Assembly (NCBI GenBank): GCA_001793895.1
Contig: MGIT01000001.1
Span: 106,508-170,507 of the forward strand
Length of the DNA stretch: 64,000 bases
Reading direction: 5' to 3'
DNA from: Candidatus Wolfebacteria bacterium RIFOXYB1_FULL_54_12
Lineage (GTDB): Bacteria; Patescibacteriota; Minisyncoccia; UBA6257; UBA9933
A program made the translations under genes and the position numbers. Shown here one piece after another: positions 1 through 64,000 of this stretch. Below the pieces are notes generated by a model, which was not told the DNA's origin, did no database searches, and worked only from the letters and a program-made list of their open reading frames with translations. Numbering within the stretch: the first letter of the stretch is position 1; every line of letters starts with the position of its first letter.

Positions 1-530
1 AAATGCCGCCACCGAATGCCCGACACCAATACGAACCCGAACCACACCGAAAACATGAGCAACACGGAACCAAGATCGGGCTGCAAATAGATAAGCGCCG
101 CGGGAATGACGAAATAAATGAACGACTTCGCAAGCGTGGAAAGCCGGGCGATGCTTCGATGGCTTTTTCTGAAAAAGCTCGCCAGCACCACGATGAGCGC
201 AAGGTTCGCAAACACCGATGCCTGAAATTGAAAAGGGCCAATGGGGATCCATGCCTTGTTTCCCCGGATCTCGGGGGCAATGACCAGCGTCAATGCCAAT
301 AATCCGATAGCCGCCGCATAAACACCGAAGATAACCCCGCGGTAGTTTGCGAACGAACGCCAATCGAAATAGGTCACAAACAGCATGAGCGCGAACCCCA
401 TACCGATAAACAACAGCTGCTTCCAAAACAAATCCAAGCTTATGCTCGCCAACTCAAGCAACCCTGCGAACGAAAGAAGCGCAACCGCGCCATTCAACTT
501 CCAATCAAAATGTCGCAAATAAGATAACAT
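1..530 (-). CDS. SEDS-family FtsW/RodA-like protein, N-terminal part (3' end runs off the window)
   Basis: Absent from the ORF track because no stop lies in the window. Own translation from the ATG at 530 gives MLSYLRHFDWKLNGAVALLSFAGLLELASISLDLFWKQLLFIGMGF...FVIPAALIYLQPDLGSVLLMF. It is multi-TM with an LQPDLGS loop typical of FtsW/RodA. Confidence 0.75.
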   Translation of the reverse strand, partial: MLSYLRHFDWKLNGAVALLSFAGLLELASISLDLFWKQLLFIGMGFALMLFVTYFDWRSFANYRGVIFGVYAAAIGLLALTLVIAPEIRGNKAWIPIGPFQFQASVFANLALIVVLASFFRKSHRSIARLSTLAKSFIYFVIPAALIYLQPDLGSVLLMFSVWFGFVLVSGIRWRH

Positions 531-558
531 GTCCTTTTAATCACCGACGCCCTCTCTT

Positions 559-628
559 TGTCATCCTGAACTCGTTTCAGGATCTTATTGTCCATAAACG
601 AGATTCCGGCTCGTAGGCCGGAATGACA
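559..628. repeat. Composite GTCAT-hairpin repeat (two units in inverted orientation)
   Basis: The sequence is tgtcatcctgaactcgtttcaggatc...gagattccggctcgtaggccggaatgaca. Its ends, tgtcat and atgaca, are inverted. Confidence 0.9.
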
Positions 629-690
629 GCTCCTAACTCAAATCCCTTATAGAATACCCGTTAAACGTACCTTTGTCATCTTTCTTGCAA

Positions 691-805
691 TGTATCGACG
701 TTCAACGTCGATACAATCAATATTTGCGTCTTGCAATAACGCAAATATTGCCATTATTTAGCCATTACTTGCTTAAATTCAATTGAGCGACATCGAATGT
801 CGCTC
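691..805. other. Three consecutive perfect hairpins in the rodA/tsaD spacer
   Basis: Hairpin 1, 691-715: tgtatcgacgt-tca-acgtcgataca. Hairpin 2, 719-749: aatatttgcgt-cttgcaata-acgcaaatatt. Hairpin 3, 785-805: gagcgacat-cga-atgtcgctc. None has a T-run. Confidence 0.7.
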
Positions 806-812
806 ATATTCA

Positions 813-1958
813 TCATAAATTCAAATCCCCATTCGCCTCAATTTTATACTTCTTGCCACGCAAATAGTCGATATATCCCGAAACGGCAATCATCAACGCA
901 TTATCGGTAGAAAATTCGCTCACGATCAACAGTGGTCGATCTTTCTTTAGCGTGAACTTCTTTTCGATTGCTTCCGTAAACAAAGCACGCAAGGTGCGGT
1001 TGGCCGAAACTCCGCCCGAGATCATAATGGACTTCGCACCGAATTCTTCTACCGCGCGGAGCGTCTTTTTGATCAGTACATCCGCCGCCGCCTTTTGAAA
1101 ACTCGCGGCAATATCCGCTTTCGGAATACTTTTCCCCGCTTTCGTCAGATCGCGGATATAATACAGCACAGAGGTCTTCAGGCCGGAAAAACTGAAATTA
1201 TAATTTTTATGCCCGATCATCGGACGCGGGAAATCGATCGCCATCGGGTTGCCATCTTTCGCCAAGCGTTCGATTTCAGGCCCGCCCGGATACGGGAGGC
1301 CAATCAAACGCGCAACCTTGTCGAACGCCTCCCCCACCGCATCGTCAACCGTCTCGCCCAATTTTTTAAAATGGGTCAGGTCGTCCATTCTCAACAAAAT
1401 GGTATGACCCCCGCTGATGATCAACGCGATCGCGGGGAATATCCCCGCATTGTCATTCCCGCGGAGGCGGGAATCCACATCCTTACTTACCAAAAAACTA
1501 TATAAGTGCCCCTCCAAATGATTAGTGGGCACCAGCGGCTTGCCATATTTGGCCGCAAGCTCCTTTGCAAATTCAATGCCGGTCCACAATGCAGGTTCCA
1601 AACCAGGCCCAACGGTCACGGTAATGAAATCTACCCGATTCATAAAATCAGCCTCCCCCGCATTGTCATTCCCGCCCTTCTCTTTGTCATTCCCGCGGAG
1701 GCGGGAATCCACCACTATTTTATCAACAATCTCTTTAAATAATAGTGGCAAATTCTCCAAATGCGCGCGCTTTGCCAATCCCGGCACTACGCCGCCATAC
1801 GGCTGGTGCAGCTTGATCTGCGACGCGACCACATCGCCATGTACCTCAAACTTCGGCTTTTCCAAACCCCCGCTCGCCGTAACAAAAGAAAGGGCTGTTT
1901 CATCACAGCTCGTTTCAATCGACAAGATATACACCTTTTGTTTCTTCTCTAAAGACAT
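813..1958 (-). CDS. tsaD: tRNA N6-adenosine threonylcarbamoyltransferase TsaD (Kae1/Gcp family) carrying two repeat-derived in-frame insertions
   Basis: Family motifs seen: ILSIETSCDETA, TVTVGPGLEPAL, NHLEGH, ISGGHT, SGGVSAN. The peptide DSRLRGND occurs twice. Confidence 0.93.
   Translation of the reverse strand: MSLEKKQKVYILSIETSCDETALSFVTASGGLEKPKFEVHGDVVASQIKLHQPYGGVVPGLAKRAHLENLPLLFKEIVDKIVVDSRLRGNDKEKGGNDNAGEADFMNRVDFITVTVGPGLEPALWTGIEFAKELAAKYGKPLVPTNHLEGHLYSFLVSKDVDSRLRGNDNAGIFPAIALIISGGHTILLRMDDLTHFKKLGETVDDAVGEAFDKVARLIGLPYPGGPEIERLAKDGNPMAIDFPRPMIGHKNYNFSFSGLKTSVLYYIRDLTKAGKSIPKADIAASFQKAAADVLIKKTLRAVEEFGAKSIMISGGVSANRTLRALFTEAIEKKFTLKKDRPLLIVSEFSTDNALMIAVSGYIDYLRGKKYKIEANGDLNL
1451..1476. 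repeat. GTCAT-hairpin unit inside the tsaD CDS
   Basis: The sequence tgtcattcccgcggaggcgggaatcc, read on the minus strand in the tsaD frame, gives VDSRLRGNDNAG. Confidence 0.9.
1664..1710. repeat. GTCAT-hairpin unit plus a half unit inside the tsaD CDS
   Basis: The sequence tgtcattcccgcccttctctttgtcattcccgcggaggcgggaatcc encodes VDSRLRGNDKEKGGNDNAG in the tsaD frame. Confidence 0.9.
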
Positions 1959-2018
1959 AGCGAAATATATTTTAGCTTATCGCACCTTGCAGAACAATGC
2001 AAAAATCCATTAGCCATA

Positions 2019-2044
2019 AAGAAGAGGGCTTTAGCCCTCTTCTT
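2019..2044 (-). terminator. Hairpin downstream of the PQ-loop gene
   Basis: The structure is aagaagagggc-ttta-gccctcttctt, an 11-bp perfect stem. Confidence 0.6.
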
Positions 2045-2079
2045 ATCCATAAACTATGAACTGTTGGCTGTGAACTTTT

Positions 2080-2376
2080 TTATATCCCCCAATGTCGTAC
2101 TCCTTTCTTTTCATAGCGGATGATGCCGGAAAGCACCAGCCCTACGCCCAAAAAACCGAACAGGTTAATAACGATCAATGCAATGTTGTGCAACAAAACG
2201 CTGTACAGTAGCAACACAAAATATCCGAATGAAAGGATGCTGTAGGTCAACAACGAAACATCCTTTGCACTGCGCCGTTTATATATTTTTAACGCTTGCG
2301 GAATATTGGCCAAACCCATAACAATTCCCATGAGTCCCGCCAATGAAGCAAATAGTTGAGTAAAGTCGATCATCAA
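2080..2376 (-). CDS. SemiSWEET / PQ-loop small membrane transporter
   Basis: 98 aa with three hydrophobic helices. The PQ motif sits in LANIPQALKIYKRRSAKDVS. Confidence 0.7.
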   Translation of the reverse strand: MMIDFTQLFASLAGLMGIVMGLANIPQALKIYKRRSAKDVSLLTYSILSFGYFVLLLYSVLLHNIALIVINLFGFLGVGLVLSGIIRYEKKGVRHWGI

Positions 2377-2380
2377 TTTC

Positions 2381-2456
2381 TGTCATTCCCGTCCGCCAGC
2401 CGGCGGAGGAATCTATTTATAGAGTACTGGATTCCGGCTCGGAGGCCGGAATGACA
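2381..2456. repeat. Composite GTCAT-hairpin repeat
   Basis: tgtcattcccgtccgccagccggcggaggaatctatttatagagtactggattccggctcggaggccggaatgaca. Confidence 0.9.
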
Positions 2457-2474
2457 ATGCGGTGCCTGCAATAA

Positions 2475-2542
2475 GCAAAATGCCCATGTGGTTGAAGGAG
2501 GATAAAAAGAGCCCTCCTCCTGATGCCACATGGGCATTTTGC
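2475..2542 (-). terminator. Long nested hairpin after ppsA
   Basis: The arms gcaaaatgcccatgtgg and ccacatgggcattttgc form a 17-bp perfect stem around an inner ggagga/tcctcc pair. Confidence 0.6.
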
Positions 2543-2548
2543 GATCAG

Positions 2549-5014
2549 TTATTTTGCTTTCTTGGCAAGTGCCGCCTCCTTCTCCGCGATAGCCATCGTA
2601 GTTTTTACCACCGTGTCGGGATTAAGCGAAATGCTTTCAATACCCGCTTCTACGAGAAACTGGGCAAAGTCCGGGTAATCGCTTGGTGCCTGTCCGCAAA
2701 TGCCGATATATTTCTTGCGGGCGATACACTTAGCAATCACATCCTTGATGAGTGTGGTTACTGCTTCATCCTTTTCGTTGGTGATATATTTAATCTTTTC
2801 ATTGCCGTCACGATCGATACCCACTGTCAGCTGGGTCAGATCGTTCGATCCAATACTCATGCCATCAAACACATCAAGAAACTTATCTGCCAAGATGACA
2901 TTTGCCGGGATTTCGCACATGACATAGGTGCGAATGCCGGTCTTTTTGCCAAGGCCGTTCTTTTCCATAATGGCAAGATTCTTTTTGCCTTCCTCGACGG
3001 TACGGCAAAACGGGATCATGACATGCACATTGTCCAAGCCCATAGCCTCGCGCACCTTTTTGATTGCCTTCAGCTCAAGCACGAATGCATCGGCAAAATC
3101 CGGATGATAATACCGCGAAGCCCCGCGCCAGCCGATCATCGGGTTTTCCTCCTTCGGTTCATACAGCTCACCGCCGATCAACGTACGGTATTCATTCGTT
3201 TTAAAATCGGAGAAACGTACGATGACCTGCTTCGGATAAAATGCCGCGCCGATCTTCGCAATGCCATAAGCAAGCTTATCGATATAGAACTGCACCTTGT
3301 CGTCGTAACCGACGGTCTTTTTGTCGATCTCGCCGACGATCTTCTTGGCGACCTTGTCGCCTTTCTTTGCCTGCGCCTGCAATTTCTTGTAGTTCAGCAA
3401 TGCGTTCGGGTGGATGCCAATCGAAGATGCAATGATGAATTCTTCACGTGCCAAACCAACGCCGCCATTCGGAAGGAACGATTTTTCAAACGCCGTATCC
3501 GGAGTCGCAATGTTCATCGTAATCTTTGTCTTCGTCTGCGGGATCTTTTTTACGTCATGCTCGCGCACGCTAAACTTCTTTGCGCCATCATAGACATATC
3601 CTTCGGTCCCTGCCGTATCAACGGTGACCAGCTTGCCGGTCTTGAGCTTTTTAGTCGCGTCAAGGCTGCCGACAATACACGGAATGCCGAGCTCGCGCGA
3701 CACAATGGCCGCATGCGATGTGCGCCCGCCCTTGTCGGTCACGATCGCGGAAGCGATCTTCATGATAGGCTCCCAATCCGGATCGGTCATGTCGGTCACC
3801 AACACTTCGCCCTGCTTGAACTGGGTAATATTCTTTACATTCATGATCATATGCACCTTGCCAGTCGCGATCTTGCTGCCCACGGAAATGCCCGTGACGA
3901 TCGGAGTGACCTTTTCTTCGAGCACATATTCCTTGACCTTGGTGAGGTCGCGTTCCGCGTGGATGGTTTCCGGTCGCGCCTGCACGATGAACAATTCACC
4001 GGTCTTGCCGTCGCGCGCCCATTCCATATCCATCGGAGTCCAACGATTGTGTACCTTGGTGTAGTGATCTTCGATCAGCACACCCCACTTTGCCAACTGC
4101 AAAACTTCCTTGTCATTCAATACAAATGAATTGCGCTCCTTCGGGCTTGTTTTTACGATCTTGGTCGACTTGGCACCCACGGACGTCGAGGTCATATAAA
4201 CCATTTTCGCATCCTTCGGCGCAAGCTTCTTGTCGATCACCGGATCCATGCCTCCGTTTTTGCCCGCCATCATCTCCTTCAAGCGCGGCTTGAATACCAA
4301 AAACTCATCGGGGGTCACTTCGCCCTGCACGATCATTTCACCCAAGCCCCACACAGCGTTGACCACGACCACATCTTTGAAGCCGGATTCGGTATCGAGC
4401 GTGAACATGACACCCGAGCTGCCAATATCGGAACGGACCATTTTTTGAACGCCCACGGACAAGGCCACCTTAAAGTGGTCGAAGCCCTTGTCGACGCGGT
4501 AGCTGGTTGCACGATCGGTAAAAAGTGACGCCATGGCGGCGCGCACGGCAAAAGAAACATCCTTTGCTCCACGGATGTTCAAAAAGGTTTCGTGCTCGCC
4601 GGCAAACGAAGCACCCGGAAGATCTTCGGCGGTCGCCGAAGAACGAACGGCAACATCTACATTCTTGCCGTATTTCTTTTCCATTTCACGATAGGCGTCT
4701 TCGATCTGCTTGCGCATATCGGCCGGAAACTCGGCTTTTTTGATCGCCTCGCGAATGAACTTGCACTTTTTCTGCAGTTGCGGAATATTCTTCGAATTAA
4801 GGTCCTTTAATGTGTCCTTGATCAACTTCTTCAAACCGGTCTCTTCCAAAAAATCGCGATAGGCTGTTGCCGTTACGATAAAACCGCCCGGGATGTTTAC
4901 CCCCTGCGGAACCAAGTGTTGTAGCATTTCGCCAAGCGATGCGTTTTTACCTCCAACCTCGCCGACATCATTGATGCCGACTTTGTCCATTTTCAGTGTA
5001 TATGATTTCTGCAT
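2549..5014 (-). CDS. ppsA: Phosphoenolpyruvate synthase (pyruvate, water dikinase)
   Basis: Motifs seen: VGGKNASLGEM, the phosphohistidine swivel TDKGGRTSHAAIVSRELGIPCIVG, and GSNDLTQ in the PEP-utilizing domain. The start may be the second Met (MDKVG). Confidence 0.93.
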   Translation of the reverse strand: MQKSYTLKMDKVGINDVGEVGGKNASLGEMLQHLVPQGVNIPGGFIVTATAYRDFLEETGLKKLIKDTLKDLNSKNIPQLQKKCKFIREAIKKAEFPADMRKQIEDAYREMEKKYGKNVDVAVRSSATAEDLPGASFAGEHETFLNIRGAKDVSFAVRAAMASLFTDRATSYRVDKGFDHFKVALSVGVQKMVRSDIGSSGVMFTLDTESGFKDVVVVNAVWGLGEMIVQGEVTPDEFLVFKPRLKEMMAGKNGGMDPVIDKKLAPKDAKMVYMTSTSVGAKSTKIVKTSPKERNSFVLNDKEVLQLAKWGVLIEDHYTKVHNRWTPMDMEWARDGKTGELFIVQARPETIHAERDLTKVKEYVLEEKVTPIVTGISVGSKIATGKVHMIMNVKNITQFKQGEVLVTDMTDPDWEPIMKIASAIVTDKGGRTSHAAIVSRELGIPCIVGSLDATKKLKTGKLVTVDTAGTEGYVYDGAKKFSVREHDVKKIPQTKTKITMNIATPDTAFEKSFLPNGGVGLAREEFIIASSIGIHPNALLNYKKLQAQAKKGDKVAKKIVGEIDKKTVGYDDKVQFYIDKLAYGIAKIGAAFYPKQVIVRFSDFKTNEYRTLIGGELYEPKEENPMIGWRGASRYYHPDFADAFVLELKAIKKVREAMGLDNVHVMIPFCRTVEEGKKNLAIMEKNGLGKKTGIRTYVMCEIPANVILADKFLDVFDGMSIGSNDLTQLTVGIDRDGNEKIKYITNEKDEAVTTLIKDVIAKCIARKKYIGICGQAPSDYPDFAQFLVEAGIESISLNPDTVVKTTMAIAEKEAALAKKAK

Positions 5015-5142
5015 ACGATAGGATTCTTAAAATGTAATTTCTTATTGGTGTATGCGCCCAGTATACTACAATCAAAACCAAAAAAATACCCCAAATCATG
5101 GGATATTTTTGTCGAATTTGGCGATCATATTCAAGGCAACGG

Positions 5143-5436
5143 TCATTCCGCAGAATTTCCATCCAGTTGGCCAAAATGTTCTTTTGTGGCTCCGCAACTT
5201 GCGCATTCGGCCGGCGATTCGTCGGAAAGCTCCACGCGACCGCACGCATCGCACTCCCAACGCTTCTTATGGCGCGGTATGTGCTCCTCGGATACATATA
5301 CGCTTCCCAAAGGCTCAAACTCGAGCTTATTGAATTCCTCGCGCAAAGCGCCACAGTTCGGACATTCCGCAGGCGGCACCATGCCGTTATAGACATGACC
5401 GCATTTCTGACATTCCCATCGTGCAAGAGTTTCCAT
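5143..5436 (-). CDS. Tandem rubredoxin-like zinc-ribbon protein
   Basis: Two copies of a W-E-C-x2-C-G ... C-x-x-C-G pattern are present: WECQKCGH..CPNCGA and WECDACGR..CASCGA. Confidence 0.7.
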   Translation of the reverse strand: METLARWECQKCGHVYNGMVPPAECPNCGALREEFNKLEFEPLGSVYVSEEHIPRHKKRWECDACGRVELSDESPAECASCGATKEHFGQLDGNSAE

Positions 5437-5543
5437 GAAAAGATAAAATTATCGATTAATACAAAGTGCGCTGCGAATATCGCATCCGCACGCATATACA
5501 GTGTACACCACGCCACGAATATCGCGCAAACGTCCGCACACGA

Positions 5544-6095
5544 TCAGCGGATATGTTTTATGGTCGATGAACGAAACCGCGGCGGCTTGCCATAAATGGC
5601 GATGCCGCGATGCGTAATGTGCGGCCCCTTCGGCCCGTTGCCCACATCATGCCAACGCTCCAGAAATTCGGCAAAGGTAAGGTAGCCGCGATTCATAAGC
5701 GAAGGATCTTCAAAAATAAACTGTTCGTCATCATACCCGATGACCACGACATAATGCCCGTCATCGTAATCGCCCTTATAGTTTTGATGCCGATGCCCGG
5801 ACCATGCCTGAATATCCACGATGACGGGTACGCTCTTATCGATGTAACCCTTGATATCCGCAATGTTCATAGCGCGCATGTCCACGGAAAATCCTTCCGC
5901 CTTGGCAAAATCCGCTATCGCTTCCGGGTCCGTTCCGTCATGCGTGGTGTGCAGGCGCTTGATGAGCTGATCTTCACGAAATTCAATGCCGTAATAATAC
6001 AAAACCGACTGCATGGCGGAATCGCCACAGGTATAATCGGTCCCCTGCCGCACCTCAGGGAAATCAAGCAACCGCGTGTTGGAATGATTGGTCAT
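5544..6095 (-). CDS. Papain-like cysteine peptidase, C39-like (C39_2-type) family
   Basis: Candidate catalytic Cys in QGTDYTCGDSAMQSVLYYYG and candidate His in DDGHYVVVIGYD. Confidence 0.7.
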   Translation of the reverse strand: MTNHSNTRLLDFPEVRQGTDYTCGDSAMQSVLYYYGIEFREDQLIKRLHTTHDGTDPEAIADFAKAEGFSVDMRAMNIADIKGYIDKSVPVIVDIQAWSGHRHQNYKGDYDDGHYVVVIGYDDEQFIFEDPSLMNRGYLTFAEFLERWHDVGNGPKGPHITHRGIAIYGKPPRFRSSTIKHIR

Positions 6096-6126
6096 GATAT
6101 ATCAATACGCCACAAACAAAACGCCG

Positions 6127-6549
6127 TCAGTTAAAACCGTGCTGGTTGAAGAAAGGGGTAAATTTCTTATCCATGCCAAGAATATGCTCCTGCAACCATG
6201 TCCCCGAATACATCGCCATCTCTTCGGCAAGTTTTTGCACATCCACGTCCGGCTTTTGTATTTCATTCATAAAACGATTCGCGATCATGTCACGATACGC
6301 ATCATGCGCGGCGACATGTGTCGCAGTGTCCTCATAGTTGAATCCCCTGAAAAAACTTTCTTCGGTACTCAAATGATACAATGCATAATCTCCAAGTTCG
6401 CCGAACAAATTGGACAAAGCTTCCCGATCCGGGCTTTTCTCCCGGGAAATCGACGCCAGTTTATTTGCAATGGCAAAAAAATGTTGATGCTGTTCATCCA
6501 CCAACTGCACACCGACGCTGTACTCCGAAGTCCAAATAAATGTATCCAT
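6127..6549 (-). CDS. Bacteriohemerythrin-like metal-binding protein
   Basis: The N-terminus FIWTSEYSVGVQLVDEQHQHFF and spaced His/Glu ligands (HLSTEE, HVAAHD) fit the family. Confidence 0.8.
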   Translation of the reverse strand: MDTFIWTSEYSVGVQLVDEQHQHFFAIANKLASISREKSPDREALSNLFGELGDYALYHLSTEESFFRGFNYEDTATHVAAHDAYRDMIANRFMNEIQKPDVDVQKLAEEMAMYSGTWLQEHILGMDKKFTPFFNQHGFN

Positions 6550-6624
6550 AAAAAAATGGGTTAATTATTAAATATTCGCCTACACTTAAGAATAGCATAA
6601 GTAATCGGAATGCTCCACACAAAA

Positions 6625-6649
6625 CAAAAAACTCCTTTCGGAGTTTTTT
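6625..6649 (-). terminator. Rho-independent terminator after tRNA-His
   Basis: The structure is aaaaaactcc-tttc-ggagtttttt. Confidence 0.75.
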
Positions 6650-6659
6650 GCATAGTGGG

Positions 6660-6732
6660 GGTGCCCAGAGGGTATCGAACCCTCGACCTTCGGTACCACA
6701 AACCGACGTTCTACCACTGAACTATGGGCACC
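6660..6732 (-). tRNA. tRNA-His (GTG)
   Basis: Reverse complement: GGTGCCCATAGTTCAGTGGTAGAACGTCGGTTTGTGGTACCGAAGGTCGAGGGTTCGATACCCTCTGGGCACC. It has the extra G-1, the anticodon loop TTGTGGT and the T-arm GAGGGTTCGATACCCTC. Confidence 0.9.
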
Positions 6733-6834
6733 ATGTACAATGTGGTCATTATAATAACCCGTTTGTTCATAAAAAACAAGCAAGAAAAAGCCCGGCCAAT
6801 AAACAGCCGGGCGTGGGTACCACAGAAACGTCAG

Positions 6835-7473
6835 TCAGAAAAGTGCACGAAAGATCCGGTCGCGCATCTTCCTATCGTCAAGTGCGATGACTTCTTCATA
6901 CAGCGTTACCAGATCATAGACCAGCTTGGCCCGATCGGTATACAACCGAAGGTCTTCGATGCGCCCGGCAGATACCATGCATTGCCCGCTCGCGGTAAAC
7001 GATGCCCGTGCGGCACTTTTTACCATGGCCAAGGTTCCGCACTCGCCTTGCATGCACTCAAGTTCATGGACCTTGTACGGAAAGCACTCGGAATGAAAAT
7101 CGCTTGCCTGAAACGCACTTTGCCCCGGATCATGCCGGATGAACTTGAATGCCTTCCCGTTTCCGGTGTAAAGAAATTTGATGTTTCCCGCGGTATCGGC
7201 CGGCGAGCTGCTCAAAGCGCCGCCGGTAAACACCGTGATGGCGACGTTGGTCGCAATACACGCTTTACCCTGACGCTCGACCGTCATAACCGTGCGTATC
7301 ACATCCGTCCTGCTTGCCCACATGGATATGGGCGTGATCGCGGCACCATTACGCAACCGCTGTCCGATCGCACGGCGGGTAAGCATTTCGATACTGCTCA
7401 ATCGCTGGGGGCTGGGATTGCCCCGCGCAGTCGCGCGCAATATCCTGCACACTCCATCCAATAAACTCTGCAT
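6835..7473 (-). CDS. Hypothetical protein (212 aa from the internal Met)
   Basis: The start MQSLLDGV at 7473 is preceded by gagaggagga. No family was recognised. The gene is visibly GC-richer than its neighbours and has shadow ORFs on the opposite strand. Confidence 0.55.
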   Translation of the reverse strand: MQSLLDGVCRILRATARGNPSPQRLSSIEMLTRRAIGQRLRNGAAITPISMWASRTDVIRTVMTVERQGKACIATNVAITVFTGGALSSSPADTAGNIKFLYTGNGKAFKFIRHDPGQSAFQASDFHSECFPYKVHELECMQGECGTLAMVKSAARASFTASGQCMVSAGRIEDLRLYTDRAKLVYDLVTLYEEVIALDDRKMRDRIFRALF

Positions 7474-7586
7474 CGACGATTCCTCCTCTCTTTCGGATTC
7501 CGTGATACTGAATATGTAAACAGAACTGCACCTATTTAACCCCACAATTATGTAAAAGTCAATAATAATCGTTTTATAACAAAAAA

Positions 7587-7613
7587 AGGGTTCCCTCACA
7601 GAATCCTTTTTTG
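7587..7613 (-). terminator. Terminator downstream of the tRNA-like RNA
   Basis: The stem agggttc/gaatcct contains one G-T pair. The loop is cctcaca, with A and T runs on both sides. Confidence 0.65.
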
Positions 7614-7631
7614 TTTATTCAAATCCCTTTC

Positions 7632-7783
7632 GGTGCCGCGGGAGGGAGTTGCCTACAAGTCTCGCTTCGCCGCCGCTCAGCGAGCTCGCAGGCCGCCCCT
7701 CGCGATGTGCCCTGCTGGGCCGCATATCGCTGCGGTCTTAAACTCCCCACGCGGGCAAAGCAGTTTGCCCGCTCCACGGCACC
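7632..7783 (-). ncRNA. Candidate 152-nt structured, tRNA-Phe-derived tRNA-like RNA (identity unknown)
   Basis: The 3' end CAACTCCCTCCCGCGGCACC is identical to the tRNA-Phe 3' end. The 5' GGTGCCGTGG pairs with the 3' CCGCGGCACC over 10 bp. GGGAGTT pairs with AACTCCC. Internal hairpins are GGGCAAA-CTGC-TTTGCCC, CCGCA-GCGATA-TGCGG and CTCGCT...AGCGAG. Confidence 0.45.
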
Positions 7784-7790
7784 AACCAGA

Positions 7791-7826
7791 TAAAAATAAA
7801 AAACATACTCCTCACAAGTATGTCTT
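7791..7826 (-). terminator. Terminator after tRNA-Phe
   Basis: The stem is acatact/agtatgt with loop cctcaca, followed by a T-run on the minus strand. Confidence 0.7.
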
Positions 7827-7850
7827 TTATTTTATTCAAATCCCTTTCGG

Positions 7851-7922
7851 TGCCGCGGGAGGGAGTTGAACCCCCGACGCTTGCCTCTTCAGGGCAACGC
7901 TCTACCGCTGAGCTACCGCGGC
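7851..7922 (-). tRNA. tRNA-Phe (GAA)
   Basis: Reverse complement: GCCGCGGTAGCTCAGCGGTAGAGCGTTGCCCTGAAGAGGCAAGCGTCGGGGGTTCAACTCCCTCCCGCGGCA. The anticodon arm is TTGCC-CTGAAGA-GGCAA. Confidence 0.9.
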
Positions 7923-7990
7923 TTATACACCTATTCAAGATGTGCAATCATTATACATGGTTGGAATTTTTTTTCAATCCCAATCCCCTG

Positions 7991-8022
7991 TTATTGGTTA
8001 TAGGTTATTAGTTATTGGTTAT
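7991..8022. repeat. GGTTAT-type low-complexity repeat
   Basis: The sequence ttattggttataggttattagttattggttat lies between tRNA-Phe and tRNA-Pro. Confidence 0.8.
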
Positions 8023-8027
8023 CTTAG

Positions 8028-8098
8028 TCGGAGAGCCGGGAATCGAACCCGGACCATATGCTCCCAAAGCATACATACTACCACTATACTACTCTCCG
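8028..8098 (-). tRNA. tRNA-Pro (TGG)
   Basis: Reverse complement: CGGAGAGTAGTATAGTGGTAGTATGTATGCTTTGGGAGCATATGGTCCGGGTTCGATTCCCGGCTCTCCGA. The anticodon arm is TATGC-TTTGGGA-GCATA. Confidence 0.88.
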
Positions 8099-8168
8099 TT
8101 TGACAACTGTTGCAGTTTGTCGCTTTCTTAGTATACTGAAATAGTCACAAAAGTAAATGCATTTGCAC

Positions 8169-8240
8169 GCCCCTGTAGTTCAATGGATAGAACAGGAGAC
8201 TTCTAATCTCCCAATATAGGTCCGATTCCTATCGGGGGCA
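8169..8240 (+). tRNA. tRNA-Arg (TCT)
   Basis: Sequence: GCCCCTGTAGTTCAATGGATAGAACAGGAGACTTCTAATCTCCCAATATAGGTCCGATTCCTATCGGGGGCA. The anticodon arm is GGAGA-CTTCTAA-TCTCC. Confidence 0.88.
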
Positions 8241-8254
8241 CAAACCAAACACAC

Positions 8255-8292
8255 AAACACCCCGATGTAAACTGAACTGCGGGGTGTTTTTT
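8255..8292. terminator. Bidirectional hairpin between tRNA-Arg and the PAS gene
   Basis: The stem acaccccg...cggggtgt is followed by tttttt. Confidence 0.65.
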
Positions 8293-8299
8293 GTATTCA

Positions 8300-10006
8300 T
8301 TAAGGGCAAATTTTGGGGGCAATATCCCGGGCAACGCCGGTAGTGCCAAGCAGCTCACCTACTTCGTTGTAAGTCGGCGTCTTGATCGTCTCTACCAAAA
8401 TAACATTACCTTTCGAGTCCGGCATGCCCTCTTCGATTCGTTTCTGCATGCGACCCTGCATAACGATCTTATCGTCAGCCATATATTTATCGGCGTACTC
8501 TTCGGGCCAGACATCGTGATCAGTCTTGCCAATGATATCCTCACGCCGTTTCCCTGCACGCGAAAGAAATGCTTCGTTGACCTCAAGATACTCGCCTGCC
8601 GCATTTTTCATCCACACCAAATCGGGAATGTTATCCAAACAAACGCGTTGCTGTAGCTGATACAGCTTCATCTTTTCCTCGGCGATAACCTGCTTGCTTA
8701 GATTCCACCCGGTACCGATGATCCCGATGTCGTTGCCCTTCGCGTCGCGCAACGGAGCAGCCGACCAGCGATACGGGATCGTTGTGCCGTCTTTTTTGAC
8801 AAGATGCGACCGAACCTCGGTATATCCTTTCACGTACGCATCATTGACCATGCCGATCACCAACGGTCGGTCGCGATCCGGAAGCAATTCAAATATCAAT
8901 TTATGGGAAAGTTCCTCCGCTGAATATCCGCTGGCGGTCTCTGCCATTCGATTCCACTTGACGATATTGCGCTCGGTATCCAATACATATACGACGTCAG
9001 GAATCGCATCCATAAGATTGCTTAGCTCGTTCAAGGATCTGCTAAGATTTTTTTCACTTTCCTGCAGATTGCGGTATGCCAATAGGCTCGTCAACCCGTC
9101 GGCCAATCGCCGGCTGATTTCCTGGAAAAGTTCCTGTTCGTCGGCCGTCCATACCCGTGGATGGGAGCACTGGTGCATGCCAAATATCCAAGGCTTGTCC
9201 AATTTTGGATGGACGGCGATAAGCATTTGAGATTGAACACCAAAGCGCCCTGTGGTAGATTTGTCTACCGGGTTTTCCGTACCGACGGTGTAGATCACCG
9301 GCTTCTGAGACGCCAAAACTTCACGCATGGCTTGGACCATGTCCGGACTATCCATCGGCACATCAATATTCAAGGCCTTGGCACCTGCATATTCCGGCTT
9401 GGTAACTTCCATGGGTATGCGATACGAGGGCGCTTCAGGATCGCACGGATAAAGAAGCCACGCTCGATCACAATCAAAAATAGAAAGTACCTTGCTGAGA
9501 ACATTGGTCAATATCTGCTCAGGATCAGTAGCCCCCTGCATTGATTGATTGATCTGATCCATGCTCTCAAAAAAGAGGCGCTTGGTCCGATCCTTTTCCT
9601 CTACATTTTTACGATCGGTAATATTGTCGAATGCGGCGGTAAAAAATCCCCGCTCGGCGCTATATACGGAAACGACGAACCACAGCTTGAACGGACTCAG
9701 ATAGATCTCTATTTTTTCCGGATTGCCGGTATCGGAGACCCGGGCATATGTTTCAAATAACTCGGGGTTGGTATTCCGTATATTAGGAACGAGCTCCGTA
9801 GCCCGCCTGCCGACAACCTGTTGTAGGCCGGTTAGCCATTCAAAAGAAGGGTTGACTTCAAGATACACAAAATCGACAGGCTTGCCCGCCTCGTCAAAAA
9901 TTATTTCACAATGGGCAAACCCGGAAAGCATGCTGTTAAACAACATTTGGTAATGTTCTATACCATGCTTCTTCATGTGATTTTTTACCTTCTCCGAGTA
10001 TTCCAT
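8300..10006 (-). CDS. Multi-sensor PAS-GAF-PAS-PAS protein with no recognisable output domain
   Basis: PAS-like blocks: MLFNSMLSGFAHCEII..VNPSFEWLTG, LMDAIPDVVYVLD..WNRMAETASGY and DNIPDLVWMKN..VNEAFLSRAG. The central segment is GAF-like. The protein ends ARDIAPKICP with no HisKA, GGDEF or HTH. Confidence 0.75.
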   Translation of the reverse strand: MEYSEKVKNHMKKHGIEHYQMLFNSMLSGFAHCEIIFDEAGKPVDFVYLEVNPSFEWLTGLQQVVGRRATELVPNIRNTNPELFETYARVSDTGNPEKIEIYLSPFKLWFVVSVYSAERGFFTAAFDNITDRKNVEEKDRTKRLFFESMDQINQSMQGATDPEQILTNVLSKVLSIFDCDRAWLLYPCDPEAPSYRIPMEVTKPEYAGAKALNIDVPMDSPDMVQAMREVLASQKPVIYTVGTENPVDKSTTGRFGVQSQMLIAVHPKLDKPWIFGMHQCSHPRVWTADEQELFQEISRRLADGLTSLLAYRNLQESEKNLSRSLNELSNLMDAIPDVVYVLDTERNIVKWNRMAETASGYSAEELSHKLIFELLPDRDRPLVIGMVNDAYVKGYTEVRSHLVKKDGTTIPYRWSAAPLRDAKGNDIGIIGTGWNLSKQVIAEEKMKLYQLQQRVCLDNIPDLVWMKNAAGEYLEVNEAFLSRAGKRREDIIGKTDHDVWPEEYADKYMADDKIVMQGRMQKRIEEGMPDSKGNVILVETIKTPTYNEVGELLGTTGVARDIAPKICP

Positions 10007-10065
10007 GATACATTCAGTATACTAAAGCAAATACCATGGGGCAAGGTCCCTGTGTGGCGGAAGCG

Positions 10066-10677
10066 TCAGAACCCCCGGTCAAATGTTGTCATTTGCTCAT
10101 TGAATGTGTCATTCAATTCATTGACCATGATCGATTCATCGTTGATCTTTTTTACCAACGCAGATACATCCGCACCAACCGCTTCCGGATCGCCGGTGAT
10201 CTTGCCTTTGATGATTACCAGCAGCTGGTTCAGATAGTCGTTATAGGTAAGCAAATGCCCTATGAGGGTGACTTCCGTACTGACCGCGCCCAAGGCCGTT
10301 TCTGCCGAAGTCTTTGGTTCAATAGAAGAAACACCGAGTGTCATGGTCTGCAGATGTCCGGACAATGCGATGGCCTTATCGCGGATCTGTCGATTGCGTT
10401 CAAGTTCCTGCTTTACCAATTCGAGCGCTTCGGCGTATTTTTTATCATTGTTCAATGCGGAAATATCGCCGATATGCTTCGCGGAATCTTTGGACATGCC
10501 AACAATGTCATGCGCAATAAGCGAAGCCTCCTGTCGCGCCTGCATGAAATCATCGGGAACCGTCTTTGTTTGGGCAAGCAAAAAGCGCCCCACAAAATAG
10601 GCAAAAAATACCATGATCAAAAGGATCACAAACAAACGGATCTTTCGGGGAACTCTAAAATACAATTCACTCATCAT
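10066..10677 (-). CDS. Hypothetical N-terminally anchored membrane protein
   Basis: One TM helix (LFVILLIMVFFAYFVGRFLL) is followed by a helical, coiled-coil-like region. The opposite-strand ORF looks like a shadow. Confidence 0.55.
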   Translation of the reverse strand: MMSELYFRVPRKIRLFVILLIMVFFAYFVGRFLLAQTKTVPDDFMQARQEASLIAHDIVGMSKDSAKHIGDISALNNDKKYAEALELVKQELERNRQIRDKAIALSGHLQTMTLGVSSIEPKTSAETALGAVSTEVTLIGHLLTYNDYLNQLLVIIKGKITGDPEAVGADVSALVKKINDESIMVNELNDTFNEQMTTFDRGF

Positions 10678-10805
10678 TAGGGATATTTAATAGCATTCCA
10701 GACCAAAAAGCAACAACGATCAAAGCAACAAGAAGTGCCAAAACCAAGCTTGTCAAGTCATTGCAAAACCGCCCCCCCTTGCCATACAATGGAAGTATTA
10801 TTGCC

Positions 10806-12167
10806 ATGTCCAAAGGAACCACCAAAGGAAATCTTGACCCAAAACTGCCGCCACAGGACATTGACGCCGAAAAGTCGGTCCTCGGTGCGTTGATGCTCGA
10901 CAAAAATGCCGTATTAAAGGTTCTCGATTTTCTCGAAGACCGGGATTTTTATATCCCCGCGCATCAAAAGATCTATCAGGCGATCATTGAGCTATTCGAA
11001 AAAAACCAGCCCATCGATGTACTGACCGTTACGACGAAGCTAAAAGATAGAAATCAAATAGATACCGTCGGCGGCTCGACCTACCTTACCGAGCTCATCA
11101 ACTCGGTTCCTTCATCCGCTCACGTGGACCACTACGGGGGCATCGTAAAGCAAAAAAAGGTATTGCGTGAATTGTTGACCACGGCCGCACGCATCAGCGA
11201 AGATGTGTTCCAAAATCAGGAAAATCCCGATGAGATGCTCGATATGATCGAGCAAAAGATCTTCGCGATCAACCAAAAGTCAAAGACATACGCATTTACG
11301 CCGATTTCCGACCACCTCAAGGCCGCGTACGAACGCATGGAAAAGAACTTAGGCATGCAAGGCCTTTCGGGCACCAGCTCGGGCTTCAAGGGGCTTGATA
11401 CGCTGCTTTCAGGGTTTCAAAAATCAGACATGATCATTCTCGGCGCGCGCCCGTCCATGGGTAAAACCGCGGTAACGCTCGACATGGTGCGCGGCGCGGC
11501 AAAGGCCGGCGCTTCGATCGCAGTGTTCTCGCTCGAAATGTCCAAAGAACAGATAATCGACCGTCTTATCGCCACCGAATCGGGCGTTCCATTGTGGAAC
11601 CTGCGCTCGGGCCGCATCACCGACGAAATGGACTTCCAAATGATCCAGGCCGCGCTCGACCGCCTATCACGCATGAAGATCTATGTCGATGACACGCCGT
11701 CCCCGACCGTACTGCAGATCCGCTCCATGGCGCGCAAACTCAAAATGGAACACGAACTCGACCTGATCGTCATCGACTATGTCCAGCTCATCCAACCGAG
11801 CCGCCACAGCGAAAACAGCGTTCAACAATTTACCGAGATCAGCCATGGCATCAAAGGCTTGGCGCGTGAATTAAATGTTCCTGTGCTTGCCTTGTCACAG
11901 TTGAGCCGTGGCGTAGAAAGCCGCGACGATAAAACACCGCGTCTTTCCGACCTGCGGGAAACCGGCTCATGGGAACAGGACGCCGACATCGTCATGTTCA
12001 TCCACCGTTTCAACCGCGATGCAAAGGACCTTATGTCAGCCGAAGAGAAAAACAAGTCGGCCCTGATCGTCACCAAACACCGCAACGGCCCACTTGGCGA
12101 TGTTCCGCTTTTGTGGAACCCGGAAAAGGTTTCCTTCACCGAAGTGGATACCGTGCATACGATTTAA
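10806..12167 (+). CDS. dnaB: Replicative DNA helicase DnaB
   Basis: Motifs seen: PPQDIDAEKSVLGALMLD, Walker A GARPSMGKTA, SLEMS and LSQLSR. The ATG at 10806 is preferred over the TTG at 10761. Confidence 0.93.
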   Translation: MSKGTTKGNLDPKLPPQDIDAEKSVLGALMLDKNAVLKVLDFLEDRDFYIPAHQKIYQAIIELFEKNQPIDVLTVTTKLKDRNQIDTVGGSTYLTELINSVPSSAHVDHYGGIVKQKKVLRELLTTAARISEDVFQNQENPDEMLDMIEQKIFAINQKSKTYAFTPISDHLKAAYERMEKNLGMQGLSGTSSGFKGLDTLLSGFQKSDMIILGARPSMGKTAVTLDMVRGAAKAGASIAVFSLEMSKEQIIDRLIATESGVPLWNLRSGRITDEMDFQMIQAALDRLSRMKIYVDDTPSPTVLQIRSMARKLKMEHELDLIVIDYVQLIQPSRHSENSVQQFTEISHGIKGLARELNVPVLALSQLSRGVESRDDKTPRLSDLRETGSWEQDADIVMFIHRFNRDAKDLMSAEEKNKSALIVTKHRNGPLGDVPLLWNPEKVSFTEVDTVHTI

Positions 12168-12271
12168 CATTGGCAGTAGGTATACAGCAGCTCGTATACC
12201 GTATAATACGGCAGCTTATTTCTATTCCTTCTTATACCGAATACTGTATACCTAATACCCGCTACTCCCCC

Positions 12272-12871
12272 ATGCTTCCCAACCAGATCCGCAACTTCAT
12301 CGACGTATTTTCAAAGCTCCCCGGCATCGGCCCGCGCCAAGCGACGCGGCTCGCTTTTTTTATGATTGGCGGAGGCAAAAGCAAAATAAATGAAACCGCG
12401 CGTGCCATCGTCGATCTCGCATCTATCAAGGTCTGCACGAACTGCTTCTTTATCCACTCCAACCAAGAAGCCTTGTGCGACATTTGCCAAAATCCCGACA
12501 GGACCAAAGAAACGATCATGATCGTTGAAAAAGAAACAGACCTTATATCCATCGAACGCACGCGTAAGTTCAAGGGCAGATATCTTATCATCGGTGAGCT
12601 CACCAAAGGCGGCATCCTCGACGCCGTGCAACGATTGCGCCTGAACCACCTAAAAGACGTCATAAAGAACCAGCTCGACGGCCAAGCCGACGAAGTAATC
12701 ATAGCCACCAACCCCACAACCTACGGCGATATGAATGCCATGGTCATCAAAAACGAACTCGAAGGATACGCGAAAAAGTTTACCCGTCTCGGCCGGGGCA
12801 TCCCGACCGGCGGCGAAATAGAATTCGCCGACGAAGATACGCTTGAGCAGGCACTCGAACGACGCATATAA
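12272..12871 (+). CDS. recR: Recombination protein RecR
   Basis: Motifs seen: FSKLPGIGPRQATRLAF, the C4 zinc finger CTNC...CDIC, and a Toprim region. The ATG at 12272 gives 199 aa. Confidence 0.92.
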   Translation: MLPNQIRNFIDVFSKLPGIGPRQATRLAFFMIGGGKSKINETARAIVDLASIKVCTNCFFIHSNQEALCDICQNPDRTKETIMIVEKETDLISIERTRKFKGRYLIIGELTKGGILDAVQRLRLNHLKDVIKNQLDGQADEVIIATNPTTYGDMNAMVIKNELEGYAKKFTRLGRGIPTGGEIEFADEDTLEQALERRI

Positions 12872-12898
12872 TGCACTAATCATATTTGTAACACAAAA

Positions 12899-12924
12899 AA
12901 AGAGGCGGATCGCTCCGCCTCTTC
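12899..12924 (+). terminator. Terminator after recR
   Basis: The structure is agaggcgga-tcgc-tccgcctct. Confidence 0.65.
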
Positions 12925-12949
12925 AACATAGGTAAACATGCTATACCCG

Positions 12950-13291
12950 CTAATGCCGGGCTTTTTCTAGCTCTCGCAGAAAATCTTCGGCCCGCCACTT
13001 GGGAAAATTAGGAATTGCCGAGAATTTATACTTGACCATGCCTTCAATAACAACATTTTTCGGAAGGCCTAACCTCTCGACGGCTTCAGATATTTCCTTG
13101 ATAATCCTTTTCACTAACGCAATAAAGCATATAGTGAACACTATCTCGTACACCGCAAAGATAGACCAAAAGCCTTCTGCAAAAGACACTTTAAAGAAGT
13201 AATGGATGAGCCAACCGAGAATTGTTGAAATGCCGCACGCCTTAATACTATCCGCAAATACCATCATCAAAAGCCGCCAGTACAAAATCAT
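12950..13291 (-). CDS. Hypothetical small membrane protein in an AT-rich patch
   Basis: Three hydrophobic segments are present. No family was recognised. Confidence 0.5.
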   Translation of the reverse strand: MILYWRLLMMVFADSIKACGISTILGWLIHYFFKVSFAEGFWSIFAVYEIVFTICFIALVKRIIKEISEAVERLGLPKNVVIEGMVKYKFSAIPNFPKWRAEDFLRELEKARH

Positions 13292-13471
13292 CGCGCATAC
13301 CTCCGTAAATAAATTAAAGTTGATAAAGTTTCTGAATATAGCATATGTTATATACTATATTTTGTCAATACCTTGTAATGGTTCAATGCCTTTGCAACAC
13401 CCTATAAACATACGAAGCAGCAAATTCGCTTCATCACAGGCTAAGCGTCCGAGGTTCTGCGCGAAAAGAAT

Positions 13472-13503
13472 AAAAAACACGACGCCCGCGCGTCGTGTTT
13501 TTT
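13472..13503 (-). terminator. Rho-independent terminator
   Basis: The structure is acacgacgc-ccgc-gcgtcgtgt with flanking A and T runs. Confidence 0.8.
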
Positions 13504-13515
13504 AAACAACTATTT

Positions 13516-13947
13516 TTATTGGGTAATGGCCGCTTGCGCCTTCATACCCCTGCCCTGTCCGCGTCCATGCATGCCCTGGCCCACGCCTCCCTGCTCGCCC
13601 AAGCCAAGCTCCTGGCGAATGGCATCTGCCTGCCCCATCAGTTTATGCATTTCGACGAATCGCCCGAAGTTGGCCTCGGTAATGCCACTTGTCATGTCGG
13701 CTCCGCGTCCGTTGCCCGGGAGTAAACTCATGGCTTCTTTCCAAGCCGTATAGTCACCAGCCTGAATGGCCGCTTCCACCGCAGTACGATGGGCTTCCAT
13801 AGCCTCACGCTGTGCCGCAACCGCCGCAGTTGGCGCAACATTGCCACCCATCATTCCTCCGCGAGCATAGGTCGTGTTTGCCGCAATCCCTGCGACGCCT
13901 GCGACAATGGCCAACCCGGCTACCCCTACTGCAATTTTTTTGTTCAT
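13516..13947 (-). CDS. Secreted Gly/Met-rich hypothetical protein
   Basis: It has the signal-like N-terminus MNKKIAVGVAGLAIVAGVAGIAA and the low-complexity tail GMHGRGQGRGM. It is the last gene of the ECF sigma cluster. Confidence 0.65.
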   Translation of the reverse strand: MNKKIAVGVAGLAIVAGVAGIAANTTYARGGMMGGNVAPTAAVAAQREAMEAHRTAVEAAIQAGDYTAWKEAMSLLPGNGRGADMTSGITEANFGRFVEMHKLMGQADAIRQELGLGEQGGVGQGMHGRGQGRGMKAQAAITQ

Positions 13948-14037
13948 AATGATATGCGTTAGATTATTTCAGGCAAAGCTACGGAGCAAAACAATGTGCA
14001 CGATCGAAAAGCAATGCAGCAAAGCCTTCATTGATTA

Positions 14038-14811
14038 CTACGAACGCAACGGCATTTTTCTTTCACGCATAAGCATCCCCCTGCCGTCAAATCGTTCGGG
14101 GATCATCATCGCGCCCTGTTTCGTCCAAGGGAACAGCTCGGTCGCGTGGAATACGCCCGGGGCAACCACGGAACCAAAAACTCGGATCCGTTCACCCGGC
14201 ACAGCCTCGATCGTTCCGCGCGAGACAACGGCATCAGTCTCGACGATCCATCTCATTCCCGTAAAATCTTCTATCGTCAGCGTAGTGGTCGCAGAGCCGG
14301 AAACAATCCTGCCGGCAATCACGCCTTCCTGCGGATGCATCCATAAGTGCATCTTGCGTGCATCCAATCCGCGATACTGCGGGACCACTTCGGCAAATCG
14401 TCGATCCACCAGCCGTCCAGCCCCGGCAGCATGCAACAATCCGCCAAGCACAATGCTAGCCAAAAAACTTGCGCCCACAATGGTCGCCATTCGATAGCGA
14501 TACCCGGCTTTGGTATGCCGCGCCTCGACATATGCCAAGGCACCGAACGCGATCATGACCAGCACCCAAACATACGGCAAGTAGGTAAACAGGAACGGGC
14601 CCGGATGCATGCGCATCATGCGCCCCATGCCTGTTTCAACCGCATCGGACAATGAAAACAAAATGACTGAAACGGATATGCCTCCGACAAGTACCGAAAG
14701 CAAAAAGGCACCGATCAGCCCCGCCTGTTGCGCAAAAAATATCCACCGGGGCAAAGGCTGTATGTTTTTCCGTTCTATGGTTTGTAAAATATTTTTGGAA
14801 AAATCTTTCAT
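14038..14811 (-). CDS. Membrane protein, putative anti-sigma factor (by position only)
   Basis: The start MKDFSKNILQ at 14811 lies 4 nt after the sigma gene stop. Several TM helices are present. Confidence 0.55.
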   Translation of the reverse strand: MKDFSKNILQTIERKNIQPLPRWIFFAQQAGLIGAFLLSVLVGGISVSVILFSLSDAVETGMGRMMRMHPGPFLFTYLPYVWVLVMIAFGALAYVEARHTKAGYRYRMATIVGASFLASIVLGGLLHAAGAGRLVDRRFAEVVPQYRGLDARKMHLWMHPQEGVIAGRIVSGSATTTLTIEDFTGMRWIVETDAVVSRGTIEAVPGERIRVFGSVVAPGVFHATELFPWTKQGAMMIPERFDGRGMLMRERKMPLRS

Positions 14812-14815
14812 AGTA

Positions 14816-15406
14816 TTAGCGGATTGTTGATAACGGACCGTCTTCGACCTTGCCCTTGAATTGCTTCTTCGCCCGATTGATAAGCGTGGCAATAGTGCCC
14901 ATCGGTTTCTGCAAAATGTCCGATATTTCGCGATAATCCTTGTCTTCAAGATATTTCAGAACAAGCACTTCACGATATTTCGGATCCATGGCATCAAGCA
15001 CAGCTCGAATGCGCATTGCGGTCATAGCACGATCCGCATCCCGTGCTACATCGACCTCGGACGCAAGCAATTCAAACACATCGTCATTCTCTTCGACCGA
15101 AACGGTCTGCGGTCGGGCGCGCCGCTTGCGGTGCTGGGATATGGTTTCGTTATGCACGATCCGGTATAGCCACGAAGAAAACTTGAGCGATGGATCAAAC
15201 CCATTCAAATTGCGATACGCGCTAATGAACGCATTTTGTAATATATCGGCAATGTCGTCATCCGAATAGCCAGAAATACGCCACACATAGCGGGCAAGTG
15301 GAGCTTCATAGCGACGGATCAAACACGCATATAGTTCACGATCCTTGAGCGTCAATGTGACCAGCTCCTCATCGGTTTTTTCGGCGCACTGCCCGTGGTC
15401 GGTCAT
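14816..15406 (-). CDS. ECF-type RNA polymerase sigma-70 family factor
   Basis: Region 2: LQNAFISAYRNL..SWLYRIVHNETISQHRK. Region 4: YREISDILQKPMGTIATLINRAKKQF. Confidence 0.88.
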   Translation of the reverse strand: MTDHGQCAEKTDEELVTLTLKDRELYACLIRRYEAPLARYVWRISGYSDDDIADILQNAFISAYRNLNGFDPSLKFSSWLYRIVHNETISQHRKRRARPQTVSVEENDDVFELLASEVDVARDADRAMTAMRIRAVLDAMDPKYREVLVLKYLEDKDYREISDILQKPMGTIATLINRAKKQFKGKVEDGPLSTIR

Positions 15407-15470
15407 ATAGTTACAGTATACTACGCTTTTCAGCAACATTTTCTTTCAGAGCTGTGCCATCCCCGCGCTC

Positions 15471-15654
15471 TGTCATTCCCGCGGAGGCGGGAATCTATTT
15501 AATACTGGATTCCCGCCTCCGCAGGGATGATACCGTCTCTAATTAATACATTACTCAGCGCATTGTCATTCCGGCCTAAGCCTGTCCGCCAACTGGAGGA
15601 AGCCGGAATCTTGTTGAAAGAACTCGAGATCCCGTGTCGAGGCACGGGATGACA
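15471..15654. repeat. Cluster of about four GTCAT-hairpin units
   Basis: The units are tgtcattcccgcggaggcgggaatc, ggattcccgcctccgcagggatga, tgtcattccggcctaagcc...ggaagccggaatc and gagatcccgtgtcgaggcacgggatgaca. Confidence 0.9.
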
Positions 15655-15749
15655 TCGGAGAGCGACACAGGAAGCAATCGGAATGAATTTATTAGGGATG
15701 GCATGGCAGCTACAAAAAATCGCCGAATATCATTCGACGATTTTTATCG

Positions 15750-16073
15750 TTAGGAAATTTTACCAATTTCTACTTCGGTATAATCCTGCCTATGCGTCTT
15801 GAACTTTCGATAGCGGTTCTTGTTGTGGTAGCGGAAGACGATCTTTTTGTCGTCCCGATCCTTGCTCAACACGGTCGCTTCGACTTTCGCATTGGCCACA
15901 TACGGAGCTCCGATGGTCGCATCGGCGCCATCTTTCTGCTCGTCGGCGACAAGCAAAACCTTATCAAAAACGAACTGCTCGCCAATGGCGGCCTCCAGTT
16001 TTTCTACTCTTAGCTTTTGTCCGGCGGAAACCTTGTACTGCTTTCCACCCGTTTCGATGACTGCAAATTTCAT
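15750..16073 (-). CDS. rplU: 50S ribosomal protein L21
   Basis: The N-terminus is MKFAVIETGGKQYKVSAGQKLRVEKL. Confidence 0.93.
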   Translation of the reverse strand: MKFAVIETGGKQYKVSAGQKLRVEKLEAAIGEQFVFDKVLLVADEQKDGADATIGAPYVANAKVEATVLSKDRDDKKIVFRYHNKNRYRKFKTHRQDYTEVEIGKIS

Positions 16074-16116
16074 ATCACTTAAAGATACCTGAAGACCCTT
16101 AAAATGTCAACAGAAT

Positions 16117-16189
16117 TGTCATTCCCGCGAAGGCGGGAATCCACTACGTTCATATAGATCCCTCCGCCAGTCGGCGGACGGGAATGACA
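16117..16189. repeat. Composite GTCAT-hairpin repeat
   Basis: tgtcattcccgcgaaggcgggaatccac...gatccctccgccagtcggcggacgggaatgaca. Confidence 0.9.
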
Positions 16190-16321
16190 GAAATAACCTG
16201 CACCCTATCCGAAAAATTGGAAAAATGCCGTCCACGCCAAGTACTTCCGCAAGCTTCGGGACACCCTCCGTTGATGTTCAATGATTTTATTTCTACCAAG
16301 GTCAAATCGGAAACAGCCTAT

Positions 16322-16897
16322 TCATAAGATGAATTTTAAGATGCTGTCACGCACGATCGGAAGTTCATAAATGCCGGCAGCTTCGCTAAAATGCCCCATG
16401 TCATGCATAACCGTAACGAAACCGCCCAAACGATCCTCAAATAACCGCTTGTTTTCATCAAGTGCAACATATGGGTCATTGTCGGAAAGGATAACGCACA
16501 ACGGACGGCATCGCTCACGCACAAAGGCAAGATTAATCGCGGTATCCAACCACGGCCTTGCGATATCCTCCTCTTCGGCGTTTTCCAGACCTTGCAACGA
16601 AAACCAGCCGGCAACAAAAATGACCGGCACAGATACGCCGTCCCCGTACAATTCCAAATAGCGCAAAATAGTCTGACACCCGATACTATGGCCAACTAAA
16701 ATATCCGTAGACCGTAACTCACCGATCTCCGTATGGAGCGCGCCGACCCACTCATCGATTGTTGGACGCATCGTATCGGGCATCGCAGGAATATGCACCG
16801 CAAGGCCATACGGCTCAAGCTGGTCCGCGAGCCATGGAAACCATTCTCGATCCGGAGCTGCGCTCCACCCATGTACGATAAATATGCGCTGTTTCAT
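16322..16897 (-). CDS. Alpha/beta serine hydrolase (YdeN/RBBP9-like)
   Basis: It contains IFIVHGW and the nucleophile elbow VGHSIGC. The ATG at 16897 gives 191 aa. Confidence 0.75.
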   Translation of the reverse strand: MKQRIFIVHGWSAAPDREWFPWLADQLEPYGLAVHIPAMPDTMRPTIDEWVGALHTEIGELRSTDILVGHSIGCQTILRYLELYGDGVSVPVIFVAGWFSLQGLENAEEEDIARPWLDTAINLAFVRERCRPLCVILSDNDPYVALDENKRLFEDRLGGFVTVMHDMGHFSEAAGIYELPIVRDSILKFIL

Positions 16898-16899
16898 GA

Positions 16900-17235
16900 T
16901 TAGAAATATAAATAATACACCACCGATCCGATGGCCAATAATGCAATGCATACCAAAACAGATAGGGCAATGATCACGCGTTCCTTTTTTGCATCTTCAG
17001 GCTTCAATTGCGCCTCTTGGGCAATGTCATTGAACACCTCATCGGCCTTTTTAAGAACATCCTCGCCGGAAACCTGGGCAGGTTTCGCATCGCCCGTCGC
17101 AAGCACCGCCTGCATGATAGCATCCACATCGGCCGGCTCGACGCCCCGATACACGAGCAGTTCACGAACCTGGTCCTGTCCGATGCCCCCCTTCAGCTGG
17201 TCTTTTGCGATTGTGATGAGTTTTTGTTTATCCAT
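16900..17235 (-). CDS. Hypothetical protein with a C-terminal TM anchor
   Basis: Its N-terminal about 45 aa (K.QL.GG...VRE.L..RG) are paralogous to the start of the next gene. Confidence 0.6.
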   Translation of the reverse strand: MDKQKLITIAKDQLKGGIGQDQVRELLVYRGVEPADVDAIMQAVLATGDAKPAQVSGEDVLKKADEVFNDIAQEAQLKPEDAKKERVIIALSVLVCIALLAIGSVVYYLYF

Positions 17236-17286
17236 GGCTAAAATCTATTTTTCTATCGTTTTATTATTATGCAAACTTCGCTTATT

Positions 17287-17356
17287 TGTCATTCCGGCCT
17301 CCGAGCCGGAATCTTACCGTTTAACCGCGAGATCCTGAATCAAGTTCAGGATGACA
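17287..17356. repeat. Composite GTCAT-hairpin repeat
   Basis: tgtcattccggcctccgagccggaatc...gagatcctgaatcaagttcaggatgaca. Confidence 0.9.
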
Positions 17357-17373
17357 GTCGTAGACGCATCATC

Positions 17374-19170
17374 CTATTTAGTTGCACTGATTTTAACCCC
17401 TAATTCCGCATACGGCGCCCGCACGGTTATCTTTCCAGTCTTTGGGTCGCGAAGCACGGAATAGCCACTCATTGTTGCCGTTCCCCTGCTCGGGTCCCGC
17501 GGCAATGCGCGCAGATACCACGGCGCAAGGCAAGACTCGATGGCATATCCGCTCGTACCCAGAACCTTTGCAGTCGTCGGCAACGGTCCGGCAGAACAAG
17601 TAAATGCGCCGTCGTTATCGGCTTCGTTTTTCTTGATGGCGTTGGTGATCGCTTCGACATCAAAACTCCTGCGGGCGTTGCGCTCCAGCGCGGTCTTCGG
17701 CGCGGGGATGCGCGCATCGCCGCCAAGCATCTGCGTGAACAACGATTGCAAAGCGCTATCGATCGATCGCGCATCTTCCGGAGGGAAAATGTCCACAGGC
17801 TTATCGAAGCTGTTACCGGTAAGCGTTACCAGAACGCTCGCACTGCGCGCGCTGTCTTGCGGATCAATCGCAATGTGCATCTGCACTTTGCGTGGCGCCC
17901 CGCCAAGTTTCCCGATCCACACGTGCAAATCATCAATGGCGACGTTGGATAGCATGTCTCGCGCTTCCGGTGAACCATTTTTTTCAAGCCAACGAATAAA
18001 AGCTTCCTTATCGAACGCAAGCACATAGTGCCGCGATGAAACACCGTCAATGACCTCGTCTGCCAATGTACTTTGCACGGTCAAAAATCGATGTTCTTTC
18101 CATGCGGCAATACTCGTACTGCGCTCCTGCTTTGAAAGCCACGGCACAAGCCCACTCGCAGGATCCGTAGGTGATCCAAACTGTTCATGCGCATCTTTGT
18201 CCGACACCATGAACCACTGTTGCTGCAATGCGCTCAAGTTGAGAAACCCAAGGCTGGGCATGGCCGTTATATTTACATAACTGACCCGGTCGATATTGTT
18301 ATAAATAAATCCAAGCGTCGCTTCGCCCACGGCCCACTTGTCCATGGTCGATACGGCGGTAAAGGCCAACCGAGGATCGCCTTCTTGCGTTCCGTCAAAA
18401 GAACCGACGATATTTGATGTAAGCGTCGCCGGCCCATCAGCGGCAAACATGCTCACGAACGGCCCTGCGGCTCCCGTCGTTGCGACCAAGCCGGTCTTTG
18501 CATTTGCCATTTCCACCACGATCTCGCTCGCGAACGTAAACGATTCCACGCTATGCAATCGCGACATAGCCCGATCGATATCCCGCTCGGGCGATATGAA
18601 ATAGGCGGCATAAGCAAACCAAATACCCAGCGCCAATACCGCAATGCCAACGATCGCAATGGCGGTAAATGTAATGATTTTTTTCTTGTTGCGAATTTCG
18701 GAAACAGGTTTTTCTGCAACAGCGGAAGCGGTTGCTTTAAAAACAGAGGCTAACGGAGGTTGCTGTATTCCATTGGCAACGGCAAACGGAACGGTAGGCT
18801 GCAAAGGTGGCACAGGGCGGACCACGCCATGCGCTTCCGTGCGTGCAGGCGCAGGCTCAGGCGACGGCACCGTCGGCTTTGTAATAGGAGCAACCGGGAC
18901 TGCTTCTTGTACCACAGGAACAATCGGTCCGGGAGCTGGCGCTGGTTTAGGTGCCGGAGTCGGCTCGGCAACGATCTCAGGGGTTGGGATGGGATCAGCA
19001 ACCACTTCCTTACGCGCCATGCCCGTAACTCCGGGCGATACCAGTTCAAATATCTCGCGTATTTCTGCTTCATCGGTTCCCCTCCTACGCAAAAACTCGC
19101 GGACTTCCGCTTCACTCACCCCTCCACCCAATTGGTTTTTCACCACTTCAATAAGCGCCTGTTGTATCAT
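17374..19170 (-). CDS. Large membrane-anchored hypothetical protein with a Pro-rich linker and a pilin-like C-terminal module
   Basis: It has the shared N-terminal module, a PTPEIVAEPTPAPKPAPAPGP linker and one TM helix. The C-terminus NARRSFDVEAITNAIKK..DNDGAF..LPRDPS resembles the globular head of type IV (pseudo)pilins. Confidence 0.65.
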   Translation of the reverse strand: MIQQALIEVVKNQLGGGVSEAEVREFLRRRGTDEAEIREIFELVSPGVTGMARKEVVADPIPTPEIVAEPTPAPKPAPAPGPIVPVVQEAVPVAPITKPTVPSPEPAPARTEAHGVVRPVPPLQPTVPFAVANGIQQPPLASVFKATASAVAEKPVSEIRNKKKIITFTAIAIVGIAVLALGIWFAYAAYFISPERDIDRAMSRLHSVESFTFASEIVVEMANAKTGLVATTGAAGPFVSMFAADGPATLTSNIVGSFDGTQEGDPRLAFTAVSTMDKWAVGEATLGFIYNNIDRVSYVNITAMPSLGFLNLSALQQQWFMVSDKDAHEQFGSPTDPASGLVPWLSKQERSTSIAAWKEHRFLTVQSTLADEVIDGVSSRHYVLAFDKEAFIRWLEKNGSPEARDMLSNVAIDDLHVWIGKLGGAPRKVQMHIAIDPQDSARSASVLVTLTGNSFDKPVDIFPPEDARSIDSALQSLFTQMLGGDARIPAPKTALERNARRSFDVEAITNAIKKNEADNDGAFTCSAGPLPTTAKVLGTSGYAIESCLAPWYLRALPRDPSRGTATMSGYSVLRDPKTGKITVRAPYAELGVKISATK

Positions 19171-19219
19171 GCCTGCTCAAAAAATAACTATACACTAAGT
19201 ATATCCGACAACGCCCAAC

Positions 19220-19264
19220 AAAACAAAAACCATGCATTAAAATGCATGGTTTTTGTTTTTGTGG
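19220..19264. repeat. 45-bp direct repeat, left copy (hairpin plus cca-proximal flank)
   Basis: The sequence aaaacaaaaaccatgcattaaaatgcatggtttttgtttttgtgg matches 21890-21934 at 41/45 positions, and the last 24 are identical. Confidence 0.85.
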
Positions 19265-19408
19265 TGTTTGTTTGAAAAAGTCAGAACCCATTTTGAGAAA
19301 GATCCCTAACCGCTCCGCTCGGGGTGCGGCGGAAAAAGAAAAAAAAAATTAGGGAGGCGGGAAGAATCCCGCGCCGTCCGAGTTAAAAAATTGGCACTGG
19401 GCGAATTT

Positions 19409-21829
19409 CTAATAAGTCGAATAGGCGTAGTCAAACACGGCATGAGCTACTGTCTCTAAACTTTTAGCACTACATTTATCGAGCGTATCGCCAGTCGTAT
19501 GATATGGCGGGTATTCAAAATCAATCAACAGGAAACTCGGAATTCCAGCTCGATTGAGCGGGGTGTGATCATCTTGGACACTTTGCCCAACCTTATCTTG
19601 AAAAACGTGGCTGTCCACTTTTTGCGCAATACTCCAAAATGCGTCCGCTTGAGACTGGGCATTTTGCACGGATGATTGCTCCTTGTAAATTCTCAAGTCT
19701 TTATCGCACACCATATCAAGAACAAGTGCGGATACCGGTATATTATTCCCATAAAGTTCGCTCAAATGTTCGGAAAAATAAGTAGAACCGAGAGGTCTCC
19801 AATTGCTATAATCACTGCCTTGATTTATATCTCCCTCTTCTCCATCAAAGAAAACGATGTCCACGCCAACACTCGGTATCACATGAGAATTGCCGAGTAT
19901 CCGCGCTAATTCCACAAGGACGGCAACACCCGAAGCAGAGTCGTTGCCCCCTGGCACTGGTTGATCTTTGTATACGTGATCCTTATCCGCAAGTTTTTTA
20001 CTGTCATAATGTGTCGCTAAAATAATGCGCCGTTCTTGGGTTGGGTATAGACGGCCTATGATATTCGATAATTTATGGATTTTACCGTCTGTCCCTTTGT
20101 AATCCCACGATTGTGTAATTACTTCGTTGGTTTGTTCTTTCATCTCCGCAATTAGAAATTTCTGCACGTTTTCATGCCCGGGTGCGCTCATGTGGCGCGG
20201 CCCATACCTTAGTTGTTGGTTTATCACGGCAAGCATTTCGTTGCCATCAATAAACGGTTTTTCCTTAAAAGTACGCCGGAGAACTTCGGACGTTAAGTAC
20301 TCAACCGGAGAAAAATTGTCGGTGAGAATTGGGTATGGAGACAAATTAAATCTGTCCAAGTTGATAACTTTATTTCGAAGCGAGCTAATGATTGAGTTCT
20401 CATTTTGCAGAATTGAAGCCGCGCTCAAATCAATTTTTTTATTACCATTCCATCCAACCAAAATAATATTTTGGGAATCTGTTTTTCCGGGAGTTTCAAC
20501 CGCAAAAAAATAACTATTTGGAAAAACACTTTGAAAAGTTTTTATCTCCGCAAAAATAAGAGATGGCTCTTGTCTTGATAAATCTCCGATTAAATTAGCG
20601 ATAAACAATCCATCGTCAGATAATTTCTCTTTTGCGATGGTAAAAAATTCCTGCGTTGTAAAGTGAGCAGGAATGGAAAAAAGAGAATGGTACGCATCGC
20701 TAAATATAAAATCATATTTTTTATTCGAATCCCAAAGCAGGCGACGACCATCTTCAGTATAATTGTATAGATTTGAATTGTCTTCTACGGCAAAATATTC
20801 TTTTGCTAATGCCAATAACGATGGTTCAATTTCTGAAACATCGAGTGTCGCGTTTGGCAACTCCGCTAAAAGGGCCTTCGGTATAGAATATGCGCCACCG
20901 CCTATAACTAAAGCATTTCGTACGTCCGGCTTGAAAACTTTGTAGAGAGAATAGTATTTCGTGTATTCATAAACGAGATCGGCCGGGTTATCCGAATCGA
21001 GAAACATCGCACCGGAACCACTCCGATCCTGTTGAAAAAATCTTGTCGGCCTGCTTTCAAACATACCATCGTAGATGGTGATTTTTTCGTAAATACCATC
21101 TTTGCTGTACAATACATCGCCTTTTGTTTGCTGAACCGCAACAATGGTAATAAGGGCTAAAGTGACAACGGCAACCAAAGACTGGGTTAGGCGTTTTTTG
21201 TCAAAACCAAATACCGTAAGTGGGATAAATCCGAGAAGGAAGAGAACAACTCCTGTGGCAATAAAAATATGGTCTATGCCAAAATTAGGTATAAGCACAA
21301 AACCCGCAAGTAGACTGCCAATGATACTCCCCAGAGTAGACCAAAAAAATATTTTACCCGAAACACTTCCCACTCCCTGCTCTGGTGCTTGAAGACTCTG
21401 TAATTTTATAGCATAGGGCGACAAAGTGCCGAGCAATAACGCAGGAACAAGGAACAGCAGCAAAGAAGAGATCAGTGGTCCGCTTGTAAGTGAAAGATTT
21501 TTGCTTAAAATTGGAAGAATTATCAAACCAAAAAAATGAAATACAAGGACAAGAAGACCGCTTACGAGAATTATCCCGAAGAACCACCGTAACGATGGGT
21601 GACGATCTGCAAATTTTCCGCCCACATAATATCCTATGCTAAGAGCTGCGAGTATAACACTTATTATACTTGATACAGTAAAAATTGTGTTTCCATAGTG
21701 AGGCGAAAGGACACGGACGGCAACGACTTCAATAATCAAAACACACGCCCCAGTGATAAATACTGAGATTGGCAGCAAATTTTGCTTTAAAAATTTGTTC
21801 ATGTATTTAATCATGGTAGCAGTTTGCAT
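19409..21829 (-). CDS. Fusion protein: polytopic membrane spermidine-synthase-like domain plus M28 peptidase/glutaminyl-cyclase-like domain
   Basis: The N-terminus has about 7 TM helices. The SAM-fold motif is ALVIGGGAYSIP. The C-terminal M28 motifs are ATHYDS, GGNDSASGVAVLVELARIL, FFDGEEG and DDHTPL. Confidence 0.8.
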   Translation of the reverse strand: MQTATMIKYMNKFLKQNLLPISVFITGACVLIIEVVAVRVLSPHYGNTIFTVSSIISVILAALSIGYYVGGKFADRHPSLRWFFGIILVSGLLVLVFHFFGLIILPILSKNLSLTSGPLISSLLLFLVPALLLGTLSPYAIKLQSLQAPEQGVGSVSGKIFFWSTLGSIIGSLLAGFVLIPNFGIDHIFIATGVVLFLLGFIPLTVFGFDKKRLTQSLVAVVTLALITIVAVQQTKGDVLYSKDGIYEKITIYDGMFESRPTRFFQQDRSGSGAMFLDSDNPADLVYEYTKYYSLYKVFKPDVRNALVIGGGAYSIPKALLAELPNATLDVSEIEPSLLALAKEYFAVEDNSNLYNYTEDGRRLLWDSNKKYDFIFSDAYHSLFSIPAHFTTQEFFTIAKEKLSDDGLFIANLIGDLSRQEPSLIFAEIKTFQSVFPNSYFFAVETPGKTDSQNIILVGWNGNKKIDLSAASILQNENSIISSLRNKVINLDRFNLSPYPILTDNFSPVEYLTSEVLRRTFKEKPFIDGNEMLAVINQQLRYGPRHMSAPGHENVQKFLIAEMKEQTNEVITQSWDYKGTDGKIHKLSNIIGRLYPTQERRIILATHYDSKKLADKDHVYKDQPVPGGNDSASGVAVLVELARILGNSHVIPSVGVDIVFFDGEEGDINQGSDYSNWRPLGSTYFSEHLSELYGNNIPVSALVLDMVCDKDLRIYKEQSSVQNAQSQADAFWSIAQKVDSHVFQDKVGQSVQDDHTPLNRAGIPSFLLIDFEYPPYHTTGDTLDKCSAKSLETVAHAVFDYAYSTY

Positions 21830-21889
21830 ATGATTAGTCTATCCGCCATTGTATTTTTTAAGCGAGGACTATTTTCAAAATATTTCACA

Positions 21890-21934
21890 AAAACAAAGAC
21901 CACGCATTTTAATGCATGGTTTTTGTTTTTGTGG
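21890..21934. repeat. 45-bp direct repeat, right copy; also the terminator hairpin after tRNA-Ala
   Basis: The sequence aaaacaaagaccacgcattttaatgcatggtttttgtttttgtgg overlaps the last 3 nt of tRNA-Ala. Confidence 0.85.
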
Positions 21935-22002
21935 ACCTAGGCGGAATCGGACCGCCGTCTCAGCAATGCGAATGCCGTGTTCTACCACTAGACTATAGGC
22001 CC
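21932..22002 (-). tRNA. tRNA-Ala (CGC)
   Basis: Reverse complement: GGGCCTATAGTCTAGTGGTAGAACACGGCATTCGCATTGCTGAGACGGCGGTCCGATTCCGCCTAGGTCCA. The G3:U70 identity pair is present, and the anticodon loop is TTCGCAT. Confidence 0.88.
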
Positions 22003-22052
22003 TTTTATTAGCCTTTTTATTATAGGGATATTGGGGTAAAAATCAACCGGAT

Positions 22053-22173
22053 TGTCATATACCGGCGTCCGCCCGCAACGATGTAGCAACTTCTGGCGGG
22101 GAGGCCGGAATCCGGTAGTATATTTCCACAAAGACACTTAGTACTCTGGATCCCGATTTTCATCGGGATGACA
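22053..22173. repeat. Degenerate GTCAT-hairpin cluster
   Basis: tgtcataccggcgtccgcccgc...ggcggggaggccggaatcc...ctggatcccgattttcatcgggatgaca. Confidence 0.8.
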
Positions 22174-22188
22174 ATACAAAAACTTGGT

Positions 22189-23457
22189 TTATTCGGGAAT
22201 TTCAACAAAATGGTAATTCTTCTTACCGCGCTTCACGATGATATATGTATTAAACAGGATATCGTCGTTACTCAATAGGGCGTCAACATCGGATATTTTC
22301 TTTCCGCTTATTTCAATCGCTCCGGATTCGATATCTTCCCGTGCCTGTCGCTTCGACAGCGGCGTCTTCCATGCAAGCGACGCGAGAAAATCGACGACGG
22401 TCATATCTTTGATGCTTGCGGCATCAATCTTTTGTACGGCAACATTCCCGACGAACAATGCTTCGCATTTCTTTTTGTCCGTCACAATCTCCGAAATATC
22501 TCCGCCAAACAGCGCCTCGGAAATATTCTGTGCCTGCTTCAGCGCTTCTTTCCCATGCACGAATTCCGTCACCGCTTCCGCAAGCGCCTTGTGTGCTTCG
22601 CGCTTCTCGGGTGCGGCCTGCAACGATCGTTCCAGTTCTGCAATTTCTTCAAGCGTCAAAAATGTATAGTATTTCAAAAATTTCACCACATCGGCGTCGT
22701 CAACATTCAACCAAAATTGGTAAAAATGATAGGGCGAGGTCAATGTCGCGTCGAGCCAAACAGCTCCCCCTTCGCTCTTGCCCATCTTCTTTCCGTCTGC
22801 CTTTGTGACGAGCGGCATGGTCAAGCCATACACTTCTTTGTGCAACGCCTTGCGAACCAACTCGATGCCCGCGGTAATATTTCCCCACTGGTCGGAACCG
22901 CCGATCTGCAATGCCACTTCGCGCGATTCATGCAGTTTCAAAAAATCATACGCCTGCAACAACATGTAGCTGAACTCGGTGAACGAGATGCCCGTTTCCA
23001 ATCGGCTCTTTACCGATTCCTTGGCAAGCATTTCATTGACGGTAAAATATTTTCCCGCATCGCGCAAAAAATCAACAAGCGGCATTTGCCCGAGCCAATC
23101 GTAATTGTTCACATATTGCGCATGTTTGAAATTAAATTGTCCGATTTGCTTTTCCAACCCGGCAGTCATCGATTCCACAACATCGCTTGTGTTAAGCGTA
23201 CGCTCCTGTGCCTTTCCGCTCGGGTCGCCGATCAGGCCCGTGGCCCCGCCCACCAGCATCACCGGCACCATGCCGGCATCCTCAAGCCGCTTGGCAAATA
23301 CGATACCCAAAAGACTGCCCACATGCAGGCTCGCCGCCGTCGGGTCGAAACCCATGTAAAACAGCCCGCCTTTGCGGTCTACGAGCGCCCGGAGCGCTTC
23401 TTCGTTGGATACCTGATAGATCAGTCCTCGTTCCTTTAATTCATCCAAAATATGCAT
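22189..23457 (-). CDS. tyrS: Tyrosine--tRNA ligase
   Basis: Motifs seen: GFDPTAASLHVGSL (HIGH-type), KMGKSEG (KMSKS-type) and a C-terminal S4-like domain. Confidence 0.93.
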   Translation of the reverse strand: MHILDELKERGLIYQVSNEEALRALVDRKGGLFYMGFDPTAASLHVGSLLGIVFAKRLEDAGMVPVMLVGGATGLIGDPSGKAQERTLNTSDVVESMTAGLEKQIGQFNFKHAQYVNNYDWLGQMPLVDFLRDAGKYFTVNEMLAKESVKSRLETGISFTEFSYMLLQAYDFLKLHESREVALQIGGSDQWGNITAGIELVRKALHKEVYGLTMPLVTKADGKKMGKSEGGAVWLDATLTSPYHFYQFWLNVDDADVVKFLKYYTFLTLEEIAELERSLQAAPEKREAHKALAEAVTEFVHGKEALKQAQNISEALFGGDISEIVTDKKKCEALFVGNVAVQKIDAASIKDMTVVDFLASLAWKTPLSKRQAREDIESGAIEISGKKISDVDALLSNDDILFNTYIIVKRGKKNYHFVEIPE

Positions 23458-23498
23458 ATGTGTGTATTGTATCGCAAAAGGCCGGCCTTATGAAAGGG

Positions 23499-24440
23499 TT
23501 ACGGCACGATGCGGATTTCCTCCTCCAAAACGATCCCATACCGCCCAAGAGCCTTCTTTTTGGCGAGCTTGATCAAGCCGATAACATCGGCAAAGGTGGC
23601 CCGGTTTCGGTTGATGAAAAAATTGGGATGCTTTTCCGATATTTCGGCGCCGCCAATGCGCGACCCCTTCAGATCAAGCCGGTCAAGCACCGCGGCAACG
23701 GGAATCACAGGAAACGGATCCACCTTGACCACGCTGGCGAATTCTTTTCGCACCTGCGGGGTGACGGATGCGACGGGAATATTTTTGAATGTGCTTCCTG
23801 CGCTCGGATATTCGAGGGGCTGAAACCGTTCACGGTATGCGATGCATCGTTCCACTTCCGCACAAACCGCTTGCTTGTCTCCCGGCGTGGCACGCACCAC
23901 GACGCTCGCAATGATCTCGTTGCCGTTGCGCTTGAATACGCTATCGCGGTAACCAAACGCACATTCTGCGGCACTGCGAACACGGCGCTCTACCATTCCC
24001 GCTGCGCGATCATAAAAAATACTTTCCACCGAAACAACGCAGTCTTTCATTTCCCCGCCAAAGCACCCCGCATTCCCAAACACCGCACCGCCGACCGTAC
24101 CGGGCAACCCGCCTGCCCATGCAAGATCGTCGAGCCCCTGCGCCAAATGATAACGGACCGCATCCTGCATGGATGTCCCGGCGGAAATGCGCACGCCTCC
24201 CGCCTCTTTACGAATGTGCTTGTTTACATATTGCATGATCAATCCATCGTAACCCCGTTCGGAAAAAAGCATGTTCGTACCGGCTCCCAAAAAAAGAAAC
24301 GGGATACGACGCGCAAACGCCCATCGCACGGCACCGACGATATCGTGCGCGTTCTGCGGCTCGCAAAAATACCGGGCCTTTCCGCCGATCCGGTAATGCA
24401 TGCGCCGTGCAAGTGAAATGTTTCTTCGAATGGCTATCAT
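23499..24440 (-). CDS. murB: UDP-N-acetylenolpyruvoylglucosamine reductase MurB
   Basis: The FAD-binding motif is FLGAGTNMLF. The C-terminus has GGAEISEKHPNFFIN. Confidence 0.9.
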   Translation of the reverse strand: MIAIRRNISLARRMHYRIGGKARYFCEPQNAHDIVGAVRWAFARRIPFLFLGAGTNMLFSERGYDGLIMQYVNKHIRKEAGGVRISAGTSMQDAVRYHLAQGLDDLAWAGGLPGTVGGAVFGNAGCFGGEMKDCVVSVESIFYDRAAGMVERRVRSAAECAFGYRDSVFKRNGNEIIASVVVRATPGDKQAVCAEVERCIAYRERFQPLEYPSAGSTFKNIPVASVTPQVRKEFASVVKVDPFPVIPVAAVLDRLDLKGSRIGGAEISEKHPNFFINRNRATFADVIGLIKLAKKKALGRYGIVLEEEIRIVP

Positions 24441-26632
24441 GAGAGTTTCTTTCCGCTCCAGCGCAACAACAGCGCGTTAGCCGCAACGACCACCGTACTC
24501 AACGACATGAGCGCCGCAGAAAGGGCAGGCGAAAGCACGATCCCCTGCGAATGCAGTACGCCCGCGGCAAGTGGAATGGCAATCACATTATATCCGGTCG
24601 CCCAAAACAGGTTCTGCAACATCTTGCGATAGGTCAATCGGGACAGTTCAAATATCTTTGCCACATCGCGCGGATCGCTCTTGGCCAAAATGATCCCCGC
24701 GGATTCGATGGCCACGTTCGTACCGGCACCGATGGCGACCCCGACGTTCGCCTGCATCAATGCAGGCGCATCGTTGATGCCGTCACCGACCATGGCAACG
24801 CGATAGCCCTGTTCCTGATACTTTTTAACCTTCTCGACTTTTTCATGTGGCGATATGCGGAAAAAATATTCCTCAATGCCGAGATCTTGCGCGACCCACT
24901 CGGCAACCTCCTCGGAGTCACCCGTCATCATGATCGGCTTGATGCCGAGGCGCTTTAATGTTTCGATCGCTTCTTTTGATTCCGGGCGGATGACATCGGC
25001 AAGCGCAATGACACCGATCGGCGCGTCATCCACTACGACGTACACGATGGTCTGCCCTTTGCCCGCGAGCAATGCAACTTCTTGGCGCACTTCTTGTGGC
25101 ATTTGGTCGACGATCTTTGCCCCTACAAGCGCTTCTCCGCCCACTTCCACACGAAGCCCGCGCAATGTACCCCGCACACCCTTGCCGGGCAATCGCTCGA
25201 AGCCGGTCACCAGAAACAGTTCAATCTCGCGTTGCCGCGCTTCCGCCACGATCGCGCGGGAAACGGGATGTTCCGAAGCGGTATCAACCGAAGCGGCAAG
25301 CCGCAATATGTTTTCTTCGACACGAGATTCCACTACACCCTGCGCATCACCCTCAACAGTTTCTTTTTCAAACGGAATGATCTTGTGGACTCCATATGCA
25401 CCGGCGGTCAATGTGCCGGTCTTATCAAACAGCACCATGTCGATGGTTCGCGCGGCCTCAAGTGCAAGCCGATCTTTGACAAACAACCCGTTGCGCGAAG
25501 CAAGTGAAGTCGATATGGCGACCACCAACGGCACGGCAAGCCCAAGTGCGTGCGGACACGCCACCACCAACACTGCGACGACCCGACCCAATACGAACGA
25601 AGGGTCGGCGCCCAATGTACTCCAAACAATCGCAGTGGCCAACGCGGCAGTAATGGCGATTCCGGTCAAATAAGAAGCGGCCCTGTCGGCGAGAATCTGC
25701 ATATGCGATTTTGACATCTGCGCCTTGACGACCAAACGCATGACACCCGCCAAAAAAGTATTCCCTCCGATTTGGGTAATGCGTATGACCAACCGGCCAT
25801 CTGCATTGATGGTGCCTGCAACGACCCCGCCGTCTATCCGCTTCGCAATAGGAGCCGACTCGCCCGTGATCATGGCCTCGTTGACCTGCGATTCCCCTTC
25901 GACGACAATTCCATCTGCCGGTATTTTCCCGCCCGGCTTCACCACGACCATGTCGCCTAAGTTCAGTTCATCCAACGTCACGGTCTTGGTCTCTTTTCCT
26001 GCGACGACCTCGGCGGTATCGGGCAGCAGCGCGGCAAGCGTCTGCAACGCACGTTGCGCGGTATCGATGGAACGCATTTCTATATAATGTCCAAGCAACA
26101 TGATGGTGATCAATGTTGCAAGCTCCCAAAACAAACCATGCGGATCGCCGGTGGCAAACACATACACGCTATAGGCATACGCATTAATGATCGCAAGTGA
26201 AATGAGCGTCATCATTCCCGGAACCTTTGCGCGCAATTCACGCACGGCGCCGACAAGAAAGATCCACCCGGCATAAACAAACACAATGGACCCAAGCGCG
26301 GGCGCAAGATAACGCACGCCACGAAACACAGGCACAGAAAACCCAAATAACGTCTCAGGGAGTTCGGAATACAATACGATCGGAATGGTCAATGCAAGCG
26401 AAATCCAGAATTTTTTCAAAAATGAACCGGCGGTATGGCCGGCATGTGCATCATGCACCGGAGCCTGTTCGCCCGGCAGCGCGTGGTCAACAAACCCGCG
26501 AACGGTCAATACCATGCCGCACTTCGGACAATTGCCCGCGCGCTCGGAAGAAACATCGGGATGCATGGGGCAAGTATATTCGACTACCGGATCATTCAGG
26601 AGATCGTGGACCATATTACAGCAGTATACCAT
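24437..26632 (-). CDS. Heavy-metal (Cu-type) P1B ATPase with a CPH motif
   Basis: Motifs seen: the N-terminal CPMHPDV..CPKCGM metal-binding ribbon, TGES, the transmembrane CPH motif in VVACPHALGLA, DKTGTLT and GDGINDAPAL. Confidence 0.9.
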   Translation of the reverse strand: MVYCCNMVHDLLNDPVVEYTCPMHPDVSSERAGNCPKCGMVLTVRGFVDHALPGEQAPVHDAHAGHTAGSFLKKFWISLALTIPIVLYSELPETLFGFSVPVFRGVRYLAPALGSIVFVYAGWIFLVGAVRELRAKVPGMMTLISLAIINAYAYSVYVFATGDPHGLFWELATLITIMLLGHYIEMRSIDTAQRALQTLAALLPDTAEVVAGKETKTVTLDELNLGDMVVVKPGGKIPADGIVVEGESQVNEAMITGESAPIAKRIDGGVVAGTINADGRLVIRITQIGGNTFLAGVMRLVVKAQMSKSHMQILADRAASYLTGIAITAALATAIVWSTLGADPSFVLGRVVAVLVVACPHALGLAVPLVVAISTSLASRNGLFVKDRLALEAARTIDMVLFDKTGTLTAGAYGVHKIIPFEKETVEGDAQGVVESRVEENILRLAASVDTASEHPVSRAIVAEARQREIELFLVTGFERLPGKGVRGTLRGLRVEVGGEALVGAKIVDQMPQEVRQEVALLAGKGQTIVYVVVDDAPIGVIALADVIRPESKEAIETLKRLGIKPIMMTGDSEEVAEWVAQDLGIEEYFFRISPHEKVEKVKKYQEQGYRVAMVGDGINDAPALMQANVGVAIGAGTNVAIESAGIILAKSDPRDVAKIFELSRLTYRKMLQNLFWATGYNVIAIPLAAGVLHSQGIVLSPALSAALMSLSTVVVAANALLLRWSGKKLS

Positions 26633-26665
26633 ACCGAATAAGCCCTTAAAACCGTCCCTTGTGGC

Positions 26666-27760
26666 TCAACGCATAACCCCACCTCCGATGACAACTCCAT
26701 CGGCATCGTAAAATACGGCAGATTGTCCCACGGCAACAAACCGTTGCGGTTCATCGAATTGCAACCGATAGGCCTCACCATCGGCGACCAATGTCGCCGC
26801 AAACAACGGCTGGCGATAGCGGATGCGCACCATGACCGGAATGGACTTCGGGGGGGCTATGGCGCACATGCCCATGAAATTAAGTTCAACAAGGCCAATA
26901 TCCGCACATGCCTGCTCAAGCAAATGATCATCATGCGAAACCGTGATGACATTGCTTGCGACATCTTTTTTGACCACAAAATACGCCGGTCCGCCCCCGA
27001 CATGCAATCCGTGCCGTTGCCCGATGGTATAAAACCACACACCCTCGTGCTCGCCCACCTTCACTCCGTCGACGGTAACAATGTCGCCCTTCCGTTTCGG
27101 CAGATACTGTTCCAAAAATTCACGCAACGATATCTTCCCCAAAAAACAAATACCTTGGGAATCTTTTTTCTGCGCCGTCGGAAGTCCCGCGGCCGCCGCA
27201 ATCTCCCTGATCTTCGGCTTTTCATAGGCACCGATCGGAAACAAACAATGCCGCAGTTGCTCCTGCGTAAGCGTCCACAAAAAATAACTCTGATCTTTAT
27301 TCCCATCAATCCCTTTCTGTAATGAGTAAGTAGTTTCCTGTTTTTTGTTATCGGTTATAGGTTGTAGGTTATAGGTTGCGCTTCGCGCATAATGCCCCGT
27401 CGCCACATAATCAGCCCCCAACGCAAGCGCCTTTTGCAAAAACACGCCAAACTTGATTTCCTTGTTGCACATCACATCCGGGTTCGGGGTAATGCCGTTG
27501 CGATACCCGTTGACCAAATATTCCACCACGAATTGTTTGTATTCTTCTTCAAGATCGATGACATAAAACGGGATGCCCAAATGTTCGGCAACGCGCCGCG
27601 CATCTTCCGCTTCGCGGTCTTGGCATCCGTCCATGTTATATCCTTTAATGAACGCGCCGATCACATCATAAGTCCCCTGCTCGCGCAACAAAAAAGCGGC
27701 GACACTCGAATCGACGCCGCCCGACATCATGACAAATACTTTTGGCTTTAAACCATTCAT
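26666..27760 (-). CDS. mnmA: tRNA 2-thiouridine(34) synthase MnmA with a repeat-derived in-frame insertion
   Basis: Motifs seen: the PP-loop MMSGGVDSSVAA, ATGHYAR and NKDQSYFLW. The segment ATYNLQPITDNKKQETTY is encoded by the GGTTAT repeat. Confidence 0.92.
   Translation of the reverse strand: MNGLKPKVFVMMSGGVDSSVAAFLLREQGTYDVIGAFIKGYNMDGCQDREAEDARRVAEHLGIPFYVIDLEEEYKQFVVEYLVNGYRNGITPNPDVMCNKEIKFGVFLQKALALGADYVATGHYARSATYNLQPITDNKKQETTYSLQKGIDGNKDQSYFLWTLTQEQLRHCLFPIGAYEKPKIREIAAAAGLPTAQKKDSQGICFLGKISLREFLEQYLPKRKGDIVTVDGVKVGEHEGVWFYTIGQRHGLHVGGGPAYFVVKKDVASNVITVSHDDHLLEQACADIGLVELNFMGMCAIAPPKSIPVMVRIRYRQPLFAATLVADGEAYRLQFDEPQRFVAVGQSAVFYDADGVVIGGGVMR
27347..27378. repeat. GGTTAT-type repeat inside the mnmA CDS
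   Basis: gttatcggttataggttgtaggttataggttg. Confidence 0.8.
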
Positions 27761-27817
27761 ACTATCGGAAGCCTACCAAAAAAGACATAAAAGTAAACCC
27801 CCGCCGGTAAGGTGGGT

Positions 27818-28432
27818 TTATATGATGATGCTTGTCAGGCTTAATGCGGCAATAATGTATCCGGTCGATACAAGCGCGATTGCATACCCGATAAAAAACG
27901 GCAGGCCGAGCGCCGTATATGCTTCGCGCAAAAAAATGTCACGAATGAGGCTGATGACGACCACAGACAAAAACACGGCCGGCACGAACACCACAAAATG
28001 CGGCCACCCGACAACAAGTGCCAGCAACGCCCCAAGTTCCACTTCGCCTTCTTCAAAATAACGCGGATTATGCGCTCGCAACGCGCGCAGTACCGCAAAA
28101 AACAGCAAGGCCGCACCGATGGACACGATCGCGTTGAGCCAAAAATGGGTCCAACTGTAGTGCAACAGAACGGCAACGCTTTGATGTGGCGGCAGAAAAA
28201 ATCGCGTAAGTTCGGTTCGCATCCATGCATAATATTGCAATGCCGTTCGCACCCCCGCGAACAATAATCGAAAGACCGCGACGCCGAATGCAAATCGCAA
28301 GAATATGCGCCGTCTATCCGCCATTGGCCTGTAATACATAACGCATACCGCAATGGCAACCGCAAAAAGAGCGCCGGTGCGCACCCAATCGATCGAAGAA
28401 GAGAATAGAAACTGTAAAAATGATTCGCGCAT
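27818..28432 (-). CDS. Polytopic membrane protein, function unknown
   Basis: There are six or so hydrophobic helices. EGEVELGALLALVVGW vaguely recalls A24 prepilin peptidases, but the catalytic Asp motifs are not seen. Confidence 0.55.
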   Translation of the reverse strand: MRESFLQFLFSSSIDWVRTGALFAVAIAVCVMYYRPMADRRRIFLRFAFGVAVFRLLFAGVRTALQYYAWMRTELTRFFLPPHQSVAVLLHYSWTHFWLNAIVSIGAALLFFAVLRALRAHNPRYFEEGEVELGALLALVVGWPHFVVFVPAVFLSVVVISLIRDIFLREAYTALGLPFFIGYAIALVSTGYIIAALSLTSIII

Positions 28433-28439
28433 GCGATCG

Positions 28440-29009
28440 TTACGCTTTTTCCACGCGCTCGGCGTACTCGCCAGTCTGCGTATTTACACGAATGATGTCG
28501 TTTTCGTTGATGAACATGGGTACATTCACCTTTGCGCCTGATTCAAGGACCACGACCTTAGTGCCGCCTTGTGCGGTATTGCCCTTGATGGCCGGAGGAG
28601 CTTCCGCAACCCGGTATTCCATTTTGACCGGCAACCGCACGGCGAATATCTTTTCGTTAAAAATAAGGGCGACCACTTCCATATCCGCCTTTAGAAAATC
28701 TTTTTGATCGCCGACAGTTTCTTCGGTCAAGCTGAACCGCTTGCCCGGATTTGCCGATTCGCAAAACCAAAACTCGCCTTTACTTGCATACAGATATTTC
28801 GATTTCAATTCTTCCACTTCGGCTTCTTCAAATTCGTCGGCCGGCTTAAAGTTGCGCGACAGCACCTGGCCGGTGCGCAGATTCTTCAATTTCGTCTGCA
28901 CGGAAGAACCTCCCCGTCCGACGTGCTGATGCGATATCTCGATCACGGTGAACGGATCTCCGTCCATAATGATAGAACTTCCTTTTTCCAAGTCGTTGAT
29001 GTCAAGCAT
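28440..29009 (-). CDS. efp: Elongation factor P
   Basis: The sequence contains DLEKGSSIIMDGDPFTVIEISHQHVGRGGSSVQTKLKNLRTG. Confidence 0.93.
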   Translation of the reverse strand: MLDINDLEKGSSIIMDGDPFTVIEISHQHVGRGGSSVQTKLKNLRTGQVLSRNFKPADEFEEAEVEELKSKYLYASKGEFWFCESANPGKRFSLTEETVGDQKDFLKADMEVVALIFNEKIFAVRLPVKMEYRVAEAPPAIKGNTAQGGTKVVVLESGAKVNVPMFINENDIIRVNTQTGEYAERVEKA

Positions 29010-29026
29010 GTATTGTTTATAATCTC

Positions 29027-29088
29027 TGTCATTCCCGCGGAGGCGGGAATCTATTTAATACTGGATTCCCGCCTCCGCGGGAATGACA
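29027..29088. repeat. Archetypal 62-bp composite GTCAT-hairpin element
   Basis: The sequence is tgtcattcccgcggaggcgggaatctatttaatactggattcccgcctccgcgggaatgaca. It consists of two inverted units around a tatttaatactgg core. Confidence 0.95.
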
Positions 29089-29106
29089 ACCTTTCTGATT
29101 CACTTA

Positions 29107-30858
29107 TTACAAATCCCCCTTCTCGCTCTTGTGTGGTTGCTTTGGTCGTTCTTCGGGGGTAGCTTCTTTTCTTTTTTGTAATGATTCTTCGATTGCCTTT
29201 TTCAGGTCATCAATATTGACCGCCTTTTTCTCGAACACATGTTTTGGCCTATCCTGCGGCATACTGCGAAGTCTATCGTCCATCGCTGGGCGATGCGGCA
29301 CAGGGCTGGCGCCACGATCTCCGCTAAATGGCCGCACGCTCGTCGGCCTATCGGTCAACGGCCCGTCCTGGGATGCCCGCGCAAACGACGGTCTGTCCTG
29401 CCTGCCCGCCGTAGTGTTAGCGGAGGAGGAATCCGCCGGCTGGCGGACGAAGGGTTTACGCTCGAAAGAAGGCTTCGGCGCTTGCGCACGAGGGGTTAGA
29501 GTCGAGCTCAACGACCGCTCGTCACGGCGCATAACCTTATCTGCCATGGATGTCTTACCCGACCCCATATATTCCTTGGCGATCATTTCATCCACCAACG
29601 CCTTAGGCATGGAATAATTTCTGCGGGAGTTTTCAATAATGACATCCTCGTAATTCGGCTGCGGGATTGGATACGGCGGCAAGGTCTCTGCCGAAAATGG
29701 TCTCGATGCCTGGCCGTCAACCAACAATTTAAGGTAAATATGCCGGTTTGACAAGCCGATCATATCTTGCGGCGTAAACTCGGGTTCGAATTCCTTTTCA
29801 AAAAATACGGCGTCGATGGCGCCAACGCGAAACATAGCCAAGGTGCCAATGTTGCCGACGATTGCCTCTGCAAGCCCTTCTTCTTTTTTAAGCTGATCGA
29901 CATACTGGTGGGCCAGCGTCAAGCCAAGTCCGTATTTGCGCGCCTCGGCGAAGATCTTCGTAAATGAACCGGTAGAAAAGTTTTGAAACTCGTCGATGTA
30001 CAAAAAGAACGGCCTGCGTTCGCTCTCGGGAATATCGATGCGGCTCATGGCGGCAAGCTGGATTTTGGTAATGATCATGGCGCCGAGCAATGCGGAATTG
30101 TCTTCGCCGAGACGGCCCTGCGAAAGATTGCAGATCAATATCTTGCCTTCATCCATTGCCTTGCGCATGTCGATGGTCGACTTCGGCTGGCCGATGATGT
30201 TACGGATGACCGGATTGGAACTGAACTGCCCTACCTTGTTCTGCAACGGTGCAATGGCCTCGGTCATGAACTTGTCGGTATATTTTGCAAATTCGTTTTC
30301 CCAGAACGACTTAATGACCGGGTCCTTTAAATTGGAAACGACCTTCAGGCGGTACTCTTTCTCCGCAAGCATGCGCATAATACTCAGTAAGGTCGTTCCC
30401 GGATATTCCAAAAGCGCCAACAGGGTATTGTTCAAAATATATTCCATGCGCGCAGACCATGCGTCCACCCAGATTTTTTGAAACACACCCATCACCGCCG
30501 ACGCGACAAGGTGCGCATGTTCGTCACCGACGCGTTCAAGCGGATTAAATCCGACCGGATTTTCGATATCGGCCGGATTGACATAAATGACATCCTTGAT
30601 GCGGTCTTCTGGCACATGCTTAAGCAACTCTTCGACGAATTCGCCATGCGGGTCGAGCACGGCAACACCAAATCCGTTCTTGATGTCGTTGATCATCAAG
30701 TTTTTCATCATGGTGGTCTTACCCGTGCCGCTCTTCCCGACGATGTACATATGCCGCAGGCGGTCGTTCATTTTGATGCCAAAATTAACGCTTTGATTGC
30801 GAAAATTCGTCTTTGCAAAAATTGAAATTTCTTTGTTGCTCATAGGGCTATTTGTCAT
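29107..30858 (-). CDS. VirD4/TraD/TrwB-like (type IV coupling protein-like) P-loop ATPase with a disordered C-terminal tail and no N-terminal TM segment
   Basis: Walker A is in VGKSGTGKTT and Walker B in FFLYIDEFQNF. LTLAHQYVDQL and GNIGTLAMFRVG are also present. The last about 150 aa are P/R/S-rich low complexity. Confidence 0.75.
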   Translation of the reverse strand: MTNSPMSNKEISIFAKTNFRNQSVNFGIKMNDRLRHMYIVGKSGTGKTTMMKNLMINDIKNGFGVAVLDPHGEFVEELLKHVPEDRIKDVIYVNPADIENPVGFNPLERVGDEHAHLVASAVMGVFQKIWVDAWSARMEYILNNTLLALLEYPGTTLLSIMRMLAEKEYRLKVVSNLKDPVIKSFWENEFAKYTDKFMTEAIAPLQNKVGQFSSNPVIRNIIGQPKSTIDMRKAMDEGKILICNLSQGRLGEDNSALLGAMIITKIQLAAMSRIDIPESERRPFFLYIDEFQNFSTGSFTKIFAEARKYGLGLTLAHQYVDQLKKEEGLAEAIVGNIGTLAMFRVGAIDAVFFEKEFEPEFTPQDMIGLSNRHIYLKLLVDGQASRPFSAETLPPYPIPQPNYEDVIIENSRRNYSMPKALVDEMIAKEYMGSGKTSMADKVMRRDERSLSSTLTPRAQAPKPSFERKPFVRQPADSSSANTTAGRQDRPSFARASQDGPLTDRPTSVRPFSGDRGASPVPHRPAMDDRLRSMPQDRPKHVFEKKAVNIDDLKKAIEESLQKRKEATPEERPKQPHKSEKGDL

Positions 30859-30990
30859 TCCGAATTTATTTCGGAATCTCGTGGTAAAATGCCAAGATCC
30901 TGTATCCGTCAGCCGACGAACGGAAGGATCTGTTTTGCATTGTCATACCGGCGGGTGAGGGCCTGTCCTCGACCTGATCGGGGACCTGTC
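30853..30990. repeat. GTCAT-hairpin units, partly degenerate
   Basis: tgtcattccgaatttatttcggaatc; gatcctgtatccgtcagccgacgaacggaaggatc; tgtcataccggcgggtgagggcc... Confidence 0.8.
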
Positions 30991-31028
30991 AATTTCGTGC
31001 GATACGCACACCATAATAATGCATTCTA

Positions 31029-31120
31029 ATTCCGTTATCCGTTATCGGTCATCCGTTTTCGTTTTCGGTTATAGGTTATTAGTTGTAGGTTTTAGGTTAT
31101 TGGTTATCAGTCATTGGTTA
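31029..31120. repeat. CCGTTAT/GGTTAT repeat tract downstream of the 447-aa gene (includes its stop codon)
   Basis: attccgttatccgttatcggtcatccgttttcgttttcggttataggttattagttgtaggttttaggttattggttatcagtcattggtta. Confidence 0.85.
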
Positions 31121-32461
31121 TTCTATCGGCAAATTCTCCGGAGGCTCGCCTTTCTTTGCCTCGATACGGCGCATACTCGGCGCGGTAACCAACGATGACG
31201 GAACATGGTAAAGCGTAGCCAACTCTTCTATGGAAAAGACGGGAGCCTTCTTTATCATGATCCGCTGGCGGTATGCAAAGAACATTGCCCTCTTTTTCAA
31301 AAATTCCTGATGCTTTTTCCACGCCGGAAACAGCCATGCCTTGAAACCTTTCGGCGGGTTTACCGACGTATCCCTGTTTGGCTTGAACGAATTGATATGC
31401 TGGGAACCGAATTGCTTGAATGAGCCGATGATCCCCCCTATATAGGACTTATGAAACGTTTCCTGCCGATCGATAAACACTGCACGCACGCTCACTTCAT
31501 AGCACAGTTTGGATATTTTTCCTTCAATGCCTTCAAGTACTTCCTTTTCAGAAAAGCTCAAAGACGCAATCGTCTTGGGTGGAGCGTCGGATTTTTTCGG
31601 CGGCTCGGGCCATTCCGGAGTGCTTATGAATACAAGAAAAAAATTCTTGATCCACATGACAAGATGATCAAATATGCTCAATTTAGGAGCGACCTTCACC
31701 TCACGGCCTAACATTTTATCGACGATCGCCTGTCCCTTCTTTTTGTAGTCGCTCGTTTTTTCGCCGGTCGGCTTGGATATATATTGCACGAAGATCATTT
31801 CATTCTCGCGGAGCTTCGACATGGTTTCCAAAATGACCGTAAGCGGATCAAGTCGTTGCTCTTCCTCTTTCTCTTCAAAATAGGCGTATGTCTTAATCGG
31901 ATATGCGCTGTCTTTGTCGAGAACCATATCGACGCCCCATACATCATAAACATCGTTGGGCAACATCATCGGCAAGAAGCTGAGATAGTCTTCGACAAGG
32001 GCTATTTCCGCGGCGGGATATTGCGCAAACAATGCGGACTCCACCAAATTGCGGTGCTCGGCAGGTACGCGCACATAAAAATATACACCGCCGCTTCGCC
32101 CGACCATTTCAAACGAAAGGGCGTTTTGAACCTTCCCTTTGATATTTTCATCCCACCATTTGATCTCGCCGGCATAGGTGCCATGTACCGTGGCAAACAC
32201 CTGTTCCATGGATTTCGGACTGCGCAAATTTTCCTTGGGGATGCGCAATTCAAGCACGACCCACTTTTGCGCCTTCTTTGCCGCTTTTTTGTTCGAGTCG
32301 ATGTACAGGTCCCAAAGATAGAACGCCAAAACAACCGGAACGACGGCCCACCATACGTACGAAAAGACCTCGCCAATGCTTTGCGCAATGCCAAGGATGA
32401 TATTCTGCACGACCGGTGTGATCGAAAAATAGTCCAGTAGAAAGTCTGAAATGTTTGCCAT
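31118..32461 (-). CDS. Membrane protein (N-terminal TM hairpin plus large soluble domain), partner of the T4CP-like ATPase
   Basis: The TM region is VVQNIILGIAQSIGEVFSYVWWAVVPVVLAFYLWDLYI, followed by VLELRIPKENLRSPKSMEQVFATVHG. No family was recognised. Confidence 0.7.
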   Translation of the reverse strand: MANISDFLLDYFSITPVVQNIILGIAQSIGEVFSYVWWAVVPVVLAFYLWDLYIDSNKKAAKKAQKWVVLELRIPKENLRSPKSMEQVFATVHGTYAGEIKWWDENIKGKVQNALSFEMVGRSGGVYFYVRVPAEHRNLVESALFAQYPAAEIALVEDYLSFLPMMLPNDVYDVWGVDMVLDKDSAYPIKTYAYFEEKEEEQRLDPLTVILETMSKLRENEMIFVQYISKPTGEKTSDYKKKGQAIVDKMLGREVKVAPKLSIFDHLVMWIKNFFLVFISTPEWPEPPKKSDAPPKTIASLSFSEKEVLEGIEGKISKLCYEVSVRAVFIDRQETFHKSYIGGIIGSFKQFGSQHINSFKPNRDTSVNPPKGFKAWLFPAWKKHQEFLKKRAMFFAYRQRIMIKKAPVFSIEELATLYHVPSSLVTAPSMRRIEAKKGEPPENLPIE

Positions 32462-32523
32462 GTATCTCTTTTAGTATATCGCAAAATGGTCCAACAAAAA
32501 AGAGACACTCGTCTCTTTTTTGC

Positions 32524-32575
32524 ATTCCGTTATCCGTTATCCGTTTTCGGTTATTGGTTATTGGTTATCCGTTAT
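32524..32575. repeat. CCGTTAT/GGTTAT repeat tract upstream of the 447-aa gene
   Basis: The sequence attccgttatccgttatccgttttcggttattggttattggttatccgttat is in the same orientation as 31029-31120 and shares its first 18 nt. Confidence 0.85.
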
Positions 32576-33619
32576 TTACGCAACATGATATGTTCCGTTG
32601 TCCAATCGTTTGAAATATTTTTTGTTCTGCAAGTTAAGCAGAATGGTGTTTTCCTTCAAGAATCGCTGAGAGGAAACCAACTGCACGACCTCATGCTGGG
32701 CAAGCGGGCCATTGTCAACAAGCACCTGCTTGATGACGTCCTTTGCCGTACCCGGGAAAAATCCATGCTCGGTCAAACCATACATACCGCGACCTACAAG
32801 GACAAATCGTCCATCCTTGATCAATTCATTATGGATCGTCTGTGCATACACCGGCTTTTTATCGAACCCGACCGAATTGATCGTAGTGGCGATATCGCGG
32901 AAGTGCATCGGCTTGCCATGCTTGCGCAAGATAAGATATGCCTTTGCGCGCGCGGTCTTCGGCGTGATCTCTTCCCAATGGGAAAGACCAAAGTCGGAAT
33001 ACGGATTCACGGAAAACTGTTTCGAGATGCCGAGGTAGTTCATGCCGACGGCGCGGTCGACGTTCGAAGCGGTCGCAACCTGCTTGAAGTGCGGATCGAA
33101 TTGACCCTTGAAGACTATTTCTTCTTTCTTGCCGCCAAAGAACTTGACCGCCTTTTCAATGAAAGTCTCTGCCTTTTTGACGACAGCCTTGTCCGAAGCC
33201 CAAAACCCATAGGAATGATCGCTTTCAGCATGGTACATCGGCTCGCCGGCAATGCGGAAAAGGAAGCGGAACTGATACTTGTTCACGGTCGCATCTTTCA
33301 ACACCGTGCGCATGTCTTCGACAAAATCATCTTCCTTGCGAACGCCGCCCAAGGCAACGAGTTGCTCCTTGGCGATTTGCACCAGGCGATCGCCGCCTGC
33401 ATCGCTAAAACGTTCCCGCGCCAAACGAAGCCCTTCTGCCTCTATCTGGCGCACGCGCTCACGGGTAATGCCGTTGCGTTCGCCGAGTTCCTGCAGGGTC
33501 TTTTCCTGTCCATCGCGAAGTCCAAAACGTTCCTCGACTATTTCTCGCTGTCGAGCGGACAATGCGTGCGTTACCTGTTCGATGATATTGCCTGTGTTCT
33601 TCATAAGAGTTGAATCCAA
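32576..33619 (-). CDS. Sigma-70 region-4 domain fused to a C-terminal HARE-HTH-like domain
   Basis: N-terminus: LSARQREIVEERFGLRDGQEKTLQELGERNGITRERVRQIEAEGLRLAR. C-terminus: AYLILRKHGKPMHFRDIATTIN...IHNELIKDGRFVLVGRGMYGL. Confidence 0.75.
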   Translation of the reverse strand: MDSTLMKNTGNIIEQVTHALSARQREIVEERFGLRDGQEKTLQELGERNGITRERVRQIEAEGLRLARERFSDAGGDRLVQIAKEQLVALGGVRKEDDFVEDMRTVLKDATVNKYQFRFLFRIAGEPMYHAESDHSYGFWASDKAVVKKAETFIEKAVKFFGGKKEEIVFKGQFDPHFKQVATASNVDRAVGMNYLGISKQFSVNPYSDFGLSHWEEITPKTARAKAYLILRKHGKPMHFRDIATTINSVGFDKKPVYAQTIHNELIKDGRFVLVGRGMYGLTEHGFFPGTAKDVIKQVLVDNGPLAQHEVVQLVSSQRFLKENTILLNLQNKKYFKRLDNGTYHVA

Positions 33620-33634
33620 TCTACCGATTAGTGA

Positions 33635-34534
33635 TTAAACTTTACTTAATTTACGGGATAATGTCAAGAGGGGGCTCGCCACGAAGATCGAGGAGTAAGT
33701 TCCCATGGCAATGCCGATCAATAGGGTCAAAACAAAGTACTGCAAGGTAGCGGGCCCGTAAAAATACATAGCCACCAAAACAATCAAAACGGTCAATGAC
33801 GTGTTAATGGAACGGGCGATCGTTTGGTTGACGCTCTTATTTACGACGTCGGAAAACGAAGTATTCCCGCTGTGGTTAAGCACGTTTTCACGGATCCGAT
33901 CAAACACCACAATGGTGTCGTGAACGGAAAAGCCCATGACCACAAGCAACGCGACGATGAAATTCGTGTCGATCTCGACGCCAAACTTCCAACCCAAAAA
34001 GGCAAAGAAGCCTGCGGGTACGATCACGTCATGCAACAAGGTGATCAGCGTGATGATGCCGTACTTCCATGATTTCACCGGATAGGAAACCTTACGGAAC
34101 GCATAGGTCACGTACAGTGAGATGCCCAAAACGACATACAGCATTGCCCACAATGCCTTGTTGCGCAATTCCTGCCCCACGGTCGCACCGATGGACTGAA
34201 ACTGTCCTTCTTCGATGATTCCAAAGCGGGTGCGCATATCCTGCAAGTGCTGTTGATGTACGACCTCGGAAATGGCCGGCATGCGGATCAAATAGCTTCC
34301 ATCTTCGACGGGAAACATGGTGAAATTTTTATCTTCGAGCGTGGTGCCCAAAAAATCTTTCAGTGCGGTTTCGTTCATGACGACCTCGCCGGAAACCTGC
34401 CTTACCTGCCACATCGTTCCCCCGCGGAAATCAATGCCGGTCTTCAGACCGAATATGGCGAGCGCGGCGATGCTCACGATAATCAAGATCGTCGAGAAGC
34501 CGAGAAACCATGCTTTGTGTTTTATGATATTCAT
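33635..34534 (-). CDS. secF: Protein translocase subunit SecF
   Basis: It contains GIDFRGGT, six TM helices and FDRIREN. Confidence 0.9.
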   Translation of the reverse strand: MNIIKHKAWFLGFSTILIIVSIAALAIFGLKTGIDFRGGTMWQVRQVSGEVVMNETALKDFLGTTLEDKNFTMFPVEDGSYLIRMPAISEVVHQQHLQDMRTRFGIIEEGQFQSIGATVGQELRNKALWAMLYVVLGISLYVTYAFRKVSYPVKSWKYGIITLITLLHDVIVPAGFFAFLGWKFGVEIDTNFIVALLVVMGFSVHDTIVVFDRIRENVLNHSGNTSFSDVVNKSVNQTIARSINTSLTVLIVLVAMYFYGPATLQYFVLTLLIGIAMGTYSSIFVASPLLTLSRKLSKV

Positions 34535-34555
34535 AGACCGATTAAATGATGACGA

Positions 34556-35800
34556 TTAGTGCTTCTTTGTTTTTAGCGAAAACACATGCATGAGCAACCG
34601 GGTCACGGTAATGGCCGAGAACATGCTGACCAATACGCCGATGCCGAGTGTCAACGCAAATCCTTTCACAAAGCTGGATGTGGTAAAGAACAGAATCAAG
34701 CAGGTAATGCCCGTTGAAACGTTCGAATCGCGAATGGAAGACCACGCACGACGAAACCCTTCTTCAACCGCGGCCGATTTGGAAAGCCCGCGCTTCAGCT
34801 CTTCTTTGGTGCGCTCGAAAATAAGGATGTTCGCGTCCACGGCCATGCCGATGGAAAGTATGTAGCCCGCAATACCCGCAAGGGTCATGGTAATGCCCAA
34901 TTTGAAGATCGCGGCGGACAGTGCGATGTAAATGACCAATGCAACGGACGAATAGAGACCAAACCCGCGATAGTACGCGAGCATAAACAATATGATGGCG
35001 ATGGTGCCAAGATACCCGGCCTTGATCGCGTTCTTCAGCGATTCCTGGCCAAGGCTTGCGCCGACGGTCTGCTGGCTGATGAGCGACATCGGAGCGGACA
35101 ATGCGCCCGCGTTAAAACGCTCCACCATTTTGCGCGCTTCATCGGAAGTGAATTTGCCCGTGATCTGTGCGGTTCCGCCGGAGATCTTTTCCCGTACGGT
35201 CGGCACTTCGATAGGCTCTCCATCCAAAAAGATCGCAATCGGTTTGCCGATGTTGCGGGCGGTCAATTCTTCAAACAACGCGGCGCCTTCGTCATTGAAT
35301 TCAAGGCTTACGCTCGGCGTGCCAAGCGTTTGATCGAACGTCATCTGCGCATTTTTCAAATAACGGCCGGTGAGGCTGGTCGGCAAAAATGCGGTCGATG
35401 TGCCGACCTCATACACCTCACGAAAATCAAGCATCGGAGTTTCGCCGATCTGCTTGATGGCCTCCTCTACGGGAATGCCCGCGAGCTCCACGATCAATCG
35501 ATGCGACTCGCCTTCTTTCGCGGTAACGACCTGCGGCTCGCTGACGCCGAACATATTCACGCGACGTTCGATGACATCCTTGAGTCCGTTCATGACGGAA
35601 TCGCGATCTTTTACTTCGACGCTGGACATGTCGACCTCGTATACCAAATGGGAACCACCTACCAGATCAAGCCCCAGCCTCCATGGAGCGATCCTTGAAC
35701 CAAAATCAAACGGTTTTTTCGATATTGGGAGAACAAACACTGCGGCCAACACGGCCACAACGGCAATACCGGTTAAGATAAGTTTTGCGTATGTTTTCAC
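34556..35800 (-). CDS. secD: Protein translocase subunit SecD
   Basis: It contains LGLDLVGGSHLVYEVD, ISQQTVGASLG and a C-terminal 6-TM bundle with VDANILIFERTKEE. Confidence 0.9.
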   Translation of the reverse strand: MKTYAKLILTGIAVVAVLAAVFVLPISKKPFDFGSRIAPWRLGLDLVGGSHLVYEVDMSSVEVKDRDSVMNGLKDVIERRVNMFGVSEPQVVTAKEGESHRLIVELAGIPVEEAIKQIGETPMLDFREVYEVGTSTAFLPTSLTGRYLKNAQMTFDQTLGTPSVSLEFNDEGAALFEELTARNIGKPIAIFLDGEPIEVPTVREKISGGTAQITGKFTSDEARKMVERFNAGALSAPMSLISQQTVGASLGQESLKNAIKAGYLGTIAIILFMLAYYRGFGLYSSVALVIYIALSAAIFKLGITMTLAGIAGYILSIGMAVDANILIFERTKEELKRGLSKSAAVEEGFRRAWSSIRDSNVSTGITCLILFFTTSSFVKGFALTLGIGVLVSMFSAITVTRLLMHVFSLKTKKH

Positions 35801-35849
35801 GATGAAAAGAATATATCACAAAAAATAAAAGGGTGCAAGAAACGGCGCA

Positions 35850-35874
35850 AAAAAAGAGGGGCCGAAGCCCCTCC
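35850..35874 (-). terminator. Terminator after the GC-rich orphan gene
   Basis: The structure is gaggggc-cgaa-gcccctc with a T-run on the minus strand. Confidence 0.7.
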
Positions 35875-35899
35875 ATATGGTTTTACCGGTAGACCGGTG

Positions 35900-36940
35900 T
35901 TACGCCGCCGTAGCGCGGCGCCCCGCGACCACAGCCGCACTAAGAACGCGAATGAATTTGTCGGAAAATACCAACAGTTCGCCCGCAAGGTTCTTGTCGC
36001 TTGCGTCGCGACGGAACGATGAGAGGGAAATCCACGTCCCCTTGTGTTCGTTCATCCACGCCAACGTGCCGGCGCCCTTGCCGATCTTGATGATCGTCAT
36101 CTCGCCACCCTTGCCGATCTTTTTCTGTTCGACAGCGACGAGCGCCGCTCCGGCGCGGAAGACCTTTCCCTTGACCTCCCGATGGGGGAGGTTGAGGACG
36201 TAGGTTCCGACAATGCCTTTCCGCATATTGCCAAGATCGGCCTCTCCACTTTGCAGGATGTGGTCGATCTCGGCCTGCTCGGCCTTGCCGTCGTTTTTCT
36301 TGACAGCGCCGATGAACTTGCGCAACTCCGCTTCGAGCGCGCGTTGCGGGGCACCGGTGTGGACCGACAGATATGCCTTCTTGGCATAGAACAAGGTCCC
36401 CGAGGGGTACTTGTTGTCGGCAACACGGAAAGCCTGCTTCTCGGCATCGGTCGGTTCGCGGAACCGTCCGATCTCCACGGCACGCGCCAGAAAAGCGAGC
36501 GCGTTTTCTGCGCTGGCCACGCCAGAGCGGATCTCTTCAATGAAGAGCGCGAACCGCAAAGACTTCTGCAGCTCTTCATCGCCCGCGCCGAGGATCTTTT
36601 CCTCCTCGGCCTTGAGCTTCTTAAGCTCGGCGACATCACTGGAAGTCAGCATGCCACCACGCTCCTTGACCAGATTGATCTGGAGCTGGCGGGCGCGGAT
36701 CATAATGATCTTCTGCGCCGCCTTTTGGGCATACGCGCTACGCCCGCGCGCTTCCTTGATCTGCTCCTCAATGTCGTCATCACTGACGACCGCCACCTGA
36801 ATGGCGTCGAGGTCGGGCAGAACGGGTTTTACTTTTTCCTTGCTCCTCTTTGCGAGGGCAAGTTCAAACTGCTGGGCAAGCGGGGCGGTAAGTTTCTTGG
36901 TGGGGCCTTGGGGATCGGTTGATGCGGTTGATGCGTTCAT
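35900..36940 (-). CDS. Hypothetical protein (346 aa), visibly GC-richer than its neighbours
   Basis: A GGAGG lies 8 nt upstream of the ATG. The sequence is helical and charged. No family was recognised. Long shadow ORFs on other frames are typical of high GC. Confidence 0.65.
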   Translation of the reverse strand: MNASTASTDPQGPTKKLTAPLAQQFELALAKRSKEKVKPVLPDLDAIQVAVVSDDDIEEQIKEARGRSAYAQKAAQKIIMIRARQLQINLVKERGGMLTSSDVAELKKLKAEEEKILGAGDEELQKSLRFALFIEEIRSGVASAENALAFLARAVEIGRFREPTDAEKQAFRVADNKYPSGTLFYAKKAYLSVHTGAPQRALEAELRKFIGAVKKNDGKAEQAEIDHILQSGEADLGNMRKGIVGTYVLNLPHREVKGKVFRAGAALVAVEQKKIGKGGEMTIIKIGKGAGTLAWMNEHKGTWISLSSFRRDASDKNLAGELLVFSDKFIRVLSAAVVAGRRATAA

Positions 36941-37070
36941 CGTTCTTCCTCCGTTGTTTTTCTTCCAAACTTCCTTGGTTTCTTCCTGTAAACAACATTC
37001 CGATAATTAGCACTCTCCGATAATTCACCTCCTTGGTATATGGTTTTGTAAACGAACTGCGTATATTTAA

Positions 37071-37099
37071 ATTAAAGCATATTTGTGGCAATAAGTCAA
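37071..37099 (-). promoter_or_regulatory. Sigma-70-like promoter for the orphan gene
   Basis: On the minus strand the pattern reads TTGACT-17 nt-TTTAAT. The downstream leader carries 2x AATTATCGGA and 2x ACCAAGGA. Confidence 0.5.
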
Positions 37100-37115
37100 T
37101 ACCGCCAAAAAACGC

Positions 37116-37658
37116 TTAGAATGGCCCAAAATTGAAGGTCGCCCGTTCCGGCTCGTCGCTCCCCCACTGCGGAACCAACAAATAGCCCTGCGCGCGGGCA
37201 AGCTCATATAGATCTTTTGTTATGCGCACATCGTGCAAACAATAATCGGCAAGCTCCTCCAGCCTGCCCTCGCGATACATCACCGGAGCCTCAAGGCTAT
37301 GGTGCGTTTTTTGCGTTCCCAAATTTATTTTTGCCAAAAGATCCAAGCTGATCCGTCTTCCTAATTGCATTTCAATGTCATCGAGCAGATCGATGCGCGG
37401 CACGCCGAACAGGTTGAACTTGCAGTGCTTATTCAATACGGGAATGTCGAATCGGGTAATACTGAACCCGATGATGCATTCGGCATCGCGTAACAGTTCA
37501 CTGCATTCGATCATGTGGTGCTCGTCGAACGAAATATATTTGTCTTGCGCGTAGGAAAAAAGACCCACCACGGAAACCTGCAGGTCGTTGAAATTATCCC
37601 GCCCCACCTCGGCGAGCGTATTTTTTGTCTCGATGTCGAAAACGATAAAGTCGCGCAT
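37116..37658 (-). CDS. DEDD-type 3'-5' exonuclease (RNase H-like superfamily)
   Basis: Exo motifs seen: FDIETK, GFSITRFDIPVL and YCLHDV. The ATG at 37658 is preferred; the longer ORF reads through a repeat. Confidence 0.75.
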   Translation of the reverse strand: MRDFIVFDIETKNTLAEVGRDNFNDLQVSVVGLFSYAQDKYISFDEHHMIECSELLRDAECIIGFSITRFDIPVLNKHCKFNLFGVPRIDLLDDIEMQLGRRISLDLLAKINLGTQKTHHSLEAPVMYREGRLEELADYCLHDVRITKDLYELARAQGYLLVPQWGSDEPERATFNFGPF

Positions 37659-37668
37659 ACATAAAAAT

Positions 37669-37699
37669 AACCTATGACCCATAACCAACAACCCATAAC
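37669..37699. repeat. GGTTAT-type repeat (reverse orientation)
   Basis: aacctatgacccataaccaacaacccataac. Confidence 0.75.
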
Positions 37700-37741
37700 A
37701 AAAGAAATCGGGATGCAAGGGTGAAACAGAAAGCAAACATA

Positions 37742-37846
37742 TGTCATCCTGATCCGTCAGCCGACGGATTCAGGATCTCCCCGCAAAAACACGAGATTCC
37801 GGCTCCCCGTATCGTGGTACGGGGCAGGCTCCGGGCCAGAATGACA
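37742..37846. repeat. GTCAT-hairpin cluster
   Basis: tgtcatcctgatccgtcagccgacggattcaggatc...gagattccggctccccgtatcgtggtacggggcaggctccgggccagaatgaca. Confidence 0.85.
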
Positions 37847-37865
37847 ACACATAAGAGTCGATACC

Positions 37866-38825
37866 TTACTTAATACCCCTCTTAAGCACTGTTGTCAATT
37901 TTTTCAATTGCGCATCATAGGTGGCCTTGTCGCGCGCTTCCACATTTAACCGAACTAACGATTCGGTATTGGAAAGCCGCACGTTGAACCACCAATCGGG
38001 ATCGGCAAAGTCCATGGCAATGCCATCGATCTTCGATATAGCCTTTGCGTCTTTTTTATATGTCCGTTCTATGTGCGCAAACAATCCGGCGGGCGCAATG
38101 GAAGACGAAACAGGGACATTGATCTCCGGCGACCGATACGTTTCCGGCAAGAGGTCTACGAATTCCGACAGCGCATACGGCAATCGCGCAAGCGCGTTCA
38201 GCACCGCGACGGCCGCCATGATGCCCGAATCGCAATAAAAAAAGTTTTTAAAATAATAGTGCCCCGATCGCTCGCACCCGAATTCGGCGCCATTTTTCCG
38301 CATGGCGTGTTTCATGGCGTAATGCCCTGTCTTGCCCGCAATGCGTTTTGCGCCAAGCAGCGACTCGTCCCGAGTGAAATCGAGGGATTGCCGACGCACA
38401 AGCCATCCGTCTTTTGCATCGGTCACAAATCGATTCGGACGCAAGGACCACAGCAACAGATACGCCACGACATCCGGGTCCACAAAACGACCCTTGTCGT
38501 CGACGAAGAAAACACGGTCTCCATCCGCATCAAAGATGACACCTATATCGGCACCATTGGAAACAACGCTCTTTTGTAACGCGCGCAACGAACCGGCATG
38601 CAACGGATCCGGCGCATGATTCGGGAAGTTCCCATCAGGCTGACCATTCAAAATAGCCCATTCCCTTTTTTCCTTTTTCCTTTTTCCTTTTTCCCTGAGT
38701 GCCTCCATGATCGGCCCTGTAGCCCCGCTGGAACAATCAAAAACAACATCAAGCGTTTTTGCATCGTCGCGCAAAAACCCGTTCAAAAACGAAACATATT
38801 CATCGACAAAGGGTGAGGTATTCAT
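37866..38825 (-). CDS. Phosphomannomutase/phosphoglucomutase family protein lacking N-terminal domain I (possible gene remnant)
   Basis: Present: the metal loop FDADGDR, the sugar loop GCERSGH and the phosphate-binding VRLSNTESLVRLNVEA. No TASHNP-type phosphoserine loop is seen. The ORF starts where domain II normally begins. Confidence 0.7.
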   Translation of the reverse strand: MNTSPFVDEYVSFLNGFLRDDAKTLDVVFDCSSGATGPIMEALREKGKRKKEKREWAILNGQPDGNFPNHAPDPLHAGSLRALQKSVVSNGADIGVIFDADGDRVFFVDDKGRFVDPDVVAYLLLWSLRPNRFVTDAKDGWLVRRQSLDFTRDESLLGAKRIAGKTGHYAMKHAMRKNGAEFGCERSGHYYFKNFFYCDSGIMAAVAVLNALARLPYALSEFVDLLPETYRSPEINVPVSSSIAPAGLFAHIERTYKKDAKAISKIDGIAMDFADPDWWFNVRLSNTESLVRLNVEARDKATYDAQLKKLTTVLKRGIK

Positions 38826-38874
38826 GCTTAAATATTGACTAATCCAGGAAAGTAGCCTACGATTACTTATATCA

Positions 38875-39414
38875 CTACGAAAAAGACCCTTGCAAGGTTC
38901 CGTCCTTGCCGGGGGCTTTTTTATTTAGTTCTATTTTATGCCGCACATCATGGCAATACACGATCGGCGCATCCGTTCGCTTCAACAGGATCGAGCACTT
39001 CTCGACCTTGCTCGGAGAAATAACCACTTCTAACTTTTCTTTCGTCTGCAAAAATTTTACCAGCCCGGCGTAATCACCATCGCTCGTGACAAGGACTTGT
39101 TTGTCGCAATTATTCTCAAATGCATCTACTGACGATTGCAATACGAGATCGGCATCGCAATTTCCCTTAGCCTCGCCCGAGCCATTATAAACGACCTCCT
39201 TGAATATCAATGTAAAGCCTGCCTTTTGCAAAGCGGTATAAAGATCTTTTTGCTTGGGAACAAGCCCTATAAAATAATACGCACAAACAACGCCATACTT
39301 ATCCGAAAGCCACCTTCTTAAGCGATACATGTCAACGCTCCAGCCGTCATTGCCCGTTCCGCGATACAAATTATTCCCGTCAATATACGCAAAATTTTTC
39401 TTGTAGCGATTCAT
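38875..39414 (-). CDS. NYN-domain (LabA-like) putative ribonuclease
   Basis: It contains FAYIDGNNLYRG and LVTSDGDYAGLV. The ATG at 39414 gives 179 aa. Confidence 0.75.
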   Translation of the reverse strand: MNRYKKNFAYIDGNNLYRGTGNDGWSVDMYRLRRWLSDKYGVVCAYYFIGLVPKQKDLYTALQKAGFTLIFKEVVYNGSGEAKGNCDADLVLQSSVDAFENNCDKQVLVTSDGDYAGLVKFLQTKEKLEVVISPSKVEKCSILLKRTDAPIVYCHDVRHKIELNKKAPGKDGTLQGSFS

Positions 39415-39500
39415 GCCATACTCAGTATACCAAAAATAAAACCAAAGCCCCATGTCAAACTCAAAAACCAATCGTAAAAAATAGCACCCCCACGCTCATC

Positions 39501-39536
39501 TGGTGTCCAAAATGACGATCGTCATTTTGGACACCA
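39501..39536. repeat. Perfect 36-bp palindrome upstream of the NYN gene
   Basis: The sequence tggtgtccaaaatgacga|tcgtcattttggacacca has no spacer and no mismatch. Confidence 0.95.
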
Positions 39537-39566
39537 AATTGAATTGTAGGTCTCGATACTATGCAA

Positions 39567-39597
39567 TAAAAAAAGCCACGGGATGTCCGTGGCTTTT
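39567..39597 (-). terminator. Terminator after the 112-aa gene
   Basis: The structure is gccacgg-gatgt-ccgtggc with a T-run on the minus strand. Confidence 0.7.
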
Positions 39598-39618
39598 GCG
39601 CAATGGAACGTCGACACC

Positions 39619-39957
39619 TTATTCATGCATGTCGGATAAAAACCCTTCTGAGTAATTAGCAGGCTTAGGCATCATTTTGGTCGCCTCCGCCATAAGCTCC
39701 TCGATCAACTGCCCAAGAAACAAATAGCACGCGTTCATATCGGTCCCGTCGGAAGGCATGGCGGTGCGAATCTCTGACAAATGACGCGCCGCGACGACAA
39801 GATATTCCGCCGACTGCCATTCCGACATGCGCAGCAGATTCCCAAGCTCGAAAAGTTCTTTTTCATGCGCCTGCGATACACGCACCCGCTGTGCCTTCGC
39901 TTTCATCAGCTTGATAACCCCGAGATACAACGGCAACTTCCCTTCGATTGTATGCAT
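39619..39957 (-). CDS. Hypothetical all-helical protein (112 aa)
   Basis: This is an ORF with a downstream terminator. No family was recognised. Confidence 0.55.
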   Translation of the reverse strand: MHTIEGKLPLYLGVIKLMKAKAQRVRVSQAHEKELFELGNLLRMSEWQSAEYLVVAARHLSEIRTAMPSDGTDMNACYLFLGQLIEELMAEATKMMPKPANYSEGFLSDMHE

Positions 39958-40116
39958 ACCGGCTCCTCCTTTCTGCGCTAATGATGAATAATGGAATAGT
40001 ACTAAGCCCAGTAAAGCGCATAGTGGAAGAACTTGTCAAATCCCGTAACCTACAAAAAATCGGAACATCTGTCCCGATTTTTAACATTATACAACCCTCC
40101 TATATCTTATGAAGCG

Positions 40117-40199
40117 CCAAACGGGGACATGGTCCGGAAACCCAAACGGAAGCGCAGCGCGAAGCGCGTGAGCGGGTTGACGGGCATGTCCTCGTTTGG
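40117..40199 (-). other. GC-rich 83-nt structured element directly after the mreB stop
   Basis: A 15-bp closing stem (ccaaacggggacatg / catgtcctcgtttgg, one G-U pair) encloses a 53-nt GC-rich core. A separate terminator follows at about 40055-40082. Confidence 0.4.
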
Positions 40200-40211
40200 G
40201 CGCCCCCACAC

Positions 40212-41219
40212 TTAACGCTTATTCAACAGCGTCCGCTTGTACACATCCAAATGGGTCAATATAAGCCCAGCGCCTTTTGCCACACAGAACAGCGGCTCTT
40301 CGGCGACATAGGCATTCACGCCCAACATGCGCTTCAGGAAGTCGGCCAAATACGGGATTTGCGCTCCGCCACCGGAAATGATAATACCTTTTTCCATGAC
40401 ATCAGCGACCAGTTCGGGCGGCGTTTCATTGAACACGTTCTGTACTTCACTTGCAATGTCGAGCAGGTACGGATGGATCGCTTCTGCGACCTCGTTCGAT
40501 GTGACCATGATATCTTTCGGCAATCCGGTAATAAGGTCGCGCCCGCGCACTTCCATAGTGCGCTTGTCTTTGGTCGTCAATGCGGAACCGATCTGGATCT
40601 TGATCGCTTCGGATGTTTGCTGTCCTATGGAAAGCGAATATTTTTTCTTGATGTAGTCGACGATGGCCATATCGAACTTGTTTCCCGCCACGCGCAAGCT
40701 CGCCCATGACACGATGCCGCCCAGCGAAACAACCGCAGTTTCGGTAGTACCGCCGCCGATATTGATGATCATGTTGCCCGCATGGGAATTGATCGGAATG
40801 CCCGCGCCCAATGCGGCGAGCATCGGTTCACGCACGATATAGGCTTCGCGTGCGCCCGCTTCCTTTGCGGCATTGATCACCGCGCGGCGTTCCGTTTGCG
40901 TAATGCCGGCCGGGACGGAAATGACGATGTCCGGCTTAAACACGTTAAATGACCCGATGGCCTTGTTGATGAAATATTTCAACATCGCCTTGGTAATATA
41001 GTAGTCGGCGATGACACCATCACGTAACGGCTGATAGGCCACAATGTCGCTCGGCGTTCTGCCGATCATTTCCTTTGCCTCCCTGCCGACGGCAAGCACC
41101 GTATTGTCGGGCGCGCTCAACGCAACGATGGTCGGTTCGTTAATGACAAATCCCTTCCCTTCCACAAATACGATGGTATTTGCGGTTCCCAAATCGATTC
41201 CAATTTTTCGTGTAAACAT
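40212..41219 (-). CDS. mreB: Rod-shape-determining protein MreB
   Basis: It contains IGIDLGTANTIVF, NIGGGTTE and IISGGGA. Confidence 0.93.
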   Translation of the reverse strand: MFTRKIGIDLGTANTIVFVEGKGFVINEPTIVALSAPDNTVLAVGREAKEMIGRTPSDIVAYQPLRDGVIADYYITKAMLKYFINKAIGSFNVFKPDIVISVPAGITQTERRAVINAAKEAGAREAYIVREPMLAALGAGIPINSHAGNMIINIGGGTTETAVVSLGGIVSWASLRVAGNKFDMAIVDYIKKKYSLSIGQQTSEAIKIQIGSALTTKDKRTMEVRGRDLITGLPKDIMVTSNEVAEAIHPYLLDIASEVQNVFNETPPELVADVMEKGIIISGGGAQIPYLADFLKRMLGVNAYVAEEPLFCVAKGAGLILTHLDVYKRTLLNKR

Positions 41220-41354
41220 GCGATTATTTCTTAAAAACGGGCTGATGCATAACGCAAAATCACCCGCGATATACTTGGTTATACTACTCGATACTACCCT
41301 TTTTTCCCCGATTGCACAAATCGCTCCCTCCTGCGCAGAAATTAAAAACGATCG

Positions 41355-42653
41355 TCAATCAACCCGCCGTATATCCGCCCCGATAGCACGCAATCGGGTA
41401 TCAAGATCTTCGTATCCCCGATCGATCTCTTCAATCCCCTCGATAGTCGATTCACCTTCGGCAACCAATGCGGCGATCATGTGCGCCATGCCGGCACGCA
41501 AATCGCGCACCTTGAGCGTGATGCCGGTAAGCGGCGTAGGCCCGGAAACAATGGCGCTATGCGGATGTCCTTGCCCATTATAACGACACGGCAGTTCGCC
41601 TAAACATTTGGAGAAGACTGCGATGTTCGCCCCCATAGCCCTCAATTCTTCAGCATAGCCAAATCGATCCTCATAGACGGTCTCGTGTATGACGGACGTA
41701 CCCACTGCTTGCGTCAACAAAATCAAAAATGGCTGTTGCCAATCGGTCATGAATCCGGGGTGCGTATCGGTTTCCACTTCGCTTGCCACCAGTCCATCTT
41801 TACGGAAAAAGGTAATGCCGTCGTCTTCGATACGGTACTCCCCGCCGATCTTGCGGACCGCATTCAAAAATGTGATCAGATCTTTTTGCACGGCGTTCTT
41901 TACTGTTACCTCGTTGCCCGGAAACGCCAGCCCAAGACAGGCGAACGAAACCGCCTCGTTGCGGTCGGGAAGAATGCGATGGCGCGCGCCATGCATTTTT
42001 TTGACGCCTTCAATATAAATCGTACGGTCGGAACCAAGTCCGATGATCGCGCCCATTTTTTGCAAAAGCAAAATAATGTCCATGATCTCGGGCTCGACGG
42101 CCGCGTTATGAATGACCGTGCGCCCCTTCGCCAACACGGATGCCAGTATAATATTTTCCGTGGCACCGACACTCGGATAACGCAGCGTGATCGTCGCGCC
42201 TGTCAATCCGTTCGGAGCGCTGGCGTAGAAAAATTTGTCGTCATGCGTGATCTCGGCGCCGAGCTGCTTCAATCCGTCGAGATGAATGTCGACCGGCCGG
42301 GCGCCGATCTTGTCGCCGCCCAACACGGGAACCTCCGCCTTGCCGACGCGGTTCAACAGCGGCCCAAGCGCAAGGATCGGAATGCGATTTCTGCGGGTCA
42401 ATTGCGTTACCCGATGACTTTTTATATTCGGAGTGCACAGACGCGCAGTGGAGCCGTCAATGGTCACGGTTGCCCCGATATGCTCGCACAGCTCTTTTGT
42501 GATCTCCGTATCTCCTATCGACGGAAAGTTTTCCAGCACGCATTCTTCGTCGGTAAGAAGCGACGCGATCATCATTTTCGTCGTGGCATTTTTCGAACCT
42601 TTGACCTCGATAGTCCCCCGCAATGGCTTCCCTCCGTTGATAATAAACCGCAT
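41355..42653 (-). CDS. murA: UDP-N-acetylglucosamine 1-carboxyvinyltransferase MurA
   Basis: The N-terminus is MRFIINGGKPLRGTIEVKGSKNA. The ATG at 42653 gives 432 aa. Confidence 0.92.
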   Translation of the reverse strand: MRFIINGGKPLRGTIEVKGSKNATTKMMIASLLTDEECVLENFPSIGDTEITKELCEHIGATVTIDGSTARLCTPNIKSHRVTQLTRRNRIPILALGPLLNRVGKAEVPVLGGDKIGARPVDIHLDGLKQLGAEITHDDKFFYASAPNGLTGATITLRYPSVGATENIILASVLAKGRTVIHNAAVEPEIMDIILLLQKMGAIIGLGSDRTIYIEGVKKMHGARHRILPDRNEAVSFACLGLAFPGNEVTVKNAVQKDLITFLNAVRKIGGEYRIEDDGITFFRKDGLVASEVETDTHPGFMTDWQQPFLILLTQAVGTSVIHETVYEDRFGYAEELRAMGANIAVFSKCLGELPCRYNGQGHPHSAIVSGPTPLTGITLKVRDLRAGMAHMIAALVAEGESTIEGIEEIDRGYEDLDTRLRAIGADIRRVD

Positions 42654-42728
42654 GGATTGTTGCTTAATTAGTGTTTTTATACTATAACATATATATTGCA
42701 AACGCAAAAAATTGCACAATAAGACACC

Positions 42729-44015
42729 ATGCCCCATAAGACACGCTTAATCCTTTTCTATCTGTTCGTAGCCGCTTTTCTCATGGGAGGAACCGGGGTG
42801 CTCCTCTACTCATACGGATGGCGATTTTCCACCGAAACAAGGATGTTTCAAAAAATCGGTGCGATCTATATCAAAACGAATGTCCGCGATGCCGCCATTA
42901 CGATAAATGGAAAACCGTACAAGGATGCGTCGGGCATCCTGCAAAGCGGCACGCTCATATCAAATTTACTACCCAAAACATATCGGGTGGAAATTACAAA
43001 AGATGGTTACCATACCTACCGCAAAACCCTTACGGTAAAACCATCGCAGGTAGAGGAGCTGTTGAACGTCCAACTTATTCCAAAAACCCCTGAGTCGGCA
43101 TTCGTGGCGCCAACCAAAGGAACGCGCTTTATCGACGCAACCCGATCGGCGGATAAAATGATCCTGCAAGATGCCGCGACCGGAATCTATTATTTGTACG
43201 ATAAGGCAAACGCGTCCAGCACGCTCAACCTAAGCCTTGCCGCTGCCAATGCACAACGGGGACTAAAGATCAAAAAGGTCATGTTCGTTCCGTTCAAGCC
43301 GACCCAGTTCATCATCGAAGACGCAACCGGCCTCAAGTTGTTCGATTCCGAAAAAAAGACGGTCGAGGTCTTGCTCAAAGGATCGCTCGCCACATGGGGC
43401 ATGCAAGATTCGACGATCGTCGGAGTTGAGCTGGTTGGCACCGGCGCACGACCGCGCACGCAAAAGGCATTCACGCTCAATCTGATCTTCAAGTCAAAGG
43501 CCTTGCTCGATGAATTGAACGCGCGCATGGCAACCACGACCGTCATTACGGCACTGTCCACGACCGGAAGCGGATCAATGGCGTTTTCCGACACGGCATA
43601 TGCGTTGTCTCTATTCGACCCAAAAACAAAGACGATCCGACGCGTTTCAAGCAATGTAACCTCGTTTACATTCTCTCCGGATGGAAAAAAGTTGGCCTTT
43701 GTCGAAGCAACCGGCGAAGCAGGTGTGCTGTTCATCGAAGATTTCAATGGCGACATCCGCAAAAAGGCGGGCGAACTCATTCCTATTACACTGCCACAAG
43801 AAAAACCGGTACAAACCGTTCGCTGGCATAGGGATTCCTATCACCTGTTGATCGAATGGACCGGCGAACTTGCGATCACGGAATTAGACGACCGAAAACC
43901 CCTAAATACATTTCCCCTCATAAGCGGGTTCACCGACTATCGCTATATTGCTGAAAACGATTTTGTTTATTTCATCGACAATAAAGGTATCCATACAATA
44001 CGCATAGAGCGTTAA
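42729..44015 (+). CDS. Membrane-anchored PEGA-domain protein with TolB-like beta-propeller repeats
   Basis: It has an N-terminal TM helix. The PEGA block is RDAAITINGKPY...LPKTYRVEITKDGYHTY. FSPDGKKLAFVE is also present. Confidence 0.7.
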   Translation: MPHKTRLILFYLFVAAFLMGGTGVLLYSYGWRFSTETRMFQKIGAIYIKTNVRDAAITINGKPYKDASGILQSGTLISNLLPKTYRVEITKDGYHTYRKTLTVKPSQVEELLNVQLIPKTPESAFVAPTKGTRFIDATRSADKMILQDAATGIYYLYDKANASSTLNLSLAAANAQRGLKIKKVMFVPFKPTQFIIEDATGLKLFDSEKKTVEVLLKGSLATWGMQDSTIVGVELVGTGARPRTQKAFTLNLIFKSKALLDELNARMATTTVITALSTTGSGSMAFSDTAYALSLFDPKTKTIRRVSSNVTSFTFSPDGKKLAFVEATGEAGVLFIEDFNGDIRKKAGELIPITLPQEKPVQTVRWHRDSYHLLIEWTGELAITELDDRKPLNTFPLISGFTDYRYIAENDFVYFIDNKGIHTIRIER

Positions 44016-45317
44016 ATGCGTACGACAATCCGTCTTCACTGCGCAATAACGCCCACCCCCATCATGCAAACCATCCGAACAACGACCGGCATCCTTATCG
44101 CAGCCCCGCTTCTTTTTTGGGGTGGATGGAACATCGGCAAAGCGGTCTATCCGGAACCCGCACAACAACTGGCGGCACAGTCGCAAGTGGCGACACTTTC
44201 ACGCCGGCTGATCGCCATGTCGCAAGAAGAAACACAAAAGAACATTTGCGCAGAAACGCTGCAATTGGCAGACGAAGCCGACCGGCATTACTGTTTTGAA
44301 GCCCCAAAATTGACCGAACAAAAAGGAGCGCAGATCGATCTTACGACGCAAAAGATTATTTTGTTTGAAAACGGAAAGATCGTCGACATACTGCCCGTCG
44401 CCTATCAATCGCCGGAAAACGTATGGTTTCAAACGCCGACGGGTTACTTCCGCGTGGGGTTTATGAACGAAAAGCACCGGTCTTCATTGTTTCCGGTCAA
44501 TATGCCCTATGCGATCCAGATAACCGAAGACTTTTTCATGCATGAGATCCCATTTTATGACGATGGCACAAAAGTGACATCGAAGTTCAGCGGCGGATGC
44601 CTGCGCTTCGAAACGGATATCGCAAAACGCTTGTTCGCTTTTTTGGATCGCGGCGACCAGCTTGTCATTTATAAGACCTTCGGAGACCGAACGATCAAAC
44701 CGACCTTACATGCGCCTGTAGCCATGGATCAATTCTGGATTCGTCAGCGGTTCTATAGCCCATTGCGATCCTTGTGGAATTACTCGGGTAACCTCGACAA
44801 ACTCATGCTCGATTACGATGAACACGCGGGCGTAGACCTTGCTCCGAACCGCGATGCGACGAACCTTAGCGCATATGCGATAACTGACGGAACGGTCATG
44901 CGAGTACAACCGAACGATGGAACGGATCATGGCATGGGAGCAACGGTCATCGTCGAACACACTATTGACGGGAAAACGCTTTACGGCGTCTATGCGCATC
45001 TTGCCTCGATAGCCGCATCGATCACGGAAGGCTGCACGGTACACGCCGGCGACACACTCGGAACGGTCGGTAACAGCGCCTATGACTGCCAAAACAACTG
45101 GAAAGTCGGTACCGATGGATGCGACAGCACCAACCCTGATGACATTCATTTGCATTTTGAATTGAAGACGAAGCCGGTATTGGAAAATCCCGAAGGCGAC
45201 GAAGCATGCAAACTGAAGACGACAGGCGAACCGCACGCGTGTTATGGCTACACGCCGGGCGATCCGCGCGATTACGGCTACCTCGATCCGATCAAGGAGC
45301 TATTCGATAAACAATGA
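44016..45317 (+). CDS. Fusion of an L,D-transpeptidase (YkuD) domain and an M23 (LytM) metallopeptidase domain
   Basis: YkuD: FMHEIPFYDDG...SGGCLRF. M23: HAGVDLAP, YAHL and HLHFEL. An alternative start lies at 44064. Confidence 0.8.
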   Translation: MRTTIRLHCAITPTPIMQTIRTTTGILIAAPLLFWGGWNIGKAVYPEPAQQLAAQSQVATLSRRLIAMSQEETQKNICAETLQLADEADRHYCFEAPKLTEQKGAQIDLTTQKIILFENGKIVDILPVAYQSPENVWFQTPTGYFRVGFMNEKHRSSLFPVNMPYAIQITEDFFMHEIPFYDDGTKVTSKFSGGCLRFETDIAKRLFAFLDRGDQLVIYKTFGDRTIKPTLHAPVAMDQFWIRQRFYSPLRSLWNYSGNLDKLMLDYDEHAGVDLAPNRDATNLSAYAITDGTVMRVQPNDGTDHGMGATVIVEHTIDGKTLYGVYAHLASIAASITEGCTVHAGDTLGTVGNSAYDCQNNWKVGTDGCDSTNPDDIHLHFELKTKPVLENPEGDEACKLKTTGEPHACYGYTPGDPRDYGYLDPIKELFDKQ

Positions 45318-45326
45318 GTTTCAATT

Positions 45327-45496
45327 TGTCATTCCGAGCCTGCTGTCATCCTGAACTCGTTTCAGGATCTCGCGTACAAACAGTGAGCTTCTGAAATAAA
45401 TTCAGAATGACACTTTAAAAAATATTGTCATTCCCGTCCGCCCACCAGCAGAGGAATCCAGTACCCCGCATTGTCATTCCCGCGAAAGCGGGAATC
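45327..45496. repeat. Cluster of about five GTCAT-hairpin units
   Basis: tgtcattccgagcc; tgtcatcctgaactcgtttcaggatc; ttctgaaataaattcagaatgaca; tgtcattcccgtccgcccaccagcagaggaatcc; tgtcattcccgcgaaagcgggaatc. Confidence 0.9.
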
Positions 45497-45513
45497 TAGT
45501 ACACTAAAAAAGG

Positions 45514-46236
45514 ATGTACCAAATAAACACCGCACAATTCACCGGCCCCATAGAAACACTGCTCGAAATGATCGAGGCGCGCAAATTGGAGATCACACAA
45601 GTGAGTCTTGCTTTGGTGACCGATGATTTTCTTAAATTCGTACAGGAAATGAATCTGTCGGGCAAGGAGCGCAACGAAGCGGAAATTCGGTTTCTTTCGG
45701 ACTTTGTCGCAATCGCATCGCGCCTATTATTGATCAAATCAAAAGCACTTCTTCCCTCGCTTGAATTATCGACTGAAGATCAGGAAGATATCAAAGATCT
45801 CGAACATCGCTTGAAGTTCTACCAACAATTCAAACCTGCCATGGTACATGTAAAAACGCTCTATGAACAAGAATCGGTGGCGGTCGCGCGTCCGCTTTTG
45901 CTCGGCCGGCCGACCATTTTCTACCCATCACCCGAAATAACACCGTCAACAATGCACGCGGCGATGGCAACCCTATTCGAAACCCTTAAAGCCGCGGCAC
46001 TTGAGTTCAAAAAGGTTGAGAACACGGTAGTAAGGCTCGAAGAAAAGATCGAGGAAATACTCATGAAGGTTACTGCGGGCATAAAAAGCTTCGGCAACCT
46101 GATCAATGAAAAATCAAAGAAGGAGGTCGTGGTCCTCTTTCTTGCGCTGCTTCACCTGCTACGCGACCAACATATTCACGTGGAACAACCCGACCGCTTC
46201 GGCGACATCGCCATCAAAAAATCCCCCCACGAATGA
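45514..46236 (+). CDS. scpA: Segregation and condensation protein A
   Basis: The N-terminus contains FTGPIETLLEMIEARKLEITQVSLALVTDDFLKFV. Confidence 0.88.
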   Translation: MYQINTAQFTGPIETLLEMIEARKLEITQVSLALVTDDFLKFVQEMNLSGKERNEAEIRFLSDFVAIASRLLLIKSKALLPSLELSTEDQEDIKDLEHRLKFYQQFKPAMVHVKTLYEQESVAVARPLLLGRPTIFYPSPEITPSTMHAAMATLFETLKAAALEFKKVENTVVRLEEKIEEILMKVTAGIKSFGNLINEKSKKEVVVLFLALLHLLRDQHIHVEQPDRFGDIAIKKSPHE

Positions 46237-46243
46237 TGCGGAT

Positions 46244-46291
46244 AAAAAACGCTTAATAATATTGCTATAGCAATATTATTAAGCGTTTTTT
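46244..46291 (+). terminator. Long perfect hairpin after scpA
   Basis: aaaaaacgcttaataatattgc-tata-gcaatattattaagcgtttttt. Confidence 0.8.
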
Positions 46292-46339
46292 ATTTCAGAA
46301 TTTCTCTGACTCTTGTCGCAGTCATCCATGTCACCGCCC

Positions 46340-46393
46340 TTATACCCTTTGGTGATAGAATATATCCACGATCAGGCGGTTATCGGGTTTCAT
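46340..46393. repeat. Displaced 54-bp copy of the SDR gene 3' end (direct repeat of 47039-47092)
   Basis: The copies match at 51/54 nt. The displaced copy still reads MKPDNRLIVDIFYHQRV-stop on the minus strand, against ...MKPDNRLIVDTFYHQRV-stop in the SDR gene. Confidence 0.9.
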
Positions 46394-46394
46394 A

Positions 46395-47021
46395 TTACAT
46401 CGGTATTAGTTTAGCGCCCTCACTTTGTATCTTCTTATATATTCTTTCTATTCCATCAATATGTCTCACCCCTCTTTCATTATTACCCGCTTGCGCTTCA
46501 TGAATATTTTTTATCCAATCTTTTAACATTAGGATGCCTCCTTGCTTAATCAACTCATAAAGATCCTTTGGTTTCACCATAATTACAAGAGACTCTCCTA
46601 ATTTATTAATTCCACTCTCATACTCATCAACTTCTTTATCAGAAAATTTATTCGACGCCAGCGCCATATAAATACCATCACTTTCATTAGATAACCCGAA
46701 GAAATGGACTAAGGAATTTCTAAGATGCCAAAGACGTTCACTGCTTAATTTATGCCACCGTGTATTTTTAACATATTCCACATTTTGGCCTATTAAACAA
46801 AATGTACGGAGCCAAGAAGTAAACCGCTTGCTTTGTGTTTCGCATTTTCCATCATATTCATACCAGTAACTTGCAAGAATATCTAACAAGCTAAAAACAA
46901 TTATCGCTTGAATTCTAGGAGAAGAAGGATAATCACATAAAAAAATACTGTTGATATCTCTTATCACATCGTTAATGAAATCAACCACCTCCTTCTTCCG
47001 CTCATTATGCTTTTCAATCAT
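46395..47021 (-). CDS. Hypothetical protein with an Rx4H motif (HEPN-like, tentative) on an AT-rich cassette
   Basis: The motif WHLRNSLVHFFGL (R-N-S-L-V-H) lies in a helical protein. The gene is visibly AT-rich. The ORF nearly fills the 645-bp insert. The ATG at 47021 is preferred over the TTG at 47030. Confidence 0.6.
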   Translation of the reverse strand: MIEKHNERKKEVVDFINDVIRDINSIFLCDYPSSPRIQAIIVFSLLDILASYWYEYDGKCETQSKRFTSWLRTFCLIGQNVEYVKNTRWHKLSSERLWHLRNSLVHFFGLSNESDGIYMALASNKFSDKEVDEYESGINKLGESLVIMVKPKDLYELIKQGGILMLKDWIKNIHEAQAGNNERGVRHIDGIERIYKKIQSEGAKLIPM

Positions 47022-47038
47022 TTGAACCAAATATAATA

Positions 47039-47770
47039 TTATACCCTTTGATGATAGAATGTATCCACGATTAGGCGGTTATCGGGTTTCATTTCTCCGA
47101 TGACCGTCTTGTAAATGACCTCCGCGACATCTGCGGGCGTATGGTGCGCCTCTGTGCCTTTGAACAGTTCTTTGAACATGTTCGTCCCTACTGACCCGGG
47201 GGTAATGGTGATCACATCGATCCCCGACTGCACCAGCTCGGCCGACAACGCCTGCGTAAACGCGATCACGCCGGCCTTGGTCGCCGAATAGACGGCAAGC
47301 TCGGGAATGCCACAGAGTCCCGCTCCCGATGAAATATTAATGATGCATTTTCGTTTCACGGTACAACCGTCATGATCGGTTTCCGCAACGCCGGTATCCA
47401 TGCTCTTCAAAGCCTCCTGCGTAACAATAAACATGCCGCCCAGGTTCACATTGACCATGCTTTGCCACTCGGCTTCCGTCGTATCCGCAAATCGCTTGCG
47501 CTGGGCAACGCCCGCATTGTTGATAAGCACATCGATGCCGCCAAAACGCTTCTTCGCTTCCGCAATGGCAAGGGCGACCTGCGCCCGATCGCACACATCC
47601 CCTTCTATGACCAATGTGCGATCAATAGGAAGCGTCATCGCTTCCGAGCTTGTCGCACCATGGGAATAAATGACAACATTCGCACCTTCGGCAATGAACT
47701 TTTTCGCGGTTTCCAATCCGATGCCCGTCGCCCCACCGGTAATGAATACTGTCTTTCCTTTGATATCCAT
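47039..47770 (-). CDS. Short-chain dehydrogenase/reductase (SDR)
   Basis: It contains ITGGATGIGLE (TGxxxGxG), NNAG and YSATKAG (YxxxK). The ATG at 47770 is preferred; the longer ORF reads into a repeat. Confidence 0.88.
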   Translation of the reverse strand: MDIKGKTVFITGGATGIGLETAKKFIAEGANVVIYSHGATSSEAMTLPIDRTLVIEGDVCDRAQVALAIAEAKKRFGGIDVLINNAGVAQRKRFADTTEAEWQSMVNVNLGGMFIVTQEALKSMDTGVAETDHDGCTVKRKCIINISSGAGLCGIPELAVYSATKAGVIAFTQALSAELVQSGIDVITITPGSVGTNMFKELFKGTEAHHTPADVAEVIYKTVIGEMKPDNRLIVDTFYHQRV

Positions 47771-47796
47771 AATGGTATTAGTATAGCATAACTTTT

Positions 47797-47904
47797 TGTC
47801 ATTCCGGCGGAGGCCGGAATGACAACATAAGAAGTTTGTCATCCTGAACTCGTTTCAGGATCTCATGGTAGTGCGATGAGATTCCGGCCTCCGCCGGAAT
47901 GACA
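47797..47904. repeat. Three GTCAT-hairpin units
   Basis: tgtcattccggcggaggccggaatgaca; tgtcatcctgaactcgtttcaggatc; gagattccggcctccgccggaatgaca. Confidence 0.95.
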
Positions 47905-48016
47905 AATGCGCGGTTCTATTAATAGAACCGCGCATTCACCACCCTCCCACAAAAACAAAGAATCCGCTCGTCCATCAAATGGCGGACGAACAGATCCGGT
48001 AGAATTTCGCATCCCT

Positions 48017-48045
48017 GTTATTAGTTATAGGTTGCTGGTTGTTAG
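48017..48045. repeat. GGTTAT-type repeat
   Basis: gttattagttataggttgctggttgttag. Confidence 0.7.
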
Positions 48046-48048
48046 CCT

Positions 48049-48091
48049 GAAGTCAAATAAAAAACGCCTATGGCGTTTTTTATTTGACTTC
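48049..48091 (-). terminator. 20-bp perfect hairpin overlapping the rplK stop
   Basis: gaagtcaaataaaaaacgcc-tat-ggcgttttttatttgacttc. Confidence 0.8.
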
Positions 48092-48502
48092 GATTCCCAT
48101 CGATCGGGCTGCGCCCTTGATGATCTTTGCGGCCTGCTCGACGTCTTCAGTGTTAAGATCCACCATTTTCTTTTCGGCGATCTCACGCACCTGCGCCTCG
48201 GTAACGGTTCCCACCTTGATCTTCAGCGGATTCGCCGATCCCTTGGCGACGCCTGCCGCTTTGCGCAACAGATCGGATGCCGGGGAGGTCTTCAGCTTGA
48301 AGTCGAAGGTTCGATCTTCATAGATGTTGATCTCTGCGGGAATGATGCTTCCGACCATATCTTTGGTCGCTTCGTTGAACTGCTGGCAGAACTGCGCGAT
48401 ATTCACGCCGTGCTGACCCAATGCCGGACCAATCGGAGGAGCAGGGTTTGCCGCGCCACCCGGGATCTGAAGCTTAATGATAGTTTTGATTGCTTTTGCC
48501 AT
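48080..48502 (-). CDS. rplK: 50S ribosomal protein L11
   Basis: The N-terminus is [35 protein letters not shown]. Confidence 0.95.
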
Positions 48503-48609
48503 ACTGTATATGAATTATGAATACTAAATAATGGATTATGGTAAGGAATATGTCAAGAATCTCATCTGCATTCATTCATTATTCATGATTCATGCTTCTT
48601 GATTCACGC

Positions 48610-49206
48610 TTATATTTTTTGCAACTGCAACGAGTCCAACTCGACCGCAGTCTCTCGCCCGAAGATCGGCACAAGTACCTTGATCTTTGCGTGCTCCTGA
48701 TCGATATCGGATATCTTTCCTTCGTAGTCTTTGAACGGTCCGTCGGTGATCTTTACGATATCGCCAACGACATAATCCAAGGTAATTTTCTTCTCGCCAC
48801 CTTCCATGCGGGCGAGCAGAAAATCAACCTCTTCCTTCGACAACGGCGTCGGCTCGGTAGAATCCGATCCGACAAAACCGGTAACGCGCGGCGTATTGCG
48901 CACGACATACCATGAGTCTTCGCCCATGATCATGTCAACAAGCACATACCCGGGATAGATCTTTTCCTCGACTTCCTTGCGCTTTCCGTTCTTGATCTTG
49001 ATGCTCTTTTCCTTGGGAACGACGACGTTAAAGATCTTGTCATCCATTTCCAAAGAATCGACGCGCTGTTTCAAATAGCGCGCGACGGCATCTTCGTAGC
49101 CGGAATAGGTGTGCACGGCATACCAATGCCGCTCCCCTTTTTGGGAAAGTTCCTTTTTCTTCTCGGCCTTCTTTTCCGAAGTCGGTTGTGATGTTGTTTC
49201 AGTCAT
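48610..49206 (-). CDS. nusG: Transcription termination/antitermination factor NusG
   Basis: The NGN domain has HWYAVHTYSGYE. The KOW domain has GDIVKITDGPFKDYEGKISDI. Confidence 0.93.
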   Translation of the reverse strand: MTETTSQPTSEKKAEKKKELSQKGERHWYAVHTYSGYEDAVARYLKQRVDSLEMDDKIFNVVVPKEKSIKIKNGKRKEVEEKIYPGYVLVDMIMGEDSWYVVRNTPRVTGFVGSDSTEPTPLSKEEVDFLLARMEGGEKKITLDYVVGDIVKITDGPFKDYEGKISDIDQEHAKIKVLVPIFGRETAVELDSLQLQKI

Positions 49207-49243
49207 GAATAATGTGCATTAATGCGCCACGCGCAATTCTTTG

Positions 49244-49429
49244 TTATATGAAGTACTGGACAAGCGCATAATTAAATACCATGTCCAATACACCCAAAAA
49301 GACGGCGAATATGAGCGAAAGTCCAATAACCATGCCGGTTAATCGAATGGTCTCCTGCCGGGTTGGCCAATTGACCCGCTTGAATTCGAGCTGCGACTCC
49401 TGAAAATACGAGGTAAGACGTGAAAACAT
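49244..49429 (-). CDS. secE: Preprotein translocase subunit SecE
   Basis: It has EFKRVNWPTRQE plus a single TM helix. It lies in the conserved secE-nusG-rplK order. Confidence 0.85.
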   Translation of the reverse strand: MFSRLTSYFQESQLEFKRVNWPTRQETIRLTGMVIGLSLIFAVFLGVLDMVFNYALVQYFI

Positions 49430-49490
49430 AAGAATATAATAAGTTAGACAGTAATTACCATACACTAAACCTTGAGAAAATGCAAGCCAT

Positions 49491-51494
49491 TTAAGTTATA
49501 TCCAAGTTGCGCACCAATGTTGCATTTGACTGGATGAACTGCTTGCGTGGCGCGACTTCGTCGCCCATCAATATCTCAAACAATCGATCGGCTTCCTGAG
49601 CGTCATCGATCTCAACCTGAAGCAACGTACGGAACTCCGGATTCATAGTCGTTTCCCAAAGCTGGTCGGGGTTCATTTCACCAAGACCCTTATAGCGCTG
49701 CACATTTACGTTCGACTCGCTCTTTTTACCGGCGGTCATTTCCGAAACGGCCTTGTCTTTTTGCTCGGGCGTGTACACATAGCGCACATCCTTACCAAGC
49801 TGGAGGCGGAACAATGGCGGCTGTGCAATGTACAAGAAACCTCCATCGATCACCGGGCGGAAGAAACGATAGAACAAGGTCAATAACAATGTTCGAATGT
49901 GCGCTCCATCAGTATCGGCGTCGGTCATGATGACAACTTTATGGTACCGCAACTTCTCGATATCAAAGCTATCGGAAATGGCAGTGCCGAGCGCAATGAC
50001 CAATGACTTGATTTCGTTATTGACAAGCATCTTGTCGAGCCGCGCGCGCTCGACGTTCAAGATCTTTCCCTTAAGCGGAAGAATGGCCTGGAACCGGCGA
50101 TCACGACCCTGCTTGGCCGAGCCTCCGGCAGAATCGCCTTCGACTATGTACAGCTCGGAATCAGCAGCTTTGCGACTGGAACAATCGGCAAGCTTCCCCG
50201 GCAGAGTCATACCCTCGAGCATGCCTTTGCGCAACACGGTATCCTTTGCGGCTTTTGCGGCCTTACGGGCCTTTTGGGCCAAGATACATTTTTCGATGAT
50301 CGCTTTGCCATCACCCGAATATTTTTCAAAGTATTCCTTTAGCGCTTCAGAGAGCACGGACTCCACTGCTCCGCGCGCTGCCGGCGTTCCTAAGCGGGCC
50401 TTGGTCTGCCCCTCGAATTGCGGATCGCGCAGCTTCACGGAGATGATCGCCGTAATACCCTCGCGCACATCATCGCCGGTCAAGTTATCTTCCGTTCCTT
50501 TTAATGCATTTATGTTGCGCGCGAATTCATTCAACGCGCGCGTCAGGGCCGTGCGAAAACCGGTCACATGCATACCGCCATCCGATGTATAGATATTGTT
50601 TGCAAAACTCAACTCACGAGCATCAGGGTCGTCGTTATAAATAAATGCCGCCTCAACATCAATACTCTCGTAACTTTTATGCGCATAGAAAGTCTCCTTG
50701 TGCACTGGGGTATGATTGCGATTTACATAACGGACGAACGAAATAAGTCCCCCTTCAAAATAGAAGGAGTAATAGAATGGAAGATCCTCTCGATCATCAA
50801 CGATCTCGATGCGGATCCCTTTGGTCAAAAACGCCTGTTGGCGCAAATGGCTTACGATTTCTTTGCGGTCGAATTCGAGCGTGGAGAAAATGGACCCGTC
50901 CGGCTTAAATAAGACCTTTGTTCCGTTGGCCGTGCACTTACCCGCTTTCTTTACATCGTATTGCGGTTTGCCGATCTTATATTCCTGCACATACATCGTG
51001 CCTTCTTTGCACACTTCGATCTTCATCCATGTCGAAAGTGCGTTTACGACCGAAAGGCCCACGCCGTGCAGACCGCCGGAAACCTTGTACGAATCGCCGT
51101 CAAACTTACCGCCGGCATGTAATGTAGTAGCCGCGGTTTCGAGTGCGGATTTTTTTGTCTTCGGGTGAATGTCTACGGGGATACCGCGCCCATCGTCGGC
51201 AACCGTAACCGTGCCGTCTTTCAACAGCTCTACCTTAATGCTCTTGGCATACCCAGCCATGGCTTCATCGAGCGAGTTGTCAAACACCTCCCAGATCAAA
51301 TGATGCAATCCCTGTTCGCCGGTCGAACCGATATACATACCGGGGCGCTTGCGCACCGGCTCCAATCCTTCGAGTACCTGAATATCCTTCGCGCTATACG
51401 AAGCATTCCCCCTGTTGTCGGTCGGTTCGTCCAACTTTTTGGCAGCCGCTTTCCGAGGCTTTTCTTCTTCTATGTTTTCTGCTTTTTTCGCCAT
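49491..51494 (-). CDS. gyrB: DNA gyrase subunit B
   Basis: It contains GLHHLIWEVFDNSLDE, GGLHGVG, the Toprim motif EGDSAGGSA and IMTDADTDGAHI. Confidence 0.95.
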   Translation of the reverse strand: MAKKAENIEEEKPRKAAAKKLDEPTDNRGNASYSAKDIQVLEGLEPVRKRPGMYIGSTGEQGLHHLIWEVFDNSLDEAMAGYAKSIKVELLKDGTVTVADDGRGIPVDIHPKTKKSALETAATTLHAGGKFDGDSYKVSGGLHGVGLSVVNALSTWMKIEVCKEGTMYVQEYKIGKPQYDVKKAGKCTANGTKVLFKPDGSIFSTLEFDRKEIVSHLRQQAFLTKGIRIEIVDDREDLPFYYSFYFEGGLISFVRYVNRNHTPVHKETFYAHKSYESIDVEAAFIYNDDPDARELSFANNIYTSDGGMHVTGFRTALTRALNEFARNINALKGTEDNLTGDDVREGITAIISVKLRDPQFEGQTKARLGTPAARGAVESVLSEALKEYFEKYSGDGKAIIEKCILAQKARKAAKAAKDTVLRKGMLEGMTLPGKLADCSSRKAADSELYIVEGDSAGGSAKQGRDRRFQAILPLKGKILNVERARLDKMLVNNEIKSLVIALGTAISDSFDIEKLRYHKVVIMTDADTDGAHIRTLLLTLFYRFFRPVIDGGFLYIAQPPLFRLQLGKDVRYVYTPEQKDKAVSEMTAGKKSESNVNVQRYKGLGEMNPDQLWETTMNPEFRTLLQVEIDDAQEADRLFEILMGDEVAPRKQFIQSNATLVRNLDIT

Positions 51495-51538
51495 GTCTTA
51501 GAAAATAAAAGGCCATTGTCTGGCGCTTATGTAAATTC

Positions 51539-51564
51539 TGTCATTCCCGCGGAGGCGGGAATCC
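51539..51564. repeat. Single GTCAT-hairpin unit
   Basis: tgtcattcccgcggaggcgggaatcc. Confidence 0.9.
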
Positions 51565-51653
51565 ATTACCATTATGATAGCAAAAACGAGCCAAAAAAGC
51601 CAGCGGCCAGAGGAGTAAAGCCCCTTCAAAACAACCGGGACGCTACAACAAAA

Positions 51654-51695
51654 AAAGCCCGATGGCACACCCTATAAAGGTGCCCACCGGGCTTT
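51654..51695 (-). terminator. Terminator after the 202-aa orphan
   Basis: The outer stem is aaagcccg/cgggcttt, with a T-run on the minus strand. Confidence 0.65.
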
Positions 51696-51714
51696 GCCCT
51701 AAAAAGAAAGGGGG

Positions 51715-52323
51715 CTATTCCAATGCCAACGGGATGCAGGAAGGGACGTCTATTTCACAACCCTCCCGATCCAAACAGATCGTGGTCCAATTGACCTCCG
51801 GCGAATATGATTTTCCAATGATCAAGCAACCCGTCGCCAGCACATTGCCCTCAGTCAGCTCATTCGGAAACTTGGACCGTTTATTACTTCGCAGGGCAAT
51901 CGGAAGTCGAGGAGCCAACTCCACCCAGCCGGTTTTATCAAGACGGATAAGAACCGAGCTATTAAACCCCCTGCGCGGAGCTTCAACGACGATCTCACCA
52001 CTACCTGTTAAAATATCTCCCGGCATAAGCGCCCGCGGCTGGGAAATTGTCGGCGTGCGCAACATGCTTGAACCGTTGCTCTTTTGCCTCTCGTAATATT
52101 CGCGAAGATCGTATGAACGCTCGTGGATCTCGTCGGGCCAACCGGGAGTTTCCAGCTCGGCCAGTCTTCCCGCTCTCATAAGGATCATTGTATTGCTTTT
52201 GCTATCAGCAAAAACGATCCCGACATGATCGCAGGCCTTGTTAGTCCGGATGACGCAATGCTTTCCTTTGTGCTCGCCCGAAATAATACGAAATACCTTA
52301 CTGTCCGGCCTAATGATAGACAT
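51715..52323 (-). CDS. Hypothetical protein (202 aa)
   Basis: The ATG at 52323 is preceded by gaggagg. No family was recognised. Confidence 0.55.
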   Translation of the reverse strand: MSIIRPDSKVFRIISGEHKGKHCVIRTNKACDHVGIVFADSKSNTMILMRAGRLAELETPGWPDEIHERSYDLREYYERQKSNGSSMLRTPTISQPRALMPGDILTGSGEIVVEAPRRGFNSSVLIRLDKTGWVELAPRLPIALRSNKRSKFPNELTEGNVLATGCLIIGKSYSPEVNWTTICLDREGCEIDVPSCIPLALE

Positions 52324-52426
52324 GCCCACACCCTCCTCTTTCTATGGATATATATGTAAAATAAGAGCTAACTCAAACTAACACCTGCGTTGCGCACTGT
52401 CAAACGATATTTAAAAAAATATTTTG

Positions 52427-52497
52427 AGCGGGTAAAGGGAATCGAACCCTCGCTTCAACCTTGGGAAGGTTGCGCACTACCACTATGCAATACCCGC
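52427..52497 (-). tRNA. tRNA-Gly (CCC)
   Basis: Reverse complement: GCGGGTATTGCATAGTGGTAGTGCGCAACCTTCCCAAGGTTGAAGCGAGGGTTCGATTCCCTTTACCCGCT. The anticodon arm is CAACC-TTCCCAA-GGTTG. Confidence 0.88.
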
Positions 52498-52748
52498 AAA
52501 AACGATACAGGCATTATAAAGAACAACCGGACAAAAGTGAAGTCATGGAAATAAAAAAACGACCTCTATGGTCGACGCGAATAAAGAAAACAAACCCGGT
52601 TGATGGCGATCGAACGAACCCAGTATTCCACGCAAGAAGAATGTAAGAATTCCCATATGAAATTGTCTGCCCATGCGCACAATAAAATACTGTATTTAGT
52701 ATAGGGCAACCAAATAAGATATACAACACCCGCACACCTTTTCTGTAA

Positions 52749-53289
52749 CCCCGGCGGAGCTCGCCACGTGGAAAGTAGAAACTTTCTTTACGTGGGCCGG
52801 AGGAGTCCAGCGTTTTCCGCGATAGCGGTAGCTGGACATTCAGACCCTAACAATGCCGGGAATGACGATGCGAGATTGGGTGTCATCCCCGTCCGTCCGC
52901 CAGCCGGCGGACGGAGGGATCCATGGTTTTTGCAGTAGTAGGGCTGGGATACCCAGACTCTGGATTCCCGTTTTCACGGGAATGACAATACCGAGGTGAC
53001 AAAGCAAGAAAATACTCATACAAAAAGGTTGTGACCCCGGCGGAGCTCGCCACGTGGTCCGCCAATGGCGGATCGGAATGACACCATCCACGCATTGTCA
53101 TGTCGACGCCTACCCGCCTTGGTCGGGAAGGCCGGTATCCGGTGTCTTGCATTGTCATTCCGAGAGTAGCGGAGCGGAGCCAAGGAATCTGTTTTTAGTA
53201 CGGATCCCTGCTCCACCTCCGCCAGCTGGCGGATATGGCGGCACGCGGTCGATTTAATTCCGCTTCGCTATATTGCACTCGGGATGACA
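52749..53289. repeat. About 540-bp non-coding tract built from degenerate GTCAT-hairpin units plus a 23-bp duplicate
   Basis: Units include ccgggaatgac, tgtcatccccgtccgtccgccagccggcggacggagggatcc, ctggattcccgttttcacgggaatgaca, ggatcggaatgaca, tgtcatgtcgacgcc, tgtcattccgagagtagcggagcggagccaaggaatc and ctcgggatgaca. The 23-mer ccccggcggagctcgccacgtgg occurs at 52749 and at 53035. Confidence 0.85.
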
Positions 53290-53397
53290 GAAAGAACTGC
53301 TATCGAATTAGTAAACAATTTGCCGTGTTTATTACCACCGCTTGAATTCGTTTGGTATGCGCGTTAGCTAAGCAATAATTGACTACAGCCAATAAGT

Positions 53398-53470
53398 GTT
53401 CTATACTTGTTCTATATTAGAATAAATACATTGAATACTGCTCACGTTTTATTGTTCTATCTACGTTCTA
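53398..53470 (+). promoter_or_regulatory. Candidate operator: two pairs of GTTCTA direct repeats with 11-bp phasing
   Basis: GTTCTA occurs at 53398, 53409, 53454 and 53465. The TTCTA-TAT-TAGAA palindrome lies at 53410-53422. The start codon is at 53477. Confidence 0.5.
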
Positions 53471-53476
53471 ACATAT

Positions 53477-53938
53477 ATGTCCATAACAAAAACACAAAAA
53501 CAAATATTGGATATCTTTGAAAAAAATGGCGGGGCACTTCCTTCGTTTCGCGAAATAGCCCGTCAGATTGGAGTGTCGTCGACAAACACTGTCTCCTATC
53601 ATATAGAGCGCCTGCGAAAGAATGGCTACCTCGATATCGGACACTCCCCCCAAGGGATGGCAAACCTGTCACTTAAAACGATTCTTGCCTTGGATGCGAA
53701 GCCGGGAGTCTACGTGGTTCTCTGCGCGAACAAACCATTTTATATTGGGTCGTCCACGAACATCCGAAAGGACATTCTTGAAACGGTCATTGGCATAGAC
53801 CGGTCCCCGTTTCCACAGATCGTCGGCAAGCCGGAAGAACTGTCCATTGCCTACCACATCATCGAAAGCGAACCCGAACGGGCCGACCTCAAACAATACC
53901 TGCTCGAATTTTACCAAGCCAAGGGCATCGACATATGA
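53477..53938 (+). CDS. LexA-type winged-HTH domain fused to a GIY-YIG-like module
   Basis: N-terminus: TKTQKQILDIFEKNGGALPSFREIARQIGVSSTNTVSYHIERLRKNGYL. C-terminus: PGVYVVLCANKPFYIGSSTNIRKD. The GVY and YIG motifs are separated by 8 residues and followed by Arg. No S24 peptidase domain is present. Confidence 0.7.
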   Translation: MSITKTQKQILDIFEKNGGALPSFREIARQIGVSSTNTVSYHIERLRKNGYLDIGHSPQGMANLSLKTILALDAKPGVYVVLCANKPFYIGSSTNIRKDILETVIGIDRSPFPQIVGKPEELSIAYHIIESEPERADLKQYLLEFYQAKGIDI

Positions 53939-53943
53939 ACAAT

Positions 53944-53974
53944 AAAACGGTCCGCCAACATGGCGGACCGTTTT
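53944..53974. terminator. Bidirectional terminator between the wHTH gene and mraY
   Basis: The structure is cggtccgcca-aca-tggcggaccg with A and T runs on both sides. Confidence 0.8.
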
Positions 53975-53984
53975 ATTGTTTTTA

Positions 53985-55064
53985 TTAATACAGGAACTTG
54001 CTCAAGAAATACAGAATCAGACCAAGCCCGGAGAAAATCGATGACAACAACCAGAAGCGCATCGTGATCTGGCTCTCGCTCCACCCCAACGCTTCGAAGT
54101 GATGGTGGATCGGAGCGGCGAGAAACACTTTTTTCCCGTGACGCAACTTTTTTGAGGTCAGCTGTATGATGACCGACAACGATTCGATAACGAGCACAAT
54201 GCCGATGATCGGAAGCAGTACGACCGAGTTGGTCAGGAACGCGATCACGGCAAGCACCGCCGTAAGCCCAAGGATGCCCGTCTCGCCCATATAAAACTTT
54301 GCGGGCGGTACATTGTACCACAGGTAGGTCAACATCGCCCCGACAATGATCACGATCAAGGTAACCAGGTCATACAATCCGCGCGAATATGCAATGACGC
54401 CAAAGGATATGAAGATGGGGGTCAACACGCCCGCCGACAATCCATCAAGTCCATCCACGACGCCGCTCGAAAACGTGGCGAGCATCGTCAACACGAACAG
54501 CACCATGTACAATCCGTCGATCTCGATATTGCCATGAAACGGAATGTAAATGCTGCTCCAGCCGAGCTTGAAATGAAACCACCACGCGCCCACGAATGCG
54601 ATCAGACAAACGATGGCCAATCGCCACTTAAAACGAAGGCCTCCGCTGATATAGTTTCCGCTGTTGCGTACCGTCATAATATCGTCGACCAACCCAAGTA
54701 GCGAGGCGGCGATCAACGTGAACAACGGAAGCCATGTCTGCGAACGGCTTAGAAAATTGACTTGTTCGGAAAGCGGGTATGGAAGCACCTGCACCAAAAT
54801 AAGATCGAGTATGGCGATCGCCAATACGGTTCCCCATATCAAAATGCCACCCATGCGCGGCGTGGTAACTTCTTTCTTTGCATGAAACTTCTGAAATATC
54901 GGCGTGGCATAACCGCCGATGGATAATTCCTTTGGCTTCTTTTTCCACGCCTTGTATTTATAAAGAAAATGGATCAGTACCGGGGCAAACAAAATGGCGA
55001 CAAGAAATGATGCCATAAAAAAACTGAGGAACTTTACGATAAGGAATGCGTGTGTCAGATACAT
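53985..55064 (-). CDS. mraY: Phospho-N-acetylmuramoyl-pentapeptide transferase MraY
   Basis: It has ten or so TM helices, GLVDD, and PIHHHFE in the C-terminal region. Confidence 0.92.
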   Translation of the reverse strand: MYLTHAFLIVKFLSFFMASFLVAILFAPVLIHFLYKYKAWKKKPKELSIGGYATPIFQKFHAKKEVTTPRMGGILIWGTVLAIAILDLILVQVLPYPLSEQVNFLSRSQTWLPLFTLIAASLLGLVDDIMTVRNSGNYISGGLRFKWRLAIVCLIAFVGAWWFHFKLGWSSIYIPFHGNIEIDGLYMVLFVLTMLATFSSGVVDGLDGLSAGVLTPIFISFGVIAYSRGLYDLVTLIVIIVGAMLTYLWYNVPPAKFYMGETGILGLTAVLAVIAFLTNSVVLLPIIGIVLVIESLSVIIQLTSKKLRHGKKVFLAAPIHHHFEALGWSESQITMRFWLLSSIFSGLGLILYFLSKFLY

Positions 55065-56008
55065 TTGAGCAGTGTTTTTGTTTCGCCAAATCGATCGGGG
55101 CTCCCCAGGACGATGATCGTGAACGGTTGGCCATTATGCGTAAATACGGAAAGCAGATTTCCATTTCCCTCAGCTTCGACGATGTAGCCTGTCTTTCCTC
55201 CAAGAAATGCAGCCTGTCCGGCAAAATCATTAATGGTGGTAATGACGCGCTTACGATTCGTATTCAGATCGACGATCGTCGCCTTGCGCTGGCTGGAGAT
55301 TTTCAAAATGTCCGGGTGGATCGCATGCAGATACCCCGCCAATTTATACAGATCGCTCGGAGTTGATTGGTTCAAAGGAGACAAGCCCGATGGGTCGACG
55401 TAATGCGTGCTCAGCATACGCAGCTCCTGTGCCTTTACGTTCATGCGCCGAATAAATGCGTCCCTGCCATATGACTGGGCAAACACCTCTGCGGCATCAT
55501 TACTTGAAGACAACAGCATGGCCGCAAGCAGGTCATCTCCCGCAAACGATTCCCCTGTTTTAAAACCGCCGGCATCTCCCTCGGTCTTGACCGCTGCTTC
55601 CGTAACGGTAAAATCCTGATCGTTCATGCCGAGATCGGTTGCAACGATGGCGGTCATCAACTTGGTGATCGATGCGATGGGCCATCGACCTTCCGCTTTC
55701 CGCTCAAAAAAAACTTCGTCACTATTAAGATAGCTCGCCAACCCTTCCCGCATGCCCACGCCAGCCCCGCACTGTTGATCCGAGTCTACCGCAGGAGGAG
55801 GCACAAAAGCACCCTGTGCGGCAAGCTCGGGAGCAACACCTTCGGTAACAATGATTGGCGACCAGTCGGACTCCGAATCGGAAATGCTATCTTTCACGAC
55901 GGCGGTTTGGTCGATAATGTAATGGTTTCCTTCTTCTCCCATTGCCTTGAACACCACTAACGAAAGTGATGCGAAAAGGATAAGGAGTATGATTCGGCTC
56001 TTTCTCAT
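55055..56008 (-). CDS. D-alanyl-D-alanine carboxypeptidase (serine peptidase S11)
   Basis: Motifs seen: SxxK (ASITKLMT), SxN (LSSSND) and KTG (GGKTGYI). An N-terminal signal or anchor is present. Confidence 0.88.
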   Translation of the reverse strand: MRKSRIILLILFASLSLVVFKAMGEEGNHYIIDQTAVVKDSISDSESDWSPIIVTEGVAPELAAQGAFVPPPAVDSDQQCGAGVGMREGLASYLNSDEVFFERKAEGRWPIASITKLMTAIVATDLGMNDQDFTVTEAAVKTEGDAGGFKTGESFAGDDLLAAMLLSSSNDAAEVFAQSYGRDAFIRRMNVKAQELRMLSTHYVDPSGLSPLNQSTPSDLYKLAGYLHAIHPDILKISSQRKATIVDLNTNRKRVITTINDFAGQAAFLGGKTGYIVEAEGNGNLLSVFTHNGQPFTIIVLGSPDRFGETKTLLKCI

Positions 56009-56088
56009 GAAGATTATTTCGGTTCAGGGGAACAAAATGACGCACATTTCACGCTATATTCATTCTACCAAAAGTACCGGGGATAATC

Positions 56089-56112
56089 AAAAGGCCGCAA
56101 AAGTGGCCTTTT
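56089..56112 (-). terminator. Hairpin after scpB
   Basis: The structure is aaggcc-gcaaaagt-ggcctt with T-runs. Confidence 0.55.
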
Positions 56113-56137
56113 CTGAGTTCATAGACAAACAAACACG

Positions 56138-56737
56138 TTATGCTTCGACTTCCGAAGAGATGGCCTTATATTTTTGATAATCAGGGAGATCTTCGATGGA
56201 AGAAACGCCCAGATGCTTAAGCAGGTCGAAGCTGACACGATATGCGACGACATGCGGACTTTGCGGATCGGAGGTCTTTTCAACCAATCCACGCATCAAT
56301 AAATTGCGAACCGAATAAGAAGAATTGACTCCACGCAGATAATCCACCCGCGCACGGGAAATGGGCCCCAAATATGCGATCAACGAAAGTGTTTCAAGTG
56401 CGGCAGGCGTAAGCTTTTCTTCGAACTCATCCTTTACCAAATGCTCCACCATAGAAGCAAACGTCGGCTTGGTGGCCAACTGCACCCGCGATTCTTGACG
56501 CACAAGCATCAAGCCGCGTTCTGCGTGTTCCAAATGTCCGGCAAGCGTGGCAATCGCCTGTTCGACATCCTGCTTTTCCGCCTTAAGCACCGATGATATC
56601 TTTTTGACATCCAACGGATCTCCATGCACGAACAAAAGCGCCTCAAGGGCGGCGACAAGCCCTTCGGCAGGCTCAGGGTAGGACCGCTCGCTTTTGCTCG
56701 AGGCGGACGGATTGGACTGTTCGGGATCAATAGACAT
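56138..56737 (-). CDS. scpB: Segregation and condensation protein B
   Basis: It contains LEALLFVHGDPLDVKKIS and ETLSLIAYLGPISRARVDYLRGVNS. The ATG at 56737 follows aggagg. Confidence 0.88.
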   Translation of the reverse strand: MSIDPEQSNPSASSKSERSYPEPAEGLVAALEALLFVHGDPLDVKKISSVLKAEKQDVEQAIATLAGHLEHAERGLMLVRQESRVQLATKPTFASMVEHLVKDEFEEKLTPAALETLSLIAYLGPISRARVDYLRGVNSSYSVRNLLMRGLVEKTSDPQSPHVVAYRVSFDLLKHLGVSSIEDLPDYQKYKAISSEVEA

Positions 56738-56804
56738 AAGATAATTTCCTCCTTTATGACGATTATAGTACAATTAACGCAAAGAAAAAAGACTTCTCTG
56801 CTCT

Positions 56805-57374
56805 ATGCACGCTCCGCTCACATCTGATTTTTTCAATAGGCCAACTCCCCTTGTCGCCGAAGCGCTCATAGGCAAATTTTTAATCCGTGAATACGACGGG
56901 CATCTTTGGACGCTCATGATAACCGAGGTCGAGGCATATGACGGCCCCGACGACAAGGCATCACATGCACACAAGGGACGCACACCACGTACCGAACCCA
57001 TGTTCGCCCATGCGGGTTCGCTCTATGTCTACCTCGTCTATGGCATGCACTGGATGCTGAACATCGTAACCGGCCCAAAAGATTATCCCGCCGCGATATT
57101 GATCCGGAGCGCACTCATCATGCTTCCGACCGGAGAAATTGAACACATTGACGGCCCGGCAAAACTCACAAAGTTTTTAAGAATAGGAAAGAAATATGAT
57201 GCACTTGAAGCAACGGAACAAAACGGCATTTGGTTCGAAGACCGGGGCATTACCATCCCGCCGGAGCATATCATCCGCAAAAAACGCATCGGCGTAGACT
57301 ATGCCGCAGAATGGAAAGATGCGCTCTACAACTTTAGCATTGCGGTCGTAAAGAATAGGCACCCCGCAGACTGA
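56805..57374 (+). CDS. DNA-3-methyladenine glycosylase (Mpg/AAG family)
   Basis: It contains FFNRPTPLVAEALIGKFL, EVEAYDGPDDKASHA and YGMHWMLNIVTG. Confidence 0.88.
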   Translation: MHAPLTSDFFNRPTPLVAEALIGKFLIREYDGHLWTLMITEVEAYDGPDDKASHAHKGRTPRTEPMFAHAGSLYVYLVYGMHWMLNIVTGPKDYPAAILIRSALIMLPTGEIEHIDGPAKLTKFLRIGKKYDALEATEQNGIWFEDRGITIPPEHIIRKKRIGVDYAAEWKDALYNFSIAVVKNRHPAD

Positions 57375-57383
57375 CCGCCACGA

Positions 57384-59093
57384 TCACGCAAACCGCCTTG
57401 CATCGCCAAGTGCATGCTCCTGTTCTCTCTGCTCCTTCTTAAGATCAGAGAATGTCTTTGCGGTCCAACGCTTTGTCTTTACTACGTCGGCTATCCAATT
57501 GCCGCCCAAAAGATGGGGCATCATGACATAATCGGCACCGGCCCGATACAGGATATCCATATCCGGATATTGCGCCGCATTGGCGACGATCAGGGTCGTT
57601 CCGCCCGATTTACGGATGTGGTTGATCAAGCTGATCTGGTCATCGGTTGATGGCAAGGTCATGACCAGAAGCTTGCCGTTCGCCAATGGAAGATCCTGCA
57701 CAAACTCAATATCGCCGATATCACCAAAAAAAGAAGGGATCTTTTGGCGCCGCAAATGCTTTATGGCGGACGGATCAAAATCCACTACTGCAAATTTCAC
57801 GCGCATATCCTGCAATGCTTCGCAGACCCTGCGCCCGATGCGATGATAGCCGACGACCCATGCGTCGTACATGACAGGAACTTGATTGTCCTGCCGATGC
57901 TTATCTTTTCCGAACAAATTAAATACCGGCAATAGGACGTTATAGATCCGCTCGCTGTAGGTAATAAGATAGGAAGAAATGAAGATGGTCGAAAGCGCCA
58001 CGATTGTAAAAATAGGCAGCTCCGTGCCGGAAAGATGCCCCATTTGTTCGCCCGTAAACAAAATGACAAATCCGAATTCACTGACCTGAGCGGCCGTCAC
58101 CCCTGCCAAAAAACTATTTCGCCGGGTAAACTTAAGGCTTCTAAAAAGCAGGTAGAGCACAAGTGGATTGCCGATCAAAATAAATAGGGAAAGAATTACG
58201 CCGGGGAACCAAATCGAAGCAACGCTTGCAAATGCCATTTTACTGCCCAATACCACAAAGAACAGTACAAGGAAAAAATCCCGCAACGGCTTGATGCGAC
58301 TCCCTATTTCCGGCTGATACGGCGACGATCCAAGCGAAAGGCCGGCGGCTATCGCCCCAAGCTCGACGGAAAATCCGGAAAGGTAAATGAGGCTCGAAAT
58401 GCCAAAACACCACGTGATCGTAAATATGAAAAGCAATTCGCTCGAATAGGATACCTTGTCCAATATTCTTGGCAGGAGATATTTTGAGGCAGCCACGACA
58501 AGGGTGATTATCAGGAAAATCTTTACGATAAGCATTCCCAATGAATCCATGATCGCTCCTTCATATTTTAAAATGCCTATTGCGACCAAAATGAGTACCG
58601 CAATGATATCTTGGACCAGCATGAGTCCGATCGTATATTTTCCATAAATGGTCTCCGTATCTTTTTTGTCCGTCAAAAACTTCATGATGATAATGGTGCT
58701 GGAAAATGTCATCGCCGCCGCCAAATAGATCGATGCCGTTACGGACATGCCCATTGCCAACAAAATAAGGGCGCCAATGACACCCGTAAATACGACTTGC
58801 CCCGCACCGGTAATAAAAGAGACTCTGCCGATGCTCTTTAGATGGTTGAAGTTCAGGTTGAGTCCGATGACAAAAAGTAGCAGCACCACGCCAAACTGGG
58901 CGAACACCTCATACAGATCCTTCCCGCCATGCAGCAGGTTAAAGAACATCGGCCCCGCTATGATGCCGGCTACGATATATGCAATGATCAACGGCTGTTT
59001 TAATAACCGCACCAAAAAAGCGATGGACACGGTCAGCGCAAGCAACGTGCTTAGTTGTAAGAAAATATTTCCTTCCATACCATTAAAACTCAC
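57384..59093 (-). CDS. CPA2-type cation:proton antiporter with a C-terminal RCK/TrkA-N domain
   Basis: It has about 12 TM helices. The Rossmann-like segment is AWVVGYHRIGRRVCEAL. Confidence 0.85.
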   Translation of the reverse strand: MSFNGMEGNIFLQLSTLLALTVSIAFLVRLLKQPLIIAYIVAGIIAGPMFFNLLHGGKDLYEVFAQFGVVLLLFVIGLNLNFNHLKSIGRVSFITGAGQVVFTGVIGALILLAMGMSVTASIYLAAAMTFSSTIIIMKFLTDKKDTETIYGKYTIGLMLVQDIIAVLILVAIGILKYEGAIMDSLGMLIVKIFLIITLVVAASKYLLPRILDKVSYSSELLFIFTITWCFGISSLIYLSGFSVELGAIAAGLSLGSSPYQPEIGSRIKPLRDFFLVLFFVVLGSKMAFASVASIWFPGVILSLFILIGNPLVLYLLFRSLKFTRRNSFLAGVTAAQVSEFGFVILFTGEQMGHLSGTELPIFTIVALSTIFISSYLITYSERIYNVLLPVFNLFGKDKHRQDNQVPVMYDAWVVGYHRIGRRVCEALQDMRVKFAVVDFDPSAIKHLRRQKIPSFFGDIGDIEFVQDLPLANGKLLVMTLPSTDDQISLINHIRKSGGTTLIVANAAQYPDMDILYRAGADYVMMPHLLGGNWIADVVKTKRWTAKTFSDLKKEQREQEHALGDARRFA

Positions 59094-59154
59094 TCCATTC
59101 TATCATACCTAACACCCTTTTAAAAACAGGCTCGCACGTGCTTCAGGAGGATTC

Positions 59155-60033
59155 TTATCGGTAATATGCCCTGTTTTCCGACCGCAGATCGACATATCCG
59201 AGCTTGCTCCAACTGCCCGATCGTTTTATGGCCTCAATGGCACTCAGCGCAAAATCAGGGTCTGTGTGGAGCGAGAAATAAAGCGTGGGGTCCGAAACGG
59301 AATCGGCAGACGCCTCCTCGAGCGCAAGATCGCGAATGGATACTGTTTTCGTATTGATGTCGGCAGCTTCCAAAAGAGCAAAGATCTTGACCAAATTGAC
59401 GAACAGGCGATCGGAAAGTATCTTATCGCGCAATTCAAGCGCGCGCCCCGTAGAATCATGCACCCGATTGAACAACTCGCTTTGTACATGCGGCGCCTTG
59501 GCAAACAAAACGCCATCGCGATCAAACCAATAACATTCATCTGCATGGTCATTGGCGGCAATACCGCTATCGATCGCGGTCGCACCGCCATCATCCTCGA
59601 TCGGCTGAGTAACGCCCTCGCTTCCCGCTCCGCACCATACGCCAAATTTTTCACGCACATCAATGGTGATTCTTATCGCGCGACGTACGGGGTCCTTTTG
59701 CAAGCGCAATGTCTTGAATTGCGGATTCGCAGCAAGAAACTCCTCCATATCGGAACTCCACGCAAGCATGTTATCCGCTCCCAAAAATCGGAATGCCAAC
59801 GAATGCGCACGGGAAAACACTTCCATGTCGCGAAGCACCTGCTCGCCGTAAATAGCCGGTACACCGGAAACCTCCTTGGCACGAACCGTAAAAAGTCCCG
59901 ATTGCTTTACGGCAAGCAGCGCCAATCCGACCAATAACAAAAAAACAACACCGGCAACGGCGATGAAATATTTTTTACGTGCATCCCGTTTGTCGCGCTT
60001 TTTGCGCAGATCGGTAGGCCGCCGAATGTTCAT
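59155..60033 (-). CDS. FtsQ/DivIB-like cell-division protein (POTRA domain)
   Basis: It has a basic N-terminus, one TM helix and then FTVRAKEVSGV. The ATG at 60033 is preferred. Confidence 0.65.
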   Translation of the reverse strand: MNIRRPTDLRKKRDKRDARKKYFIAVAGVVFLLLVGLALLAVKQSGLFTVRAKEVSGVPAIYGEQVLRDMEVFSRAHSLAFRFLGADNMLAWSSDMEEFLAANPQFKTLRLQKDPVRRAIRITIDVREKFGVWCGAGSEGVTQPIEDDGGATAIDSGIAANDHADECYWFDRDGVLFAKAPHVQSELFNRVHDSTGRALELRDKILSDRLFVNLVKIFALLEAADINTKTVSIRDLALEEASADSVSDPTLYFSLHTDPDFALSAIEAIKRSGSWSKLGYVDLRSENRAYYR

Positions 60034-60114
60034 ACGATACAGTATAGCATGCATTGTTATTCCAGTGAACGCATGAATGACACGCTCACATGCTTCATGG
60101 TACAATAGAATCAT

Positions 60115-61170
60115 ATGGAACATACGGATAGCTTTGTATCGGTCGTCAGAAAGGCACTACCCGCCACGGTAACGATCGTCGTATCGAAAAAATTTGGTGA
60201 AATAGAAAAAGAGGCAACGGAACAGTACCCGGATATCCCGTTGTGGCTCAAGCGACGCGAGCTCGGATTTTTGAAGCAGCAAACGGATAAGCGCGGCATG
60301 TTGAAGGTCGGGAATGGATCGGGGTTCATCATCGATCCGTCGGGAATCGTGGTCAGTAATCGGCACATCGTAAGCGATGTGAAAAACGCCTACACCGTCA
60401 TCACCAATGACGGACAAAAATATCAGGCAAAAATACTTGCACGCGACCCGTTGAGTGATATCGCCATCTTGAAGATCGACAATGGGGCTACATTCCCCTT
60501 TCTCTCCTTGGGCGACTCGGCACACCTTGAGCTGGGCGAACCCGTCATAACCGTAGGCAATGCGCTTGGCATGTTCCAAAACACCGTTTCCAAAGGAATC
60601 ATTTCCGGCCTCTCCCGGGCGATCACTGCGCAAATAGACGCACGTTCCCCCATTCAAGAGATCCACGGACTCATTCAAACCGATGCGGCGATCAACCCGG
60701 GTAACTCGGGAGGTCCGCTGATAAACAGCGCCGGAAAGGTCATCGGCATCAACGTAGCCATCATACAAGGCGCGCAAAACATCGGTTTTGCATTACCGAT
60801 CAACACGCTCAAAAGGGATCTTATCGATCTACAGCACTATGGCCGCATTCGCCAACCGTTTCTCGGAGTGCACTACGTTACGGTCACGGAAAACATGCAA
60901 GATAAATTAAAACTCCCCGCCGATCATGGCGCGCTTGTAGTAAGTCCGAGCCCCTACATGAAGAGCGTCATCGATAAAAGCCCCGCGGCCATTGCCGGAC
61001 TCAAAGAACACGACCTAATCGTAGAGTGCAATAAGGAGCTGATCAGCGGCGAAAAACCACTCGGCGAGCTGCTCGAGAAATACGAGGTGGGAGACACCAT
61101 TCATCTCACGGTATTGCGCAAAAACCGCACGCTTTCCCTGTCCGCAAAATTGACGGAGAAAAATGGCTGA
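60115..61170 (+). CDS. HtrA/DegP-family serine protease with a PDZ domain
   Basis: The catalytic triad context is NRHIV, DIAILK and NPGNSGGPL. A C-terminal PDZ domain is present. Confidence 0.9.
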   Translation: MEHTDSFVSVVRKALPATVTIVVSKKFGEIEKEATEQYPDIPLWLKRRELGFLKQQTDKRGMLKVGNGSGFIIDPSGIVVSNRHIVSDVKNAYTVITNDGQKYQAKILARDPLSDIAILKIDNGATFPFLSLGDSAHLELGEPVITVGNALGMFQNTVSKGIISGLSRAITAQIDARSPIQEIHGLIQTDAAINPGNSGGPLINSAGKVIGINVAIIQGAQNIGFALPINTLKRDLIDLQHYGRIRQPFLGVHYVTVTENMQDKLKLPADHGALVVSPSPYMKSVIDKSPAAIAGLKEHDLIVECNKELISGEKPLGELLEKYEVGDTIHLTVLRKNRTLSLSAKLTEKNG

Positions 61171-61173
61171 CGC

Positions 61174-61205
61174 AAAAAACAGCGACGAGAGTCGCTGTTT
61201 TTTTA
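61174..61205. terminator. Bidirectional terminator
   Basis: The structure is aacagcgac-gaga-gtcgctgtt with flanking A and T runs. Confidence 0.8.
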
Positions 61206-61216
61206 TGCAAAGGCGA

Positions 61217-61339
61217 TCATTCAAACAATCCCCGCACCACAGGGACGACGCCCGCAAGCTCGGCGAAATGCCGGACAACATACAGCGCGACACCCGCAAT
61301 GATGATCCACGCGATGATCGTACCAAGATATTTCGTCAT
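61217..61339 (-). CDS. Possible 40-aa single-TM peptide overlapping the leuS stop (ATGA)
   Basis: Own translation gives MTKYLGTIIAWIIIAGVALYVVRHFAELAGVVPVVRGLFE. It is below the ORF-track size cut-off. Confidence 0.35.
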   Translation of the reverse strand: MTKYLGTIIAWIIIAGVALYVVRHFAELAGVVPVVRGLFE

Positions 61340-64000
61340 GACTCAATAACAAGATTAATGAGACGGTCGGGCACAAAAATGACCTTTTTGATTTGCATGC
61401 CGGGAGCGGCATCGAACACCTTTTTCGAAGCAAGCGCAAGTTCACGCGCACGCTCCTGCGTGATTCCCTTCGATACGCGCACGGTATCGCGCGTCTTTCC
61501 GTTGATCTGCACTACCAATTCAAATTCGTCTTCAGCCACCAGCCGGGTATTGTATTTAGGCCATGCCGCAATGTGAACGGACGTCTTTTTTCCCAGCACG
61601 CTCCGATATAGCTCTTCGGAAAAATGCGGGGCAAAAGGGGCAAGCATGATCAGAAATTGCTCCAGCGTTTCGGCATCGATCGCATCGCGTCGGTCTTCCA
61701 TGGCGTTGAGCAGTATCATCAACGCACTGACTGCCGTATTAAACCGAAACTCGCCGACATCTTCCCCTACCTTTTTAATGGTCTGATGCAATATCTTTTT
61801 CAATGAGGCACTCGCAGCAACCTGCCTTGCGGAAGATGCGTGCTTCCTATGCGCGTCAAACAGCCGCTCGACGCGTTGCAAAAACCGGGCAATGCCGACC
61901 ATTCCTCCGGGTTGCCATGGCCCGCCCTGATCATACGGCCCCATAAAACACAGGTACATGCGCACGGCATCGGCACCAAACGTATCCACCAGATCATCAG
62001 GATCGATGACATTGCCTTTCGACTTGGACATTTTCTGTCCATCGGGACCGAGAATCGTGCCTTGGTGCCGCAGCGCAGTAAACGGCTCTTTAAACTTAAA
62101 AAGCTTAAGGTCATGCAATACCTTGGTAAAGAAACGTGCGTAGAGCAAATGCATTACGGAATGCTCGGCTCCGCCGACATACATATCGGCCGGCAACCAC
62201 GCCGCAAGCTTCTTTTCATCGGCAAACCGCTTCGCATTATGCGGGTCGGGATAGCGCAGATAATACCACGACGAACACATGAACGTGTCCATGGTATCGG
62301 TCTCGCGCGCACCCTTTCCTTTGCATCGCGGGCAGGGAGCATTCACGAATGCTTTCGAATGCGCCAAGGGTGATTTTCCTTCTTCGGTCGGCAAATAGTT
62401 TTTTACCGTCGGCAACAACACCGGAAGCGCTTTTTCGGTAACACCGATCCAGCCGGGGTTTGCGAGTTCGCCTTTGGTAAACTCGCCCTTTTTATATTCA
62501 CCTGATTCGATGCGCGCCTTGCAATGTGCGCAAAATACAAGCGGAATGGGAGAGCCCCAATAGCGCTGGCGCGATATGAGCCAATCACGGAGCTTATAAT
62601 TTACCTTCCCCGTTCCGCGCCGCTCATGCTCAAGCCACGCCGTCATATGCGTGCGGGCCGCGGCCGAATCCATGCCGGTAAACGATTCGGAATCGACAAG
62701 TACGCCGTCTTCGGCCATGCACCCGTCGGCTGGCGCGGCATCTTTTGCGACAACAGAGGTCTTGATAGGCAGCTTGAACTGCTTCGCAAATGCAAGATCA
62801 CGCTCGTCATGCGCGGGAACGGCCATAACGGCACCCGTACCATAGCCACCCAAAACATAGTCGGCAACAAATACCGGCACGCGCTCGCCCGTAAATGGAT
62901 TGATCGCCTTGATCCCTTGCAACTCGACGCCGGTCTTTTTCTTTTCTTCGATCATGCGCTCGCGCTCCAACTTTTTACGCGCCTTTGCGACATATGCGGA
63001 AACCTCCTTGCCATTCGTTATTTGTTTTTGCAATGCGCCGATAAGCCGGTGTTCGGGAGCGACCACAACGTACGTACAGCCAAAAATGGTATCCACACGC
63101 GTAGTGAACACGTCGATGGAATCATCGACGACCGCCATATGATACATCCACATATCGGTATCATCGGCAACCTTCCTGTCGTAGTACCTGGAATATGTAT
63201 CATAGAACTCCTTTCGACTTTTAAATTTCTCGTGCCCTTCATGCGTTTCGGACACCTGTTTCATCGTTGTCTTTACCACCTTGGTGATGCGCGCCAACGC
63301 AAAGCGTTCTTTGCTTGCGTGGTTGACGAGCTGCACGATATCACCGACTTTTACCTTTTTCGGCTCAAGCCGATACGTGATGTTTTTTTCACCGGACAAC
63401 ACTAATGGAATAAGATGCGGCATGAACTTGAATGTTTCCTTGGAAATAGCCGCGTCAATCCCGTCGATCATGAACTTGACTGTCGTACCTTCGGATTTGC
63501 CGATCCAATTGCGCTGCATGGCCTTGGTCTTTTCCGGCCAATCAAGTCCGTCCAGATCCTGCAATAAACGCTCCGCATAATCGGTGATCTTCAAAAGCCA
63601 CTGGTCGATGTCGCGTTGAACGACCTCCGCTCCGCACCGGTCGCACTTGCCGTCGATGACCTGTTCATTTGCAAGAACGGTCCGATCCTTCGGACACCAG
63701 TTCGCTTTCGCCTTTGTGCGGTACGCAAGTCCTGCATGGAACAACTGCAGAAACATCCATTGCGTCCATTTGTAATATTCCGGGTCGGCGGTAATGACAC
63801 GCCGATCCCAATCGTACATCGTGCCCATGTTCTCCAGCTGGGCCGTCATGGTCTTGATATTCTTGTACGTCCACGTCTTCGGATGAATGCCTCGTTTGAT
63901 GGCCGCATTTTCTGCGGGCAGACCAAACGCATCAAACCCGATTGGAGAGAGTACATTGAAACCGCTCATGCGCTTGAACCGCGTAAAAACATCCGCAGGA
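61336..64000 (-). CDS. leuS: Leucine--tRNA ligase (5' end beyond the window) with an ASCH-like insertion
   Basis: It contains FDAFGLPAEN, VFTTRVDTIFG and KMSKSKGN. The frame stays open upstream of the Met at 63969 (..ADVFTRFKRMSGFNVL). Confidence 0.93.
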   Translation of the reverse strand, partial: PADVFTRFKRMSGFNVLSPIGFDAFGLPAENAAIKRGIHPKTWTYKNIKTMTAQLENMGTMYDWDRRVITADPEYYKWTQWMFLQLFHAGLAYRTKAKANWCPKDRTVLANEQVIDGKCDRCGAEVVQRDIDQWLLKITDYAERLLQDLDGLDWPEKTKAMQRNWIGKSEGTTVKFMIDGIDAAISKETFKFMPHLIPLVLSGEKNITYRLEPKKVKVGDIVQLVNHASKERFALARITKVVKTTMKQVSETHEGHEKFKSRKEFYDTYSRYYDRKVADDTDMWMYHMAVVDDSIDVFTTRVDTIFGCTYVVVAPEHRLIGALQKQITNGKEVSAYVAKARKKLERERMIEEKKKTGVELQGIKAINPFTGERVPVFVADYVLGGYGTGAVMAVPAHDERDLAFAKQFKLPIKTSVVAKDAAPADGCMAEDGVLVDSESFTGMDSAAARTHMTAWLEHERRGTGKVNYKLRDWLISRQRYWGSPIPLVFCAHCKARIESGEYKKGEFTKGELANPGWIGVTEKALPVLLPTVKNYLPTEEGKSPLAHSKAFVNAPCPRCKGKGARETDTMDTFMCSSWYYLRYPDPHNAKRFADEKKLAAWLPADMYVGGAEHSVMHLLYARFFTKVLHDLKLFKFKEPFTALRHQGTILGPDGQKMSKSKGNVIDPDDLVDTFGADAVRMYLCFMGPYDQGGPWQPGGMVGIARFLQRVERLFDAHRKHASSARQVAASASLKKILHQTIKKVGEDVGEFRFNTAVSALMILLNAMEDRRDAIDAETLEQFLIMLAPFAPHFSEELYRSVLGKKTSVHIAAWPKYNTRLVAEDEFELVVQINGKTRDTVRVSKGITQERARELALASKKVFDAAPGMQIKKVIFVPDRLINLVIES

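What the first reader, a model, noticed from the sequence alone, without database searches (positions are those of the whole stretch)
53398..53938. A LexA-type wHTH fused to a GIY-YIG-like module, behind phased GTTCTA operator repeats
The first about 60 aa of this 153-aa protein look like the LexA/ArsR-type winged-helix DNA-binding domain (QKQILDIF...PSFREIARQIGVSSTNTVSYHIERLRKNGYL). In place of the S24 autopeptidase, the C-terminus carries PGVYVVLCANKPFYIGSSTNIRKD. That is the GIY / 8 intervening residues / YIG / Arg arrangement of GIY-YIG nucleases. Upstream, GTTCTA occurs four times in two pairs, at 53398/53409 and 53454/53465. The spacing within each pair is 11 bp, one helical turn. A TTCTA-TAT-TAGAA palindrome is also present, and the last repeat ends 7 nt before the ATG. 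This suggests an autoregulated DNA-binding nuclease or nuclease-derived regulator. It abuts the largest repeat tract in the window, so a link to repeat biology is possible but purely speculative.
Basis: partly seen in the sequence, partly recalled or inferred. Interest (0 to 1): 0.7.

Follow-up and report, generated by a model that had tools for sequence, protein, structure and literature searches.

The report
Self-repressing regulator with dead nuclease domain
This is a small gene regulator from a Wolfebacteria (candidate phyla radiation) genome that joins a LexA-like DNA-binding head to a UvrC-like GIY-YIG nuclease domain that has lost its catalytic residues, and it almost certainly switches off its own promoter through conserved GTTCTA direct repeats; the combination has not been described, as far as I could find, but its wider role is unknown.

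Summary
The 153-aa ORF at 53477-53938 (+) exists. Four GTTCTA hexamers lie at the stated coordinates as two GTTCTA-N5-GTTCTA pairs; no such pair occurred in any of 100 shuffles. Residues 3-54 pass Pfam's LexA_DNA_bind threshold. Residues 66-153 model confidently as a GIY-YIG fold. Structure searches and a family sequence profile (E=3e-5) both point to the UvrC N-terminal nuclease domain.

The interpretation needs one correction. Only the first Tyr is kept. The catalytic Arg position is Asp99 and is never Arg in 33 relatives. The metal-binding Glu is Lys139, and the Asn has no counterpart. The domain is therefore a pseudo-nuclease.

An exact tandem GTTCTA repeat lies upstream of 15 of 16 distinct orthologous loci, down to 37-42% identity and in unrelated gene neighbourhoods. 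It wraps the -10 hexamer, so autorepression is strongly inferred. The motif equals the alphaproteobacterial LexA box, GTTC-N7-GTTC.

The family is small and found only in Patescibacteria, and the C-domain occurs only in this fusion. The neighbouring hairpin tract belongs to a repeat family dispersed through the window, so the adjacency is not specific. The inducing signal and the regulon remain unknown.

The parts
53379..53407 (+). Sigma-70-type promoter: TTGACT (53379-53384), 17-nt spacer, TATACT (53402-53407)
   Evidence: The consensus scan gives 10 of 12 matches. The same TTGAC(T/C)-17-TATA(C/A)T arrangement is present in orthologs L002 and L014.
53398..53414 (+). Operator pair 1: GTTCTA-TACTT-GTTCTA, half-sites 11 bp apart, enclosing the -10 hexamer
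   Evidence: The pair is conserved at the same place in orthologs.
53454..53470 (+). Operator pair 2: GTTCTA-TCTAC-GTTCTA, starting 56 bp after pair 1 and ending 6 nt before the ATG
   Evidence: The 56-bp distance between pairs is identical in five Wolfebacteria lineages: window, L014, L053, L002 and L007.
53410..53422 (.). TTCTA-TAT-TAGAA palindrome overlapping the second half-site of pair 1; probably incidental
   Evidence: It is present in the window. Only the closest relative L014 keeps it, as TTCTATAGTAGAA; L002, L007 and more distant loci do not.
53477..53938 (+). Coding sequence of the 153-aa regulator, with no Shine-Dalgarno sequence upstream
   Evidence: Seventeen full-length homologs of 150-160 aa were found.
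53483..53638 (+). LexA-type winged helix-turn-helix domain (residues 3-54); the recognition helix region GVSSTNTVSYH is almost invariant
   Evidence: Pfam PF01726 gives E=2.8e-10, above its cut-off. All 19 family members hit it first. Invariant columns are listed.
53672..53935 (+). Degenerate UvrC-like GIY-YIG domain (residues 66-153), topology beta-beta-alpha-(alpha)-beta-alpha. Positions corresponding to UvrC catalytic residues: Tyr79 (kept), Tyr89, Ser92, Asp99, Lys139.
53937..53981 (.). Hairpin with a 20-bp stem followed by a T-run: a terminator between this gene and the convergent mraY (53985-55064, minus strand)
   Evidence: The gene is therefore monocistronic.

Best explanation
The gene encodes a stand-alone, autoregulated transcriptional repressor. 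Its LexA-type winged helix reads the hexamer GTTCTA. Two copies of the protein sit head-to-tail on two hexamers 11 bp apart, on the same face of the DNA. This site encloses the -10 element, so a bound repressor blocks RNA polymerase at its own promoter. In Wolfebacteria a second identical site 56 bp downstream, next to the start codon, adds a second block or allows cooperative binding. The C-terminal half descends from a UvrC-type GIY-YIG nuclease domain but has lost the Arg, Glu and Asn needed for cleavage. It most likely takes the role that the S24 domain plays in LexA: it holds subunits together and sets their geometry, here for direct rather than inverted repeats. The domain identities, the loss of catalytic residues, the conservation of the operator and its overlap with the promoter are shown by computation. 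Repression itself, oligomerisation through the C-domain and the absence of nuclease activity are inferred.
For: Domains. Dead active site: the Arg39 position is D, H, S, Y or F and never R. The Glu76 position is K in 27 of 33 relatives and E in only 3, and nothing aligns with Asn88. An independent alignment to genuine small GIY-YIG proteins also places the catalytic Arg at Asp99. Across the wide family only structural residues are conserved in the C-domain: G77, V78, Y79, P87, I124, A125, L142 and Y146. That pattern argues for a scaffold or interface rather than a catalytic or ligand pocket. Operator: exact GTTCTA-N5/6-GTTCTA lies upstream of 15 of 16 distinct loci, always on the coding strand, including loci with a completely different gene neighbourhood. 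All 40 half-sites in the 20 N5-spaced sites are identical, which matches the near-invariant recognition helix. The spacer is the -10 hexamer itself, as in GTTC-TATAAT-TGTTCTA with a -35 element 17-18 nt upstream. In L004, L020, L023 and L024 the last half-site runs into the ATG, which suggests leaderless transcripts. The tandem motif occurs nowhere else in the window or in about 346 kb of family loci. The C-domain is found only fused to this winged helix. LexA proteins that read direct repeats GTTC-N7-GTTC are documented in Alphaproteobacteria (PMC4951493, PMC8565304).
Against: There is no experimental binding or expression data. No oligomer model could be made, and many GIY-YIG domains work as monomers. 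No second target was found, so a purely self-regulating gene would have no obvious purpose; the real regulon must lie outside the DNA available here. One family member, L030, lacks the repeat pair upstream. The structure is a prediction from a shallow alignment of 18-21 sequences. The Pfam GIY-YIG match is below threshold (17.6-19 bits against 22.6) and covers only the first 25 profile positions.
Confidence: 0.6

Rival explanations
1. The dead GIY-YIG domain is a sensor, not only a glue. It still binds damaged, single-stranded or branched DNA, or a repair partner, as its UvrC ancestor did. That binding pulls the repressor off its operators. The result would be a DNA-damage response that needs no RecA-stimulated self-cleavage.
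For: The nearest relative of the domain is the UvrC incision domain, both by fold and by sequence. The DNA-binding head and the operator GTTC-N7-GTTC are LexA-like (PMC4951493). Basic residues cluster where the active site used to be: R/K97, K98, R135 and K139. In Wolfebacteria the gene lies in a conserved block with gyrB, scpB and a 3-methyladenine glycosylase gene.
Against: None of those basic residues is conserved across the wider family. No repair gene in the window or the loci carries the operator. The neighbourhood is not conserved outside Wolfebacteria. Canonical LexA with an S24 domain is common in Patescibacteria, so a substitute is not obviously needed.
Confidence: 0.2
2. The protein controls or counteracts the small mobile GIY-YIG gene cassettes and hairpin repeats that litter these genomes. 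It might do so by binding their nucleases through its look-alike domain, or by competing for their DNA targets.
For: Genuine 87-96 aa GIY-YIG genes, each bounded by 13-26 nt inverted repeats, lie next to the regulator in three lineages. In L009 one lies 12 nt downstream. In L002 one lies about 280 nt upstream. In L029 two are inserted between the operator and the start codon, with short duplicated target sequences. The window gene abuts a hairpin tract.
Against: The regulator's C-domain resembles UvrC over its whole length (E=3e-5). It matches the cassette proteins only weakly and only over 30 columns (hhalign probability 69%). The window contains no cassette-type GIY-YIG ORF at all. The hairpin family is spread over about ten intergenic clusters in the window, so adjacency is expected by chance. 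Thirteen of 16 lineages show no cassette nearby in the DNA available.
Confidence: 0.1
3. It is an active, site-directed GIY-YIG nuclease that also represses its own gene. This would resemble the phage homing endonuclease I-TevI, but with the domain order reversed.
For: It has a GIY-YIG fold, a retained first Tyr and a sequence-specific DNA-binding domain. That I-TevI represses its own promoter is stated from my own knowledge of the literature and was not re-read here.
Against: The single metal ligand Glu is Lys, the catalytic Arg is Asp or His, and Asn is missing. This holds for the window protein and nearly all relatives. The gene is a conserved, syntenic chromosomal gene and not an intron or intein passenger. 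Its exact binding sites persist uncut in every genome.
Confidence: 0.05
4. The C-terminal half is not GIY-YIG at all. It would instead be an Lrp/AsnC-type (RAM) small-molecule binding domain, making this an ordinary feast/famine regulator.
Against: With the C-domain alone, the top nine Foldseek hits are all UvrC GIY-YIG and no Lrp/AsnC protein appears. The C-domain profile hits UvrC by sequence at E=3e-5 over positions 2-84. The predicted topology, beta-beta-alpha-alpha-beta-alpha, is not the RAM beta-alpha-beta-beta-alpha-beta. The Lrp/AsnC hits are explained by the shared winged helix.
Confidence: 0.03

Closest known systems
LexA repressor, especially alphaproteobacterial LexA, which binds the direct repeat GTTC-N7-GTTC
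   Same: The N-terminal winged helix is of the LexA_DNA_bind type. The gene carries its own operator in its promoter. The operator is GTTC-N7-GTTC in direct repeat, the motif reported for Alphaproteobacteria (PMC4951493, PMC8565304). The half-site GTTC is also that of the Firmicutes and Actinobacteria box GAAC-N4-GTTC (PMC4951493).
   Different: It has no S24 autopeptidase domain, no Ala-Gly cleavage site and no Ser/Lys dyad. NCBIfam lexA scores 34 bits against a cut-off of 110.95. RecA-triggered self-cleavage is therefore impossible. The operator half-site is longer (GTTCTA). No SOS-type regulon was found.
UvrC / Cho N-terminal GIY-YIG incision domain (T. maritima UvrC, PDB 1ycz)
   Different: Lys32, Arg39, Glu76 and Asn88 of UvrC are replaced or missing. 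There is no UvrB-binding domain, no Endo V-like domain and no helix-hairpin-helix domain. The domain is fused to a transcription-factor head.
I-TevI and related GIY-YIG homing endonucleases
   Same: They are two-domain proteins that join a GIY-YIG module to a sequence-specific DNA-binding module. I-TevI also represses its own promoter (stated from my own knowledge, not re-read here).
   Different: The domain order is reversed. The DNA-binding module is of a different kind. The catalytic residues are lost. The gene is a conserved chromosomal gene rather than an intron passenger.
Lrp/AsnC (feast/famine) regulators
   Same: They are about 150 aa, with an N-terminal winged helix, a short linker and a small alpha/beta C-domain that mediates oligomerisation. 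They are often autoregulated.
   Different: The C-domain fold is GIY-YIG and not RAM.
N-terminal domain of the plant glutaredoxin GrxS16 (PDB 2lwf)
   Different: It is eukaryotic and fused to a glutaredoxin rather than to a DNA-binding domain. No detectable sequence relationship was found here.

Membership tests
LexA (SOS repressor) | N-terminal LexA-type winged helix-turn-helix DNA-binding domain | tested here: met
   PF01726 scores 40.3 bits against a cut-off of 23.7, E=2.8e-10, over residues 3-54. It is the top family for 19 of 19 members.
LexA (SOS repressor) | C-terminal S24 serine autopeptidase domain with a Ser/Lys dyad and a cleavable linker | tested here: not met
   No Peptidase_S24 hit appears at E up to 10. 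NCBIfam lexA equivalog scores 34 bits against 110.95 and covers only residues 3-55. The C-terminal half folds as GIY-YIG.
LexA (SOS repressor) | Operator in its own promoter (autoregulation) | tested here: met
   The test is comparative only. Exact tandem GTTCTA lies upstream of 15 of 16 loci and overlaps the -10 hexamer. Binding was not measured.
LexA (SOS repressor) | Controls recA and DNA-repair or translesion-synthesis genes; inactivated by RecA bound to single-stranded DNA | not testable with these tools
   Only 64 kb plus short loci were available, and no second site was found. Whole-genome scans and experiments are needed.
GIY-YIG nuclease superfamily | Three-stranded sheet flanked by helices (beta-beta-alpha-beta-alpha core) | tested here: met
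GIY-YIG nuclease superfamily | Sequence match to the family model | tested here: inconclusive
   Pfam PF01541 scores 17.6-19 bits, below the 22.6 cut-off, over the first 25 positions only. Eight of 18 members match at E up to 1. The family profile nevertheless matches the UvrC GIY-YIG domain at E=3e-5 over its full length.
GIY-YIG nuclease superfamily | GIY Tyr (UvrC Tyr19) and YIG Tyr (UvrC Tyr29) | tested here: inconclusive
   The first Tyr (Y79) is kept in 28 of 33 relatives, with F or C in the rest. The second (Y89) is Y here but H, F, T, L or R in many relatives.
GIY-YIG nuclease superfamily | Catalytic Arg (UvrC Arg39, 8 residues after the G of YIG) | tested here: not met
   The position is Asp99 here and D, H, S, Y or F in 33 of 33 relatives. 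An independent alignment to genuine small GIY-YIG proteins gives the same register.
GIY-YIG nuclease superfamily | Metal-binding Glu (UvrC Glu76) and Asn (UvrC Asn88) | tested here: not met
   The Glu position is Lys139; it is K in 27 of 33 relatives and E in 3. The protein ends before any counterpart of Asn88.
Lrp/AsnC regulators | C-terminal RAM domain (beta-alpha-beta-beta-alpha-beta) | tested here: not met
   The predicted topology is beta-beta-alpha-alpha-beta-alpha. The fold search with the C-domain alone returns no Lrp/AsnC protein.

The most novel reading that the evidence does not exclude
This family is a second, cleavage-independent kind of LexA-like switch in the candidate phyla radiation. 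A repressor head that reads the LexA-type box GTTC-N7-GTTC is coupled to an inactivated UvrC incision domain. That domain would detect DNA lesions or repair intermediates directly, so that damage titrates the repressor off its operators without RecA or autoproteolysis.
Probability: 0.12. Interest if true: 0.8.

Novelty: new variant of a known kind. Interest (0 to 1): 0.5.

Why it matters
Bacterial one-component regulators usually pair a DNA-binding head with a ligand-binding or protease domain. Here the partner is a nuclease domain taken from nucleotide excision repair and then disarmed. That makes it a clear case of a pseudo-enzyme recruited into transcription control. It occurs in Patescibacteria, whose tiny genomes have few regulators and almost no experimentally studied ones.

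The operator is unusually well defined. It has invariant hexamers, fixed 11-bp phasing and an embedded -10 element, which makes it an easy system for EMSA or reporter tests. The regulon could also be read directly from complete genomes.

If the dead UvrC domain proves to sense DNA damage, this would be a new design for a damage response. If it is only a dimerisation module, it shows that the LexA head can switch from inverted to direct repeats by exchanging its partner domain.

Tried and rejected
1. A single-sequence search of solved structures gave only weak winged-helix hits.

2. PADLOC and PHROGs returned only generic winged-helix matches and nothing for the C-domain.

3. The afdb50 fold library was not available, so I could not check AlphaFold-database proteins for the same architecture.

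4. I searched for further operator copies. There are none with up to one mismatch outside the gene's own promoter in the window or in about 346 kb of family loci. The exceptions are the site that heads the cassette insertion in L029 and two one-mismatch hits in L007 and L009 that look like chance.

5. I searched for cassette-type GIY-YIG ORFs in the window and found none.

6. I tried to learn whether Wolfebacteria also have a canonical LexA. The search showed that wHTH+S24 LexA is common in Patescibacteria, but none of the 120 listed hits was named Wolfebacteria, so the question stays open.

7. The paper on the patescibacterial SOS network (Sanchez-Osuna et al. 2017, PubMed 28618189) is not held. 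I know only, from PMC7739468, that it is cited as a case of LexA reading a direct-repeat motif.

8. The inverted GTTCTA...TAGAAC at 47913-47928 is part of a 32-bp perfect hairpin and not an operator of this type.

9. The TTCTA-TAT-TAGAA palindrome was rejected as a functional element because it is not conserved.

Full report
**What is in the sequence**

GTTCTA occurs 22 times in the 64-kb window. Four copies lie within 73 bp, all on the coding strand, at 53398, 53409, 53454 and 53465. They form two copies of GTTCTA-N5-GTTCTA, a pattern that never appeared in 100 dinucleotide-preserving shuffles. Even the relaxed pattern GTTC-N7-GTTC matches only these two places in the window.

A sigma-70-type promoter, TTGACT-17-TATACT at 53379-53407, is predicted. 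Its -10 hexamer lies between the two half-sites of the first pair. A 20-bp-stem terminator hairpin follows the stop codon and separates the gene from the convergent mraY. Two small counting slips and the register of the Arg are noted under the observation check.

**Origin and context**

The closest relatives are Candidatus Wolfebacteria genomes (91% identity to RIFOXYD12_FULL_48_21). P0008 is annotated 'LexA repressor' in a Wolfebacteria MAG. Within Wolfebacteria the neighbourhood is conserved. It runs secE-nusG-rplK, gyrB, a long non-coding stretch, this gene, then mraY, an S11 peptidase, scpB, a 3-methyladenine glycosylase and a Na/H exchanger. More distant relatives (37-49% identity) lie in quite different neighbourhoods. 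The gene is always a single unit, with no conserved operon partner.

**The protein**

Residues 3-54 match Pfam LexA_DNA_bind above threshold (40.3 against 23.7 bits). This is the best family for all 19 members tested. Generic winged-helix families score lower, and solved Lrp/AsnC proteins are comparably weak sequence hits. No S24 peptidase is present.

A separate model of residues 66-153 alone (pLDDT 88.8) returns UvrC GIY-YIG domains as its nine best Foldseek hits (probability 1.0, TM about 0.64). No Lrp/AsnC protein appears. Independently of structure, an HMM of the C-domain family hits the UvrC N-terminal domain by sequence at E=3e-5. The match covers positions 2-84 against UvrC 7-86, including the helix that precedes GIY. 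The Pfam GIY-YIG model itself is matched only below threshold and only over its first third.

**Catalytic residues**

I aligned 33 distinct family members and UvrC to the family HMM.

| UvrC residue | Window protein | Family (33 relatives) |
|---|---|---|
| Tyr19 | Tyr79 | kept in 28; F or C in the rest |
| Tyr29 | Tyr89 | variable: Y, H, F, T, L or R |
| Lys32 | Ser92 | mostly S or E |
| Arg39 | Asp99 | D, H, S, Y or F; never Arg |
| Glu76 (sole metal ligand) | Lys139 | K in 27; E in 3 |
| Asn88 | none | the protein ends first |

A profile-profile alignment with genuine small GIY-YIG proteins places the catalytic Arg at the same Asp99. Across the wide family only hydrophobic or structural positions are conserved in this domain: G77, V78, Y79, P87, I124, A125, L142 and Y146. 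The domain is therefore a nuclease-derived module without the catalytic apparatus.

**Distribution**

A search of 1.84 billion representative proteins found only six clusters below E=1e-10. The 5.8-billion-protein search found 17 close relatives, all 150-160 aa. A search with the C-domain profile found only proteins of this same architecture. The two apparent exceptions are short sequences on contigs of 833 and 1370 bp. All named sources are Patescibacteria.

**The operator in relatives**

I collected 16 distinct loci from genomes and metagenomes. Fifteen have at least one exact GTTCTA-N5/6-GTTCTA upstream, always on the coding strand. The only exception is L030. In the 20 N5-spaced sites, all 40 half-sites are identical, with the extended consensus YGTTCTAW. 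This matches the nearly invariant recognition-helix region GVSSTNTVSYH.

Five Wolfebacteria lineages have two pairs exactly 56 bp apart. In most loci the spacer between half-sites is the -10 hexamer itself, as in GTTC-TATAAT-TGTTCTA with a -35-like hexamer 17-18 nt upstream. In L004, L020, L023 and L024 the second half-site runs directly into the ATG (GTTCT-ATG), which suggests leaderless transcripts that start at the ATG.

The motif does not recur elsewhere in the window or in about 346 kb of family loci. This is strong comparative evidence that the protein binds these repeats and represses its own promoter by occluding RNA polymerase. Binding itself was not measured.

**Comparison with known systems**

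The motif GTTC-N7-GTTC in direct repeat is the published LexA box of the Alphaproteobacteria. GTTC is also the half-site of the Firmicutes and Actinobacteria box (PMC4951493, PMC8565304). LexA has repeatedly evolved direct-repeat recognition, and the Patescibacteria study is cited as one such case (PMC7739468); I could not read that paper.

The protein thus works like a LexA-type autorepressor at the DNA level. It is not a LexA, because the defining autopeptidase domain is absent. It belongs structurally to the GIY-YIG superfamily but fails the catalytic-residue tests. I found no paper that describes a fusion of a LexA DNA-binding domain with a GIY-YIG domain.

**Most likely mechanism**

Two subunits bind head-to-tail on hexamers one helical turn apart. 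They are held by the C-terminal pseudo-nuclease domain, which replaces the S24 dimerisation domain of LexA. Occupancy of the -10 region shuts off transcription. In Wolfebacteria the site next to the start codon adds a second block.

The identity of the domains, the loss of catalytic residues, and the conservation and promoter overlap of the operator are shown by computation. The oligomerisation role and the lack of nuclease activity are inferred. The inducing signal and the regulon are unknown.

The main rival is that the UvrC-derived domain still recognises damaged or structured DNA and makes the protein a damage sensor. It is attractive but has no direct support: no conserved basic patch was found, and no repair gene with the operator occurs in the DNA available.

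**The neighbouring repeats**

The 9-mer TGTCATTCC, which marks the hairpin repeats, occurs 24 times in the window against 0.64 expected, in about ten intergenic clusters. The tract upstream of this gene is one of many. The stretch 52768-53249 cannot be aligned with the otherwise 87-92% identical relative L014, whereas everything from 53249 onward can. The repeats are thus a fast-changing, dispersed element family, and their adjacency to this gene is not specific. The window holds no cassette-type GIY-YIG ORF.

There is one curiosity. In three other lineages, small genuine GIY-YIG genes (87-96 aa) bounded by 13-26 nt inverted repeats lie beside this gene. In L029 two of them are inserted between the operator and the start codon, with short duplicated target sequences. 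These proteins are only weakly similar to the regulator's C-domain. A functional link remains speculative.

**Verdict**

This is a real and well-supported feature: a small, Patescibacteria-restricted family of autoregulated LexA-head repressors. Their partner domain is a disarmed UvrC-type GIY-YIG nuclease domain. It is a new variant of a known kind of regulator and is of moderate interest. Interest would be higher if the dead nuclease domain proves to be a damage sensor.

Noticed in passing
window 620-53161 (24 sites; clusters near 620, 1451-1693, 2381-2456, 15471-17295, 29027-29088, 30853, 45327-45480, 47797-47904, 51539, 52979-53161): A dispersed family of intergenic GC-rich hairpins is marked by TGTCATTCC / GGAATGACA, for example TGTCATTCCGGCGGAGGCCGGAATGACA at 47797-47824. 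There are 24 exact 9-mers against 0.64 expected by chance. Similar hairpins occur in other Wolfebacteria loci, such as L002 5739-5851.
   Followed up: partly
window 52768-53249 against L014 9304-9766: The hairpin tract just upstream of the regulator's promoter cannot be aligned with the closest relative, although the flanks are 87-92% identical. It is a hypervariable spot between tRNA-Gly and the regulator gene.
   Followed up: partly
L029 2316-2918; L009 5432-5752; L002 5425-5748: Small genuine GIY-YIG genes (87-96 aa) are each bracketed by inverted repeats of 13-26 nt whose sequence differs from case to case. In L029 two such cassettes sit between the GTTCTATAATTGTTCTA operator and the regulator's ATG, with short duplicated flanks (TTCTA, TATG). 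This looks like insertion of mobile elements into a leaderless promoter. The L002 copy has an in-frame TAA at codon 3.
   Followed up: partly
L014 4644-7943 (minus strand), against window gyrB 49491-51494: GyrB of the closest relative is 1099 aa because of an insertion of about 430 aa at the EGDSAGG/SAKQGR motif. The insertion begins with Cys and ends with His-Asn before Ser, which is an intein signature. The window's gyrB (667 aa) lacks it.
   Followed up: partly
window 52426-52497 (minus strand): A tRNA-Gly (CCC) gene lies between gyrB and the regulator. The mechanical ORFs that overlap it are spurious. It is 100% identical in L016, on the opposite strand relative to the flanking genes.
   Followed up: no
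window 47905-47936: A perfect 32-bp palindrome, AATGCGCGGTTCTATTAATAGAACCGCGCATT, follows a hairpin cluster. It contains GTTCTA and its complement in inverted orientation. It is probably a hairpin or terminator and not an operator of the direct-repeat type.
   Followed up: partly
window 51715-52329 (minus strand): A 204-aa ORF of unknown function lies between gyrB and tRNA-Gly. The DNA is conserved in L014 (about 87% identity), but the protein was not searched.
   Followed up: no
L034 1319-1957; L038 1003-1647; L040 2385-2969: Canonical LexA proteins (winged helix plus S24 peptidase, 194-214 aa) have heads 30-33% identical to this family. Relatives named Pacebacteria, Gracilibacteria, Uhrbacteria and Parcubacteria show that ordinary LexA is common in Patescibacteria. 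Their promoters show no GTTCTA repeats.
   Followed up: partly

What the first reader, a model, noticed from the sequence alone, without database searches (positions are those of the whole stretch)
63121..63459. An about 110-aa ASCH-like (PUA-fold) domain inserted in leucyl-tRNA synthetase
In bacterial LeuRS only a short linker separates the ...GKSEG..V.F... strand from the ..VFTTRPDT.. start of the CP1 editing domain. Here about 110 residues are inserted at aa 171-283 of the visible ORF. Their pattern is FKFMPHLIPLVLSGEKNITYRL..VKVGDIVQLV..FALARITKV...THEGHE...YHMAVV. This closely follows the ASCH/YqfB-type domain (F..F...IL.G.KT.T.R....GD.......f....I..V......E...........f). ASCH domains bind RNA, and some hydrolyse N4-acetylcytidine. 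Such a module grafted beside the editing domain of a synthetase could add a tRNA recognition or repair function.
Basis: partly seen in the sequence, partly recalled or inferred. Interest (0 to 1): 0.6.

Follow-up and report, generated by a model that had tools for sequence, protein, structure and literature searches.

The report
Deacetylase-like ASCH domain inside leucyl-tRNA synthetase
The leucyl-tRNA synthetase of this Wolfebacteria (candidate phyla radiation) genome carries a complete, apparently active YqfB-type ASCH (N4-acetylcytidine deacetylase-like) domain spliced into its proofreading domain, a rare and undescribed architecture that could physically couple tRNA charging to removal of a tRNA base modification.

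Summary
The minus-strand leuS gene (61336 to the window end) has a 109-codon in-frame insert (about 63121-63459). It sits between residues 242 and 243 of Thermus thermophilus LeuRS, at the tip of the first beta-hairpin of the CP1 editing domain, four residues before the TTRxDT editing motif.

The insert matches Pfam ASCH above the curated cut-off. It models at pLDDT 94.8, and its closest solved structure is E. coli YqfB, the N4-acetylcytidine (ac4C) amidohydrolase. The YqfB catalytic residues Lys, Thr/Ser, Arg, Glu and Tyr are conserved in the LeuRS inserts.

The insert is under purifying selection (dN/dS 0.12). It is found only in a patchy set of Patescibacteria LeuRS, mainly Wolfebacteria. 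Close orthologues in the same gene neighbourhood lack exactly these 109 codons, so it is dispensable for charging.

Compared with free-standing relatives, the inserts have turned basic (pI 8.5-9.6 against a median of 6.1), including positions next to the catalytic Glu.

My best reading is an N4-acylcytidine deacylase that uses LeuRS as a tRNA-binding platform. The main rival is a free-nucleoside salvage enzyme riding in a permissive loop. I found no paper describing this architecture. It is a new variant of known parts, of moderate to high interest.

The parts
61336..64000 (-). leuS, bacterial-type leucyl-tRNA synthetase. It is cut by the window end; the first 53 codons, including the HIGH motif, lie outside the window. 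The full protein is P0005, 941 aa.
   Evidence: ORF list and translation. Pfam tRNA-synt_1, tRNA-synt_1_2 (LeuRS editing domain) and Anticodon_1. 100% identity to P0005. Colinear with T. thermophilus and E. coli LeuRS.
63121..63459 (-). The inserted segment as flagged (visible aa 171-283): short linkers plus a complete ASCH domain. The exact indel against the insert-less orthologue is about 63128-63454 (327 nt, 109 codons).
   Evidence: Alignment to Tth LeuRS breaks at residues 242|243. DNA alignment with L034/P0015. End-to-end alignment with free-standing 107-110 aa ASCH proteins.
63127..63420 (-). Pfam ASCH (PF04266) match, visible aa 184-281.
   Evidence: 45.1 bits, cut-off 21.2, E 1.8e-11, profile 5-102/103. 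AF2 model pLDDT 94.8. Foldseek top hits YqfB 9kyf/9kyh, TM 0.73-0.81, rmsd 2.2 A.
63370..63393 (-). ASCH octapeptide G-E-K-N-I-T-Y-R (GKTR type). Lys195, Thr198 and Arg200 of the visible ORF correspond to YqfB Lys21, Thr24 and Arg26.
   Evidence: phmmer alignment to YqfB. MAFFT alignment. In 16 LeuRS inserts: K 16/16, T/S 16/16, R 14/16. Roles of these residues from PMC6972931. Codons checked by eye.
63229..63237 (-). G-H-E motif. Glu247 of the visible ORF corresponds to YqfB Glu74, the catalytic acid.
   Evidence: Alignments. E invariant in all 20 sequences of alignment A1 and in 16/16 inserts.
63148..63150 (-). Trp274 of the visible ORF, in the last ASCH strand. It is invariant in LeuRS inserts but is Lys in 61 of 71 free-standing relatives, so it is a candidate packing contact with CP1.
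   Evidence: Column comparison of 16 inserts with 71 free-standing relatives. That it contacts CP1 is inference only.
63460..63486 (-). N-side strand of the host hairpin (TTVKFMIDG), equivalent to Tth LeuRS about 230-238.
   Evidence: alignment. Strand E12-21 in the two-domain AF2 model.
63088..63120 (-). C-side strand of the host hairpin plus the threonine-rich editing motif (SIDVFTTRVDT; TTRVDT at 63088-63105), equivalent to Tth 243-252.
   Evidence: alignment. Strand E137-142 follows the last ASCH strand E125-134 after 2 residues in the AF2 model.

Best explanation
**Shown.**
- A complete YqfB-type (GKTR) ASCH amidohydrolase domain, homologous end to end to free-standing proteins of about 108 aa, has been spliced into the tip of the first beta-hairpin of the LeuRS CP1 editing domain.
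- Its first and last strands continue the two hairpin strands. The last strand runs within a few residues into the threonine-rich editing motif.
- The host synthetase is otherwise intact.
- The domain keeps the YqfB catalytic set (Lys, Thr/Ser, Arg, Glu, Tyr) and is under purifying selection.
- It is not needed for aminoacylation, because close orthologues have lost exactly this segment.

**Inferred.**
- It works as an N4-acyl (most likely N4-acetyl) cytidine deacylase that borrows LeuRS as its tRNA-binding platform. It would remove the acyl group from cytidines of a tRNA held on, or passing over, the editing domain.
- The same logic applies to the archaeal ASCH proteins that gained a helix-turn-helix domain for tRNA binding.
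- The basic surface acquired around the catalytic Glu would contact the RNA backbone.
For: **Fold and family.**
- Pfam ASCH at 45 bits.
- AF2 model pLDDT 94.8, pTM 0.86.
- Nearest solved structure is the YqfB ac4C amidohydrolase, TM 0.73-0.81, rmsd 2.2 A.

**Catalytic residues.**
- YqfB Lys21, Thr24 and Arg26 alanine mutants are inactive, Glu74Ala is 100- to 1000-fold down, and Thr24Ser is active (PMC6972931).
- The equivalents in 16 LeuRS inserts are K 16/16, T/S 16/16, R 14/16, E 16/16 and YY 15-16/16.

**Selection.**
- dN/dS is 0.12 for the insert and 0.06 for the rest of leuS, window against L001.

**Integration into the host.**
- The two-domain AF2 model has pLDDT 86.4 and pTM 0.79, with confident junctions of about 86-94.
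- The CP1 part superposes on solved editing domains at 2.0 A.
- Trp is invariant in the inserts where free-standing relatives have Lys.

**RNA-directed adaptation.**
- All 16 inserts have pI 8.5-9.6, against a median of 6.1 for 71 free-standing relatives (Mann-Whitney p 1.7e-5, not corrected for shared ancestry).
- Nine positions turned basic. Four of them (78, 80, 82, 83) flank the catalytic Glu77.

**Precedent.**
- In a 2026 preprint, all 19 ASCH proteins tested lowered ac4C in tRNA.
- In the same preprint an appended HTH domain gave archaeal ASCH proteins strong tRNA binding.
Against: - No ac4C-writing enzyme (TmcA, TmcAL or another RNA acetyltransferase) could be looked for in this genome.
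- To my knowledge, bacterial tRNA-Leu is not known to carry ac4C.
- The position of the ASCH active site relative to bound tRNA could not be measured, because no model coordinates or RNA complex were available.
- Free-standing relatives sit in nucleotide house-cleaning and salvage neighbourhoods: NUDIX, HD 5'-deoxynucleotidase, HIT, dCTP deaminase-like. YqfB is very efficient on the free nucleoside. Both points favour a nucleoside substrate.
- The insert was lost repeatedly, so whatever it does is accessory.
- The oxyanion-hole Arg is replaced in 2 of 16 inserts (Cys in P0012, His in P0107).
- YqfB His70 and Asp27 are not conserved in the inserts.
- The tRNA-eraser evidence is an unreviewed preprint based largely on overexpression.
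Confidence: 0.4

Rival explanations
1. **Passenger salvage enzyme.** The domain is an active N4-acetylcytidine or N4-acylcytosine amidohydrolase working on free nucleosides or bases. This would be pyrimidine salvage or house-cleaning in an organism that scavenges nucleotides. It merely lodges in a permissive surface loop of an abundant essential protein and has no functional coupling to tRNA.
For: - YqfB's proposed primary substrate is the free nucleoside, with kcat/Km up to 2.8e6 M-1 s-1.
- Free-standing relatives are abundant in Patescibacteria and DPANN archaea.
- They neighbour NUDIX, HD/YfbR-like nucleotidase, HIT, dCTP deaminase-like and RNase HII genes.
- They occur fused to NUDIX (P0146).
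- Other Patescibacteria LeuRS carry NUDIX or a nucleotidyltransferase in a second CP1 loop, so CP1 loops tolerate enzyme cargo.
- The hairpin length is naturally variable, 10-57 aa.
- The insert was repeatedly lost.
Against: - It does not explain the uniform shift to basic pI, or the basic substitutions flanking the catalytic Glu, relative to free-standing relatives from similar organisms.
- It does not explain why the host is always LeuRS at one and the same site across LeuRS only 52-60% identical.
- Free-standing copies are never next to leuS, so there is no operon precursor for a fusion of convenience.
Confidence: 0.3
2. **Non-catalytic RNA-binding or reader module.** The ASCH barrel has been recruited, like PUA domains in tRNA-modifying enzymes, as an extra tRNA contact. 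It might bind the acceptor stem or CCA cytidines, or sense a modified cytidine. The effect would be to tune tRNA(Leu) binding, 3'-end shuttling or editing, without hydrolysing anything.
For: - Basic surface.
- Position next to the editing pocket, where the 3' end docks.
- Two inserts have lost the oxyanion-hole Arg yet are retained.
Against: - Strict retention of the whole catalytic set (K, T/S, E, Y in 16/16) across inserts only 32-60% identical. That is not expected for a pure binding module.
- Close orthologues function without the insert, so it does not compensate for a missing tRNA-binding element. Apart from the insert, the proteins are the same length (941 against 832 aa).
Confidence: 0.15
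3. **Repair or antidote enzyme for another acylated substrate at the tRNA 3' end.** Candidates are N-acetyl-leucyl-tRNA made by GNAT-type toxins, or aberrant N4-acylation of C74/C75. The neighbouring editing pocket would position the 3' end.
For: - The insert sits within a few residues of the editing motif that binds the aminoacylated A76.
- ASCH genes accompany GNAT acetyltransferases in predicted toxin-antitoxin operons (PMC7641849).
- YqfB accepts diverse N4-acyl groups.
Against: - There is no direct evidence.
- The known YqfB-type enzymes are specific for the cytosine ring.
- No GNAT toxin was seen in the window or flanks.
Confidence: 0.07
4. **Neutral or decaying insertion.** The segment has no current function.
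For: - Patchy distribution and repeated clean loss.
- The insert evolves about twice as fast as the rest of the protein.
Against: - dN/dS is 0.12.
- Catalytic residues are conserved.
- The domain models with very high confidence.
- It is retained in LeuRS lineages only 52-60% identical to one another.
Confidence: 0.05

Closest known systems
E. coli YqfB, N4-acetylcytidine amidohydrolase (ASCH, GKTR subgroup; PDB 9KYF/9KYH/1TE7)
   Same: - Same fold: best Foldseek hit, TM 0.73-0.81, rmsd 2.2 A over 104 columns.
- Same size, about 103-110 aa.
- Same octapeptide type, GxKxxTxR.
- Equivalents of Lys21, Thr24, Arg26, Glu74 and Tyr89 are present.
   Different: - Only about 19% sequence identity.
- YqfB is a free-standing acidic monomer (pI 4.7). 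It was used as a non-nucleic-acid-binding protein in the preprint.
- The insert is basic (pI 9.5) and embedded in a 941-aa synthetase.
- YqfB Asp27 is not conserved in the inserts; His70 has an equivalent in this protein but is Gln in most other inserts.
- Activity was not tested here.
Free-standing ASCH proteins of about 107-112 aa from Patescibacteria and DPANN archaea (P0001-P0004 and hundreds more; one is labelled 'YqfB (UPF0267 family)' by JGI)
   Same: - Closest sequence relatives: 39-51% identity, aligned from first to last residue.
- Same catalytic columns: K, T, R in 70/71 and E in 54/71.
   Different: - They are separate genes, mostly acidic to neutral (median pI 6.1), and never next to leuS.
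- They lie in nucleotide house-cleaning neighbourhoods.
- They have Lys where the inserts have an invariant Trp, and acidic residues where the inserts have Lys or Arg.
Archaeal ASCH-HTH proteins (Afu3ASCH, Pku4ASCH), reported as tRNA ac4C erasers (bioRxiv 10.64898/2026.02.27.708502)
   Same: A GKTR-type ASCH catalytic domain is joined to a separate module that supplies tRNA binding. This is the same design logic proposed here.
   Different: - The partner there is a small C-terminal helix-turn-helix domain. Here it is an entire aminoacyl-tRNA synthetase, and the ASCH is an internal insertion rather than a terminal fusion.
- The lineage differs: archaea against Patescibacteria.
Canonical bacterial LeuRS CP1 editing domain (T. 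thermophilus 1H3N/2BYT, E. coli 4AQ7/4ARC)
   Same: - The host is colinear with these enzymes.
- The T-rich motif (TTRVDT) and the AHDERD Asp region are retained.
- The modelled CP1 superposes at 2.0 A with 46% identity.
   Different: No solved LeuRS has anything at the 242|243 hairpin tip, where the hairpin is 10-30 residues long.
Other Patescibacteria LeuRS with enzyme domains inside CP1 (NUDIX in P0023/P0051 and others; nucleotidyltransferase in P0037)
   Same: Same host enzyme, same host domain, same group of organisms. The cargo is also a small nucleotide-directed enzyme.
   Different: - Different insertion site: Pfam PF13603 profile position about 146-148 against about 18-19.
- Different fold and chemistry.
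- None of the listed proteins carries both cargos.
PUA domains appended to tRNA-modifying enzymes (TruB/Cbf5, archaeosine TGT)
   Same: A PUA-like beta-barrel attached to an enzyme that handles tRNA (superfamily relation stated in PMC7641849; the examples are from general knowledge).
   Different: Those PUA domains are terminal, non-catalytic RNA anchors. This domain is internal and keeps a hydrolase active site.

Membership tests
ASCH domain (Pfam PF04266; PUA-like beta-barrel superfamily) | Sequence match to the family profile above the curated threshold, over the full domain length | tested here: met
   45.1 bits against a cut-off of 21.2, E 1.8e-11, profile 5-102/103. 49.9 bits for the excised segment.
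ASCH domain (Pfam PF04266; PUA-like beta-barrel superfamily) | Beta-barrel fold superposable on solved ASCH structures | tested here: met
   AF2 pLDDT 94.8. The top 24 Foldseek PDB hits are all ASCH-family proteins: YqfB, L. crispatus ASCH, EF3133, ZmASCH, PH0355, TTHA0113, EOLA1.
ASCH domain (Pfam PF04266; PUA-like beta-barrel superfamily) | N-terminal semi-conserved octapeptide GxKxx(E/T)xR | tested here: met
   GEKNITYR at window 63370-63393. Motif definition from the preprint.
YqfB-type (GKTR) N4-acylcytidine amidohydrolases | Thr (or Ser) nucleophile, Lys base and Arg oxyanion hole in the octapeptide | tested here: met
   K195, T198, R200 in this protein. In 16 LeuRS inserts: K 16/16, T 13 + S 3, R 14/16. 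Roles from PMC6972931.
YqfB-type (GKTR) N4-acylcytidine amidohydrolases | Catalytic acid equivalent to Glu74, and Tyr89 | tested here: met
   E247 (in GHE) aligns to Glu74 by phmmer and MAFFT and is invariant. YY at A1 positions 92/93 is conserved in 15-16 of 16.
YqfB-type (GKTR) N4-acylcytidine amidohydrolases | The other residues 100% conserved in the YqfB branch: Asp27 and His70 | tested here: not met
   Asp27 aligns to Leu. His70 aligns to His in this protein but to Gln in most other inserts. His70Ala costs only about 10-fold in YqfB. So this is a relative of the YqfB branch, not a member of it.
YqfB-type (GKTR) N4-acylcytidine amidohydrolases | Hydrolysis of N4-acetylcytidine or N4-acylcytosines | not testable with these tools
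   Needs an enzyme assay (HPLC or TLC as in PMC6972931).
tRNA ac4C erasers (ASCH proteins of the 2026 preprint) | Lowers ac4C in tRNA in vivo or in vitro, and an ac4C-bearing tRNA substrate is present in the organism | not tested
   No assay was possible. The rest of the genome could not be searched for TmcA, TmcAL or other writers. No paper links ac4C writers to Patescibacteria.
Bacterial-type leucyl-tRNA synthetase (class Ia) | Catalytic core with HIGH and KMSKS, anticodon-binding domain, and CP1 editing domain placed after the ZN1 module | tested here: met
   Pfam tRNA-synt_1, tRNA-synt_1_2 and Anticodon_1. HIGH (in P0005, outside the window) and KMSKS are present. Colinear alignment with Tth and E. 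coli LeuRS, E 3e-102 for the 422-aa segment.
Bacterial-type leucyl-tRNA synthetase (class Ia) | Intact post-transfer editing site: T-rich motif and the conserved Asp of the GTG...AHD.RD region | tested here: met
   TTRVDT and GTGAVMAVPAHDERD are present. The modelled CP1 superposes on solved editing domains at 2.0-2.6 A. Activity was not tested.

The most novel reading that the evidence does not exclude
The CP1 editing domain of Patescibacteria LeuRS serves as a docking platform for enzymes that chemically service the tRNA itself. In this protein, an embedded ASCH deacylase would inspect and strip N4-acyl groups from cytidines of the bound tRNA. Alternatively it would strip an N-acyl block from the aminoacylated 3' end. 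The synthetase would then proofread the amino acid and also the acylation state of its tRNA. The NUDIX and nucleotidyltransferase inserts of sister LeuRS would be analogous tRNA or nucleotide repair modules. This would be the first natural fusion of an RNA-modification eraser to an aminoacyl-tRNA synthetase. It would also be direct evolutionary evidence that ASCH enzymes act on tRNA in vivo.
Probability: 0.2. Interest if true: 0.85.

Novelty: new variant of a known kind. Interest (0 to 1): 0.6.

Why it matters
**An open question becomes testable.**
- It is currently debated whether ASCH/YqfB enzymes are physiological tRNA ac4C erasers or only nucleoside-salvage enzymes. A 2026 preprint argues for erasers, and another 2026 preprint on EOLA1 argues for salvage.
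- A natural, selected fusion of such a domain to the tRNA-handling editing domain of a synthetase is the kind of evidence that can settle the substrate.
- It gives a direct experiment. Compare the full-length enzyme, the isolated domain and the naturally occurring precise deletion, on free ac4C and on tRNA.

**Relevance to synthetase biology.**
- Catalytic domains inserted inside CP1 are, as far as I could find, undescribed.
- Together with the NUDIX and nucleotidyltransferase inserts, they suggest that bacteria with reduced genomes pack accessory nucleotide or RNA enzymes into an essential protein.

**Practical use.**
- The hairpin tip (Tth 242|243) is shown by nature to tolerate a 110-residue folded domain. 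That is useful for engineering LeuRS.

Tried and rejected
- **Searches with the insert.** Searching the 5.8-billion-protein set with the insert alone or with its profile returned only free-standing ASCH proteins and never the LeuRS hosts, not even the query's own protein. This appears to be a limit of the word-index tool, so LeuRS hosts could not be counted this way. The hosts came from the whole-LeuRS search, the genome scan and the representative search.
- **AlphaFold database fold search.** There is therefore no UniProt-wide census.
- **leuS next to free-standing ASCH genes.** I looked in 29 loci for a possible precursor of the fusion. None was found, apart from a weak class-I synthetase hit 3 kb away in two Falkowbacteria loci.
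- **Second ASCH copy.** None in the window or in the flanks of the ASCH-negative orthologue.
- **'CP1 hairpin' literature.** PMC4138327 turned out to concern a different element, the ZN1-bearing neck. It does not bear on this site.
- **Bootstrap.** The first bootstrap script timed out. I repeated it with a faster distance method.
- **Assembly chimera.** Rejected, because the insert appears in many independent assemblies and species.
- **Intein or mobile element.** Rejected. The segment aligns end to end with an ordinary enzyme family. The indel junction shows no more than a 2-nt match by eye. I made no formal repeat search.
- **Common LeuRS-specific insertion.** Rejected on the basis.
- **Literature.** No paper was found that holds both 'ASCH domain' and 'leucyl-tRNA synthetase'. 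Related term sets also found nothing describing this architecture.


Full report

The window ends inside a minus-strand gene that is open from 61336 (stop) to base 64000. Its product is 100% identical to a 941-aa protein of Candidatus Wolfebacteria bacterium RIFOXYB1_FULL_54_12. That protein is annotated only as 'hypothetical protein' and is found on 8-9 independently assembled contigs. Wolfebacteria belong to the Parcubacteria/Patescibacteria group, also called the candidate phyla radiation.

Pfam finds the full set of bacterial LeuRS domains, plus an ASCH domain (PF04266) at visible residues 184-281. The ASCH match scores 45.1 bits against a curated cut-off of 21.2, E 1.8e-11, and covers profile positions 5-102 of 103. 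The LeuRS editing-domain profile is split by it: the part after the insert starts at profile position 19 of 185.

Against solved structures, the sequence aligns to T. thermophilus LeuRS residues 127-242. It then has about 110 unmatched residues and resumes at residue 243. None of the 26 distinct solved LeuRS sequences matched has anything there.

In 103 related LeuRS, the spacer between NWIG(K/R)SEG and VFTTRxDT is under 40 residues in 85 and 123-173 residues in the 16 that carry the insert.

**2. What is the inserted piece?**

- **It is a whole protein's worth of sequence.** It aligns from first to last residue with free-standing ASCH proteins of 107-110 aa at 39-51% identity.
- **It folds as ASCH.** An AlphaFold2 model built on 20 sequences has pLDDT 94.8 and pTM 0.86. 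Its best matches among solved structures are the 2025 crystal structures of E. coli YqfB, the N4-acetylcytidine amidohydrolase (TM 0.73-0.81, rmsd 2.2 A over 104 columns). Other ASCH proteins follow.
- **It keeps the catalytic set.** Mutagenesis defined the YqfB catalytic residues (PMC6972931):
  - Lys21 acts as base, Thr24 as nucleophile (Ser works too), and Arg26 as oxyanion hole. All three alanine mutants are inactive.
  - Glu74 is the acid; its alanine mutant is 100- to 1000-fold down.
  - His70 and Tyr89 contribute less.
- **How these map onto the insert.** GEKNITYR supplies Lys, Thr and Arg. The E of GHE aligns to Glu74, and a YY pair aligns to Tyr89.
- **Conservation across 16 LeuRS inserts.** Lys is 16/16, Thr/Ser 16/16, Arg 14/16, Glu 16/16 and Tyr 15-16/16. 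Asp27 is not conserved. His70 has an equivalent in this protein but is Gln in most other inserts.

So this is a threonine-type (GKTR) ASCH related to YqfB, but not a member of the narrow YqfB branch.

**3. Where does it sit in the synthetase?**

The insertion point is the turn of the first beta-hairpin of the CP1 editing domain. In T. thermophilus this reads AEILFPVEGKEVR|IPVFTTRPDT. The last ASCH strand is followed after about five residues by the threonine-rich motif (TTRVDT here), which forms part of the post-transfer editing pocket.

A model of the CP1+ASCH fragment has pLDDT 86.4 and pTM 0.79, with confident junctions. The host strand (residues 12-21 of the model) leads after a short helical turn into ASCH strand 1 (28-35). 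The last ASCH strand (125-134) leads after two residues into the host strand (137-142). The CP1 part still superposes on solved editing domains at 2.0 A.

I could not obtain coordinates. The orientation of the ASCH cleft relative to the editing pocket or to bound tRNA is therefore not known.

The 'CP1 hairpin' of the LeuRS literature is a different element, the ZN1 neck.

**4. Who has it, and is it needed?**

The insert occurs in a clade of Wolfebacteria LeuRS (75-100% identical to this one). It also occurs in scattered, much more distant Patescibacteria LeuRS (50-62% identical), including a Howlettbacteria genome. It is always at the same site.

It is rare.
- Only 4 of 33 related loci in the species-representative genome scan are LeuRS.
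- Only 2 of the top 150 representatives in the 1.84-billion-protein search are LeuRS fragments.

Both counts are lower bounds.

Within the Wolfebacteria clade, insert-bearing and insert-less LeuRS interleave.
- P0011 (with insert) and P0016 (without) are sisters with 99% bootstrap support.
- Monophyly of the insert-bearing sequences has 0% support. The method is neighbour-joining, and other nodes are weakly supported.

P0015 lacks the insert. It is as close to this protein as insert-bearing relatives are (85% identity outside the insert) and lies in the same gene neighbourhood, with pilus genes upstream and an HtrA-like protease downstream. It differs by one clean 327-nt in-frame indel and keeps the linker residues on both sides: GIE|DSAIE against GID[...]DSID.

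The divergence of the inserts tracks that of their hosts. The simplest history is therefore old acquisition, vertical descent and repeated precise loss.

The domain is thus dispensable for leucylation. Yet where present it is under purifying selection: dN/dS is 0.12 against 0.06 for the rest of the gene.

**5. What do the relatives say?**

The free-standing family is large: 988 representatives at E<=1e-3 and 1069 clusters at E<=1e-10. The genomes retrieved are mostly Patescibacteria and DPANN archaea, with some Clostridia MAGs.

Their neighbours are nucleotide house-cleaning or salvage genes:
- two NUDIX hydrolases, an HD/YfbR-like 5'-deoxynucleotidase and a nucleoside-deoxyribosyltransferase-like protein in Falkowbacteria;
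- a HIT protein and a second ASCH in Moranbacteria;
- RNase HII and a dCTP deaminase-like protein in a nanoarchaeon.

Fusion partners include NUDIX, a NYN RNase, an AAA_33/zeta-type kinase, a methyltransferase and peptidase S51. The free-standing genes are not next to leuS.

Other Patescibacteria LeuRS carry a NUDIX domain or a nucleotidyltransferase at a second site inside CP1, at about profile position 147. So CP1 of these organisms repeatedly hosts small nucleotide-directed enzymes.

**6. Changes specific to the embedded copies.**

All 16 inserts are basic (pI 8.5-9.6). Seventy-one free-standing relatives have a median pI of 6.1, and only 30% exceed 8.5. YqfB is at 4.7 (p 1.7e-5, uncorrected for shared ancestry).

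Nine alignment positions have turned Lys/Arg in the inserts. They include positions 78, 80, 82 and 83, directly after the catalytic Glu77, where free-standing proteins mostly have acidic or neutral residues.

On the two strands that join CP1, conserved lysines of the free-standing proteins are replaced. One becomes a Trp that is invariant in the inserts. This fits a new packing interface.

These are marks of a domain that has been integrated and adapted, not merely tolerated.

**7. How it most likely works.**

*Shown:* a complete ASCH domain with the YqfB catalytic set, selected for, rigidly joined next to the editing motif, and not required for charging.

*Inferred (confidence about 0.4):* it is an N4-acyl, probably N4-acetyl, cytidine deacylase that uses LeuRS as its tRNA-binding platform. 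Three things support this.
- The new basic surface around the active site.
- The location on the domain that receives the tRNA 3' end.
- The precedent that all 19 ASCH proteins tested lowered tRNA ac4C, and that archaeal ASCH proteins gain tRNA binding from an appended HTH domain (preprint).

*Main rival (about 0.3):* the same enzyme acts on free nucleosides, and LeuRS is only a carrier. This is supported by YqfB kinetics, by the salvage-type neighbourhoods, by the NUDIX parallel and by the repeated losses.

*Lesser rivals:*
- a non-catalytic tRNA-binding or reader module (about 0.15). The strict conservation of catalytic residues argues against it;
- a deacylase for another acylated 3'-end substrate such as N-acetyl-Leu-tRNA (about 0.07);
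- a functionless remnant (about 0.05).

*Against the preferred model:*
- No ac4C writer could be sought in the genome.
- Bacterial tRNA-Leu is not known to carry ac4C (my own knowledge).
- The geometry relative to tRNA is untested.

**8. Comparison with what is known, and novelty.**

Both parts are known families. The host passes the tests for bacterial LeuRS. The insert passes those for ASCH and for the GKTR catalytic type, but fails strict YqfB-branch conservation at Asp27 and His70.

The combination is visible in precomputed Pfam annotations. However, I found no paper that mentions it. I also found none describing NUDIX or nucleotidyltransferase inserts in LeuRS. This was among 7.7 million PMC papers and bioRxiv. 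The founding ASCH paper is not in the searchable library and predates these genomes.

I rate it a new variant of a known kind. For a synthetase or RNA-modification specialist, an apparently active modification-eraser-type enzyme inside an editing domain would be a real surprise. It also offers a clean natural experiment on the disputed substrate of ASCH enzymes. Interest is tempered by its rarity and its dispensability, and no functional test was possible. Interest 0.6.

Noticed in passing
Related proteins P0023 (aa 380-496), P0051 (aa 433-528), P0037 (aa 380-470); equivalent site in the window about 62640-62700 (between 'LPIKTSV' and 'EDGVLVDS'): Other Patescibacteria LeuRS carry a NUDIX hydrolase (at least 8 clusters) or an aminoglycoside-2''-adenylyltransferase-like nucleotidyltransferase. 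These are inserted at a second loop of the CP1 editing domain, about Pfam PF13603 position 146-148/185. The NUDIX box of P0023 looks intact. None of the listed proteins has both ASCH and NUDIX.
   Followed up: partly
L018, L020, L021 (Falkowbacteria) about 3570-7330; L012 3455-4804; L024 3329-4864: Free-standing relatives of the insert sit among nucleotide house-cleaning genes. The neighbours are NUDIX (twice), an HD/YfbR-like 5'-deoxynucleotidase, a nucleoside 2-deoxyribosyltransferase-like protein, HIT, a second ASCH, RNase HII and a dCTP deaminase-like protein.
   Followed up: partly
Proteins P0146, P0174, P0144, P0187, P0134 (from the representative search): The same ASCH subfamily is fused to many different partners: NUDIX-ASCH, NYN RNase-ASCH, ASCH-AAA_33/zeta-toxin-like kinase, ASCH-methyltransferase and ASCH-peptidase S51.
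   Followed up: partly
window 61217-61339 (-): A 40-aa hydrophobic ORF (MTKYLGTIIAWIIIAGVALYVV...) has a start codon that overlaps the leuS stop (ATGA). It is conserved at 43% identity at the same position in the ASCH-negative relative L034 (5496-5645). It is probably a small membrane protein translationally coupled to leuS.
   Followed up: partly
Protein P0021, residues about 235-290: One distant ASCH-bearing LeuRS has an extra low-complexity, charged linker of about 48 aa between the host hairpin strand and the ASCH domain. P0020 has a shorter one. The N-side junction therefore tolerates length variation.
   Followed up: no
window 6656-8241: A cluster of four tRNA genes (His-GTG, Phe-GAA, Pro-TGG, Arg-TCT). 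Single tRNA-Ala-CGC (21931-22002) and tRNA-Gly-CCC (52426-52497) genes lie elsewhere. There is no tRNA-Leu gene in the window.
   Followed up: no
L035/L036 1-9800 (upstream of leuS, beyond the window end): leuS is preceded by a type IV pilus gene set (PilB/T2SSE, PilT, PilC/T2SSF, prepilin peptidase and several N_methyl pilins). It is followed by an HtrA-like protease (window 60115-61170). This order is conserved in the ASCH-negative relative L034.
   Followed up: no
L020 7345-8316 and L021 7327-8316: In two Falkowbacteria loci a class-I aminoacyl-tRNA synthetase gene lies about 3 kb downstream of the free-standing ASCH, at the end of the house-cleaning cluster. It gives only a weak match to LeuRS (E about 1e-9) and its identity was not determined.
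   Followed up: no
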